Positions 1 through 64,000 of a stretch of DNA of 64,000 nt are shown piece after piece. The translations under genes and the position numbers were made by a program. The stretch comes from Eledone cirrhosa (taxonomy: Eukaryota): positions 354,144,001 through 354,208,000 of the forward strand of contig OZ024741.1 of the NCBI GenBank assembly GCA_964016885.1, in the 5' to 3' direction. The notes under the pieces were generated by a model. The model was not told where the DNA came from, did no database searches, and saw only the letters and a program-made list of their open reading frames with translations. The first letter of the stretch is position 1. Each line of letters opens with the position of its first letter.

Positions 1-3000
1 ACCACCAACACCACTATCACACCACTACTACCAACAACACTACCACACCATTACCACCACCAACACTATCACACCACTACCACCAACAACACTACCACAC
101 CACTACCACCAACACCACTATCACACCTCTACCACCAACAACACTATCACACCACTACCACCAACAACACTACCACACCACTACCACCAACAACACTACC
201 ACACCACTACCACCAACACCACTATCACACCACTACCACTAATACCACCACTATCACACCATTACCACCAATAAAACTACCACACCACTACCACCACCAA
301 TAAACCTACCACACCACTACCACCAACACCACTATCACATCACTACCACCAACACCACTATCACACCATTACCACCAACAACACTACCACACCACTACCA
401 CCAACACCACTATCACACCACTACCACCAACACCACTATCACACCACTACCACCAACACCACTACCACCAACACCACTATCACACCAGTACCACCAACAC
501 CACTATCACACCACTACTACCAACACCACTATCACACCACTACCACCAACAACACTACCACACCACTACCACCAACACCACTATCACACCACTACCACCA
601 ACACCACTATCACACCACTACCACCAACAACACCACTACCACACCATTACCACCAACAACACTACCACACCACTACCACCAACACCACTATCACACCACT
701 ACCACCAACACCACTATCACACCACTACCACCAACACCACTACCACCAACACCACTATCACACCAGTACCACCAACACCACTATCACACCACTACTACCA
801 ACACCACTATCACACCACTACCACCAACAACACTACCACACCACTACCACCAACACCACTATCACACCACTACCACCAACACCACTATCACACCACTACC
901 ACCAACACCACTACCACCAACACCACTATCACACCACTACCACCAACAACACTATCACACCACTACCACCAACACCACTATCACACCACTACCACCAACA
1001 CCACTACCACCAACACCACTACCACCAACACCACTATCACACCATTACCACCAACAACATTACCACACCACTACCACCAACACCACTACCACCAACACCA
1101 CTATCACACCATTACCACCAACAACACTACCACACCACTACCACCAACACCACTATCACACCACTACCACCAACAACACTACCACACCACTACCACCAAC
1201 ACCACTATCACACCACTACCACCAACACCACTATCACACCACTACCACCAACACCACTACCACCAACACCACTATCACACCACTACCACCAACAACACTA
1301 TCACACCACTACCACCAACACCACTATCACACCACTACCACCAACACCACTACCACCAACACCACTATCACACCATTACCACCAACAACACTACCACACC
1401 ACTACCACCAACACCACTATCACACCACTACCACCAACAACACTATCACACCACTACCACCAACACCACTATCACACCACTACCACCAACACCACTACCA
1501 CCAACACCACTATCACACCACTACTACCAACAACACTACCACACCATTACCACCACCAACACTATCACACCACTACCACCAACAACACTACCACACCACT
1601 ACCACCAACACCACTACCACACCACTACCACCAACAACACTACCACAACACTACCACCAACACCACTATCACACCACTACCACCAACACCACTATCACAC
1701 CACTACCACCAACACCACTATCACACCACTACCACCAACACCACTACCACCAACACCACTATCACACCACTACCACCAACACCACTATCACACCACTACC
1801 ACCAACACCACTACCACCAACACCACTATCACACCACTACCACCAACAACACTATCACACCACTACCACCAACACCACTATCACACCAGTACCACCAACA
1901 ACACTACCACACCACTACCACCAACAACACTACCACACCACTACCACCAACACCACTATCACACCACTACCACTAATACCACCACTACCACACCACTACC
2001 ACCAACAACACTACCACACCACTACCACCAACAACACCACTACCACACCACTACCATAAATACCACTACCACACCACTACCGCCACCAACAACACTATCA
2101 CACCACTACCACCAACACCACTACCACACCACTACAACCAACACCACTATCGCACCACTACTACCAACAACACTACCACACCATTACCACCACCAACACT
2201 ATCACACCACTACCACCAACAACACTACCACACCACTACCACCAACACCACTACCACACCACTACCACCAACAACACTACCACAACACTACCACCAACAC
2301 CACTATCACACCACTACCACCAACACCACTATCACACCACTACCACCAACACCACTACCACCAACACCACTATCACACCACTACCACCAACAACACTATC
2401 ACACCACTACCACCAACACCACTATCACACCACTACCACCAACACCACTATCACACCATTACCACCAACAACACTACCACACCACTACCACCAACACCAT
2501 TATCACACCACTATCACACCACTACCACCAACACCACTACCATCAACACCACTATCACACCAGTACCACCAACACCACTATCACACCACTACCACTAATA
2601 CCACCACTATCACACCACTACCACCAACAACACTATCACACCACTACTACCACCAACAACACTATCACACCACTACCACCAACACCACTATCACACCACT
2701 ACCACCAACACCACTATCACACCATTACCACCAACAACACTACCACACCACTACCACCAACACCACTATCACACCACTACCACCAACACCACTATCACAC
2801 CACTACCACCAACACCACTACCACCAACACCACTACCACCAACACCACTATCACACCACTACCACCAACAACACTACCACACCACTACCACCAACACCAC
2901 TATCACACCACTACCACCAACACCACTATCACACCACTACCACCAACACCACTACCACCAACACCACTATCACACCACTACCACCCACACCACTATCACA

Positions 3001-4410
3001 CCACTACCACCAACACCACTATCACACCACTACCACCAACACCACTATCACACCAGTACCACCAACACCACTATCACACCACTACCACCAACACCACTAT
3101 CACACCACTACCACCAACACCACTATCACACCACTACCACCAACACCACTACCACAACACTACCACCAACAACACTACCACACCACTACCACCAACACCA
3201 CTATCACACCACTACCACCAACAACACTACCACACCACTACTACCAACACCACTATCACACCACTACCACCAACACCACTATCACACCACTACCACCAAC
3301 ACCACTATCACACCACTACCACCAACACCACTATCACACCACTACCACCAACACCACTATCACAAACAACACTACCACACCATTACCACCAACACCACTA
3401 TCACACCACTTCCACCAACACCACTATCACACCACTACTACCAACACCACTATCACACCACTACCACCAACAACACTACCACACCACTACCACCAACACC
3501 ACTATCACACCACTACCACCAACACCACTATCACACCACTACCACCAACACCACTATCACACCACTACCACCAACACCACTATCACAAACAACACTACCA
3601 CACCACTACCACCAACACCACTATCACACCACTACCACCAACACCACTATCACACCACTACCACCAACACCACTATCTCACCACTACCACCAACACCACT
3701 ATCACACCACTACCACCAACACCACTATCACACCACTACCACCAACACCACTATCACAAACAACACTACCACACCACTACCACCAACACCACTATCACAC
3801 CACTACCACCAACACCACTATCACACCACTACCACCAACACCACTATCACACCACTACCACCAACACCACTATCACACCACTACTACCAACACCACTATC
3901 ACACCATTACCACCAACAACACTATCTCACCACTACCACCAACACCACTATCACACCACTACCACCAACAACACTATCACACCACTACCACCAACACCAC
4001 TATCACACCACTACCACCAACACCACTATCACACCACTACCACCAACACCACTATCACACCACTACCACCAACACCACTACCACCAACACCACTATCACA
4101 CCAGTACCACCAACACCACTATCACACCACTACCACCAACACCACTATCACACCACTACCACCAACACCACTATCACACCACTACCACCAACACCACTAT
4201 CACACCACTACCACCAACACCACTACCACCAACACCACTATCACACCACTACCACCAACACCACTATCACACCACTACCACCAACACCACTATCACACCA
4301 CTACCACCAACACCACTATCACACCACTACCACCAACACCACTACTACCAACACCACTATCACACCACTACCACCAACACCACTATCACACCACTACCAC
4401 CAACACCAAC
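1..4410. repeat. Minisatellite array, ~26-bp unit ACCACTACCACCAACACCACTATCAC with shorter variants; truncated by window start
   Basis: Continuous tandem reiteration visible in the sequence; almost no G on the + strand. Confidence 0.97.
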
Positions 4411-5779
4411 ATCATAGGTCTGCTGTGTAGGGTCTAAATACAGACAAAATTGGAATGGAATGGAAATGGACATCCGTCGGTTTTGACGGTGAGTTTTCCA
4501 GCTGATCGATCAACAGACCAGCCTGCTCCTGAAATTAACTCGCAAGTTCCTAAACATTCCACTGACATATACACTCTTAACGTAATTCTAAGGGAGATTC
4601 AGCTTGATGCAGTGTGTGACAAGGTTGCCATGTTGAATTACAGGTATTGCGCCTCCAACGGACTTCCAAACAGTCTCCATCAACCCAAATTCACTCACCA
4701 AGTATGGCTAGATAGCATAGTATGTTAGTGTAGTGTTGTACTTTTATATATATACACTTCCATTAGAGGGTTATCACAGCTTCTATGATGATGCAATTGT
4801 AACCTAAGCAAACATGAAAGAACAGCCGAACTCCCACTGTCAACCCCTCGATCTCTCTGGCCCTCCCCATCTCTCGGTATGGTGAGTAAATGATAGTATG
4901 GCTTCACACAAGATTATGGTTTATGACCCTTGCTCAAGATGCCACGCAGTTAGATCGAACCCGGAACTTAATGACTGCGAAACGAATTATTTAAGCATTT
5001 GGCCACAATGCCTCCACAATTTTTTTATTTCTTCCCTTTCGAAAAAACAAACAATATTGTATATATTTTTTAGCTCGTTATCACTCTGATAAATATTTAT
5101 CTATTATTTAGTATTTACTTTTACAAAACATGGTGAAAATAAACGAGGGAAATGTGTGGTTTCACGATATCTCAAGCGAGATCTCAGCCCGGTTTTATGT
5201 GTCTGTGTATATATATATGTGTGTGTGGGTGTATATATATTTATATATATATATATATGTGTGTGTGGGTGGGTGGGTATATATATATGTGTGTGTGCAT
5301 GTTTGTGAATGTATATCTTTTCGTTTGTGTCTGATTTGCTCAATAATTCCAAACGAACACCTACAAAAGCATATATATTGTTATATTCTATCTCATGCTG
5401 AATATTCATATGCCATTTATTTGAATTTATAGAACAAAGCTACATTATTTCTTCCAGTTATCGACACATCCTTCTGTCATTGGGGATGTTTCTATTCATA
5501 CATCTGCCTCAATGTCAAACTCGTAAATACTTTGTTAAGGTAATATATCTTTCATGGTTGGTCCCATAGCTATGACGGGAACACTTCCCAGACAAATTTT
5601 AATCACTTACTTTCGTTCAATAATTTCCTTTGTGACTCGACAGAAATAGTAAGAGGGTCGGGAAAGATCTTAGCGAGTCCTCGAGTTTATCAACTGATTA
5701 CTCTCAATGCCAGTACACCAATTGGCAGGAGAGTATACAAAGAAACATTTGAGTTCTGTACACTCTCTTCTTATACATT

Positions 5780-5996
5780 AGGACAGTGTGTTGGCAGAAT
5801 TGTTAGAGCGTCAGACGAAATGTTTTGCGGCATTTAGTTACGGCTCTTTACGTTCTGAGTGCAAATCCCGCCGAGGTCAACTTTGCCGTTCATCCTTCCA
5901 GGATCGATAAAATAAAGTACCATTCAAGTACTGGAGTCGGTTTAGTCGACTTCCTCTCGACCCAAGTTGCTGGCCTTGGGCCGAAATTAGAAACCA
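5780..5996 (+). mobile_element. tRNA-derived SINE (family A)
   Basis: TGGCAG A-box-like head, degenerate B-box GTGCAAATC, core TTTGCCnTTCATCCTT..GATCGATAAAATAAAGTACC; many similar copies in the window. Confidence 0.8.
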
Positions 5997-6739
5997 TATA
6001 TACATATATATATAAAGAGAGAGAGAGAAGGTAGTAGGATAGAGGGAGATGGGGAGAGAGAGGGGAGAGAGAGAGGGCAGAGCGAGAGAAAGGGCAGAGG
6101 GAAGGAGAGATGGAGAGATAGATAGATATATACCAGCACCATACATATATAAATATATATTAATACGATGGCCGTGGTTTTGAGTGCAAGCCAAATTGAA
6201 ATGAAATTATATCAACTATGACTTAATCAATTTAAAAAATTTGCTTTATGTACATCTCTTTAAGATTTGTAGAAACTAGTAGCAAGACTAATTGGATTAT
6301 ATTTAAAAGAAGCGGTGTGAAGATATCCATCGATATATGACTGCGTCTGTTGACCCAGACATCGGTCGTTTTTTAATTGGATTTATGTCAAAGCTGAATA
6401 TACAGCAAGTTCACTTTCTCCGTCCATTGGACCAATATGATCGAACAACGACAAGAACAAAAATAAGTAGTCACACCGGTGCGTGCTTTCCACTTCAATT
6501 TTTATCTATCTATTTATTGTTTCATATATTTTCATTTCATACTAATTTTACATTTTTTTGTTTGTGTTTCAGAATCTATATTAATAATATTTTTGATAAA
6601 TTCTTCGGAAGAGCGTAACGTTAGTAGATGTTTAAAATCAAAATTTATTTTCCTATTTACTACAATATATCACAGTAGCCTATAATTATTCTTCAAATAT
6701 ATATAAATTATATAGATACATACATAATGGCTGCATTAC

Positions 6740-7090
6740 ACTTTCCAGAATTGCCATCGCTTGACCTTTTTCTCATACATGGGTGGCTCGAACATGACAT
6801 TTTAGCCCTACCAAGGCCGGCCGTAGATTCCTTTCTACGTATGCTGAGAGAAAGAAAAAAGAAAAAGCCATGTTCACACAACGCATGTGAAAGTCGTTTA
6901 GATTAAGTGATGCCTGTGCTTGAAGCATTTTTAAGTGAAGAAAGTCCTTATACTGGACCAACCCCACTCTCTGAACAATGGTGACAGGTCAACATCATTA
7001 GCTGCTATCGAGTCGCAGGTTTTACATCAGTTTTCCTTCTAGAATGATGTCCTAATAAGAACTAGGGGTTTCTCACTCCCAGTGGGCTAA
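6740..7090 (-). mobile_element. Unclassified interspersed repeat; inverted homologue at ~20455-20790
   Basis: Shared segments, e.g. GCACAGGCATCACTT.ATCTAA..ACTTTCA, in opposite orientation at the two loci. Confidence 0.65.
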
Positions 7091-7144
7091 CCTCGCTCTT
7101 GGGCACCGAAACGAGTAATTGGATGTCCCCGCGCATACATACAT

Positions 7145-7570
7145 AGATATGTTGTTTGGGACCACACATTGAAAACGTGCTCTGCTGTAGAGATCAGTTG
7201 CCCACATGATGTCAACGTTGTAAGAAAAAAAAAGGAGGACATCTACGGACCATTGATGAGGAGTTTGCAGATCCAGTATCCAAGACACACTTTCAGCTTC
7301 ATACCCATGATTATTGGAGCTACCGGTTATATACCAACCCACTTGGACCAAAGTATAACTGAACATGGAGTTGTGGACAAAGAGCGCAGCTCCCTAATTC
7401 ATAGACTCAAATGGCTGCGATAGCTGGCACCTTCAAAATTTGCAAAACATTCTTGCGATTCAAGGGATGACAATTTCTTTTCTTTAACAAACTTGCCACC
7501 AGGAAGGTGGCCAGTCAAAAATGTACTCGAAATTAAGAGAAAGAGAAACACATACATACATGCATACATA
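7145..7570 (+). mobile_element. 3' end of an R4/Dong-like non-LTR retrotransposon (restriction-like endonuclease C-terminus) with (CATA)n tail
   Basis: Translation VEISCPHDVNV..K..IYGPLMRSLQIQYP..F.FIPMIIGATGYIP..., then GTFKICKTFL after a frameshift; clade assignment from recalled family motifs. Confidence 0.7.
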
Positions 7571-8832
7571 CGAGGGTGTTTCAGTTTGTAAAACTATCGC
7601 CAATCTTCTCATGTCGATTACGCCTGTATTTGAGTTAATGAAATAACGAAATATGCTGAATTATCGGTCATTTGAATAATAATTAAAAGTTGCACACATT
7701 CACAACTTTTTATTTATGGCGGCTTTTGGACATGGCCTGTGGTATATTGTCCTTTCTATTCACTTTACTGAATCTACTGAGGAAACCAAACGACAAAACG
7801 AAGTGAAGTGAAAATAAGCAGGAGGAATATGTTCTAAATACACAATAATATTGAGGTTTAATAGAGAAAACCTTTTTTAGTTAAATGTATTATGGGGAAT
7901 GGCGCCCTTTGTTCTTTCTTACTTTCATATCGTGAATCTTCTTTTCTTTCTTCTAAATGGCTCTCACATGTTCTGCATCAACACCAGTCATGAATGAAGA
8001 CATCCGATCTTCCTACAGTATTTTAAGGAAAGCTTTGTCATCAGATGGAACATCATTTTGTTCGAGAACATTGTGGGTTGCAATGTCAAAAATTTCCTTA
8101 AGATCATTTTTCCAAATTTCACATTTTGCAATTGTTTTGTCTGTCATTCTTGATTTTTCTGTTTTCAGTCCTTGATACTCATTATACAATTTCTCGATCG
8201 AAGTGCAGATGTCTTTTTTTCCGCTTTAATTGGGATATTTGCTTTTCAGCACAATTCCTGAATCTTCTGGCTAGTGTATTTTACAGCAACTGATATTGTC
8301 TCCCTTAGTTTGATGTGATGGCCGAGAAAATACAAGAGCACTTGTTGTTTGTGGGGGAGTTATGTCTGAGGTAACTTCCACTCGGGCTTTTTCTCAAGTA
8401 GCTAAATGGCCGTTCTAGTTTCCATTTTCTTATTCACTGCGAAAGATGAAAAGCCAAATCAATCAATCAGTTTTATTTTAACGAGTCTTTGGGTTCTTTC
8501 ATTGCTATGAAAAACAACTGAAAGGAAAATTATTTCGTAACTTTATAACAATGGATGAATCTTGACGAAAACCAGCGTGTTCACTACTCGCTAACAAAAC
8601 CAAGCATTGAACCAACAAAGTAATAAACCTTACATTAGAACCTTATTGTTAACTCATTATCTTGTTGACAAATATCGAAAAGCTCATTTAAAAAGCACCA
8701 AACTGTGCAACCCCTAAATATATTTGTATATATTCACCTGTGTAGCTTTTATGTGAAATCAATTCAGGGCGCAATCGACATGAGATGAGTCCAACAAAAT
8801 AAATTTTACCCTATAAATATGAAACACTCCTA
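7571..8832 (-). mobile_element. Decayed DNA transposon with long imperfect TIRs and a transposase N-terminal remnant; superfamily uncertain
   Basis: Inverted matches GAGGGTGTTTCA/TGAAACACTCCT and CTCATGTCGATTACGCCTG/CAGGGCGCAATCGACATGAG; frameshifted minus-strand peptide LPHKQQVLLYF..KANIP..KLYNEYQGLK..IFDIA..DDKAFL..MTGVD. Confidence 0.65.
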
Positions 8833-9340
8833 CATAATTAAATAAAGATAAAAATAAAAATGCCGTAGGCTTTACAATACAACGGGGGGAAACATAATAG
8901 TACCACTGGTGATGTCACAGATGTGTGACGAAAGAACTTTGATAGACTATATATATATATGTGTGTGTGTGTGTATTTTTAACCGTTGGTCAATCAATGA
9001 TAAACATTGATTGCCAGATAGATTAACTATGGAGATATAAAAGATGCAGAAGCGAAAACCAGCCCAAACCAAACAGTGACTGCGTTTTATTATTATTTCT
9101 GGCAAAATTATAACAATATGATTAAGTTAAGAATGTACATCCACATATGTATACTGAAATACTAGTATGCATATGAATACACACACGTGTACATATGTAG
9201 ATGTACCGAGTTTTTCACTGGTCACTTTACTGTGAGTGTCCAGCTATTCTGTATGTAAACACACAGACAAACCGGTTTTTAGAGTCATACTGGTTTTTGA
9301 GGAAACACCTTTCCTCTATTCTCCAGAAAGCCAGACAAGG

Positions 9341-9385
9341 AATATTGGACTAGTTTCGATGTTGTTACATCTCATCAGCAATATT
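9341..9385 (-). ncRNA. Minimal type I hammerhead ribozyme (mirror copy in left arm)
   Basis: Exact reverse complement of 9666-9710. Confidence 0.88.
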
Positions 9386-9665
9386 TACCCATCTTCCGGC
9401 CTTTCTAGAGAATCGTAAAAGCACATATCGTTATATGCTTTTTCTATGAAAATTAGTAGTGGGCAGACTAATTTGCATAGAGCGTGAGTACGTACCGGTT
9501 CAACGCAAAATTTAATTTCGTTTCGTTATTTGTTTTTATCGTCTCCGTTGAACCGGTACGTACTCACGCTCTATGCAAATTAGTCTGCCCACTACTAATT
9601 TTCATAGAAAAAGCATATAACGATATGTGCTTTTACGATTCTCTAGAAAGGCCGGAAGATGGGTA

Positions 9666-9710
9666 AATATTGCTGATGAGATGTAACAACATCGAAACTA
9701 GTCCAATATT
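9666..9710 (+). ncRNA. Minimal type I hammerhead ribozyme
   Basis: Stem I AATATTG/CAATATT, core CTGATGA, stem II GATGT-aaca-ACATC, GAAA, palindromic stem III region ACTAGT, GTC cleavage triplet ending at 9703. Confidence 0.88.
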
Positions 9711-10029
9711 CCTTGTCTGGCTTTCTGGAGAATAGAGGAAAGGTGTTTCCTCAAAAACCAGTATGACTCTAAAAACCGGTTTGTCTGTGTGTTTACATAC
9801 AGAATAGCTGGACACTCACAGTAAAGTGACCAGTGAAAAACTCGGTACATCTACATATGTACACGTGTGTGTATTCATATGCATACTAGTATTTCAGTAT
9901 ACATATGTGGATGTACATTCTTAACTTAATTGTTTAAGCGTCAGTCATACAAAAGTGAGTTACAAACGAAACAAAATTTAATTTCGTTTCGTTATTTGTT
10001 TTTATAACAATATGACCCTCCCCAAATAT

Positions 10030-10134
<105 letters not shown>

Positions 10135-10268
10135 AGTTGTTGTATGGCTGCAATAAATGCGTTCGTAGGCGGTATGCCGTTTGAACACTCGATGCTCACG
10201 CAGAGCAGAGTATATTATGATAGATAACGAGGAATCAGTGCTGCATCAAAACACAATTTAGATTACAT

Positions 10269-10424
10269 GTTTCTCCGACGATCAGCTCAAGGCAGGATCT
10301 ATTACAGATCGATCTGATGCGGATGAAATGCTTTGAAAGCGCAAAACATATCTGAGAACCTTGCGAATGTAGAGTCAGGTTCGATCTGTAATAGATTCTG
10401 CCTTGAGCTGATCGTCGGAGAAAC
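10269..10424. repeat. Inverted repeat, ~44-bp arms, ~68-bp spacer
   Basis: GTTTCTCCGACGATCAGCTCAAGGCAG(G/A)ATCTATTACAGATCGA present in both orientations, 1 mismatch. Confidence 0.9.
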
Positions 10425-10425
10425 C

Positions 10426-10427
<2 letters not shown>

Positions 10428-10508
<81 letters not shown>
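10428..10508. repeat. (TA)n microsatellite
   Basis: Direct observation. Confidence 0.95.
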
Positions 10509-10511
<3 letters not shown>

Positions 10512-11404
10512 TTATGATATATAGCTCTGATTGTTTAATTTATTAATTTTTCATTGAGCCACAAAGTGACCGGTTGCAAAACACGTATATGTATGTGTAT
10601 GTATATATATATGTAAACTTTTATATGTAATAATCTCCCACTAGGTTGAGATACAAATTTGGCTGTATTGTGCTGTGCTTTCTAGCAAAAATGCCACCAG
10701 TCGTAAGCAACTACCACACCCCTTCCAACTTGACCGCGACTACGTCACGATATTTAGCCATTTTGAAATGAATTCTTGGCGCGATCGTTTTGGAAAATTT
10801 AATGTCTAGATATGAGCGAGCTTCCTGAAGAATCCGGCGCTCGAGTTTATATAATTATTACATAATTATTGGAAAACTCAAAACACGGACGAAACCATGG
10901 TAGAGGTATTTAAATGTATTCTATTTTCTCCTAGTTTATTTTAAACCTAATTCTGCTTAGTTGACTGTATCTAGGCGATTACGCTGTCGAAATATTCGAT
11001 AAATACTCCGCTACGGCCGACGCGAAGCGCTAGTTTTGGTTATTTGTTGGAGATTCCTTCATAGAAGCCTCATTCGTATAGCCTGGTCTATTCGATTTTT
11101 TATATAGTTAATTATGCTAATTGGGAGAGGAAATAGTATATATTTTATCTTGTGATTCTATAGACATGTTTTATATATATATAATATAACGTAACTGGAT
11201 CTCTGTCTGTTTTTAATATGTGTATTCAGTATTATTAATTGCTTGCTTAATAATTATAATGAATTTAAACATTGGATGTTTGTCTTGAGAAGCATTAGAA
11301 TTAAGCTAATGGGTTTTCTCCTCACTACAAGTGTAATTTAAAATAATTGAAAAGTCTGTGCAGACCAAAAGATGTTGTTGTCACCAGATTTCGAAAATCA
11401 GCAA

Positions 11405-11770
11405 ATCATTCTCTCCAGCCTCACGTGGATGCATCTCTCTACAGGGAGAATCTCAGATGCATTTCTGATAGCAGACGTGGAAGGGGATTTTTTTATTACG
11501 AATTCGGCGGATAGTTTGCCAAAATGCTATATTTGCTGATCTAAAATCAGATTCTAGCGTAATCTTTATGTCCTCCCATGTCTTAACCTTCGGCTCATTT
11601 ACTGTTACTGCTATTACTTTTCGCTCCTGCTTGTACCGGGTGTGCAAGAAAGAAAACTTATTTCCAAGTCAAGCTTTGTACTCCTCCTTCTCTACCTTTT
11701 CAACCTCCTGATTGAACAAGGAAATCTTCCTGCCACTCGGTGCCATACCGAGCCCCTTTCGCCGCAGCAT
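11405..11770 (-). mobile_element. RTE-clade LINE fragment (Rex3/Expander-like, region between endonuclease and RT)
   Basis: KVKTWEDIKITLESDFRSANIAFWQTIRRIR resembles the Rex3/Expander motif WEEFGEAMEKDFRSASKRFWQTIRRLR. Confidence 0.7.
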
Positions 11771-11896
11771 TTAACAAACTGAACGAGAAACAAAATAACC
11801 TCTTCCCGCGCTCAAATTTCCTAGTATTAAAAGCAGACAGAACCATTAATCCTTTGATGCCAACCCGCCCAAAACTGCCTTTGTCTCAGTGAAACA

Positions 11897-12062
11897 CAGA
11901 CCTGCCAACCTCTAAATACCCAAACGGGGAGTACTATGAAAAAAGTACCCCAAAAAGGGGATAATAAAAGCTATACCCATTTCCACAAGAGAAGACATCT
12001 CTCACCGACCCCAAATTGGGTGGGAGATCTCCGCGTCGGACGGGGGAGAGTTGACAGGTCTG
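11897..12062. mobile_element. MITE, TIR CAGACCTG(C/T)CAAC, 6-bp TSD GAAACA
   Basis: TIRs begin at 11897 and end at 12062; GAAACA at 11891-11896 and 12063-12068. Confidence 0.8.
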
Positions 12063-12607
12063 GAAACATAACATTTTTAAAGGGTACCTATTGAAAATAA
12101 AACTTTCCAAAATAACTTTATCTAAGAACATTTTATTATGTTACATAAAACAATAATTATTTTCAAATTCTTCATTAATAAATTATAATACTAAGAGTAC
12201 GGTAACGAACGGGTTAACTATTCACTTTCCTAAATATTGATTTTGAAGGGTAAGTCAATAAAGACTTCCCATGTAAAAGTAGCTTGCTTTGTGTTTTGAT
12301 TTCTATTGAATTCGCCGTCGTTTTTACTATATTTGGGAACCTAGGATAAGTACGCATTGTCTAGCGATATATCAGTTTGTGTGTATGGATCACTGTGATG
12401 TCTGTTCTGTATACAAACATACCGTTTCCTTTGATAAACACTCTCTAAGAATCTATTTATTTTTGTCGTTATTATTTATCTACACCTCGTGACCTTTCTC
12501 ACTCACTCTATCTATTTCTCTTCACTCTCTTTACGCACACACAGACACATTATATATATATATATATACTTAATACATTATTACACAGACACATATATTT
12601 ATATATT

Positions 12608-12707
<100 letters not shown>

Positions 12708-12931
12708 TACATATACATATTATTACATATTATATATTACATAATTGCATATATGTATCTGTATAAATACAGAGTCTGTAACCGCGACTGCACCAAAGTG
12801 TATAAATATATACACAAATCTATATTTATACACATTGGCGCAGTCTCGATTATACACTCCGTATTTATACAGATTTAAATTTATCATACACTTCAGCTGT
12901 TAGGGCACTAATTACGCATGACCGCTAATTA

Positions 12932-13117
12932 CCGTATTTCCCGGCGTCGAAGACGCTACTTTTTTCCTAAAATAAGTCTCAAAATTCTACCATGCATCCT
13001 GGAGGCCGAAGATTTTGTTTTGTTTGTTTTTTGTTTTGTTTTTTTCTTCCAATTTTTGGTTGTCAAAATTAGGGTGCGTCCTCGAGGACGAACCGTCTTC
13101 GGCGCCGGGAAATATGG
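12932..13117. mobile_element. Tc1/mariner-superfamily MITE with TA TSD
   Basis: TA|CCGTATTTCCCGGCGTCGAAGACG ... CGTCTTCGGCGCCGGGAAATATGG|TA. Confidence 0.85.
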
Positions 13118-13445
13118 TATATGAAAATAAGTATATCAATGTCAGAATAATACTAAGATCTAATGTGGCAAAATTGATGGATATACACACGTCTTCTTAT
13201 CAGTGTCCAATTAGATCCGACAAACGATTAAAGATTCGTATTTTCTGGTATTTTTACATGCCTACATATTAGATCTGTGTATATATTTATATACGGCGGT
13301 ACAGTCTTCGTTACACACTCTGTATTTATACACGTCGGCTGCTAGAGCACTTCATGCTATATGTGGGTGAGTGAGTGTGTGGGGGGGGGGGGGGGGGGGG
13401 TTACATGTGTGCATGTGTGCGTGCGTTTATTTTTGTGTGTGTGTA

Positions 13446-13860
13446 AAAGCCAAACTCGCTATCTTCAATTCGATATTCGTGCCAACCCTTACCTATGGTT
13501 ATGAATCTTGGGTAATGACCGAAAGAATATGATTGCTAATACAAGTGGTCGAAATGGGGTTCCTCCGAAGGGTCTTTGGAGTAACGTTAGCTCGGATATC
13601 AGAATCACTCCAGATAGAGCTGGTACTTCTACAAATTGAGATATCACAGCTCCGATACTATGGACATGTGGTTAGAATGTCTCAGGAAAGAATCACTCAA
13701 CAGATTTTACGGGCAAAATCAACCGGCAGGAGACCCAGGGGTAAACTCCGAGCAAGATGGTTGGATAACATCCATGAGCTTGGCTGGTCTCACTTGGGGA
13801 TCCAGCCGGATCAGTTGGAGACGGTTGCTTTTGATACCACTATCTAGGCGGGGCTTGGTG
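13446..13860 (+). mobile_element. RTE LINE 3' fragment (Rex3/Expander-like)
   Basis: AKLAIFNSIFVPTLTYGYESWVMTE..EMGFLRRVFG..LRYYGHVVRM..GRRPRGK.RARWLD. Confidence 0.85.
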
Positions 13861-13894
13861 CAGCCTTATCGAAAATCTCCCTGGTTGCTAATAG

Positions 13895-14599
13895 ATTTGA
13901 GATCACATCATGGGGAAAACCTGGTATTGTTTGAGGCAGATCTAACTGGTTTCCTAGAACGTTTCCTAACCCAGGATGAGTGTTGGGTTCATCACTTTGA
14001 GCCAAAGACAAAGCGACAATGCCATGGAAAGACCCTTCCTCAACGGCTTGAAAGACGACCAAGGTTGTTTCATCTGCAGAGAAGGTGATGGCCTCAGTTT
14101 TATGGGATACAAAAGACATTGTGTTTATTGGCTATCTTCAAAAGGGTCCAACCATCAATGGAGAGTACTATGCCAACTTGCCGAGGCAATTACGAAAGGT
14201 TATCATGACCAATTGTCCATGGAAACTGACGAAAGGTTTCTAATTTCATCAGGGCAATGCTGAAGCACACAGTTCCTTAGTTTCAATGGCTGTTGTGTGT
14301 GACTATCGCTTTGAACTCGTTAATCACCCTCCCTATTCTCCTGATTTGGCCCCATCTAACTATCATCTGTTCCCTAACATGAAAGAACACTTAGCTAGGA
14401 ACCAGTATCGCAGTGATGATGACATCACATCTTCTGTTGATAACTTTTTGTACCAACAGGATGAAAGCTTCTTCACCAATGGAATCCAAGCACCACAACA
14501 CCGATAGATGTGTGAGGACTAGGTTGAAAAATAAACCGCATTTTATCACATTCCATAAAAGTATCATAGTCAGTCTATGAACTTTAAAACCGACCCTCG
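13895..14599 (+). pseudogene. Decayed mariner transposase and right TIR
   Basis: Frameshifted LTQDECWVHHFEP, KVMASVLWD, TINGEYY, HPPYSPDLAPSNYHLF motifs; end ..GACCCTCG|TA. Confidence 0.9.
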
Positions 14600-14802
14600 T
14601 AAATATTTTTATTGTTTATCCCGCTGAGGTTAGCTTTATCTTCATACTTACGGGGTCGATAAAATAAAGTACCAGTAACATACTGAGGTCGATTTAATTG
14701 ACTTTCCCCTTCCCTTTAAATTACTGACCTTGCGCCAAAAATAAAAAAAACTATTGTTTGTTTTATTTCTCATTGACTTTTCACGCAGAGCAAGTTCTAA
14801 GG

Positions 14803-15121
14803 CAGGGGCGTGCAACAGGTGGCCCACGAGCTACAATCCGACCCACTAGACTAGTCAGAGTGGTCCGCGATGACCGTTTTTAATTTTTACCTTGTAGGCT
14901 TATTTAGAAATTTTTTTCGTAACCGTAATACAATTTTCTGTTAGTTGACCTATACTAAATGGCTTCACTGATAGGGTTATGTGTGTTATAATTTCCAAGT
15001 TCCATGTTATGGAAAGAAGTTGTGGTTTTCATTAGATCACATATTGTTGACAGTGACTGGCCCTAATAGTTGTTCCAATGTTCAAAAGTGGCCGGCTAAT
15101 GGAATATGTTGTACACCCCTG
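14803..15121. mobile_element. hAT (Charlie-like) MITE
   Basis: CAGGGGCGTGCAACA ... TGTTGTACACCCCTG; degenerate 8-bp TSD TTCTAAGG/GTTTAAGG. Confidence 0.75.
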
Positions 15122-15231
15122 GTTTAAGGTGTTATCCCTAAGATGTCACTAGTGGTGGTTAAAACGTTTTGTGCAAGAAAAGGAATTCAGCTGTAGATAA
15201 AATGCCACAAAAATGTGTTTTCTAGCATAGC

Positions 15232-15264
<33 letters not shown>

Positions 15265-15364
15265 TTTTTCCTTTTTAAACTATATTTTGTTGTAGAGGGT
15301 ATAATGCATTTTTTTTTTTTTTTTTTTTTGTATTCTGTCTATGTTTGTGAGTATGGCTATGATA

Positions 15365-15545
15365 TAATTGTTTCTACTTTAGGCACAAGGCCAGCAAATA
15401 CCCAGTGCATTACTGGTACTTTATTTTATCGACCCCGTGAGGATGAAAGGCAAAGTCAACCTCGGCGGGATTTGAACTCAGATCATAAAGGGACGTAACT
15501 ATGCTGGAAAGCATGGCGTCCGACCCTCTACCTATACTGCCAAAG
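15365..15545 (-). mobile_element. SINE family A
   Basis: Reverse-complement match to the 5780-5996 family. Confidence 0.8.
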
Positions 15546-15680
15546 GGTTAGGGTCTCAAATAATCGCCCCTCCTCCGCTTATTAGTTTTTCAGATTATTT
15601 CGTGTGTTTTGGTGGGATATCTTTGTTGGTTTGAGTTTGTTGTATTTGTTTACCTTTACTTCAATATTGGGTGATGTCAG

Positions 15681-16380
15681 GGCGGTGGATTGGCACTATC
15701 GGTGGAGAGTCGGATAACATGCTTTATGGCATAGAGTTATAGCCTTTACGATTTTAGTTCAAATCTTGCGGAGGTTAGCTTTGCCTTTCATCCTTAACAG
15801 TAATACACTGGGGTCAATTTAATTGATTTTCCCCTCCCCCAAAATTGCTGGCCTTGTGCCTATATAAGAAACCATTATTATTATTATTATTATTCTGAGT
15901 TCAAATCCCGCCAAGGTTAACTTTGCCTTTCATCCTTTCGGGGTAGGGTAGATAAAATAAAGCACCAGTAATGTACTGGGTAATTGCTGGCCTTGTGCCA
16001 AAAGTAGAAACAATTATATAAGGGCAGTGGATTGGCAGTATCGTAGGAGCGTCGGATAACATGCTTTATGGCATATAGTTACGGCCCTCTACGATCTTAG
16101 TTCAAATCTTGTACCAGTAATGCACTGCGGTTGATTTAATCGATTTTCCCTTCCTCCAAAATTGCTGGTGTTGTGCCTAAAATAGAAACAATTATTATGG
16201 ATTGGCAGTATCGGAAGAGCGTAGAACAATATATTTTACGGCATAGAGTTACGGCTCTTTACGATCTGAGTTCAAATCCTGCCGAGTCGATAAAATAAAA
16301 TACCAGTAATGCACTGGGATCGATTTAGTTGACTTTTCCCTCCTCCAAAATTGTTGGCCTTGTGCCTAAATGAGAAACCA
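15681..16380 (+). mobile_element. Head-to-tail cluster of ~4 SINE family A copies
   Basis: Repeated TTGGCAGTATCG..GTTCAAATC..TGGCCTTGTGCC.AAA.TAGAAAC units. Confidence 0.8.
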
Positions 16381-16792
16381 ATATTGGGTGAAATTATGAG
16401 AGAATTAACTTTTTACATATTGTAGTAACTCATACTGCGTGAACTAGGATCTCCGTTGAAAGAGCTCTGATACTGGTATGAAAGGTTTCTTAATATAATT
16501 AGTTCTTATAGTGTTAATATTGTTCAGGCTTTAATAAAGTAGCATAGTTAATGCTGATGTGAGTAGACTGTTGCTCCCTTTTAAATTATGTTTGATGTAG
16601 GCGTAATATGTTTTGTTTTGGAAGATATATATATTATATGCATTAATATGTTGTCTAATCTGCTTTGTTGGTTAGTATAAGTATGATATAATGTTTAAAG
16701 TGTTGAATGATGAATTATTTCATACAGGATAAACTACGGGGGATAGCTATAATTCATTCTTTATTAATTTATCTCTGGGTGTTATGTTTATT

Positions 16793-16980
16793 AGGGCGGT
16801 GGTTTGGCAGTATCGGTAGAGCATCAGACACTGCTTTGCAGCATATAGTTAGCGCTCTTTACGTTCTGAATTCAAATCCTGCCGAGGTTTGCTTTGCCTT
16901 TCATCCTTACGAGGTCGATAAAATAAAGCACCAGTAATGCACTGGGGTAATTGCTGGCCTTCCGCCAAAAGTAGAAACAG
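16793..16980 (+). mobile_element. SINE family A
   Basis: Same head, core and tail motifs. Confidence 0.8.
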
Positions 16981-17084
16981 TTATGTTTATTAGCAGTTTA
17001 ATGTATATTCAGTGTGTGGAGGATGTAAGGAAAGTAGATTTGGGGAGCAAGTGAACTAGAGGATGTGAACAAAAAGCAATCTCT

Positions 17085-17310
17085 CTTGACATGCATTGGA
17101 TAGGTTTTTCTGTCGAGTGCTGCACGGCAGGAATGAAAATCATTGCTGCGAAGACCGGGACATTTGTAATCTCGAGAAAGCCTGCGTAGTGCACTCTGAG
17201 TGGAATTACGCTGAAGCAGGTATAGGTGATGCCCATGAGGGTGCTTGGCTGTTTCAGCGCCTTAGCCTCGCTATCACGTGTTGGCTTACCTCAAATATTT
17301 CCGATAAACC
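17085..17310 (+). mobile_element. RTE fragment (17085-17222) joined to a CRE-like LINE C-terminal fragment
   Basis: First part matches 17688-17830; second part translates GDAHEGAWLFQRLSLAI. Confidence 0.65.
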
Positions 17311-17679
17311 TTGTGGTATGTAACGGATTGACGCACTTATTGATGTTTTTTGTTGTTGTTTTCTTTTCTCGGTTTATGAGAGTGATTTCAGGTTTTGGTT
17401 AATTTTTAGTTTAATTTTTATTTTCTTTATGGATATTATATCATTAGATGCATGATGCCACCCTTCGAGTATTATGACTGTATGCTTATCCTTTTGGTAG
17501 TTATTATGATTAAATGTTCCCCAGTATATGTTGACTAATATATCTGGCAGTCCCAACTTGAATGGAAACCAGATATTGGTTCGTCCTCTTAGCACCAGTA
17601 TAATGGTTTGGTTTTAATTATAGTTTAATCATAATATATTTTAATTATAATCATCTAATTATGATATATATACCGTGAG

Positions 17680-18415
17680 GTGATCTCAGACATGCACTGG
17701 ATAGGTTTGCTGTCGAGTGCTGCATGGCAGGAATGAAAATCAGTGCTACAAAGTCTGGCACATTCGTAATCTCGAGAAAGCCTGCGCAGTGCACTCTAAA
17801 CGTGTGTGGAATTACACTGAAGCAGGTGATGAAGTTCAAGTATTTCGAGGCCTTTTTCACGAGGGGTGGAAGGTAGGAGGCTGAATAAAATATAAGAATA
17901 ATGCGCCAGCTTCAACATTCAGTCATCAGAGGAAGAGAGGTAGGTATGAAAACCAAACTTGCTATCTTCAATTCCGTATTCATACCAACCCTTACCTACG
18001 GACATGAATCTGGGGTAATGACCGAAAGTATACAATCGCGAATACAGGTGACTGAAATGGTGTTCTTCCAAAGAATCTTTGGAGTTACGTTGCTCGATAG
18101 AATGCGAAGCTCGGAAATCAGGGAGTTGCTTCAGGTAGAGCTGCTAATTCTCCGCATCGAGGGATCACAGCACCAATACTACGGACATGTGGTTAGAATG
18201 TCTAAGAAAAGAATCGCTGGGCAAATGTTACGGGCAAAGCTGACCGACAGAAGACCCTGAGGTAGACCACGAGCAAGATGCATAACATCCATAAGCTTGG
18301 TTGGTCTCGCTTGGGATTCAACAGGATCACTTGGAGACAGTTGCTTCTGATAGAACCCTTTAGAAGACGTGTCGGAGGATTCTGCCCCCACGTCATTCTC
18401 AAGAATAAGTGAGTG
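17680..18415 (+). mobile_element. RTE LINE 3' portion (Rex3/Expander-like), decayed
   Basis: LDRFAVECCMAGMKIS..KQVMKFKY..KLAIFNSVFIPTLTYGHES..YYGHVVRM. Confidence 0.88.
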
Positions 18416-18446
18416 GAGAATATACACACATAGACACTTGCACGTA

Positions 18447-18449
<3 letters not shown>

Positions 18450-18541
<92 letters not shown>

Positions 18542-18707
18542 GTGTGTGTATAAATATACATATATATATATATACAGTATATATACTGTATATATATATA
18601 TATACTGTGTATATATACTGTATATATATATATACTGTATATATATATACAGTATAGATATATACTGTATATATATACTGTATATATATATACTGTGTAT
18701 ATATACA

Positions 18708-18739
<32 letters not shown>

Positions 18740-18740
18740 T
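18450..18740. repeat. Compound (CA)n/(TA)n microsatellite with CAG/CTG interruptions
   Basis: Direct observation. Confidence 0.9.
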
Positions 18741-19259
18741 TTTTTTTAATTCGTCTGATCTTTCCATCGAATATAATGTTGTTTGCTTAAAGACTGGTTG
18801 AAATATACTATTTAATCTTTTCTCATTAGACTTTATTGGTCGTCATCCTGTCAGTCTGATCTATCTAATTTATTTAGCAATAAAAACCTTCGCCAATATT
18901 TTAATTGTATTATAGATTTCTTGATTCCTTTTTGTATCTTGTTGCTCTACGTTTTGATAATTATGCATTAAATGAACAAGCGGCTATGTCAATGCGTTTA
19001 GTTTGTTCGCCGAATGGATAGTACGATTTTCATGTTTACACTAACTTCTCTATTTTATGTCAAGTCGTTGTAATCGTTAAAAATGTTGTTGCTTTAGACT
19101 CGCGAGATTACACCCCACGATAATCACTACATCAAATTATTGACACCACTACCTACCCTCGTGATGTCTGCTTATAAAGTACCAATGCTGACAGATTTGG
19201 TATTACAGTTTGTCCATCTAAGTTCTCATTCTAAATTTTGTCACGTTAAAGATGGCGTC

Positions 19260-19680
19260 GACCATCTAATAGATTAGCGTCACGATTCAATCAATAACTT
19301 TATCTTATCCGGTAAAAATACTCGTTCACCGATATAATCAATTGTCGATATCAACTTGGACAGTAACTCTATATTATACTGTATACTTATGTACATTACT
19401 CTTATACCCGTACATAATATCTTTTTGATTCACATACTACTCTTGTCGACTTATATCTAACATCAGAAACTCTAAGTATCGCCAATTGCAAGTAATTACA
19501 TTTTCAACCAATGTTATTTGAGACTATTGAAGATGAACTGCTAAAAACTACATTCTCAAATTCTTTGGCATCACATTTGACTTAAATATCAGATGAGGCT
19601 CGTGAGAGTGCACTTGGCTGTTTCACAGTCTCAGACACGTTATCGATCACGATAATACTGGAAATATCCTGTATTGTTTC
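19260..19680 (+). mobile_element. Highly decayed CRE-like non-LTR retrotransposon endonuclease region
   Basis: Frameshifted RHDSINN, SKYRQL, FQPMLFETI, DEARES, WLFHSL..NTGNIL motifs in the expected order. Confidence 0.55.
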
Positions 19681-20790
19681 TTTTATTTTTATCCTATTTT
19701 TAAAATAGTTTTTTAATACAAATCACAGAAATGTAAAAATATCAATTTTAAAAAAATCTAAAATCACGTATCAATGGTAACTTAATCTAAAATCACAAAT
19801 GTTAGTGCAGTGAAATCAGGGTCTTAGTATAAAGTCACAATGCTGTGAAACAATATCCTGAAATTAAATTTTGGTGCCGCAGAAAAAGTCACATCGATAT
19901 TTTTGAATCAATATTTTAAATTTTCCTCCCAGCTAGATAAATAACTGTTTCCAAGACAGGAAAAGTGATACTGTCATAATGAAGACTTGCATAGAAGTGA
20001 CGTGAATTGCTTAACTTAAAAAAAAAATAACTACAAAAAAACGCTAAAAAAAAAAACCCACCCAACCCCAAATCCTCCAAACAAAAACAAACTAATAATT
20101 GTGATTAAAATTTTAATAAAATTTGGGTTTATTGATTATGTATATAGTGATGATTGGATTATGCATAGTTCCATGGTTTCAAGTTTGATGTTGACTATAC
20201 ATAAGTACTTTATATGTAGTTTGTTTTTTGTTTTTTTACATGTACGAGGTGGCGAATCGGTAGATTCGTTAGAACGTCGGATAGAATGCTTTGCAGTATT
20301 TTTCCTCTCTCTTTCGTTGGAAGAAATCGACTGTGTTCTAACTAGGAAATTGGGATGGGTTCTGCCAGGTTTAAAATGTCCAAGACACGTCGTTTATCAC
20401 TACGGCACTTCTCGACACAATCATGAGATAAAATACTGTGTTTGGTACCGGAGCTAGCCCATTGGGAGTGAGAGACCCCTAATTCTTGTTGAGACATCAC
20501 TCTAAGAGAAGGAAAACTCTGATGTAAAACCTGCAACTCGGTGGCAGCCAAGTGGAATTGGTTCAGATCAAAGCCTTTCTTCACATAAAAAAGCTGCAAG
20601 CACAGGCATCACTTGATCTAACTAACTTTCATGTGTGTTGCGTTAACATGGCCTTTTCTTTTTTCTTTTCTCTGTAACATATGCAGAACGAAATCTCCGT
20701 CCTTGGCAGAGCTAAAAATTCATGTTTTGCCACCTATATATAAGAAAAATTCAAGAGATGGCAATTCTGGAAACTGAGATGCAGCCATTT

Positions 20791-21160
20791 TGGCAGTATC
20801 GGTAGAGGGTTGGACGCCATGCTTTCTAGCATAGTTACGTCCCTTTACGGTCTGAGTTCAAATCCCGCCGAGGTTGACTTTGCCTTTCATCCTTACGGGG
20901 TCGATAAAATAAAGTGCCAGTAACGTACTGGGTAATTGCTGGCCTTGAGCCAAAAGTAGAAACAATTATGTATGTATATATAATTGTTTCTACTTTTTGG
21001 CTCAAGGCCAGCAATTTACAGTACATTACTGGTACTTTATTTTATCGATCCCGTAAGGATGAAAGGCAAAGTTAACCTCAGCGGGATTTGAACTCAGAAT
21101 GGCAAGGGCCGTAACTCTATGCGTCAAAGCATGGCGTCCGACCCTCTACCGATACTGCCA
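20791..21160. mobile_element. Two SINE family A copies, tail-to-tail inverted
   Basis: TGGCAGTATCGGTAGAGGG at 20791 and CCCTCTACCGATACTGCCA ending at 21160. Confidence 0.88.
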
Positions 21161-21219
21161 GTATATATAATGTGTTTTTATGTGTGTGTGTGTGTGCGCG
21201 TGCGTATATCTTCTCTTCT

Positions 21220-21517
21220 TCCCCCACTTATTTCCGAGAGACTAGTGGGGCAGAATCCTCAAATACTCTTGTCAGAAGCAACCGTCTTCAACTGATCCGG
21301 TTGTATCCCCAAGCGAGACCAGCCAAGCTCATGGATGTTATCCAACCATCTTGCTCGGGGTCTACCCCTGGGTCTCCTGCCGGTTGGTTTTACCCGTAAC
21401 ATTTGTCCAGCGATTCTTTCCTCGGACATTCTAACCACATACCCATAGTATCGGAACTGCGATCTCTCAATTCGGAGAAGTAGCGACTCTACCTGGAGTG
21501 ACTCTGATCTCCGAGCT
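21220..21517 (-). mobile_element. RTE LINE 3' fragment
   Basis: LQVESLLLRIERSQFRYYGYVVRM..TGRRPRGRPRARWLDNIHELGWSRLGI. Confidence 0.88.
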
Positions 21518-21592
21518 ACACATTGGATCCTCAAGTATGAAATTTGTAGAATTTTCTTTTTCTACAAGTTTCTAGAAATTTCATACTTGACG

Positions 21593-21645
<53 letters not shown>

Positions 21646-21708
21646 TCGTGTATAATAGATTATACGCCACTGAAATGCAGCTATTATATTATCGGATTTG
21701 AACTCAGC

Positions 21709-22020
21709 CCTTTATGGTCTGAGTTCAAATCCCGCAGAGGTTAACTTTGCCTTTCATCCTTACGGGGTCGATAAAATAAAGTACCAGTAATACACTGGGA
21801 TAATGCTGGCCTTGTGCCAAAAGTAGAAACAATTATATTATTGGATTGGCAGTATCGGTAGAGGGTCGGACGCCATGCTTTGCAGCATAGAGTTACGGCC
21901 CTTTACGATCTGAGTTCAAATCTTGCCGAGGTTAGCTTTGCCTTTCATCCTTACGAGGTAGATAAATTAAAGTACCAGTAATGCACTGGGATAATTGCTG
22001 GCCTTGTGTCAAAAGTAGAA
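21709..22020 (+). mobile_element. Two tandem SINE family A copies
   Basis: Family motifs repeated twice. Confidence 0.8.
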
Positions 22021-22760
22021 ATAATTATATTATGTACGTATGTATGATTTCCATTTCTGATTGTTGCCATTAAATATGTATTTAGTCCTCCAACAGTTCT
22101 CATCCATCTCACTCACTTATCTCTGCCACAATCCCATTTTCTAACTATTTATTATGTCATTTACGTACCTATTGAGCTTTTTTCGTTTGTATTTATGTCT
22201 CTTTCTCATTCAGTCTTTGTAGTTCTGTTGCTATATTACTTTATCTCTGTCTCATTTAGTTCTGTTTTCATCCAATTTTTCTTGATATTTTTATCCTCCG
22301 CATGCATTTTATCCGGGTGTGTGTGGTTTTTTTTTTTATTTATTTATCTATTTATACGTTTCTTTACTTATTACTAGTTGGTTGGTTGTTCTATCTGTGT
22401 GTGTTGGGTTTGTTTTATTAGTTTGGTTCTTGTGTGTCTCTAAAGCATATCCACACAGAAAAGATGCAATGCTCCCAAGTGCTGATAATCTACATAAAAG
22501 GACTTAGTACATGCTGTAAAATGGTTGGTGTTAGGACAGGCATCTAGCCATAGAAGGCTTGCCAAACAAGGGGTTAGGAGGACCATTCAGATTGTGTTAA
22601 AAGACACATCTCTACACTCTATATGACCGTATGTAAGCAAGATACAGACTCCTTGGCCTGTCTGGGAAGTCAGTAACCCTGCTTCAGTACTGACTTGGTC
22701 TATGTAGACCCATCAAACCCTTGCAAGCAGGGAATGCAGATGTTAAATGATGATGATATA

Positions 22761-22823
<63 letters not shown>

Positions 22824-23116
22824 GACACAAACACAAACACACACACACACACACACAAATGCTTAAACTTTTTTAAGTGTTCCATTCAATTTGAATGATA
22901 AATAAAAACCTGCTACATTTGGAAGATGGCGCTGTTGTTGTCTGCTTAAAGTAAGTGAGCAAAAATTAGAAAAACTTGTTGAAACTTTATAAAACAGATG
23001 AAATGATAAAAAAAAATCAATATGCAATTGAGTTCTGAAACAAAAAACCATACTCTAAACGACACTTTAAAACATTTCAAATATCAAAATATTAAAACTT
23101 CTTAAAAATATTCAAC

Positions 23117-23497
23117 ACGACAAAAAGCACCCATCACACACTGTAAAGTGGTCATGTAGGTGTCATGACAAAAAGCACCCAGCACACACTATAAAGTGGT
23201 CATGTAGGTGTCATGACAAAAAGCACCCAGCACACACTGTAAAGTGGTCATGTAGGTGTCATGACAAAAAGCACCCACCACACACTGTAAAGTGGTCATG
23301 TAGGTGTCATGACAAAAAGCACCCACCACACACTGTAAAGTGGTCATGTAGGTGTCATGACAAAAAGCACCCACCACACACTGTAAAGTGGTCATGTAGG
23401 TGTCATGACAAAAAGCACCCACCACACACTGTAAAGTGGTCATGTAGGTGTCATGACAAAAAGCACCCACCACACACTGTAAAGTGGTCATGTAGGT
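23117..23497 (+). repeat. ~8 tandem copies of a 48-bp unit from the interior of repeat family B
   Basis: Unit GTCATGACAAAAAGCACCCACCACACACTGTAAAGTGGTCATGTAGGT; the same unit occurs in dispersed (GAT)n-tailed elements. Confidence 0.92.
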
Positions 23498-23860
23498 CAT
23501 CATCATCATCATCGTTTAACGTCTATCTTCCACGCTAGCATGGGTTTAGACAGGAATTGTCCCGCTTGAGGCAAGATTGGTCGTCTCGCTAATATGGGAC
23601 TGTCTGGCAGGTTATCTATGGCTGGATGCCCTTCCTAACACCAACCACGTTTACAGTGTGCACTGGGAGTTGTCATGACAAAAAGCAACCAGCACACACT
23701 GCAAATGTAGTTGGCATTAGGAAGTGTATCCAGCTGTAGATACCAGGCCAAATTCAGTTTGTGTGAGCAAAGCACGGTCTTCCGACTTGATGTCTCACAA
23801 AGGGACAGCCTGTCCTACCCATGCTAGCATGGAACGTTTAACAATGATGATGATGATGAT
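23498..23860. mobile_element. Family B retroposon ((GAT)n tail): minus copy 23498-23668, plus-strand 3' part 23672-23860
   Basis: CCCATGCTAGCATGGAA..TTAA.ATGATGATG ends in both orientations. Confidence 0.7.
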
Positions 23861-24280
23861 TCATGGGAGTTTACAAAACCACACCATCTAAACATAATGT
23901 GCTGATACCTTGGCACCTTTGTCCATTTCTCTGATAGAGGAGTTGGCTTATATTTGGATCAGTTTATAAATGAGTATATATCATATTTGTAACATAACCT
24001 ACCAAATGGTTCTTATAACAGATTATATTGGAAGATTTTAATTTAAATATGAACATTTTAAAATTGGCAGTTTTACATCATTAAACTTGAGGTGGTCCTG
24101 GATGGATTGGTATCAAAAGAGTTAAATAACAAACGTAGAAGAAAAGAAAATTTACAACACACAGGCAAACACAGAATTGTGATAATAAAACTATTTGTAT
24201 TTTATTTCTGTTTTTTACAAAATAACAGGGGTACCTTCAGTGAGAATATCAATTTGGTCTTTGCTGTTGTTGTTTTTATA

Positions 24281-24290
24281 TTTATTTATT
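24281..24290 (-). promoter_or_regulatory. Candidate NEMF polyadenylation signal(s) AATAAA
   Basis: Overlapping TTTATT hexamers ~100 nt past the stop codon; AT-rich context makes this weak. Confidence 0.35.
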
Positions 24291-24385
24291 AAACAAGAAT
24301 ATCATTCTCTCATTTACTCACTCTCCCTCTCTCAAAAATTTCATAAATGTCTTTGAGAATGTCTTCACTATGGAACTCATAAGCA

Positions 24386-24466
24386 TTATTTTTGTTTCTT
24401 TTGTTTTTGAAAATTTGGAGCTGCTAATTTTACTTTTCCTGGAATATTTCTTGAAATATCACAGTC
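24386..24466 (-). CDS. NEMF: NEMF last coding exon: DCDISRNIPGKVKLAAPNFQKQKKQK*
   Basis: Matches vertebrate NEMF C-terminus (DTDLSRNIPGKVKVSAPN); AG acceptor at 24467-24468; phase 0; TAA stop. Confidence 0.93.
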   Translation of the reverse strand, partial: DCDISRNIPGKVKLAAPNFQKQKKQK

Positions 24467-24540
24467 CTGAAATGAGAATATTAATAATAATATTAATAAC
24501 ATATTTTAAAAGGATTGACGTAACTCTCCACAAAGGTAAA

Positions 24541-24927
24541 TAAACAATACGAAGAGCGCGATGCGATTGCAATAGATTTATTGAACAATATTTTGACAGT
24601 TAGTCTGTCTTTGTCGAGTTCAGAATGAAAAGTGATAAAAATTCAAAATTATGGAAATTCAAATCCGAAGTATGAACGAGGCCAACCTGCGCCCCCATGA
24701 GGAAAAAAAGGATTTGAATTTACATAGAACTGTTTGATTAAATATTCTTTTTCCTTTTCTTCTTTTTTCCCTGTGTGGACGTGTTGGCCTCATTCATATT
24801 TGGATTAGAATTTCTGTAATTTTGAATTTTTATCGCTTTTCATTCTGAACTCGACAAAGACAGACTAACTGTCGAAATATCGTTCAATAAATCTATTGCA
24901 ATCGCATCGCGCTCTTCGTATTGTTTA
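24541..24927. mobile_element. Fold-back MITE with ~145-bp TIRs, TA-flanked
   Basis: TAAACAATACGAAGAGCGCGATGCGATTGC... and its reverse complement ending at 24927. Confidence 0.9.
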
Positions 24928-26433
24928 ATATTAATAACAATAATAATAATGATTTCTACTATAGACACAAGGCCAGCAATTTTGGAGGGAGTGGAAAATT
25001 GATTAAATCGACCCCAGTGCAATACTGGTACTTTATTTTATCGACCCCGTAAGGATGAAAGGCAAAGTTAACTTCAGCAATAAAATATATGTATGTAGGT
25101 GTTTAGTTTAAACAACCAATTTCTTCCAGAGAAGGAAAGAGAAGTGTGAAAGAGATATAGAGGAAAATTAATCCCACTGATACTTTTTTATAAACTGCAA
25201 AAGGATTAAAGGCAAAGTTGACCTCAATGAGTTTTGAACTCAGAGCGCAGAGAGCTGGAACAAATACCACAAAACATTCTATTCAAATTTCTAATGCCAA
25301 TGCACTGCCTATAATATTAGAATAGTCACAGGAAAAAGGAAGAAGACTTTGCTACTTGACAGTTCTGAAAACTATCCAATAAAAGAACAACAATACCAAT
25401 AAAAGAACAACAAAGAAATTTTAAACAAAATAATGAAAATGTTGAAAGTTATCTGTGCCAGTAATACAGTAACATATTAAAATTTTATTACTTTTCAGAT
25501 AAGTATTGTATTGCAAATGTTTACACAAAAAGTCAATTGCTTACCACATAGAGACAGACAACAGTGAAATCACCTCCAAACAAATTCATCTACCACCTCC
25601 AACAGCAATAAAAGAAATGGCAAACAATACAAATGAAAGCTGTATTATTCAGTCCATGTATCCCTGCATGTTGTAAGAAGTGATTAAAAGGGTTGGTGTC
25701 ATGATGGGCATCCAGTTGTAAAATGCTGTTTCAAAAAATCCCATCTAACCCATGCTAGCATGGAAAAGTCAGCATGATGATGATGAGATGCTTCTAGTTA
25801 TCTCTACATTCTGATTTTTATACTTGCATAACAACTTTCTGCTTTTGAGAATATATCTACTTAAACCAGTTTGTCTATGGGGATCCAAAGTTACTTTTAG
25901 ATCAGGGTTATTTTTTCTCCAGATATTATTTTAGTCACGTCTAATGAAATACAAGGATACTGTGTACCTATTCTAAACTACATACTTATGGCCTATATGA
26001 TGACTAAAAACATAAACAATCTCCATAAAAATAGATGTCTTAGGAATGATTTTAAAATGTAGACATACATAATCAAAATCTCAGCGTATATACATACACT
26101 GTACCTGATTTAGAGAACTAAGCACTACTAGGCACTGCATATTACATAGGGTACTTGCAATACAATAGCAAAAGACAAAAAATGCTGCACATATCCAAAG
26201 CACATGCTGTTGTGTTTTATTATGTGCTTTCACTGTACAACTAAAGCAATAATAAGACTATTTATAATAATAATTCTAATATAACATGACTGTATCGTAT
26301 TACTAATCTGACTGATATTATTTCATGAACCGCAAAAGAATGAAAGACAAAGTGAATCATGGCACAAACATGAAAAGACTTAAACTCAGAGCATAAAAAG
26401 ATGCAAATAAATACAATAATATGATAATAATAA

Positions 26434-27100
26434 TTTCTAATTTAGGTACAAGGCCAGCAATTTGGGGGAGGGGAAAGTCAATTATATTGACCTCAGTACT
26501 TTACTGGTACTTTATTGATCATAAAAGGATGAAGTGCAAAGTTGACTTCAGTAGGATTTGAACTCAGAACATAAAAGAAACCTGGAACAGATACTGTGAA
26601 GCCTTTGTACAATAAACATTGTCAATCCTGTCATAAATAATTGTTTCTACTTTAGGCACAAGGCCAGAAATTTGAAGGGGAGGGGAAGCTCGATTAAATC
26701 AACCCCAGTGTATTAATGGTGCTTTATTTTATCAACCCCGTAAGGATGAAAAGCAAAGCTAACTTCAGTGGGATTTGAACTCAGACCATAAAGGCCCGTA
26801 ACTCTGTGCTGCAAAGCATGTTGTACGACGCTCTACCGATACTGCCAATCCACTGCCCTAATCCAGTCATAAATAATAATAATAATTGTTTTCATTTTTG
26901 GCACAAGGTCAGCAATTTTGAAGAGAAGGGCAAAAATCAATTAAATCAACCCCAATGTGTTACTGGTGCTTTATTTTATTAACTGCATAAGGATGAAATT
27001 CAAAGCTAACAACAGTGGGATTTGAACTCAGAACATAAAAAGCCATAGCTATCTGCCACAAAACATACTGTCCGACACCCTAGTGATACTGTCAATCTAC
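26434..27100 (-). mobile_element. Three tandem SINE family A copies
   Basis: Repeated reverse-complement family motifs (GGCACAAGGCCAG..GGATGAAA..GGATTTGAACTCAG). Confidence 0.8.
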
Positions 27101-27417
27101 TGAGTTTGATTTAATCAACTAATCCCTTTCTAAAAACTGTTGTTTCAGTGAAAAGCATCCAACTGAAAAAAAACATGCTAAAAGCAGAACATATGTGGGT
27201 GAGACATGACCCCTGTCTTGTTTGGAAGGAAAGTAACACTGATTAAGTAGCAACTTGGTCTGCAATGATCAGTCCAACTTATGCCAGCCTGAATAAATGA
27301 ACATTAAATGATGACGATGGGGTCTTCGGCTAATCTTGTGCCATATATGTAACAATAACCTCAATTGGTTCTCACCTGGCCTTTATCGAATATTGGTACC
27401 AATTTATTTATAGCCCT

Positions 27418-27715
27418 GGCATGGCTGAGTGGTTAAGGAGTTTGCTTCACAACCAATTGGTTCTGGGTTAAGCTTTATTACATGACACCTTGGCCTGGAA
27501 ACCAATCATATATGTGTGTGTGTGTGCATGTTTCTGTTTACATTTGTGTCTGTGTTTATGTTCTATAACTTAACAGTTCGACAAAAAAGAGATCAATAAA
27601 ATATGTACCAGGCATGAAAAAATAAGTACTGGGGCCAATATGATCAACTAAATCAAGACAGTGCCCCATCATGTTAACAGTCTAATGACTGAAACTATAG
27701 TAAAAGAATAAAAGA
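27418..27715 (+). mobile_element. tRNA-derived SINE (second type) with A-rich tail
   Basis: GCATGGCTGAGTGGTTAAG head, internal (TG)n, ..AATGACTGAAAC..AAAAGAATAAAAG tail. Confidence 0.6.
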
Positions 27716-28634
27716 ATGCCAGTATATAATCATTGTAAGTGAGAGGTGTCAACTGTCTTAACTATTCAACATAACAAATAACTGGAGGTAATGTTAGTTA
27801 GATTGTTGTCAGCACATTATAGGTAACAGGTGGTGGCTTGTCAACATAACGCTACTGATGACGAGGTTCTTTGCTACTTAAGCTTCATGATAATAGTGTG
27901 AAAAACAGGAAGAATACCAGACAGCCCTGGCATAAAGACAAACGTTATTCTTTTTATTTCATTGGTTTACTGAATATTGTTGACGTTACATAAAAATGAT
28001 CAATAAGATTTAAGCAGACAAAAAAAAAATAATAGTAAAAAAAATAATAGTAAAATAAATAATAGTAAAAAAAAATTTAAATAATAGTAAAAAAAATATT
28101 AATAGTAAAAAAAGATAAAATATATAATAATAGTAAAAAATAAAATAAAATAAATGATAAAGGTAAAATAAAGTGATGTCTGCACAAAGGAAGCTTCTGG
28201 AATATTCTAGTGAAATAAAGAAAGACAAGATAGTGTGTGGTGGAGTAGATATAATGTTTTTTTTTTAATTTAGCAAATAAATTTATTTCCCATCTTTCTT
28301 CACACTGGCAAGGTTTGCAGACTTGTTCACACTACACTAACATAGACACAAGAAAAGTTTTTAAAAATTCATAAAATATGTGTGTGTGATGAAGAGGGTG
28401 ATGATGATGGTGGAATGATAGTGGTGGTGCTAACACAATTTTGCCAAAACAAATAATAATTCCTAAATATTTGTCATCTATAGTATATTAACAACAATGA
28501 ATCTATCTCTCAGTTGTCACCAACAGAATGATAACAGTATGATGATAAAGATGATGAGGGTGTCATTGAGAGTGGTAGCAGTCAGAATTATTGTAGTCAT
28601 AGTAAATGTGGCAGGGAGGAGGACTTCTTATTGG

Positions 28635-29225
28635 AAAGTTCAAGTATCTCAAGGTTGTTTTCACAAGTGATGGAATACAGGAAGCTGAATTAAGTGCAAG
28701 TAATGCAGAAACTGGTGCAGTAATGCACCAACTTTAGCATTCGGTCATCAGAATAAGGAGTATAGATGAAAGAGCCAAACTCGATATCTTCAATTCGGTA
28801 TTCATGCCAACCCTTATCTATGGTCATGAATCTTGGGTAATGACCAAAAGAATATGATCGCGAATACAAATAAGTGAAATGGATTCCTCCAAAGGATCAT
28901 TGGAGTAACATCACTCGATAAAGCTCAGGGATCAGAGTCACACAAGGTAGAGATACTGCTTTTCTGAATTAAGAGATCACAGTTCTGATACTATGGACAT
29001 GTGGTCAAAATGTCTCAAGAAAGAATCGCTGGGCAGATTTTATATGGGCAAATCCAAATGGTAGGAGACTCATGGATAGAAACAAACAAGATGGTTGGCT
29101 AACATGAGCTCAACTGATCTCGCTTGTGGATCCAGTCAGATTAATTGAAGATAGTTGCTTCTGATATGACCCACTGGAAGGCATACTTGAGGACTCTGCC
29201 CCCACAACTTTCCCAGAAATAAGTG
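28635..29225 (+). mobile_element. RTE LINE 3' portion (Rex3/Expander-like), decayed
   Basis: Nucleotide similarity to 17830-18415 (CCAACCCTTA.CTATGG.CATGAATCT). Confidence 0.82.
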
Positions 29226-29447
29226 GACAAAGAAGAAGTGGAAAATATGGCGAATCAATAAAAGCAAAGATGATGATCATACAGTAAAGAAGTGCTGTGA
29301 TAGAAAAAAAGGTGTACAATCCATGCAAGCAAGGAAAAAAAAGAAAAGAAAAATGTGGTGATGATGTTTATGATGGTATGTATAAGAACGTTGTTGTTGT
29401 TGTGGTAACGGTGGTAAGGAGGAGGAGTAGCAGTACAAGTGACAAAA

Positions 29448-32400
29448 ATATAACAGACATTATAATGACACCAATATAACAGACATTATCATGACACCAA
29501 TATAACAGACATTATCATGACACCAATATAACAGACATTATAAAGACGCCAATATAACAGACATTATCATGACACCAATATAACAGACATTATCATGACA
29601 CCAATATAACAACAGACATTATCATTACACCAATATAACAGACATTATCATGACACCAATATAACAGACATTATCATGATACCAAAATAACAGACATTAT
29701 CATGACACTAATATAACCACAGACATTATCATGACACCAATATAACAGACATTATCATGACACCAATATAACAGACATTATCAAGACACCAATATAACAA
29801 CAGACATTATCATGACACCAATATAACATACATTATCATGACACCAATATAACAGACATTATCATGACACCAATATAACAACAGACATTATCATGACACC
29901 AACATAACAGACATTATCATGACACCAATATAACAGACATTATCATGACACCAATATAACAACAGACATTATCATGACACCAATATAACAGACATTATTA
30001 TGACACCAATATAACAACAGACATTATCAAGACACCAATATAACAGACATTATCAAGACACCGATATAACAGACATTATCAAGACACCAATATAGCAGAC
30101 ATTATCATGACACCAATATAACAGACATTATCATGACACCAATATAACAGACATTATCATGACACTAATATAACAGACATTATCATGACACCAATATAAC
30201 AGACAGTATCAAGACACCAATATAACAGACATTATCATGACACTAATATAACAGACATTATCATGACACTAATATAACAGACATTATCAAGACACCAATA
30301 TAACAACAGACATTATCATGACACCAATATAACATACATTATCATGACACTAATATAACAGACATTATCAAGACACCAATATAACAGACAGTATCAAGAC
30401 ACCAATATAACAGACAGTATCAAGACACCAATATAACAGACATTATCATGACACTAATATAACAGACATTATCATGACACCAATATAATAGACATTATCA
30501 AGACTCCAATATAACAGACATTATCATGACACCAATATAACAGACATTATCAAGACATCAATATAACAGACATTATCAAGACACCAATATAACAACAGAC
30601 ATTATCAAGACACCAATATAACAGACATTATCATGACACCAATATAACCACAGACATTATCATGACACCAATATAACAACAGACATTATCAAGACACCAA
30701 TATAACAGACATTATCAAGACACCAATATAACAGACATTATCATGACACCAATATAACAGACAGTATCAAGACACCAATATAACAGACATTATCATGACA
30801 CTAATATAACAGACATTATCATGACACCAATATAACAGACATTATCATGACACTAATATAACAGACATTATCAAGACACCAATATAACAGACATTATCAA
30901 GACACCAATATAACAGACATTATCATGACACCAATATAACAGACATTATCAAGACACCAATAACAGACATTATCAAGACACCAATATAACAGACATTATC
31001 ATGACACCTATATAACAGACATTATCAAGACACCTATATAACAGACATTATCAAGACACCAATATAACAGACATTATCATGACACCAATATAACAACAGA
31101 CATTATCAAGACACCAATATAACAGACATTATCATGACACCAATATAACAGACATTATCAAGACACTAATATAATAGACATTATCAAGACACCAATATAA
31201 CAGACATTATCATGACACCAATATAACAGACATTATCATGACACCAATATAACAACAGACATTATCAAGACACCAATATAACAGACATTATCATGACACC
31301 AATATAACAGACATTATCAAGACACCAATATAACAACAGACATTATCAAAATACCAATATAACAGACATTATCATGACACTAATATAACAGACATTATCA
31401 TGACACCAATATAACAGACATTATCAAGACTCCAATATAACAGACATTATCATGACACCAATATAACAGACATTATCAAGACATCAATATAACAGACATT
31501 ATCAAGACACCAATATAACAACAGACATTATCAAGACACCAATATAACAGACATTATCATGACACCAATATAACAGGCATTATCATGACACCAATATAAC
31601 AGACATTATCAAGACTCCAATATAACAGACATTATCAAGAATCCAATATAACAGACATTATCAAGACACCAATATAACAGACATTATCATGACACCAATA
31701 TAACCACAGACATTATCATGACACTAATATAACAGACATTATCAAGACACCAATATAACAGACATTATCATGACACCAATATAACAACAGACATTATCAA
31801 GACACCAATATAACAGACATTATCAAGACACCAATATAACAGACATTATCATGACACCAATATAACAGACATTATCATGACACCAATATAACAGACATTA
31901 TCAAGACACCAATATAACAACAGCCATTATCAAGACACCGATATAACAGACATTATCAAGACACCAATATAACAGACATTATCATGACACCAATATAAGA
32001 CATTATCATGACACCAATATAACCACAGACATTATCAAGACACCAATATAACAGACATTATCATGACACCAATATAAGACATTATCAAGACACCAATATA
32101 ACAACAGACATTATCAAGACACCAATATAACAGACATTATCATGACACCAATATAACCACAGACATTATCAAGACACCAATATAACCACAGACATTATCA
32201 AGACGCCAATATAACCACAGACATTATCATGACACCAATATAACAACAGATATTATCATGACACCAATATAACAGACATTATCATGACACCAATATAACA
32301 GTCATTATCATGACACCAATATAACAGTCATTATCATGACACCAATATAACAGACATTATCATGACACCAATATAACCACAGACATTATCATGACACCAA

Positions 32401-35400
32401 TATAACAGACATTATCATGACAACAATAAAACAGTCATTATCATGACACCAATATAACAGACATTATCATGACACCAATATAACAGACATTATCATGACA
32501 CCAATATAACCACAGACATTACCATGACACCAATATAACAACAGACATTATCAAGACACCAATATAACAGACATTATCAAGAATCCAATATAACAGACAC
32601 TATCAAGACAGCAATATAACAGACATTATCATGACACCAATATAACCACAGACATTATCATGACACTAATATAACAGACATTATCAAGGCACCAATATAA
32701 CAGACATTATCATGACACCAATATAACAGACATTATCATGACACCAATATAACAGACATTATCAAGACACCAATATAACAACAGCCATTATCAAGACACC
32801 AATATAACAGACATTATCAAGACACCAATATAACAGACATTATCATGACACCAATATAAGACATTATCATGACACCAATATAACCACAGACATTATCAAG
32901 ACACCAATATAACAGACATTATCATGACACCAATATAAGACATTATCAAGACACCAATATAACAACAGACATTATCAAGACACCAATATAACAGACATTA
33001 TCATGACACCAATATAACCACAGACATTATCAAGACACCAATATAACCACATACATTATCAAGACACCAATATAACCACAGACATTATCATGACACCAAT
33101 ATAACCACAGACATTATCATGACACCAATATAACAGACATTATCATGACACCAATATAACAGTCATTATCATGACACCATAACAGACATTATCATGACAT
33201 CAATATAACAGACATTATCATGACACCAATATAACAACAGACACTATCAAGACACCAATATAACAACAGACATTATCAAGACACCAATATAACAGACATT
33301 ATCAATACACCAATATAACAGACATTATCAAGACACCAATATAACAGACATTATCATGACACCAATATAACCACAGACATTATCAAGACACCAATATAAC
33401 CAGAGACATTATCAAGACACCAATATAACAGACATTATCATGACAACAATATAACCACAGACATTATCATGACACCAATATAACAGACATTATCATGACA
33501 CCAATATAACAGACATTATCATGACACCAATATAACAACAGACATTATCATGACACCAATATAACAGATATTATCATGACACCAATATAACAGACATTAT
33601 CATGACACCAATATAACAGACATTATCAAGACACCAATATAACAACAGACATTATCATGACACCAATATAAACACAGACATTATCAAGACACCAATATAA
33701 CCACAGATATTATCATGACACCAATATAACAGACATTATCATGACACCAATATAACAGACATTATCAAGACACCAATATAACAGACATTATCATGACACC
33801 AATATAACAGACATTATCAAGACACCAATATAACCACAGACATTACCATGACACCAATATAACCACAGACATTATCAAGACACCAATATAACCACAGACA
33901 TTATCATGACACCAATATAACAGACATTATCAAGACACCAATATAACCACAGACATTATCATGACACCAATATAACAGGCATTATCATGACACCAATATA
34001 ACAGACATTATCATGACACCAATATAACAGACATTATCAAGACACCAATATAACCACAGACATTATCATGACACCAATATAACCACAGACATTATCAAGA
34101 CACCAATATAACCACAGACATTATCATGACACCAATATAACCACAGACATTATCAAGACACCAATATAACCACAGACATTATCATGACACCAATATAACA
34201 GACATTATCATGACACCAATATAACAGACATTATCAAGACACCAATATAACCACAGACATTATCAAGACACCAATATAACCACAGACATTATCAAGACAC
34301 CAATATAACAGACATTATCAAGACACCAATATAACCACAGACATTATCGTGACACCAATATAACAGACATTATCATGACACCAATATAACAGACATTATC
34401 AAGACACCAATATAACCACAGACATTATCATGACACCAATATAACCACAGACATTATCATGACACCAATATAACAGACATTATCATGACACCAATATAAC
34501 AGACATTATCATGACACCAATATAACAGACATTATCATGACACCAATATAACAGACATTATCATGACACCAATATAACAGACATTATCAAGACACCAATA
34601 TAACCACAGACATTATCATGACACCAATATAACCACAGACATTATCATGACACCAATATAACCACAGACATTATCATGACACCAATATAACCACAGACAT
34701 TATCATGACACCAATATAACAACAGACATTATCAAGACACCAATATAACCACAGACATTATCAAGACACCAATATAACAGACATTATCAAGACACCAATA
34801 TAACCACAGACATTATCATGACACCAATATAACAGACATTATCATGACACCAATATAACAGACATTATCAAGACACCAATATAACCACAGACATTATCAT
34901 GACACCAATATAACAGACATTATCATGACACCAATATAACAGACATTATCGAGACACCAATATAACCACAGACATTATCAAGACACCAATATAACAGACA
35001 TTATCAAGACACCAATATAACCAGACATTATCATGACACCAATATAACCACAGACATTATCATGACACCAATATAACAGACATTATCATGACACCAATAT
35101 AACAGACATTATCATGACACCAATATAACAGACATTATCAAGACACCAATATAACCACAGACATTATCATGACACCAATATAACCACAGACATTATCATG
35201 ACACCAATATAACCACAGACATTATCATGACACCAATATAACCACAGACATTATCATGACACCAATATAACAACAGACATTATCAAGACACCAATATAAC
35301 CACAGACATTATCAAGACACCAATATAACAGACATTATCAAGACACCAATATAACCACAGACATTATCATGACACCAATATAACAGACATTATCATGACA

Positions 35401-37413
35401 CCAATATAACAGACATTATCAAGACACCAATATAACCACAGACATTATCATGACACCTATATAACAGACATTATCATGACACCAATATAACAGACATTAT
35501 CGAGACACCAATATAACCACAGACATTATCAAGACACCAATATAACAGACATTATCAAGACACCAATATAACCACAGACATTATCATGACACCAATATAA
35601 CAGACATTATCATGACACCAATATAACAGTCATTATCATGATACCAATATAACCACAGACATTATCAAGACACCAATATAACAGACATTATCAAGACACC
35701 AATATAACCACAGATATTATCATGACACCAATATAACCACAGACATTATCATGACACCAATATAACCACAGACATTATCATGACACCAATATAACAGACA
35801 TTATCATGACACCAATATAACAGACATTATCATGACACCAATATAACAGACATTATCATGACACCAATATAACAGACATTATCATGACACCAATATAACC
35901 ACAGACATTATCAAGACACCAATATAACCACAGACATTATCATGACACCAATATAACAACAGACATTATCATGACACCAATATAACAGACATTATCATGA
36001 CACCAATATAACAGACATTATCATGACACCAATATAACAACAGACATTATCAAGACACCAATATAACAGACATTATCAAGACACCAATATAACAGACATT
36101 ATCATGACACCAATATAACCACAGACATTATCATGACACCAATATAACAGACATTATCATGACACCAATATAACAGTCATTATCATGACACCAATATAAC
36201 AGACATTATCAAGACACCAATATAACCACAGACATTATCATGACACCAATATAACAGTCATTATCATGACACCAATATAACAGACATTATCAAGACACCA
36301 ATATAACCACAGACATTATCATGACACTAATATAACAGACATTATCATGACACCAATATAACAGACATTATCAAGACACTAATATAACAGACATTATCAT
36401 GACACCAATATAACAGACATTATCATGACACCAATATAACCACAGACATTATCATGACACTAATATAACAGACATTATCATGACACCAATATAACAGACA
36501 TTATCATGACACCAATATAACAGACATTATCAAGACACCAATATAACCACAGACATTATCAAGACACCAATATAACTACAGACATTATCATGACACCAAT
36601 ATAACAACAGACATTATCAAGACACCAATATAACCACAGACATTATCATAACACCAATATAACAGACATTATCATGACACCAATATAACCACAGACATTA
36701 TCATGACACTAATATAACAGACATTATCATGACACCAATATAACAGACATTATCATGACACCAATATAACAGACATTATCAAGACACCAATATAACAGAC
36801 ATTATCATGACACCAATATAACAGACATTATCAAGACACCAATATAACCACAGACATTATCAAGACACCAATATAACCACAGACATTATCATGACACCAA
36901 TATAACAGTCATTATCATGACACCAATATAACAGACATTATCAAGACACCAATATAACAGACATTATCATGACACCAATATAACAGACATTATCAAGACA
37001 CCAATATAACAGACATTATCATGACACCAATATAACAGTCATTATCATGACACCAATATAACAGACATTATCATGACACCAATATAACCACAGACATTAT
37101 CAAGACACCAATATAACCACAGACATTATCATGACACCAATATAACCACAGACATTATCAAGACACCAATATAACCACAGATATTATCATGACACCAATA
37201 TAACCACAGACATTATCATGACACCAATATAACAGACATTATCATGACACCAATATAACCACAGACATTATCATGACACCAATATAACCACAGACATTAT
37301 CATGACACCAATATAACAGACATTATGATGACACCAATATAACCACAGACATTATCATGACACCAATATAACAACAGACATTATCATGACACTAATACAA
37401 CAGACATTACCAA
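29448..37413. repeat. ~8-kb minisatellite, 26-bp unit ACAGACATTATC(A/T)..: ACAGACATTATCATGACACCAATATA, with 29-bp variants; about 290-300 units
   Basis: Direct observation; lies in the last NEMF intron. Confidence 0.98.
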
Positions 37414-37523
37414 GGCACGTTTTTAACGTTTTTAAAAGGTCAGACACTCTAGCACCCAGAAATAATGGAACAATGGAGCAACAGATGTAATAGTAACATA
37501 GTAGCAATGCATTATCAGTTTAA

Positions 37524-38621
37524 CCCTTTAGCATTCACATTAATTTGTCAAATATCATGGTTATCTGTTCACATTATTTTCAGTTAAATGTACTCAAGAG
37601 GGTTATCAATTTTATTTATTTTAAATTTTCTTAATTGATATGCAGGCTTGAAATTTTGTCAGTAGATGTTTAAATATCAATAATTTACAATTATATAATT
37701 TTACTTGATTTTTTGGGTTAAATTTGACTTTTATGGACAGATGAAATTAATTAATAGGGGCATTTGAAGTATCAACCAGGTGCAAATACTGGTTTAATTT
37801 TAAATACGTTGTTTTCGGCATAATACTTGATATATAAGGATCACTAAACCTTATATCAGTGCTCCAATAATTCCAGTCTTGGAAATTGTTTTATACCGAA
37901 CATAATATTTACGGTAAAAAATGCTTGCATTTCCGCAGCATCTGTCGGTCGCCATAACAGATCGGGTTTTCCTCGATTTGAAATCTGTTGTTGGGCATAT
38001 CAATTAATCTCTTCTGCCACAACTTCGAAGAAAGTTTGTGGTAAAAAGAAAAAGAAATAATCCAGTGCTTCAGCATCGGGAGCTAATGTGTGTTGTGGAC
38101 CAGTATTTTGAATAAAATCGGGAACATATATTGGTGTGGTATTTTTCAACCACGTTGCTGTAATATTTTCAATGGCGTCCTGGAGATCTCCTTCGTTTTC
38201 ACTTTCAAAACAACAATCATCGTCGATGAAATTTCAGTAATGTAAACATCTAATTCATTTGAAGATAAATCACTAATATTATCTTTTGTTTCTTGTTCAT
38301 TCTGAATGTCGTCGTATGTAAAAACCTTCAAATTCGGTATCGCTACTTTCATAAGCCATGTTGATACACACAAAAAATCTGTTCTACTTTCAACATTAAA
38401 AAAACACATGTTGTTTTAAGTTGTTTCACTATATTAAGTGTTAATTTTTGCGGTAAGGGCCTAATCTTGCAGTAATCTCAAATTGACGAGATTTTGATGA
38501 CAGTATTGTTTATTTTTAGAACAATATTTTAGTGTGGGTGTTATCGGCCGGTTTTGGGCGGCTTGAACAAATCAAGGGGAAATAATTGCGGCCAGTTTGG
38601 GGCGGTTTGAACACTAAAGGG
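37524..38621 (-). mobile_element. Internally deleted piggyBac element with PGBD4-like transposase N-terminal remnant
   Basis: TTAA|CCCTTTAG ... CTAAAGGG|TTAA; minus strand FFEVVAEEIN*YAQQ..LWRPTDAAEMQAFFTVNIMFGI..YWSTD. Confidence 0.85.
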
Positions 38622-39473
38622 TTAAACTGTTGCTCCTCATCTTTTCTATTTTATAAAACACTGCATTTCAAACAGTTTGATCCCTATTCTTCATCAGTTC
38701 CCTTAGTTCACATGCTTATGTACATTTTCTCACAGTAACATATCTGTTTTAACCAGATTCCATGTCATACATAGGAAAATCAGTACCCTTACTTTTGGGA
38801 CAACCTCGTATGTGTTTGTGTGTATGTGTATCACCCCATCTCTTTCTCTCTCTCTCCACCCTCTCTCTGATGCAGATCAGTGAAGGAAGCAAACATTATT
38901 GGTCCAGACCTATCATGTTGGCTTCAATCACTATCACCCCCTCGAAATATTGCCCCTCTGTGCCTTTTCCATAAACATTTTCATGGAAATAGTTCTGTTG
39001 AGCTTTTTTCTTTGTTGTCTCATCTTCAGAGAGTTTAAACATAGTACCAAATGTGTAGCTTGCTCTCATCCCTTTACAGATGAAGTTCTTAAATGAAATT
39101 GTAAATTCTCTTCTGATAGTTTCTTCCCTTTCACATCTCACCTATGGAATTCTCTTCTGACCAGTATGATTTGCAAAAATTCAAAAACAACATCAAAGAT
39201 CCTCATCATCTCTCTCCTTGAATTATGGTCTCTTTGTCTTCTTTTCCCTTCTCTGTAACCCTTGCATTTTAGTGACTTTATTGCCTTGCTGTCAATCAGC
39301 TGTCTTTCAAACAAAGTCCTTTACAATGAGCTTGAGCCACAACCTTATCACTGGCACTGTCACAAATGAGGTGCAACAGTGTTTGGCACACTGGAAACAT
39401 AACTAATAAACTACTGATCAGCAATTGTGGTAAAAAAACAAACAAGAAAAACAAATAGAACAATGAAACTTAC

Positions 39474-39553
39474 CTTTAATATTTTTATCAAATCTTTTTC
39501 TCGGCTTGAAGCAGTTTTGTCTTGGGAAAATATGGCAAGTGCAGTTTTAGCAG
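39474..39553 (-). CDS. NEMF: NEMF exon: (A)AKTALAIFSQDKTASSREKDLIKILK
   Basis: Homology to NEMF AAKTAL..REKDL; AG/GTAAG boundaries; phase-consistent. Confidence 0.93.
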
Positions 39554-40468
39554 CTAGAGAGAGAGAGAGAGAAACTCCATTTAGTTTCAGAAATGGAATG
39601 AGATGACTGGGTCATTGAGGAAGATATGTAAGTGATAAGGTGAGACAAGTAAGGGATATGAATGTGGAAGAAAGTAGACAAAGAGGAAAACAAAGAAAGA
39701 TATGGATAAATATGAAGGAAGTATTGAAAGCCAGGGGTTGGTGAGAGGGGTTGAAACCAGGGGTTGGATATGGAAAAATGGGGAAACCTGTCATGGGGCC
39801 CACAAGGTTAACCCCTGCTTAAACAGAGAGAACAACATTAAAATGCTTGTTACTATTGTGTTGTTATTGATCTTTAAAAGTGGAGAATTGCAATTGATAT
39901 TAACAATTCTGAAAATATATTTTATATAACATAAAAAAAAATAATTCTAATTAAAAATTTCTTGCTTCTATCTCATTTTCCAGTAATGAAACAATTCTCT
40001 ATTGTTTCAGCACAAGGAAAGCAAGTCTGAAAATCAGACAGAGCTTTATTTGTCCAATTAAAAATACATTTTCAGTGAACAATACTGACCATTTATTTAA
40101 TAAAATGATGTATTGTCAACACAATATGTATGGACCAGCAACTCCTGATGTAATTGTTGGGGCACCATTGTGATATACAGCATGTCTATGGCACTTTAAA
40201 CCTGGTGGAACCCATCCCCTCTCCAGATTGGAACAGCCAATTTCTTCCAGACATGGAATGAGTGAGAGAGAGAGGAAGAATCGACCCCCAGTACAACCTT
40301 GGTACTTTTCTATAGACCTCAAACGGATGACAGAAAAAGAGATGACATAAAAAGTTGACTGTGAGAGGATTTGACATCAGAGAGCTGGAACAAATACTGT
40401 AAATCATTCTATCTGACATTCTAATGGCTCTGCCAATTCAAAGCATTGCCAACACAACAACAGAAGTA

Positions 40469-40533
40469 TAAAGCAGTCTGTGCTTCATTTAATTAATTTT
40501 TGAAATTAATTAAATGAAGCACAGACTGCTTTA
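40469..40533. repeat. Perfect 31-bp-arm palindrome with 3-nt loop
   Basis: TAAAGCAGTCTGTGCTTCATTTAATTAATTT-ttg-AAATTAATTAAATGAAGCACAGACTGCTTTA. Confidence 0.95.
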
Positions 40534-41779
40534 ACAGACTGCTTTAACCTTATCTTATCCTCTACCATTTGAATCACAACTGGTTGACAATCTCCACAGT
40601 GAACATCTGTTATTGGTGAACACAGTTAGCTCAGGTCCACAATGTTGGTGAATTCACTGAATGAAACTGACTCAACCCATTTGGTCACCGTATTTATGGT
40701 GTCTACTGTCTAACCGCAACTGGTTGACAATCTCCACAACGAACATCAGCTATTGCTGATCACAGTCAGCTCCTGTTTACAATGTTGGTGAATTCACTGG
40801 TTGGAGCTGACTCAATACACCTGAGGTAAATGTTTACACAATTACAAGTACATATACTAGTTGACCTATGCCATATATAATGACAGCAACAGCATTGAGC
40901 ATATTTAATTTTAGAAGTACAAGATTGGTATGTCATACATACTAGGATTACTGGATGTATGAACCATCATACAAACATGCATAAGTGAAACCTTATAGTT
41001 TGTTGTTTATTGACATGTGGAAGAGTTCAAAGATAAGAAAGATATTTTAATAATATATTTTTAGGATATAATTAAGTAAATGTCCAGCATATATATATAC
41101 AAAAGATATCAAGATTAAATGTATGAGTAACTTTGGAAAAATAACTATATACAGGAACAAATGTAGAGTTAGAACCCAAGACCATGTTATTGAAAAGCAT
41201 ACTTCTTATTGTAGCAACATAAGAAATGCAATGTATGTGTGTATTTGTTTGTGTGTGTAAATTTTAAAGAGTTACATATAAATACAAATATAAATAAACA
41301 AACACACCTGGCATATTTTTATTGTTGATACATACACATAAGTACATTTGTGCACATATAAGCACACACAATTATTCATGAACATATGTTCTCTTTAAGA
41401 GGGTTTTTTAGCCCACAAATTTCTTTACTTCATGACTAGGTATATTTACAAACAACATATATATGCAGTAATAAATATTTTGACTTCAAATATAATTCAA
41501 TATTATATAATACAATATTATAGAAGACAATTTAATATAACAATATATTATGTAATTTGATATAACCATTTTAGAATAAGTACACCATATCCCTGTATGT
41601 CTTAAGAAACGACTAAAAAGAGTTAATGTCAGGAAAGGCATCCACTTGCAAAACACTGCCTCAAAAAGTCCCATCCAACCCATGCCAGCATGGAAATGTC
41701 AACATGAAACTGATGATGATGATGATAATAACATTATATAACATGAAATACTAAAAGGAAATGTATAAATTTATCTCAC

Positions 41780-41823
41780 CTTTGCCTCGTTTCGAAGAAC
41801 CTGGTAACAGTTTAACTTTATAC
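41780..41823 (-). CDS. NEMF: NEMF exon: (K)YKVKLLPGSSKRGK
   Basis: Homology to YKVKLTPGVQKKGK; AG/GTGAG. Confidence 0.93.
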
Positions 41824-41893
41824 CTAAAATACACAAGAAAAATCCAAAATATATACTAAATATAATTCATCAAACAGTTAACTTCATTTTTAA

Positions 41894-42107
41894 CTCTTTA
41901 ATATTTACATTACTCTATATTTACTATTGTATTTTCGCAGTAAAGGCTTCATCTCACATAATATCAAATCTATAAGATTTTGATGATGTTATTATTTATT
42001 TTGAGAACAATACCGTAACATCGATATGAGCAGCTGGTTACAACCAGTTTGAACATAAATAGGTGAGAGAATTCTGGCCGGATACAGCTGGTTTAAATGT
42101 TAAAGGG
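41894..42107. mobile_element. piggyBac-type MITE (degenerate left end)
   Basis: TTAA flanks, ..AAAGGG|TTAA, body similar to 44889-45121. Confidence 0.75.
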
Positions 42108-43265
42108 TTAAATTGTTTTTAATATCTGATTTGATTTTTAAAGTAAACAATTATTTTCAGGTGTTATATTTAGGTATAAAGTGGAAAGGCCTCCCCATTG
42201 CCCCCTCCCTCTCTCTCTCTTTGTTGATGTTCAATGTTTCTTCCTTTTTCTCTCTTCTAGCACACTTTCTTGTTCAATCTCCAAGATAGTATCCAGAAAT
42301 TATTGGAAATGTTATCAATTAAATTGTTGTATAATTAAAAAGCAATTATAATTATACACAAGATGAGAATAAATATCTTAATAACTTTTTAAATGGGGAA
42401 AGAACACATTAGATAATATAATCTTACATCTTGATGCTCATACTGGTACCACAAGAAAAAGCACTAAGTCTACCTTGTAAGGTGTACATACCGGTGCCAC
42501 AAGCAAAAACACCCAATCCACTCTGTAAGGTGACCATACTGGTGCCATGACAAAAAGCATCTAGTCTATCCTGTAAGGTGATCTTACTGATGCCATGACA
42601 AAAAGTACCCAGTCCAGCCTGTAAGGTGGTGGGGCTTCATTCATATTAACATCACACATGGCCACACCAGCACAGTTTTCTCACTTAGACATTCCTCCTA
42701 TACTCATCTTTTCTCTCAGCCTATCTATGCTCCGCAGTTCGTTCATATTAACATCACACATATCTATGCCAGCACAATCTTCTTTTGCACACCACATTTC
42801 ATTCCGCCTGTACTCAGCTTTTCTCTCAGCCCATTCATGCTTTACTGTTCGTGAATATTAACATAGAAAGAAATAAATGTATTGGGAAAATAATAAGATC
42901 TGTATATAAATGTGAGCATTTGAGCATTTGAGCATTTCCGTCCATCCATCACACAATGTATGTGTATTCGTGTGTGTTTGTTTGAATGTATGTGTGTGTG
43001 AATGTATGTGTTTGTGTGTGTGAATGTATGTGTATTTATGTGAATGTATGTCTGCGAGTGTGTATTTTTGAAAGTGTGTCTGTGTTTGCGCATTTATATT
43101 TATATACTCATACATATAAATGTATGTATATGCACACATACGCATCTGCATGTTGAAAAAATCCTAGTTTTATATATTTTGCATTTTTTTTTTGCTCTAT
43201 TGTTCAACTAGAAAGTCATCATGAGAGGGAGGAAGTGGGCAATAACAAAGAAACAAATCACCAAC

Positions 43266-43369
43266 TTGTAGTTAAGCAGTGTGTTGTATGGGGCCACCAC
43301 ACATATCGAATATAATAATTCATCTTCTACAACTGGGCACCCAGTGAGCGAGTCTAACATTTGAACATC
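43266..43369 (-). CDS. NEMF: NEMF exon (NFACT-C/DUF3441 region): DVQMLDSLTGCPVVEDELLYSICVVAPYNTLLNY(K)
   Basis: Conserved DSLTG.P..ED.LL....APY motif; AG/GT; phase 2 fits next exon. Confidence 0.93.
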
Positions 43370-44062
43370 CTGGAAAGAAAAAGAAAACAAAATTAAATGA
43401 GACTATATTATTGACATGGTGAAATTAAGACATTTTTAGTTCTTTATATCAAGCTATTAAGATAGAGATTTGGCAGAGTCATTAGGGTGGCAGATAAAAA
43501 ATACCTCAGTATTTGTTCTGATTCACTGTGCTCTGAGTTCAAATCATACTGAGGTCAAAATTGTATTTCTTCCTTTCACAATCAATAAATAAAGTACCAG
43601 TTCAGTTCTGGGTCAGTATTCTTTCTCTATTTCTATTTCTCTCTCTCAGCTGATATGCCAGTCTTCTGTATAGTATAAGATTATACTATACATGTCATAC
43701 AGTGTTTGGTATACTATCATAAACAGCATCATCCTTTTTACATCTGTTTTTACATAGTGAAGGCAACACTTTTAAGAAAGCAGTCACTATGAATTAAAAC
43801 TGACACAGAGTAAAGAAGACCCTTACATCATGTCAGACAACCTCTCTAGTGCTGGTGGTACAATAAAATATACCTAGTCCATGCTGTAAAGTGATTGGTG
43901 ATAGGAAGGGCATCCCATCAGGAAAACCCTGCCAAAAAGTAAGGAAAGCACAACCTATAAGTATATATATATATATACTACACACACTCACACACACACA
44001 TATGTATGTATATATATATATATATATATATATACTACACACACTCACACACATACATACAT

Positions 44063-44102
<40 letters not shown>

Positions 44103-44329
44103 CGAGAGAGAAAGAGATTTCTGTATGAGCAAGACACGGTCACTTGATCTGACTTGTGTCACAATGGGTCAACTCATCTAACCCATGCTAGCATGGAAAA
44201 ATGGACATTAAACGATGATGATGATGATAACTTCTTATTGGTGTTTGGAACATAACTTAACAAAAGTTCTTACATAAAATTGTGATGGAAGATTTTTATG
44301 CCCCCACACCCTCCCACAGCAAAGTGGTC

Positions 44330-44592
44330 GTGGAGGTGCCATGGCAAAAAAGCACCCAGCCCACACTGTAAAGTGGACGTGTAGGTGCCTTGGAAAAAAG
44401 CACCCAGCAATCACTGTAAATGAGGTTGGTGTTAGGAAGGGCATCCAGCTGTAGAAATCAAGCCAGAATCAGTTCCTGTATGAGCAAGACAAGGTCAGCC
44501 GACCAGACACTGCCCACAACAGGACAACCCGTCTAACCCATGCTTGCATGGAAGAACGGACGTAAAACGGTGATGATGATGATGATGATGAT
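44330..44592 (+). mobile_element. Family B retroposon with 2 internal units and (GAT)n tail
   Basis: AAAAAGCACCCAG..CACTGTAAA x2, TTAGGAAGGGCATCCAGC, CCCATGC..GCATGGAA, (GAT)n. Confidence 0.7.
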
Positions 44593-44683
44593 AAACACTT
44601 TAAAACAAACATCTTTTGATATTGTAGAACTATGGGATGGTTTCAAGTGGTTTGGTATCAAAAGTGTCAAACTGAACACTTAC

Positions 44684-44740
44684 TGTTGTCTGCTGAGTAA
44701 GATCCTCTTCATCCATTTTGTCTTCATCGGATTCTTCATC
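44684..44740 (-). CDS. NEMF: NEMF exon: DEESDEDKMDEEDLTQQTT
   Basis: Acidic linker; AG/GTAAG; phase 0-0 fits. Confidence 0.8.
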
Positions 44741-44888
44741 CTAAGCAAAACAAAATAAAAAACAAATTGAAAAAAAACGTTTAATTGCAGTTGCAAGACT
44801 TATATGTAAAATTAAAGAACATTAATAATACTGATTAATTTAACCAGACAAAAGGGGTCTTTTTGGAGACTAGCAAGGTATGGTTTAA

Positions 44889-45121
44889 CCCTTTAGCATT
44901 TACATTACTCTCTCTATATGTATATATAAACAATTGTATTTTTGTGGTAAAGGCTTTATCTAACAAAATTATCTCACATAATATGGAATCTACGAGATTT
45001 TGATGTTATTTATTTTGAGAACAATACCTTAACAGCAGTATGGCCAACTAATTACAACCAGTTTGAACAGAAAGAGGTGAGAGAATTCTGGCCAGATATG
45101 GCCGGTTTAAATGCTAAAGGG
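44889..45121. mobile_element. piggyBac-type MITE
   Basis: TTAA|CCCTTTAGCATTTA ... TAAATGCTAAAGGG|TTAA. Confidence 0.9.
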
Positions 45122-45409
45122 TTAATGTATTTACCTCATTCCTCAATTATTACTGGGTTTTATTTCATCAACTTCAGCATGATTTTGAACTTTGAAACAA
45201 ATTACCATATATACTCATGTATAAGTCAAGAAATATGTGACAAAAAAAAATAATGATAAAATGGGAAGAGAGGACTTAAATTCATGGTCAATATTTTGCC
45301 GATTTTCACCAACTTCAACAACTACATAGAAAAGACACTGAAATGTATTTTCCAATTACCTATTTAACTGAATGGCAATGAAAAATATTTTTAAAAATTT
45401 CTTTCTCAC

Positions 45410-45468
45410 TTGTTTATTACTTGGTAATTTTTCTTTGGTTACTTTATTCTCGTCTGTTTTGGTCACAT
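45410..45468 (-). CDS. NEMF: NEMF exon: (D)VTKTDENKVTKEKLPSNKQ
   Basis: AG/GTGAG; needed to convert phase 1 to phase 0; low-conservation linker. Confidence 0.78.
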
Positions 45469-45683
45469 CTACAAAGAAGGAATGGAAGAGGTAAAAATGG
45501 TTTTATTAAAAGGTTAACACTGAGTATCAACAAAAGATAACATACTATGAAACAGAACATTATCTTCTTGTCCTTCCTATTCTCCATTGAGCATTGGGTG
45601 ATGAAAGATCTCTAGTCTGCATGGTTGCAAGCTTTGTTAAAGACCAGGTATCTGCTTGTCATTTCTGCAGCAATTTTGATTAA

Positions 45684-45900
45684 CCCTTTGCATTTAGATT
45701 ACTCTATATTTACTATTGCATTTTTGTGGTAAAGACTATCTTATATAATCATCTCATATAATATCGAATCTACAAGATTTTGATGTTATTTATTTTGAGA
45801 ACAATAATTAACGTCAGTATGAGTGGCTGGTTATGACTGGTTAGAACAGAAAGAGGTGAGAGAATTCTGGTTGGATATGGCCAGTTTAAATGCTAAAGGG
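45684..45900. mobile_element. piggyBac-type MITE
   Basis: TTAA TSD, CCCTTT/AAAGGG ends, same body. Confidence 0.88.
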
Positions 45901-46727
45901 TTAATGGAGGTAAGGTTGCTAGCCTCACCCTTCATAACCTCCTCTTTCTTCAACATAGATCGAAAACAATCTAATCTAGTATTTTGAAGTCCAGGAGTGG
46001 GTGAGGGCATAACTCTAGTTAGATGGCCATTTCACATACTGTCACCCAGAGTCAGCTGAGCCTGAGACTCCTCAAATCACTTCACTCTAATTTCAAAGGA
46101 ACATCAATAACACTATGTCCAGTATTGAAATAATGTTTCTTAAAATTGTTTCACTCTACTTTCGAAAAGAACATTATAGGGGGGAGCTATTATGTTTGTT
46201 GGCAACAAAAGGATTCATGAACCAACTATACAGTTTCTATGTAGTTGTTTGACTTGATAGAAGTAATAACCAAGTTTCCTTCAAGGAACTGCAACAATCA
46301 GCAACACATTGCTGGATAAGACCTGTCTAGTCTACCGGTGCAAGCATGACAAAATGGTTGCTGAAGAGGTGCCGGTGGTGGTGGTGGTGGTATAATAACA
46401 TATATACATTGGATCTCTTGTCCATTATATTCCAGTTAAATCTCCTTTTACTGCTTATCCAATCCATACCACCATGGAAGAACGGACATCAAATGATGGT
46501 GATGGTGGTGGTTGCATTGATTATGATGATGATATTTTTCACCCTCTATTTATTCTACAAACATTCCAAACCGATAAATATAAAACAGTTTTTATGAATT
46601 ATCAAAATGCTGGAAATGTTTGAAATTTGAAAATGTGAGAGCACTTTCGTAGACATCTCTCTCCACTTTTTTCCATCTATAAGTGTAATTAACCCAATTT
46701 TCTCAACTATTAAGTTTAGTGATCAAC

Positions 46728-46930
46728 TTGGCAGTATCGATATAGCGTCGGATACTATCTGTTGCGGTATAGAGTTATGGCCCTTTACGTTCTGAGTTCA
46801 AATCCCGCCGAGGTTAGCATTGCCTGTCATCCTTACAGAGTCAATAAAATAAAGCACCAGTAATGCACTGGGGTCAATGTAATCGACTTTCCCCTCTCCC
46901 AAATTTCTGGCCTTGTGCCTACAGTAGAAA
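46728..46930 (+). mobile_element. SINE family A
   Basis: Full head, core and tail motifs. Confidence 0.82.
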
Positions 46931-47005
46931 TCATTAGTTATTTTTTGCATTTTCAAATGAAACAGTTTATTTAGATTTTTTTCTTTTAAAAACAAAACAA
47001 AATAC

Positions 47006-47165
47006 CTGTGGTCTCTGGTACATCAGGTAAAGTCTGCCTAATGACAGAGTTCTCGGTAGATATCTTCAGCTTCTCAGGAATATGACCCCTCAATTTCAAT
47101 GGCTTTTTGGGTGCATTGTCTTTCTGTTTTTTCTTCTTTTTGCTTTCTTTAGCTGGGCCAGAAGA
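47006..47165 (-). CDS. NEMF: NEMF exon: SSGPAKESKKKKKQKDNAPKK...DVPETT
   Basis: Corresponds to the SAGS.KE.K Lys-rich segment; AG/GT; open frame. Confidence 0.85.
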
Positions 47166-47944
47166 CTGTTAATGAGAAAAATAGGAAACAGGTATAATTT
47201 TCTGGCTAAATGATCCTTACATAATTGTACCAACACTTTCTACTATGAGACACAGTCAAACCAGGACAACAAAATTCCCTTCTATGCAGTCATTTACTTA
47301 GCTGAAACCTTTTGTGACCATATTTCTGACAAAAGTACACTGCCTTTGTGTTTTAATTATCAAAATAATTGTTGATCAATTATGAGAAGTTTAGTGAAAT
47401 AACTAACTTTCAAATACTAAATAACTAAAATCTTGAATTATCTGGTATATAATAAGATTTCAGTCCAAGGTTAAAATTTAAATCTAAATACTTTAATATT
47501 ACACCCTATCCTTTAAAAAAAAAGGAAAGGTATATTGGATAATGTAATCCTAAATATATTATGTCTCAGAAAAAAGATGGGATTGTTACAGCTAGAAAGT
47601 CTTTGATCGTAGGTCTGTTGAATCAGTGTTGATTTTGAGTTAAACAATAATTGGCAGCTTCCTAGCACTGAGTTAGGAACTGGGTCAATTGATGCTACAC
47701 AACTAGAGCAGTGATGATGATGATAATGATGGTATGATCTTCTGCTACAGCTTCAGGCCAACCAATGCCATTTGAGTGAATTTGATATACAGAAACTCTG
47801 TGGAAGCTTGTCACTTGTCTGTATGAGTATGTTTGTATATGCATCTCCGCATCCAAAACAATGCTAAGTTGGTGAATCTTTACCATACTGAAAAGTATGG
47901 GTTGGCATCAGGAAGGCATCTAGTTGTAGAAATTTATCATGAAT

Positions 47945-48197
47945 GGTGTAGGTGTCACGACAAAAAGCACCCATCCCACACTGTAAAGTGGTTGTGTAGG
48001 TGTCATGACAAAAAGCACGCAGTACTCACTGTAAATGAGGTTGGCATTAGGAATGGCATCCAGCTGTAGAAACCAAGCCAAAATCAGTTCTGTATGTTCA
48101 AGACATGGTCACCTGACCTGGCATTGCTCACAGCAGGATAACTTGTCTAACCCATGCCAGCGTGGAAAAATGGACGTTAAACGGTGATGATGATGAT
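47945..48197 (+). mobile_element. Family B retroposon with 2 internal units and (GAT)n tail
   Basis: Same motifs as 44330-44592. Confidence 0.7.
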
Positions 48198-48254
48198 AAA
48201 GTAGGGAAAAGAAAGTTACAAAATAGAAAGCAAGAAATAGCAATATTGACTTAC

Positions 48255-48332
48255 AGCTAGCAATTCCATACGTAAGATACGTTCTTCCTCATCTTGATCT
48301 TTGTATTTCTCTTTTATCTTCTTCAGCTTGTT
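48255..48332 (-). CDS. NEMF: NEMF exon: NKLKKIKEKYKDQDEEERILRMELLA
   Basis: Conserved KEKYKDQDEE motif; AG/GTAAG. Confidence 0.95.
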
Positions 48333-48611
48333 CTTTGATGAAAACACAAATAATATATTAGATGCTGTTTAGTTGTCACTATATCATTGCCATAGTATCA
48401 CAGATTAAACCTTAGTTACTGCAGTGTTAAACAAAGTGCATCGATTCATGGGTTCTGAACTCCAGCTGGAGTTGTAAGTATGCTATAGTGATATATAGCA
48501 TTTCTTGAGCAAAGCCCATCCTTCTCCAGGCCTGAACACTGCTGATTTCTTTGAAAGAAAGACAGCAAGGAAGTGAGAAAGCAAGATAGAGAAAGGATCT
48601 GCCACCCATAA

Positions 48612-48860
48612 CACTGAGGAGAGGAAGATAGCCAGCCAAATACTGGGACTTGATTGATCTCTTCTTTTACATGCTGGTCGCCATTGAGGCCTCTGATCTC
48701 CTCAGTCCCCAAACTACCATTTTTATATGCAAAATTGGGAGGAATGCATCCTGTCTGAAGAAAGAGCTCTTTGGGGTGGAGTGGCTGATGCAGTGGGTGT
48801 TGCTGGCTGTTCTCTACAGCAATGTCTTTGCCATTTTGTCCACAGGGAACAGCCATGATA
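48612..48860 (+). mobile_element. CRE-like non-LTR retrotransposon C-terminal fragment
   Basis: EERKIA/KYWDLID..VAIEASDLLSPQT..FICKIGR..EWLMQWVLLAV..SNVFAILSTG. Confidence 0.65.
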
Positions 48861-49490
48861 TAGTACCAAGACTGGGGTGTAGAGTCTGCCACTCACTCCA
48901 CCCTTTCCCTTACGTTCACTATTTATATTTTTTCTCTTTCATTTTATTTTTTCTATTGTAAACAATACATAATCAAATTGAAGTTTACTGTTTACTAAAG
49001 CTGGGTCAACTTCCGTTAAATAATTTAATAATATTAGTACTGTCTGTAAAGTCCTCACAGACTGAGTCTTCAAGTTAATGCTGCAGCACAGCCACAATAT
49101 TTACTCTTATTTATTCCCTTCAGAATCTTCTGAACTACAATTGACTTTTGTAGAACAAAAACAAAGTTTGTTTTGCCATTATTTCATACCAGGGTATCAG
49201 AACATTGCAGGTGAGAGGTTTCAACTGTGTCAAGCAACCAACAGTACAACGAAAATGAGACAAATTTCCTTCCCAAGGAAAGCTGCTAGTTCATTGAATG
49301 TAACTATCTCTAACAACATACATCTTGCCAAAATATAGGACAAACTGAAAGCACTGAAGAGATATAAATTCACAACCTATAAACTAGCAGTCCAATTTCA
49401 GTGTATACTTTAACCACTTAGTTATTTCACCCCTACTGTTGTTTTATAAATGTAAAACTCTAAACATAATAACACTAAGCCAGTGTTTAA

Positions 49491-49711
49491 CCCTTTAGCA
49501 TTTACATTACTCTATATATATTATTGTATTTTAATGGTAAAGGTTTTATCTTGCATAATTATCTTACATATTATCGAATCTATGAGATTTTGATGTTATT
49601 TGTTTTGAGAAGAGTAACTTAACGTCAGTATGAGCGGCCAGTTATGGCTGGTTTGAACAGAAAGAGGTGAGAGAATTCTGGCCAGATATGGCTGGTTTAA
49701 ATGTTAAAGGG
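49491..49711. mobile_element. piggyBac-type MITE
   Basis: TTAA TSD and CCCTTTA/TAAAGGG ends. Confidence 0.9.
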
Positions 49712-50612
49712 TTAATTTCATTTTTTATGAATGAAGGGTAATATTTTCTCAGAGTAGAATGTAAGGTGATCACAGTTAACATTCTAAAACAACACAGTGT
49801 CAATTGTTAACATTCTAAAACAACCCAGTGTCAATTGTTAACATCTAAGTGAAGTAAGAGAAATAGAATTAAGTCGTATTGTTCAACTACACCAGAAAAT
49901 GTCTGTAGTAGATTCAAAGTTAAGAACACTGAGCTGTTTGTCAAAGTACCATAAATCTTTTAGCCTATTTCTTGCCTGTTGTTGTTGTCATCATTGCTGC
50001 AGGAATGGAACAATGATTAGAGCTTACAATTTACAGAGGTGACAGCTACATTTTAGTTTTGACCAGAGATGGATTAAGCTTGCATCTGGCACCTGACTGA
50101 AAATTTCATCAGGGCACTTACACCACCGACCTAAAGCTACATGTCTCATTCTGTCCAAAACCTTCCTGTGACAACAAAACAATGAGGGAATCTATGTGAT
50201 CACCAAATCTACTAGAATTAGCAGCGAAATCATCCTCAAATTACAATTTACTGTCTAAAAAAAGGGAAGGATATATTGGATAATGTAGTCCTGCTATGTA
50301 GTCTATATCTGGGTAAATTATAGGACTGTCATGCCTGGAACACTTCCGATCATAGGCCAACTAAAAGCTAAACAACAACCTTCCTGTAGTAAATAATTTT
50401 TTTCAATTCAACTTCTCCAAAAATAGATTTTGCTGGAACTTCCCTGTGGCCCATGTTTTTCCTTCATTCACAGTTCAAACAGGAGATTAAATACACTAAC
50501 TGTCCAACCAGTTATCCAGGTACTCTATCTAGAAGAGCACTGCTTTTCCTCTCCAAATCAGCAAATCAAACAAAGAGCTTCAGAGAAACATATTAACTAA
50601 ATATATACTCAC

Positions 50613-50669
50613 TCTTTGTCCTCTTTTTAAAGGTTCTTGTTTGGGAGCAGAAACTGTATGTAATGGTAA
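50613..50669 (-). CDS. NEMF: NEMF exon: LPLHTVSAPKQEPLKRGQR
   Basis: P.KRGQ motif; CAG/GTGAGT. Confidence 0.92.
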
Positions 50670-51004
50670 CTGAAAATTGACAAAAACAAAACTAGATATA
50701 TAAAAACAATGTAGAAAATAGTGTTTTATTAGAAGGTTACCACAATGAAAATTAGATATCATTAATTGTTCAAAATATAATGACAACAAAAATGAAGGCA
50801 TGTTAACTTGCAATGTCAGCCTTTTTGTTGTGTTTTACTTGGAGAAAATAAAAACAGTACTCACTACACAAAATAGAGTTACATTGAATATTCAAATGAC
50901 TTGTGGTTATGAAAATGCAAAGGGAAGGGAAAGGCAAGGGGTCTAGTGTCAGAGAAAAATGGGAGGGAGAAGAGGGAGGGTGATGGGCTCAGGGCCTAGG
51001 ACAT

Positions 51005-51115
51005 GGCAGTATTGAGGCTGCGCCCTGCGGAAAAGACTGCAAAAGCATTCCTGCAGTCAATGGCCAGTGACACCCGCTGCAACAGCCACCCCACCTCTCA
51101 GGCTCTTGGTCTTTA
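51005..51115 (-). mobile_element. CRE-like LINE extreme C-terminal fragment
   Basis: EVGWLLQRVSLAIDCRNAFAVFSAG. Confidence 0.55.
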
Positions 51116-51920
51116 CATTTTAGGATTAAATCCCTTCATCATTAGGCCAAATCAAAATGGCAGCTTAAGAGCAACACAAGATATTCTGTTCTGAATTAAG
51201 TTTCCTCAATTATTTCTTTCATGAAGGAATTTTATCCCGAAATATAAGGACCATTTAAAAAACTGCAAGGTAACATCTCAAATCTTTGTTATCATTATAT
51301 TGTTAACAATTAATGTATCATTTGCATTGTAGTAGCCTTCTAATAAAACACAATTTCTTCACTTTACACAATACTTCAAGCAAACTACAACACCTTCTTA
51401 AATATATTAATGTGGGTCCAATAACAATAACATTAACAGGTAACAGAATTGTTTGTTTTTTATATTTATATATTTTTTATATTTTGCCCACTGTTCGTAT
51501 GGATTGTTGGGCCAAATTAAAAATAGAGCAATGGCCAGACTCGTTAACTGTAAATAGACACAACTTGTTTGTAGGTAGGTTTTGTGTTCATTGCAGTAAT
51601 GGGTCTAAGAAGAAAGCCATATGAATAACATACATTTGTTCTTCCTACAACTGTTGAAGTATGTAAACGTATGTAAACTCTGTATGCACACAGCTTTGAA
51701 CAGCAATATTGGAAGTACCACTGTTTTGTGGACATTGGCTTACATTTCAGTATTACATTGTCACTATGCCACAAAAAATATGAATGACTGCCAAGTACAA
51801 AGTTGCTGTAGCCTATCAAATATGTATGTTCTCTGCAGAGAGTCATTACTCCAAATTATTTTAAAGCAAAACTAAATATATACTGTTATTTAAGACTACT
51901 AAGAGGTGGTTGTCACATAC

Positions 51921-52038
51921 ATTTTCACTGTTGGTCTCACAAAGGTCTTCTTTAAGATCTGTAGATGAGTCTTTATTTTCCTGCTTGTCATTCATTTCAG
52001 TTAAGTTGTGAGCTTGCTTTTTACCTTTGCGTAAATCT
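51921..52038 (-). CDS. NEMF: NEMF exon: (R)DLRKGKKQAHN...ETNSEN
   Basis: CAG/GTATGT; phase 2 to 0 fits its neighbours. Confidence 0.85.
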
Positions 52039-52750
52039 CTGCAAATAAAAGTCAATATAAGGACATTTAAGATAAATATTCATCTCACACACTGCAATCA
52101 TTAGCATCATCATGATCATTTAACGTGTTTTCCCTGCTAGCAAGAGTTGGATGTGTCGTCACAGACTGGTCAGTACACAAGCAGAGCTACTGACCTCAAG
52201 GGAACCAACATAAGACCTTATGCTCTACCCTGTGCATTTTAACATGGCACCAACATTAGAGTTGTCATGTCCTTGATGCAACTGAAGAGTTTTCCTGACC
52301 TGTTAGGCAGGTTTTCTATAACTGGATGCCTTTTCTAAAACCAACCACTTTACAGACAGTACTGGGTACATTTATCATGTAGATCACCAACACTAGTGAG
52401 TTTGTCATGTCTTTGACACAACTGAAGAGTTTGCTCAACTCATTGTTTGACAAGTTTTCTACAACATTTTACAGGATGAACTGGCTGCATTTTTTATAGT
52501 ACCAGCACTAGAATGCCAGTGCTATTATAAAATTCACCCAATACACTCTATAAAGTTTGGGAACATATGTAAGCAGGAGGAGAAGAAGAAAAAGAAGAAA
52601 TTTAAATACACCTCTTATGGGTGTTTCTAGGGACTTTAACAAGTTTTGAATCCATGCAATTTTAGTTAAGAGGATAGAATCTGAAGCACAACAAATAATA
52701 TATAAACAATAAATATGAAGGTAAAAATGAAAGAATAAGAGAAAATTTAC

Positions 52751-52791
52751 CTCCTCATCTTTGCTGACATTCGGGTACTTTTCATTTGATC
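52751..52791 (-). CDS. NEMF: NEMF exon: DQMKSTRMSAKMR(R)
   Basis: Equivalent of the LSAKERR motif; CAG/GTAAA. Confidence 0.87.
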
Positions 52792-53675
52792 CTGCATGAA
52801 AAAAATTTTAATATTTTGATTCTCTTCATTATTATTTGATGCCATAATAAACGAGAGGTGGAGGTAGAACTGTCACACAAATGCTACAATCTGACAAAAT
52901 TGTTCTGAAATGTTTTCATTCATGTCAGAAGTCAGTGTACTCTCTTATTCTCTCTGTATATGTATGGTTGATGACAGTTACAGGACATAACCAAAACTTA
53001 ACCAGTTAAGCCAGAGTTGTAAGCTTAATTATAGACACTAGGTCTATCACCAAGGAAATATGGGAAGCACTGAATAGTACTGCCCTTCTACTTTTCAATG
53101 ATGCATCATCAGATTTGTAGTATATTCTTATTCTGAAATTCTGCTTTAGAATTATTACAAATTAAAATGCCTACCCAGAATGTTCTGAAGCATCCACAGC
53201 CCTCCCCAAAGCACCAAAGCATAACAGGCCTGACACACACACACATATTTGTTACAATCTAATGAAGAACTGAACATTATTTATTCTGTCCATAAAACAA
53301 CAAGTTATGTACTAGAATACTATAAAACAAATTTATATTATATACTCCAAATAAAAGCATATTAAATACTGCAAGAGTTGAATATTACTGCCAGAAATAT
53401 TACATCATCATTTTTACATCCTCCTTTGCATGCTGGCATGAGTTGGAGAGGATGATTTGAGATAATGTTTTACAGTAGGATGCCCTTCCTGGCACCAAAC
53501 CTTTTAGACACTTCTTATGACATGCAGAGATACGGTGTACCTATTATAAAAATTGGGATACACACGAGTTTCACTTTATTTAGTTCTCATCAGTAGTAAT
53601 GTGGTCAAGCTCACAAGAGTATCTTATCAGATTACATACACTCTGGTGAAAATGTCTCAGTTACTAGTTACATAC

Positions 53676-53766
53676 CTTCCCTTTTTTGTCTTCTTGAACT
53701 TCAGAGAGAACTCCCATCACATCAGTAGAGGTGTCAATACCTGACTGGACTTTACTCACAGTAAGT
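53676..53766 (-). CDS. NEMF: NEMF exon: (K)LTVSKVQSGIDTSTDVMGVLSEVQEDKKGK
   Basis: TAG/GTATG; phase 2 to 0 fits. Confidence 0.8.
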
Positions 53767-55334
53767 CTACCAAAACAAAAAGAAATACAATAAAAGGTTG
53801 AATCAGTCAAGTTAATGTCTTCATATCATTCTAAAATATTTTCATTCATGCCATAAGTCAGTAATCTTTGCAAACAGTGTTCTCTCTTTGTATAGGTTAA
53901 TGACAGAGAAGTGTTGCAAGGCAGTACAAAACTGCTTTAGGCCCTGGGAATGAAGGAGATGATCTGCTCAAAATTTAAGGGGGCTGAAAGGTTTTCGTTG
54001 AGGGAAGAAGCATCAGATATTCATGGGCTCTTCCTTGACTTTGGGCTTATGTACCAGCTGTTTATATATCTTACATTATTTAAAGACATCATCATCATCA
54101 TCACCATCTAATATCTATTTTCCCTGCTAGTAAGGGTTGGACAAGTTGTAACAGACAATATCAGTACTTAACTGGAGCCACTAATCTCTCAGATATGTAA
54201 GCGAGATCAGGTCCTGGCCTATGTTCATTTTTATCATGGCATCAGCACTAGCGAGGTCATTACATCCCTAACACAACTGAACAGTCCTCGCTACCCTTTG
54301 TCTGATAAGGTTCCAATGGCTGATACCCTTCCTATCACCAACTACTTCACAGAATGTACTGGCTGCATTTTATCAAGTCACCAAAACTAGAGAGGTTGTT
54401 GTGCCGTTGACACATCTGAAGAAGCCTTAACAGAACTTCTAATCAATCAAGTTTTCAAACTTAAAACATGTTTAAATATTGTTTTATTTATAGGACACTG
54501 TGATTTCTTTCACAGATACAAGTACCACTTACACATCTCTCTTTTGTCATGAATAGATATACTGTTATTTTGTTTATACATAAATATGTTTCAGTGATAA
54601 CAATTATAAGAATAGTGATAATGGGTGATGGTAAAGGGATTGAATACAGACAGATTAAATGCCACACCGCACTGCACTGTGGTGTTGCACAGAGAACAGA
54701 TAGATGAGAGGATGTAGGGGTATAGCAGATAGGGCAATAGATGGAAATGAGGATATGGACTTAATAGGAGTGTACTGTGCAAGAAGCTATGCTTGCATGG
54801 GTGGGCAAGTCTTCTCCAGCATCACTTGTCACTAATCATTGTAGTACTTTGTCATTTTTGTCATAAGATCTATCTTCTTGAAGACAGCTTTCACCACATA
54901 CTCCCATGTTTTCCTGGGTTTCCCTCTTTCACAGGTTATATCCACTAACATACAGAAACACATTAATACAAATGAGAAAGCAAGAAATCGTTTATGTTGT
55001 TTTGAAAAGAGAGAAAGGGCAATGCCAGATATAGTGGGTGAGAATGTGTGTCAGTGTGTACATGCCTTCAAATTTTCTAAAGATTTATGGTAGCATAGAG
55101 AATATGTGCTTGAAAAAGGGATATGTTGGGAGTTGGTACACAAACCAAAAAGGTGAAATAATTAATAAGCTTAGTAAATCCCTCTCAGATCTTCATTAAT
55201 TAATTAAGAAACAGTGTATTTCATTAAAAATATGGTAATGAAAGAGTTAAATACTAACAAATATTAATGAAGCTTAGCTTCTGCAATCATATTAACAACT
55301 GATGTTTTCAACAATAGTAGCAAAAATTACTTAC

Positions 55335-55693
55335 TTTTCGCCACTGTAACTCAAACTAATGTTTGTATCTGGAAATGTTACTTCATCAGAATATTTGCTC
55401 CAACTGACAGATTTCTTTTTATTTTTATTATTAACTGAACCTGTTGAATCAGATTCCTCTTCATCAGCATCATCAGCATCAGCATCATCTTCATTTTTGG
55501 TCTGAAATTTGGCTACCTCTTCATCAACCTTAGTTTCATCTTCGCTGCCTTCACTCTGAGAATCTTCATCCATTGAGACTATTTTATCTTCATCTAGTTC
55601 AGTGACTTCAGGTGTATCCTTCAAGTCTGATGAATCTTCAATTTCCCGCACCTTCCGTTCACCAGTATGACGAAACACACTGCCTTCCTCCAG
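55335..55693 (-). CDS. NEMF: NEMF exon: LEEGSVFRHTGERKVR..acidic tract..FPDTNISLSYSGE
   Basis: RH.GERKVR and FPDT motifs; CAG/GTAAG. Confidence 0.93.
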
Positions 55694-56489
55694 CTGAAGA
55701 GGAGACAAAATTAACATTAGATATAAAGGGACAATTTCATCCTTTCAAGGTTGATAAAAAAAACAAGTACCAGTCCAATACTAAGGTTGATTATTCTTCT
55801 ATATCTCTTTCTCACTTCTTCTGTCAGGTTTAAAATGCCCCCTAAATGCCATATGACAATACATCTACACCACTCCACCAGGAGTTATGGTTCCTTACAT
55901 ACATAAACAGACAAATCATCATTTAACATCTATTTTCCAAATGTAAAGCAAAATGAAGAAAGTGAATATGACAAAGAAGGAAAAAAGTGATAAAATATGT
56001 AAAGTGTTAAGGGATATGATAGAAGTGAAAATTGTGGAGAAGTGAATGGAAAAGGAAATTGCAGAAAGAAACAGAGAAAGAAGAAGAGATGAGAGAAATG
56101 AAGAACAAAAGTCATCATCCTGCATTTACAATAAGATATACACAGGTCTCTGCAAACACATGCATATTTGTACACAACCATATAAGCCATAACCTACAGG
56201 CCACATCCCACAAGTCACAACCTACAAGTCACAACCTACAAACCACATCCTACAAACAACACCATATTAGCCACACTCTACAAACCTCACCCTACAGGCC
56301 ACACCCTATAGGCCACACCTTACAGCCCACACCTCAACAATCCACATCCTTCAGGCCACACACCCAATCCACACCCTACAGACCACACCCTGCATGTACC
56401 TATGTACAGACATATTTAACATGGCTCTTATTCTGAAATGATTTTCAAAAAGAAAAGTAAGAGGAAAAGAACTACATTGAAACACTCAC

Positions 56490-56548
56490 TTTGAAGAGCA
56501 AACCAAATCCATAGATAAGATATGATGGAGGTAGATAGTTCTTCTTTC
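56490..56548 (-). CDS. NEMF: NEMF exon: (G)KKNYLPPSYLIYGFGLLFK
   Basis: Homology to [29 protein letters not shown]. Confidence 0.95.
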
Positions 56549-56859
56549 CTAAATAAAACAAAAAATTAAAAAATAAAACTTCCTGAACACCTATGTGATG
56601 AGAACTCACACTATTATATTCCCTACCCTTGTCATGAGGTGCTGCTTCAGTTTACTGGAGTTTATCACTGTTGAGAAAGATACCCTTCACCTTGAATGAG
56701 ACAATCTATCACATTTTGTCTACAGCATTACAAGCTAATAAAACATGTTATCACTAAATATCTTAGTAAAAACCATAAAACATATATAGTTTATATTATT
56801 CACTAATCGGCTAGTAAATTAACAGACTCCATTAACTCAATCAACCACACTCTTCAATA

Positions 56860-57043
56860 CAGGGCTGGATTAAACATTAAGCAAAATAAGCCCACGTCTA
56901 GAGCATCAAGGAAAAAGGGATCCATTTTATTCAAATTAAATCTATTCGTCATTTAAAAAAAATATTTTTGAACATTTTATGGAGGTGGGGACAGCATAAT
57001 CTTTTAAATGTTTAAGGTTTCAAAAGGTCTTAATCTGACCCTG
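56860..57043. mobile_element. hAT MITE with perfect 8-bp TSD CTTCAATA
   Basis: CAGGGCTGGATTAA ... TTAATCTGACCCTG; TSD at 56852-56859 and 57044-57051. Confidence 0.88.
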
Positions 57044-58120
57044 CTTCAATAACATAACAGTAAACAAAGAGTACAACAGGATCAAATGTATTACCTGCCA
57101 TTCATATTTGATATGAACACAGGGGAAGATAATTCATTCTGGCGTTATCAACCAACACATCCAAAAATTATCCATATTTCACATAAAAAAGGAACTGCAA
57201 AATAAGACATTCTTATTTTACCAATAAAGGTTGTATTCAAGGCATTACAGATCATTTTAAACTGCAACACATGAACTTTAAATGGTTTCTAATTTTGGTA
57301 AGCTGAAAATTTTTAATTAACAGATTTTCCAAGCAATTATTAAATTCATTCGGGGAGGGGAGTTAAAATATAAAAACATAGAAGGGAGATAACTCCAATA
57401 AGATAAGTCGATGAAAATTTGGGGAGAATACAGTAAATGCAGATTGTGATCGTATTTTTTATTGTTTTTTTTTATTTTAAACACTCCTAGAGGAGGATTT
57501 TATCTAATTGCTTGGATAATCTCAGTTGATCGAAGCTTTTCAATTTATTACATTACGTCTGAGGCTACACTGTATTTAGACTGAAGCAATGTGTTTAATG
57601 TGTCTTGTCTATGTGTATAACACATTACATATGTGAGACTGTCTTGTCTATGTATAATAACATATCCCATTAGACTCTCTTGTATATGTGTATAACACAT
57701 TACATATGTGAGACTAAAGCATTTTGTCTATAGGTATAACACAATGAGGCAGACGAGAAAATCCTGGTATGTTAACATCAAGGACTGGACAATTCACAAC
57801 ACTATGACCCTACTACATATGATGGGAAATGGAGACCAGTGGTGATGAATAATTGTGAAAACATCTTGAGTGGCACCTCAGTGACTGGCTGCACCAGTTG
57901 CAGAAACTTGATGATGTTAACTCAAAAGCTGTAGATGGGTCTTTGCTTTTGTCTTTTAGCTATTTCAAACTTGAAAAGTTAAAGAATTCTAAATTCCTTC
58001 TTATATAATTTGGTTGTGACAAACACTCCTCCAACTTTAACCTCATTGCCAAGTACATCGTATTTTTTTTTTTTTAATTAGTAGACAGAGGATAAATTTA
58101 ATTTGTTGATGTTTACTCAC

Positions 58121-58291
58121 CTCTGATCATAAAACTACCCGTGGTAAGGTATTCTCCAGTTGGTGCAGTCTTTGAAACTTGGTCAGGATACACCCACCAA
58201 GCACTTGTGATGACTTTAGCATCCCAAGCAGCACTGTTACAAATAGCCATGCTTCCAGCTTCATTTAGTGTCTTTGGAGGAATAGGCTTCA
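58121..58291 (-). CDS. NEMF: NEMF exon (NFACT-R): [47 protein letters not shown]
   Basis: Near-identity to the NEMF NFACT-R sequence; CAG/GTGAGT. Confidence 0.97.
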
Positions 58292-58786
58292 CTGAATGGA
58301 AACAAAAAAATGAAAGTACAACACATGTTCTATCATTCAAATCATTATGATTCAAGAAAACAGTTAAACCCCCAAATATCTGCTAATTGCCTAAAAATCT
58401 CAAGTGAGACACTCTATGGAATATTGCTCCTATATCTAGAAAGGTTTTGCTATTACATATAAATATATATTACATATAAAAGCTTACTAGTAATTCAATT
58501 CCAGGTAAATGATAAACCATATTTTTTTAGAGGGTTTTAATACTAAAATGCTACATTTATTCAATTCGTTCCATTAACTTATACGAAGCCAGCCTGTTGG
58601 TTAACTAGTAAATTCAAAGCTGCAGTTAAATGCTAAAATGATCATTGAATTACTAATTTCTTACCACTAGTACTAAAAATCTACATTTAAAGTTCCACCT
58701 CTAGATAGGCACCTAATTCTTACATGTTAGGCAAGTAGTTTGTAATTTAGAAAAAAAAGAGGGGGAAATAATCAATAGAAATCTCA

Positions 58787-59355
58787 TCCTCATCATTTAA
58801 TGTCCATTCTCCCTGTTAGCAAGGGTTTAACAGGTCATCACAGATTGAACCAGCATTCAAGTGAAATTACTGATCACTCATATGGGCTGGGAGTGCCTGT
58901 ATCTCACTCACATACATTCTTGCACTCTACTAAGTGCTCAGACAGGCCGGGAGCCCACATCTCTTTTAAATACATTCCAACATTCTACCAAATGCATTTT
59001 ATCATTGCACCAGCACAAGGCAGGTTGTAATGTCTTTGACACAACTGAAGATTCCTCCCGACCCTTTGTTTGGTCTTCTATGGTTGGATGCCCTTCTTAT
59101 AGCCAACCACTTTACAGAGTGTACTGGGTGCCTTTATCATGTAGATTACCAATACTAAGAAGATTGTCATGTCTTTGACACACTTAAAGAGCCCTCCTGA
59201 CTCTTTCTTTTGGTAGGTCTTCTATTGCTGGATGCTCTTCCTATCAGCAACCATTTTACAAAGTGTACTGGGTGCCTTTAATGTGTAGATCACTAACACT
59301 AGGGAGTTTGCCATGTCATTGACACAGCCAAAGAGTCCTCCTGACCCTTTGTTTG
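58787..59355 (-). mobile_element. Family B-related retroposon with ~3 internal ~120-140-bp tandem units
   Basis: Repeats of TGTCTTTGACACA..GGATGC.CTTC.TA..CAACCA.TTTACA.AGTGTACTGGGTGC. Confidence 0.6.
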
Positions 59356-59401
59356 TCAGGGAATATCATGGAAATATTCTGTTATACTCAAAGTTCCATA
59401 C

Positions 59402-59464
59402 CAGTGTGATTCTTGATAACAACAGTGCTAGCACCATGTAGGTCTGCATGAACATAGATGTCTC
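59402..59464 (-). CDS. NEMF: NEMF exon: (G)[20 protein letters not shown]
   Basis: [11 protein letters not shown] motif; CAG/GTATG. Confidence 0.96.
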
Positions 59465-59657
59465 CTGGAAAAGAGAAGAAAAATGAATGAATGTATAAAT
59501 AAATAAATAAATAATGAAATGAAATATAATAAAATAAATAAATAAAAATGAATAATAAAAATTAAATGAAAATGAAAGAAACAAAGTAATACCATATTAT
59601 ATTTCAGAAAATAGAAATTAGATACAAATGTCCTTACTTGCTTGAATTATGGATTAA

Positions 59658-59878
59658 CCCTTTAGCATTTAAACCCGCCATATCCGACTAGAATTCTCTC
59701 ACCTCTTTCTGTTCAAACCAGCTGTAACTGGCCACTTATACTGATGTTAAGGTATTGTTCTCAAAATAAATAGTATCAAAATCTCATAGATTTGATATTA
59801 TGTGAGATAATTATGTGAGGTAAAGCCTTTACCGTGAAAATATAATAGTACCTATAGAGTAATGTAAATGCTAAAAGA
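59658..59878. mobile_element. piggyBac-type MITE, opposite orientation
   Basis: TTAA flanks; body is the reverse complement of 44889-45121. Confidence 0.85.
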
Positions 59879-61327
59879 TTAAGAAAACTTAACATGATCT
59901 ACCGAAAAGTCTTCTTTGCGTTTATTTTTGCTATTTTACATCTATATTTACCATGTTACAATATAACAGGTAAAGAACCCATAACTTCAGAAGAAAGTTG
60001 TAGGGGCACTGTTCTGACACACAGTGTGATTTGGGCATTTTAATCTTAATGAGGCCCATCTCTCTCCAGCTCGGAAAAACAGCCAATTTCTTCCACAGAG
60101 AGAAAGAGGGGAAGAATCCACCATAGTATTGAACTTGTATCAACCGCAAAAGAATGAAAGGCAAAGTTGACCTTGGTGAGATTTGAATTCAGAGTGCAGT
60201 GAACTGAAACAATTACCAAGGCATTTTTAATCTGATACCTTAACAACTCTACCAATTTGCCACCTTATGTTAAAATATATTGCTTGGTTTTTATCACAGA
60301 GATTGTTTTTACTTGATATTGCTTTTCATAAGTAGAATTTATTACCAATGATGCTGGGACTGGAAGAAATATATACATTGAACAGCAACCCCACAATGTT
60401 GCTCTATTAAGGCTTGAATTCATGATCATTTAGCCAATATCCCATAATCTTAATCTTATTGCCATAGTGACTAATAATAGGTAGCAAGTGATAAAGCTGA
60501 AATATAAACTGTTTTTTTTCTTGTACTCTCAAGTCCCAAATAATAGGAGGGGTTGGAATAAGCGGGGAAGTTTGAAAATTGCAAATTTTTCTAGATTGTT
60601 TCCATTGATTTTTTAAAAACCAGAATTAATCATTTGAGATCCCAACCCATCTTATTTATTTTCTAACGGATGGGATTTCTAATAATGTACTTTTTTCTCA
60701 TGTGTAATGTTTTTTAATGTATAAAGAAAATTAATTGTTGCAGGAATGCTACCACTTAAAATAAAATTTCAACGGAGATAGATTCGCAAAATGTAATAAT
60801 CAGGGGGTTTGGAAAAAATCTGCATAATTAATAAACAGGGAAGGGGAGGGGCAAGTATTCGAGACCCAAGAGTACTAAAAAGTAGGTCTAGATGAGACAT
60901 AAAGTCATCATCCTCCTTTAATGTCCATTTTCCTTGCTAGCAAGGGCTGAGTGGATCTTTATAGATCAAGTCAGTACTCAAATTGAGTTACTAACCTCTC
61001 AGATGGACTGGGGGCTCTTCATTTCACTTTCATAAGATCTCACACTCTACCAAGTGCATTTTATTATGACACTATCACTAAAGAGGTTGTTATGTCCTTG
61101 ACACAACTGAAGGGACCTCCTGACATCATCATCATCATCATTTAACATCCATCTTCCACGCTAGCATGGGTTAGACGGGTTTGTCCCACTTGAGGCAAGA
61201 TTGGTCAGATGACCATGTCTCACTCGTATAGGACTGTATCTGGCTGGTTTTCTATGGCTCGGTGCCTTTCCTAACATGTAGAGGAAAACTGAAAAATACT
61301 AACAGATCATATAAAAAGACAACAAAC

Positions 61328-61431
61328 CTGGCCTTAAATATTTCTTCACTAAAATCTCATTCTGTTGTTGATCTCTACCTCCAACAACAACATAATTCTC
61401 AGAACTGATGAACCAAAGGAACTTTTCAAAC
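61328..61431 (-). CDS. NEMF: NEMF exon: (W)[34 protein letters not shown]
   Basis: Near-identity to NEMF; AG/GT. Confidence 0.97.
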
Positions 61432-62619
61432 CTTTAAGAGAAATACATATGTTCTTTCACATAAGGAAACAAAAATGCAAACATAACACCAATTCTATGG
61501 GAAGAAGGGGTAGTTCTTAAACCCTGATATCATGTAATAAGAATTGTAAACCCTTTTGTTAATTGGCTCCCAATGAAGACTGACCTCTTGTAGTGTATCT
61601 AAGCCAGGCCAACCCAGCAAATCATATTCCAACCAAACTATAGGAACATTCAAGCTCAGAGTATCAAAACTAAGAAGCAGATTTAACAGAATGAAAGCTT
61701 ACCTCTCTCTACAGCACTCAGAGTTACAAACATAGATTTTTAAATAAATTATTTGCATTTATATAATATTGTTTAAATTATTAATTTTATCTTTTCATTT
61801 ATAGTTTCAGATTATGAAATCAAAAATTGCTCTGTGTTTTATAAATGTATAATTCTTAATTTCTTGTTAGTATATAAAGTCACAGATGAGGAATTCAGCC
61901 ATTTGACCACCTTCACAATCTTTTCAAAGGCAACAGTAATGTGCATGTATGATGTGAATTGTCTTTCTTCATAAATTAAAAGCTCAGGCTCTAAGGTTAC
62001 CACTATGTATGTGTGTATAGGTATTGATTATAAAGTTCTCAGTCTTATATACAATGAATTACAACAACAAAAACAAGCAATTTATGGCCATTTTCCCTGC
62101 TAATGCAAGAGTTAACCATGCAGGACCCATGATAGGTTTTATCTTGAGGTCATTTCTGAAACAATGTTTTACAGCAGAATGCCTTTCCTGTCACCAACCC
62201 TTTTAGTTGCCTTTTTATGAAATACAGTGCACCTATTCTAAAATGAATACACGGAGTGTGTACTGACTGTTACTGCAGCTGTTACCAATAGTTTATACTA
62301 ACAATTAGTATTTTAGGATGACTAATTTCAAATGATATTAGAAGTAACACTTTAAGAAACAGAAGCAATGTCCTCAGCAGCAGAAATGAACAGAAACTCA
62401 TTAACCTTTTTGTTCTAATGAAAAATACTATGGTTTTCAAATAATTTTGAAAATAATCAAAAAAGTGAAGGGATTTAGCAAAATAACTAACTTTTTCATT
62501 ATTATACTGGTGTATGGAATATGACTTAACAAAGGTTCTTACAGAGAATTATGATGGAACGCTTTCATACAAATATGAACACTTTAAAATAAACAGCTTT
62601 GTATCATAGAACCAAGATG

Positions 62620-62845
62620 GTTAGAATGTCTCAGGAAAGAATTGCTGGACAGATTTTATGGGCAAAACCAACTGGCAGGAGACCCAGGGGTAGACCCCAA
62701 GCAAGATGGTAGGATAACATCCATGAGCTTGACTGGTTTTGCTTGGGGATCCCGCTGGATCAGTTGGAAAAGGAAGCTTCTGACAGGACCTGCTGGAAGG
62801 AGTGTTTGACGACTCTGCCCCCACAACCCTCTCAGGAATAAGTGG
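62620..62845 (+). mobile_element. RTE LINE 3' end
   Basis: Matches 13670-13840 and 18190-18410. Confidence 0.82.
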
Positions 62846-63045
62846 ATGAAAAAGAAGATCATAGAACCAGAGACAGTTTCAGGCAGTTTAGTATCAAATG
62901 AGTTAAAGAATTCAAATGACAAATATTAAAAAGAGTATATGATGGAAATAAGAAGTTTCAACGAACAAACTAAAAGCAGGATGTTGAATTGATTTCTGTA
63001 CACAAATGTTACAACTATTATAAAACACTGAATTCATCAACATAC

Positions 63046-63134
63046 CAGTGTGTTTTTCTTGTTTTGTTAATTGTAGCTGCTGTGGCAACATCTTTCAATG
63101 TTTCTTTTGTTTTCCTCTCAGCAGATTTCAAAGC
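63046..63134 (-). CDS. NEMF: NEMF exon (most 5' in window): ALKSAERKTKETLKDVATAATINKTRKTH(W)
   Basis: Homology to AFKSAEKKTKQTLKEV..RKVYW; TAG/GTATG. Confidence 0.95.
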
Positions 63135-64000
63135 CTAAATTAATGAAATACACACACACATATATATATATAGTAATAATAATAAATGTGAAGACTAATA
63201 TACGTATAAGGTAAACAAGAATAACAAAACTAACAAAACAAACGATACAGTACATGGAAGGAAATATTAGTTTAATGCTTGAAATAGCAGGAAGAGGGTC
63301 TTAACTTTTCAGACACTAGACCTTCATAAGAAGAAAGAATGAGAAATTTAAAGAAGAAATAGAAAGATTGAGGAGACGGGTAGGGTGGAATAGGAAAAAT
63401 ATTTTTTTAAAGAAAAATAAGAGGTCCATTCATCTCTTATATATATAACCAAAAGAAGAGATTGTATCAAGTTCTTAATTCATTTAATGCTTTACAATTT
63501 ATCGGTGATGCCAGTTACTTAAAAGGATAAATTTATGTAGAACATGTATAAAGAAAAATAAAGAAAAAGAAAACATGACATTACCTCCTTAGAAGCAAAA
63601 ACAAGTGTAAAATAAAAAAATATATATTGAGGTAAAGCCCTGTAAGGCGACTATATACTACTTTGTAAACATACTTGATGTAACAAAACTTATCTCCCTT
63701 GAGCAAAGTCATTTAGTAAACAATAATAATTTTCCCCTTCAGTTTTCTTTATAATAAATGTCCCATAAGATTACTATATCACCATTAAAACCCCTTCATT
63801 TTCGATATATGTAGCATATTTGGGGGGGGGGGGGGGGGTTTACACAAACATACCCTTATTATAAAGTGGTTGCATAGGTGTCACGACAAAAATCACTAAG
63901 CTCATACTGTAAAGCGTTGTGTTGCTGACACAAGAAAAAGTGCCCAGCCCACACTGTAAACTAGTCGTGTAAGGGTCAAAATAAAAAGTGCTCAGTCCAC

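Follow-up and report, generated by a model that had tools for sequence, protein, structure and literature searches.

The 880-bp insertion analyzed here lies in a 64-kb stretch of Eledone cirrhosa DNA (the whole of which is called the window) and is a very young copy of a 466-bp hammerhead repeat, a non-LTR retrozyme. Its palindrome is no one-off but the smallest form of an array architecture found across the family, in which a typical copy is a head-to-tail array with one central head-to-head inversion. The outer ends of these arrays are fixed and asymmetric, and the two arms of a locus appear to share a template. The retrozyme is probably integrated in trans by the RT and GIY-YIG protein of a Penelope-like element (PLE), through double priming on one, probably circular, RNA.

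Anatomy of the insertion

The sequence TTATAACAATATGA stands at 9108–9121 and again at 10002–10015, with 880 bp in between. The arms of the palindrome (9121–9505 and 9546–9930) are 385 nt each, 100% complementary, and separated by 40 nt. The region around the insertion has 35% GC. Its features are listed below.

8876–10034, + strand: host, an older repeat of another hammerhead-bearing family, interrupted near its 3′ end (left limit by eye)
9108–9121: left target-site duplication, 14 bp, the last base common to the inverted arm; single in 30/30 paralogous empty sites
9121–9505, − strand: inverted arm, unit 1–385 (0.83 unit), outer end at the “short” fixed site
9325–9396, − strand: hammerhead (type I) of the inverted arm; cleavage is predicted after GUC at 9348
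9506–9545, + strand: last 40 nt of the preceding tandem unit (unit 427–466); head-to-head junction at 9505/9506, without microhomology
9546–10005, + strand: sense arm, unit 1–460, outer end at the “long” fixed site
9655–9726, + strand: type I hammerhead of the sense arm, predicted cut after GUC at 9703
9924–9938, + strand: small predicted hairpin (circular fold, end positions), its loop containing the second inferred RT start site (unit 385–391)
9931–10005, + strand: PLE-type “tail” of about 69–75 nt, at one end only, with a 29-nt hairpin (9965–9993) and then 12 unpaired nt
10002–10015: right target-site duplication, the first 4 bases common to the element end
10035–10126: (TC)13(TA)33 microsatellite, 20 bp from the insertion

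With unit position 1 set at window 9546, the insertion runs from 385 to 1 inverted, then 427–466, then 1–460, and amounts to 0.83 + 1.07 units of an ORF-less 466-bp non-LTR retrozyme. The 40 nt between the arms, read as a spacer in the original prediction, are the end of the preceding 466-bp unit, and 34 nt of them are identical to 9972–10005. No stop-to-stop frame of at least 100 aa overlaps the insertion, and the ORF bearing RT and GIY-YIG that would mark an autonomous PLE is lacking. The hammerhead cores at 9673 (+) and 9378 (−) are the sole two matches of the descriptor in the window, and the sense strand of each arm's hammerhead points outwards. The palindrome, the 14-bp duplication, the absence of an ORF, and the presence of a hammerhead in each arm are all as the original prediction had them.

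The host repeat bears a hammerhead-like core of its own (about 8906–8939), with one base changed in the window copy, and 720 exact copies of its right-flank 29-mer are present in the genome. Some copies of the host family stand in head-to-head pairs. All 30 host copies fetched as paralogous empty sites carry the 14-mer once, with host sequence before it and no retrozyme, which establishes the target-site duplication in the window as real. The left flank matches that of the window at 32 or more of 40 ungapped positions in 15 of the 30, and most of the other copies have the same left flank, shifted by indels or shortened by other insertions.

The retrozyme prefers a simple target, as a TA run of at least 8 nt adjoins 114 of the 121 ends scored at 74 loci. 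The window copy is among the few inserted outside such a run, and its duplication is therefore unusually clear. Informative duplications across loci measure 11, 12, 13, 14, 15, and 17 bp, with 12 bp at L141. The window also holds two strand-skewed 26-bp minisatellites, one of about 167 copies at 1–4408 and one of about 295 at 29440–37409, together with 48-bp repeats at 23119, 42439, 44321, and 47946.

A family of 466-bp retrozymes

The copy-number check proposed with the original prediction, a search of the 3.0-Gb genome with the arm, yielded 193 matches at 40 scored loci among 285 candidates. Tandem arrays were found with a period of 466 bp, in which the cores are 466 apart and the unit closes on itself; the window copy has only one core per arm. 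Exact cores of the window variant number 1,633 in the genome, rising to 7,819 once two variants of the stem are allowed and the cleavage base is left free (control 0) and to 40,646 when sister families are included (control 17). Copies identical to the window over 456 bp occur at 5 other loci, which upholds the view that a hammerhead retroelement of the retrozyme/PLE kind, unable to move by itself, inserted here very recently. The window haplotype is unchanged in L032–L035, the youngest set found.

The traits of the family are those of non-LTR retrozymes, namely dispersed insertions, duplications of 11–17 bp (more than 4 bp), and low GC. Plant LTR retrozymes are defined by a type III hammerhead and a 4-bp duplication, whereas the hammerhead here is type I and the duplications are 11–17 bp. 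The family belongs to the known class of metazoan retrozymes as an apparently new member; no account of it was located in the literature, and subscription papers, supplements, or Repbase and Dfam may hold one. Its unit is longer than the 170–400 nt first reported for metazoan non-LTR retrozymes (PMC7229834) and lies inside the 51–972 bp range of Li et al. 2026 (10.64898/2026.07.22.740005).

A sister retrozyme family is present at L110:7500–9900, L130:600–1800, and L180–L198. Its units measure about 420–540 bp, and parts of them are 68–80% alike; helix II is closed by a U-U pair, and the cleavage-site base is A. This family probably supplies most of the 40,646 cores and appears to share the long and short ends. 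The flanks of L031–L140 contain repeated members of at least four more hammerhead families, whose stems differ, and the genome is very rich in ribozyme repeats.

Contig sets under two other organism labels contain sequences of the unit that seem to close on themselves. One 495-nt contig of set X4 (organism B) overlaps itself at unit length, and two contigs of set X6 (organism C) appear to close the same unit-length loop, both runs being without an RNA or DNA label. These contigs are about 97–98% identical, lack the host repeat, and fit circles, multimeric transcripts, or tandem DNA alike. Some words of the window stretch occur under 17 organism labels among the runs.

Fixed ends of the arrays

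A total of 74 loci were fetched, comprising the 39 most like the window copy, 27 taken by position along C1, and 7 from a relaxed list, with the window included. Two-armed head-to-head loci make up 52 of the first 67 (window included). An arm at C1:5.74 Mb holds 31 cores. Both outer ends could be scored in 47 of the 74 loci, and every one of these pairs a long end (at about unit 454–460) with a short end (at about unit 383–392), never two alike. The remainder show the long end only (22), the short end only (3), neither (1), or an ambiguous pattern (1); 11 stray end-pattern matches from other repeats were removed by eye. A rule that single-armed copies always use the long end was rejected, since L194, L122, and L143 show the short end alone. 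Both end sites coincide with predicted hairpins. The one-sided tail, which is the PLE-type insertion signature, is seen at all 47 scorable loci.

Two unusual loci were set aside. At L041, where the retrozyme is joined directly to a PLE 3′ end, a template-switch chimera was rejected because no copy of the PLE part exceeds 96% identity to it, which makes that part older. The 5.5 kb between the arms of L144 contain a LINE-type RT frame and a duplicated flank, with no PLE. LINE-type RT frames followed by a PHD finger are found in the flanks of L141 and L149.

A probable single template for both arms

Arms of the same locus are discordant at 8 of 1,243 family-SNP comparisons, where 217.5 would be expected if they were independent; no P value is attached because the SNP sites are linked. 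A further 33 locus-private alleles, in 12 loci, are common to both arms. On this evidence, both arms of a locus appear to be copies of one template.

The extents of the arms are independent. The short-end arm is the longer one in 22 of 46 loci, and arm lengths show no clear correlation, a point against the favored reading (rho 0.12, P 0.42, n=46; for 18 position-sampled loci the value is 0.45, P 0.06). The inner end of the long-end arm has a uniform phase relative to the second start site (P 0.54). Inner ends are at most 40 nt apart in 13 of 52 junctions, that of the window among them, where 17% are expected (P 0.11). Such independent extents and uncoupled inner ends argue against fold-back and against L1-type twin priming. 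Where no bases were inserted (37 junctions), microhomology averages 2.2 nt, against 0.75 expected of random joins. Less in keeping with joining by microhomology, extra bases stand at 15 of the 52 junctions, and the junction of the window shows none.

Arrays of 16, 7, 6, and 5 full units are internally identical, and a 12-unit array contains a single change; between loci, the median is 10 differences. Within-arm and between-arm differences in older arrays are of similar size. That the youngest arrays are long and uniform suggests that arrays are born long, in one step. None of 104 inner ends lies within 2 nt of the ribozyme cut site, which indicates that the templates are circles or uncleaved RNA. 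In L036, L128, L136, and L137, variants recur every 2–6 units. These periods need either later duplication (unequal exchange) or multimeric templates, and count against a template that is purely a monomer circle.

Hammerhead and RNA folding

The window hammerhead has a 6-bp helix I plus extension, a 5-bp helix II, and a 2-bp palindromic helix III. It is not the minimal type I form that lacks helix III, since its helix III consists of 2 bp with a palindromic loop. This is the “canonical metazoan type I” form, described as dependent, as a rule, on a second copy in tandem (Cervera and de la Pena 2014), and the short palindromic helix III predicts that cleavage would depend on a dimer. Eight of nine Xenopus retrozyme dimers failed to cleave in vitro (Li et al. 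2026, 10.64898/2026.07.22.740005). An Rfam search gave no match at the gathering level; the score for Hammerhead_HH9, 37.3 bits (E 1.8e-7), falls short of the 52 set as gathering score, and miRNA matches at the E-value level were rejected as reflections of the hairpin. The cleavage triplet at 9348 is GUU in most family sequence of runs X1, X5, and X6 and GUC in the youngest subfamily, that of the window.

Taken alone, the 71-nt hammerhead is of unremarkable stability (z −0.9); the predicted fold of the whole 466-bp unit is much more stable than those of shuffled sequences (z −9.5). Among 16 base pairs of the hammerhead compared in 17 copies, drawn from this family and its sister, 7 have changes in both partners, much of this change falling between the two families. 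The unit fold and the compensatory hammerhead pairs together point to selection on the structure of the retrozyme RNA.

The window copy is probably inert because the single ribozyme on each strand always follows its own antisense. Whichever the direction of transcription, the antisense arm comes first, and the predicted fold of the read-through insertion RNA is the full hairpin (−733.9 kcal/mol). The contest between self-cleavage and double-stranded RNA envisaged in the original prediction would be one-sided. Modeled in this way, the copy could not release a monomer circle alone, read-through would give a 385-bp hairpin, and the locus is probably a dead end, at most a source of dsRNA.

Penelope-like elements as candidate helpers

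The genome contains many RT+GIY-YIG elements, with 10,595 GIY-YIG candidates, 150 of which were scored. The loci and PLE families sampled yielded no autonomous element that has this hammerhead or the sequence of the unit, and a match may remain among the 10,595. The original prediction looked to a related PLE with the same hammerhead, and none came to light: PLE frames are linked to this hammerhead type at 0 of 20 sampled loci, and comparison of the unit with 5 PLE families gave scores at or barely above the shuffle maximum, from the AT/CA-rich palindrome only. By comparison, pLTR homology to the host PLE is described for 24 of 57 Xenopus retrozyme families (PMC7229834 / 10.64898/2026.07.22.740005). 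The link to PLEs is drawn from the insertion signature and not from homology, because no PLE with the same hammerhead was found.

Four of the 5 PLE families compared have the same short and long ends in (TA)n. Family A (L100) encodes a 938-aa RT+GIY-YIG frame with a CX4CX2C motif ahead of the GIY-YIG domain, an arrangement that looks like that of Neptune/Nematis. Of 40 copies scored, 20 lie dispersed in the genome and are identical over 601 bp, and a long end paired with a short one is found in 15 of the 15 scorable among 26 copies. Its 66-nt tail is the closest to the 69–75 nt of the retrozyme; the other sampled PLE families have long and short ends too, with tails of about 38–48 nt. Family A is apparently active, and co-active with the retrozyme, and is the best candidate helper by age, target, and tail length.

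Of the young family A copies that are long enough to judge (L206–L222), most carry a 775-aa RT+GIY-YIG frame whose start is out of frame with the N-terminal part, which, set against the single 938-aa frame of L100, is possibly due to a recoding site or a defective subfamily. Family B (L102), with a frame of 1,096 aa, was rejected as a young helper, since it shares 97% identity with the closest of its copies. The 3′ regions of autonomous PLEs (L100–L112) show atypical hammerhead-like motifs with altered cores, read by eye.

Proposed mechanism and alternatives

In the favored reading, retrozyme arrays elsewhere would give transcripts that are cleaved by hammerheads acting in tandem (as dimers) and closed into circles by ligation. 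Transcription, paired-hammerhead cutting, and circularization have been shown for retrozymes of other animals (PMC7229834), and retrozymes have been proposed as dependants of PLEs (PMC7229834; Li et al. 2026, 10.64898/2026.07.22.740005). The PLE protein would then cut both strands of an AT-rich target with a stagger of about 11–17 bp, and each DNA end would prime reverse transcription at its own fixed site on one retrozyme RNA. Each reverse transcriptase may run round the template a variable number of times before the two cDNAs meet and join head-to-head by microhomology. For the window copy, one enzyme would have made 500 nt of cDNA, going a full turn and then 34 nt beyond where it began, and the other 385 nt. 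A more specific double rolling-circle version is tentative and falls slightly short of an even chance. It places a PLE dimer on one ribozyme-made circle, with the two sites about 70 nt apart, both enzymes running at once, and the helper recognizing RNA shape rather than pLTR sequence.

The nearest alternative keeps PLE double priming unchanged and takes as template a long linear transcript, read through from a parent array and left uncleaved. Parent arrays of 19 to 31 units exist, uncleaved RNA is the main substrate of the anole PLE in vitro (PMC11167929), the 2–6-unit periods of four arrays suit such a template, and uncleaved RNA would explain the lack of ends at the cut site no less well than circles do. 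It is nonetheless unlikely: many different haplotypes are each uniform throughout a two-armed array, their private alleles standing in both arms, which calls for a bottleneck of a single unit during every insertion or immediately before it. Moreover, the hammerhead is maintained by compensatory change, and an informal look noticed no daughter array with the ordered variant run of a parent. Mobilization of the RNA by a LINE (L1/RTE/CR1-like) would suit the LINE-type RT frames that are common near retrozyme loci. L1 twin priming also creates a head-to-head inversion within a duplicated target, with junction microhomology, and the 11–17 bp duplications and microhomology seen here resemble L1 inversions. 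In L1 twin priming, however, the second start is tied to the stop of the first cDNA, whereas that of the retrozyme is fixed and independent of it, as the uniform phase shows. Both retrozyme arms can exceed one unit, there is no poly(A) or simple-repeat tail, and the long and short ends and (TA)n target are common to the RT+GIY-YIG elements of the genome, all of which makes a LINE very improbable.

Self-priming, or fold-back, on an antisense template has been proposed for the inverted copies of bdelloid PLEs, with palindromes at inverted junctions as the argument (Arkhipova et al. 2013, PMC3846280). The 13 junctions with inner ends at most 40 nt apart, the window's included, could be read in the same way, but this number is not above chance. 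Either arm may exceed the other by several units, and both outer ends lie at fixed RNA sites adjoining target DNA, so that fold-back is an improbable source of the inverted arm. A palindrome with 100% identical arms could also be a fold-back read or assembly artefact, and no contig spanning the insertion was found among the four contig sets compared with 8980–9545. The original prediction held that the duplication argues against this, and the 30 paralogous empty sites, each with a single 14-mer, bear it out. With 52 loci of the same architecture but different junctions, and two other head-to-head junctions of the family in contigs of run X1, an artefact is scarcely credible. Double priming by a PLE protein is left as the probable explanation.

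Comparison with known systems

Published accounts of retrozymes (PMC7229834; 10.64898/2026.07.22.740005) describe head-to-tail arrays, whereas the family reported here has a central head-to-head inversion, fixed long and short ends, and (TA)n targeting. No report of head-to-head retrozyme arrays or of double priming on one template was located in the literature; subscription papers, supplements, and repeat databases may differ. As a rule, PLEs show inverted copies and have the tail on one side (PMC8557442, PMC3846280). As described there, EN+ PLEs of the Neptune/Nematis kind share with the retrozyme tandem and inverted 5′-truncated copies, a tail at one end, microsatellite targets, duplications of about 10 bp, and a hammerhead in the repeat. 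The retrozyme differs from them in having no ORF and in consisting wholly of one circularly permuted, repeated unit. Its tail is about 70 nt rather than 30–40, and its arrays, unlike those of EN+ PLEs, reach tens of units.

The purified Anolis PLE, Poseidon PAc, cuts and extends both strands, and two internal starts flank the tail (PMC11167929). It resembles the system proposed here in its two RT starts within stem-loops, its AT-rich target, and its predicted dimer. In vitro, PAc shows no strand difference in start site (PMC11167929), whereas the two retrozyme ends always differ. The report, in the portion covered, gives no model for inverted copies.

Implications

The origin of tandem and inverted structures in PLEs has been stated as an open question (PMC8557442), and the movement of animal retrozymes is still a hypothesis (PMC7229834; 10.64898/2026.07.22.740005). 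The 466-bp family records both processes in thousands of young copies, with fixed asymmetric ends and apparently one template per locus, and retrozyme loci are an unusually clean record of PLE integration. Because a defined RNA, an apparently active candidate helper protein, and a target are present in one genome, PLE integration becomes testable in vitro. Satellite-like arrays can arise in one step. If the double rolling-circle version is true, a single event would produce an entire head-to-head array of satellite type, uniform and up to tens of units long. The tail and the inverted repeat of PLEs, as well as the way hammerhead satellites are born, would then have one common explanation. The genome is seeded with long perfect hairpins, which, if transcribed, would be substrates for RNA silencing or editing.

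Follow-up and report, generated by a model that had tools for sequence, protein, structure and literature searches.

A compact insertion in the genome of Eledone cirrhosa raises the question of which RNA it was copied from. It holds slightly more than one copy of a candidate 466-nt unit, with the same 34 nt at either end, and the original prediction had explained this by reverse transcription that began by microhomology at the target and ran a little more than once through a circular or tandem hammerhead RNA. The window referred to below is the whole 64-kb stretch of DNA that was analysed.

Anatomy of the insertion

The whole insertion measures 880 bp and consists of an inverted partial copy of the unit followed by a direct copy of 1.07 units (table 1). 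As read from the sequence, the insertion terminates on both sides in a 3' end of the unit. The two arms stand head-to-head and their complementarity does not extend inward; compared with the direct copy, the inverted arm is shorter by 6 nt on its 5' side and by 71-75 nt on its 3' side. The spacer of the palindrome had been equated with the 34 nt at 9506-9539, and this needs correction: the arms end at 9505 and 9546, which gives a spacer of 40 nt (9506-9545). The direct repeat of these 34 nt was described accurately, being exact over its full length, extendable on neither side and 466 nt apart from start to start. When 9506-10005 was shuffled 1000 times by mononucleotide, no shuffle contained an exact direct repeat longer than 13 nt, and the longest repeats averaged 8.6 nt.

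The last four bases of the repeat (TTAT) do overlap the 14-nt target-site duplication (TSD), and because they are common to both, the right end of the element lies somewhere in 10001-10005. The TSD, in which 12 of the 14 bases are A or T, brackets the whole structure. A segment of 30-34 nt is present at both ends of the direct copy; the extension found at the right end only is nevertheless 71-75 nt long (9931-10001/10005), not 34. Seven bases across the left edge of the TSD (9103-9109) are identical to the first seven of the 34-nt repeat (9972-9978, also 9506-9512), which may reflect a shared endonuclease or priming motif, or chance in AT-rich DNA. The insertion is young.

Table 1. Features of the 880-bp insertion; positions are counted from the first base of the window
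Feature	Position	Strand	Basis or remark
Left TSD copy	9108-9121	+	Exactly equal to 10002-10015, not extendable; base 9121 common with the inverted arm
Inverted partial copy of the unit (equivalent to 9546-9930)	9121-9505	-	385/385 nt complementary
Inverted-arm hammerhead of type I (core 9348-9378)	9325-9396	-	Rfam Hammerhead_HH9 and pattern match
34-nt terminal segment, upstream copy (Penelope-type tail), at the 5' end of the direct copy	9506-9539	+	100% identical to 9972-10005
Six spacer bases, direct copy only	9540-9545	+	Spacer of 40 nt = 34-nt copy + 6 nt
Candidate 466-nt non-coding unit	9540-10005	+	36% GC, strongly self-paired
Type I hammerhead, canonical layout	9655-9726	+	Rfam Hammerhead_HH9 and pattern match
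Segment of 41 nt occurring once only, from the end of the inverted-arm equivalent up to the 34-nt repeat	9931-9971	+	
Predicted 3' stem-loop, A/C-rich 5' arm	9965-9993	+	Whole-unit fold; repeat boundary 9971/9972 inside that arm
Terminal 34-nt segment, last 4 nt overlapping the right TSD	9972-10005	+	
Right TSD copy	10002-10015	+	Exactly equal to 9108-9121

A blastn search with 9506-10015 returned no second copy in the 64-kb window, only the locus itself and short low-complexity matches, and neither a tandem array nor a partner ORF was found there by blastn; the junction 9539/9540 is therefore seen once.

The unit and its relation to PLEs and retrozymes

The hammerhead ribozyme motif that had been proposed was recovered in both arms. 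Hammerhead_HH9 scores 37.3 bits in each (E 1.4e-7), below its gathering score of 52, and at gathering thresholds Rfam gives no match in the window; the hammerhead core pattern matches twice in the element and not once in 100 shuffles. The plus-strand motif has an intact CUGAUGA core (9673-9679), a GUC site and three helices: helix I of 6-7 bp with an internal loop, helix II of 4-5 bp, and helix III (9697-9702) of only 2 bp, which is palindromic and so self-complementary. Self-cleavage is predicted at 9703/9704. From its sequence the motif fits the canonical, dimer-dependent form of animal type I hammerheads as outlined in PMC4209133. Cofolding two hammerhead cores did not predict an active dimer, which counts neither way, as energy models rarely give the catalytic fold. 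Bacterial and archaeal genomes contain no match to the exact 31-nt hammerhead pattern, which agrees with an animal origin.

The unit is non-coding and holds no coding remnant, the longest stop-to-stop frame of its circularised form being 60 aa. No Pfam family matched any of the eight element frames tested (26 frames of at least 20 aa were listed), and without an ORF for RT and GIY-YIG endonuclease the element does not belong to the autonomous Penelope-like elements (PLEs). The 52-aa frame that runs over the junction (9508-9663) has no homologue among proteins of 28-91 aa or of 92-2000 aa; its one weak match among 1.84 billion representatives (E 8e-4, 27% identity, a protein of 905 aa, residues 181-208, in four stretches) was taken as chance.

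The unit folds far better than its composition would give, with a circular-fold z of -9.2 against 60 shuffles, and all nine control stretches lie between -1.85 and +0.85. The circle is no more stable than the linear form (-148.5 vs -155.0 kcal/mol), a closing helix is predicted at 9562-9567/9955-9960, and pairs across the junction in the circular fold have a probability of at most 0.34, so that folding lends no support to a native junction. The 3' stem-loop is not significant when folded alone (z = -1.34; 20 of 200 shuffles fold equally well). A read-through transcript of the locus is predicted to be ~93% paired; together with the presence of one hammerhead per strand, this identifies the locus as a reverse-transcribed product and not as a donor of circles. 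Such read-through would give a 385-bp hairpin, which may be a source of silencing small RNAs. Matches to miRNA families were far under their thresholds and reflect the palindrome. We also discarded a reading as a Pol III SINE, for which no A or B box was found, and one as a MITE, against which the head-to-head arms, the unequal ends and the 14-nt TSD speak.

The head-to-head inverted and 5'-truncated copy, the type I hammerhead and a TSD of the variable-length kind at an AT-rich site are structural traits of PLEs, and we consider a PLE-type origin of the insertion very likely. Inverted 5'-truncated copies, tails of 30-40 bp and non-autonomous forms are reported for PLEs in PMC8557442, and pairs of opposite-strand hammerheads 100-700 bp apart in PMC4209133; PMC8969392 and PMC9977147 confirm the general background. 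Short repeated ends, an inverted 5' copy and hammerheads on opposite strands are thus already known PLE features.

The original prediction compared the repeat with the short 3' tail of Drosophila Penelope, and the likeness is closer than it had claimed. According to the legends of Fig. 1A and Fig. 1C of Schostak 2008 (PMC2377424), Penelope of the D. virilis group has a single ORF unit between two direct 34-bp repeats, and tandem copies lie within inverted terminal repeats; its 5' 34-bp repeat lies at the start of the ORF, in native sequence, according to the same source. Both elements have one unit bounded by two direct 34-nt repeats, an inverted copy at the 5' side and a TSD. In the Eledone insertion, however, only 432 nt separate the repeats, with no RT-endonuclease ORF, and the 5' repeat lies where the inverted arm gives way to the direct copy; the likeness is one of structure.

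With the animal non-LTR retrozymes, as characterised in passages of PMC7229834 and bioRxiv 10.64898/2026.07.22.740005, the element shares a canonical type I hammerhead with a short palindromic helix III, and a non-coding, self-paired unit of a few hundred nt with GC below 45% and a TSD longer than 4 bp. The same passages propose that these retrozymes derive from PLE pLTRs and are moved by PLEs, and record solo monomers, which the bioRxiv study also counts. A head-to-tail tandem of at least two units, which marks retrozymes, is absent here: the locus holds 1.07 direct units and no dimer or multimer, there is no other copy in the 64 kb, and a circular RNA of it is putative. The insertion is accordingly not filed as an active retrozyme; arrays of its family may exist elsewhere, this copy being a solo monomer. 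A further difference is the full PLE-style inverted arm with terminal redundancy, which those passages do not describe for retrozymes.

Adineta vaga Pen2a and related EN+ PLEs offer another parallel, with a shorter, head-to-head inverted pLTR, a tail of ~31 bp, TSDs of 8-10 bp (mostly given as about 9-10 bp), solo pLTRs that also have TSDs, and non-autonomous forms (PMC3846280); here, in contrast, the centre is a 40-nt non-palindromic spacer, not an overlap or palindrome, and the one-sided extension reaches 71-75 nt. Poseidon of Anolis carolinensis, studied in vitro (PMC11167929), also has an AT-rich target, uses both strands, which are nicked and extended, and carries its hammerhead upstream of a stem-loop at the tail boundary. 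Its two fixed start sites lie in an A/C-rich stem-loop, ~85-92 nt past the hammerhead cut by our computation, are used independently of homology, and tolerate a dead hammerhead. In the Eledone insertion the tail boundaries lie 269 and 302 nt past the predicted cut, with a 4-nt overlap between the right end and the target. We found no description of the element family in the literature searched; it may already be catalogued in Repbase or Dfam.

Candidate templates and priming

The insertion is probably a retrozyme-like monomer, that is, a non-autonomous PLE derivative whose native 466-nt unit was copied 1.07 times from an RNA of more than unit length. An autonomous PLE would have supplied, in trans, the RT and GIY-YIG endonuclease that moved this non-coding unit with its single type I hammerhead. 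The endonuclease would nick both strands of the AT-rich site, 14 nt apart, and the right-hand nick would prime reverse transcription within the U-rich sequence that directly follows the terminal stem-loop on its 3' side, with 4-nt pairing perhaps helping. On an RNA longer than one unit, the enzyme could then copy 466 nt, cross the native junction, and stop, or have its product trimmed, 34 nt further on at the upstream boundary of the tail. Either twin priming, with the other nick serving as a second primer, or folding back of the cDNA would yield the inverted arm, and the pieces would be joined without in-register microhomology; none is present where the direct and inverted parts join. For twin priming in PLEs, the literature searched contained no relevant description.

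What the 34 nt mean depends on the junction 9539/9540 having been present in the RNA. Analogy with Penelope, whose 5' repeat lies in native context at the start of the ORF, favours a native junction. Against the reading as a native 466-nt unit stand the 5' end of the inverted arm (9546), which is 6 nt from the junction, so that a linear RNA starting near 9540 would be simpler, the one-sided extension, whose 71-75 nt exceed the published 30-40, and the hammerhead score under the Rfam gathering value (37.3 vs 52) together with a 3' stem-loop that is not significant alone.

The part of the original prediction that had the RT run slightly more than once through the unit is upheld as far as the PLE-type hammerhead class goes, whereas its circle cannot be separated, at this locus alone, from a tandem transcript or an end-to-end jump. 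Among templates of more than unit length we tentatively prefer, over a circle, an uncleaved head-to-tail transcript of a donor array elsewhere. The palindromic 2-bp helix III is of the dimer-dependent type, the Anolis PLE uses unprocessed RNA and can dispense with hammerhead cleavage (PMC11167929), and of nine Xenopus retrozyme dimers eight stayed uncleaved in vitro and one was cleaved (bioRxiv 10.64898/2026.07.22.740005). Fixed ends in other copies had been put forward as evidence against the idea, but PLE tails should have them on a tandem template too, so they are no refutation of it.

A covalently closed 466-nt hammerhead RNA, round which the RT ran 1.07 times, is a rather doubtful template within the same reading. 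The canonical type I layout is shared with animal retrozymes that do yield circular RNAs, as had been claimed, namely those of coral, mussel and axolotl (PMC7229834); self-pairing is strong (z = -9.2), 466 nt is near the 150-450 bp and inside the 51-972 bp given in the retrozyme literature, and the observed end is one of just two among 466 positions with a 4-nt TSD overlap. One hammerhead per strand at the locus, on the other hand, would not release a monomer by double cleavage, so that a donor elsewhere has to be assumed; the ~93% pairing of a read-through transcript and the lower stability of the circular fold (-148.5 vs -155.0 kcal/mol) also weigh against a circle, an intact hammerhead in the DNA suits an uncleaved transcript equally well, and in PMC11167929 no reads of the Anolis PLE ended at the hammerhead cut. 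The complete form of this idea, in which the locus is the footprint of target-primed copying of a covalently closed 466-nt circle by a PLE enzyme that went round once and overshot by 34 nt to the base of its own binding stem-loop, leaving a full Penelope signature (a tail at either end, an inverted arm and a 14-nt TSD), we regard as somewhat unlikely. If true, it would tie retrozyme circles mechanistically to the PLE machinery and make the PLE tail an overshoot of rolling-circle copying. Circular templates are themselves a published idea, hammerhead circles having been proposed for more-than-unit copying in 2014 and 2020 (PMC4209133 and PMC7229834). Their link with PLEs and the overshoot origin of the tail have likewise been proposed in print, and the literature examined contained no demonstration.

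A template jump is unlikely. In this reading the enzyme ran off the 5' end of a linear 466-nt RNA starting near 9540, resumed at the 3' end or the fixed start site of that molecule or of a second one, and added 34 nt; the unit length would then be real, the junction made by the RT, and the DNA product the same as from a template of more than unit length. End-to-end template jumping of this kind is known for R2-type RTs. Leaving the 34-nt block aside, the 5' ends of both copies lie within 6 nt of each other (9540 and 9546), and the predicted closing helix would hold the 5' end close to the tail on the 3' side. That Penelope may have either one or two copies of its 34-37-bp repeat at the 3' end also suggests re-initiation (PMC2377424). 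The jump, however, would need a landing point precisely on the final base of the overlap with the TSD, the sense strand near 9540 has neither RNA polymerase III boxes nor a TATA motif, and a fold-back whose loop measures 40 nt accounts for 5' ends that almost coincide without an RNA 5' end. It is distinctly less probable that we are looking at a truncated autonomous PLE, its direct copy a randomly 5'-truncated 3' end (pLTR region), its upstream 34 nt the result of re-initiation and the figure of 466 meaningless. Most PLE insertions are 5'-truncated (PMC8557442) and most PLE hammerheads are single motifs in truncated copies (PMC4209133), and there is no tandem copy in the 64-kb window; against this, no trace of an ORF end or start and no Pfam match was found, and the junction frame has no homologue except the weak match at E 8e-4, negatives that are weak for untranslated regions, and the hammerhead is canonical, not of the minimal layout that most autonomous animal PLEs have (PMC4209133). 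An assembly or library artefact (a fold-back chimera) or a DNA-level rearrangement after insertion is very improbable as the source of the palindrome: the 100% identity of the arms is what fold-back chimeras or polishing would give, but the structure as a whole is enclosed by an exact 14-nt TSD, has asymmetric ends and shows the layout of published PLE forms, and a similarly built element with mismatched arms lies at 24488-24939.

Priming by microhomology, the other part of the original proposal, fares differently at the two ends. Of the 466 unit positions, two, 9995 and 10005, overlap the start of the TSD by 4 nt; the observed end coincides with one of them. With an exact fixed start site, such an overlap would arise by chance in 150 of 5889 AT-rich targets (2.5%), and with any site in the unpaired tail in 988 of 5889 (17%). 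At the left end the overlap is 1 nt, and at least 1 nt is reached at 188 of 466 positions. Given these chance levels, microhomology priming has modest support and is plausible at the right end, whereas the left end lends it none; the start of the Anolis PLE at fixed sites without homology also speaks against it. The left arm's final 4 nt occur again out of register, 3 nt before 9972; as 26 of 466 arm starts (5.6%) would match too, this was rejected as evidence of fold-back microhomology.

The insertion bears on how PLEs make their partial tandems, tails and inverted arms, and on retrozyme circles, which the literature examined proposes as transposition intermediates. A young, ORF-free copy of 880 bp in which every junction can be read is a compact substrate for testing copying from circular RNA, and a genome-wide collection of its relatives would reveal if the junction is native and if the ends are fixed; the single locus adds an example, not a mechanism.

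A second inverted insertion and other features of the window

An unrelated PLE-like inverted insertion occupies 24488-24939, with a 14-nt duplication at its ends (24488-24501 and 24926-24939). Its inverted match (24541-24927) is 85% identical overall, with two mismatches in the outer 92 bp, and its one-sided 39-nt tail (24502-24540) is of the textbook form. The recurrence of a 14-nt TSD and a one-sided tail suggests that the PLE-like inverted architecture is routine in this genome. A variant-core minimal hammerhead-like motif lies at 24846-24886, where Rfam gives no hammerhead match within the insertion; the descriptor was widened after the motif had been seen, and in this form matches three times in the window (twice in the main element, once at 24846-24886), against 0.175 per 51-kb simulation. 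A 9-nt piece of the tail recurs in the centre of this insertion (p = 0.03, weak). Both TSDs (9108-9121 and 24488-24501) are 14 nt long and AT-rich and have a 6-base word in common, hinting at a common target preference.

The window has ~35% GC outside two satellites, is rich in microsatellites and dispersed repeats, and has the character of animal genomic DNA, its repeats resembling those of octopuses. A 110-aa frame at 7091-7423, which we take to resemble the restriction-like endonuclease end of a non-LTR retrotransposon, has no significant Pfam match, and an acidic exon-like frame at 55331-55744 (minus strand), possibly part of a host gene and perhaps URI1-like, matched neither a Pfam family nor any of the longer proteins searched. 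The two satellites are long (1-4408 and 29440-37409), with a period of 26 and its multiples and a strong strand skew. A short MITE-like element with imperfect terminal inverted repeats is located at 10269-10424 near two long TA runs, two inverted copies of a dispersed repeat form a near-palindrome at 20791-21160 (88% over ~370 bp), and a 65-bp hairpin at 40469-40533 stands beside a 13-nt tandem duplication.
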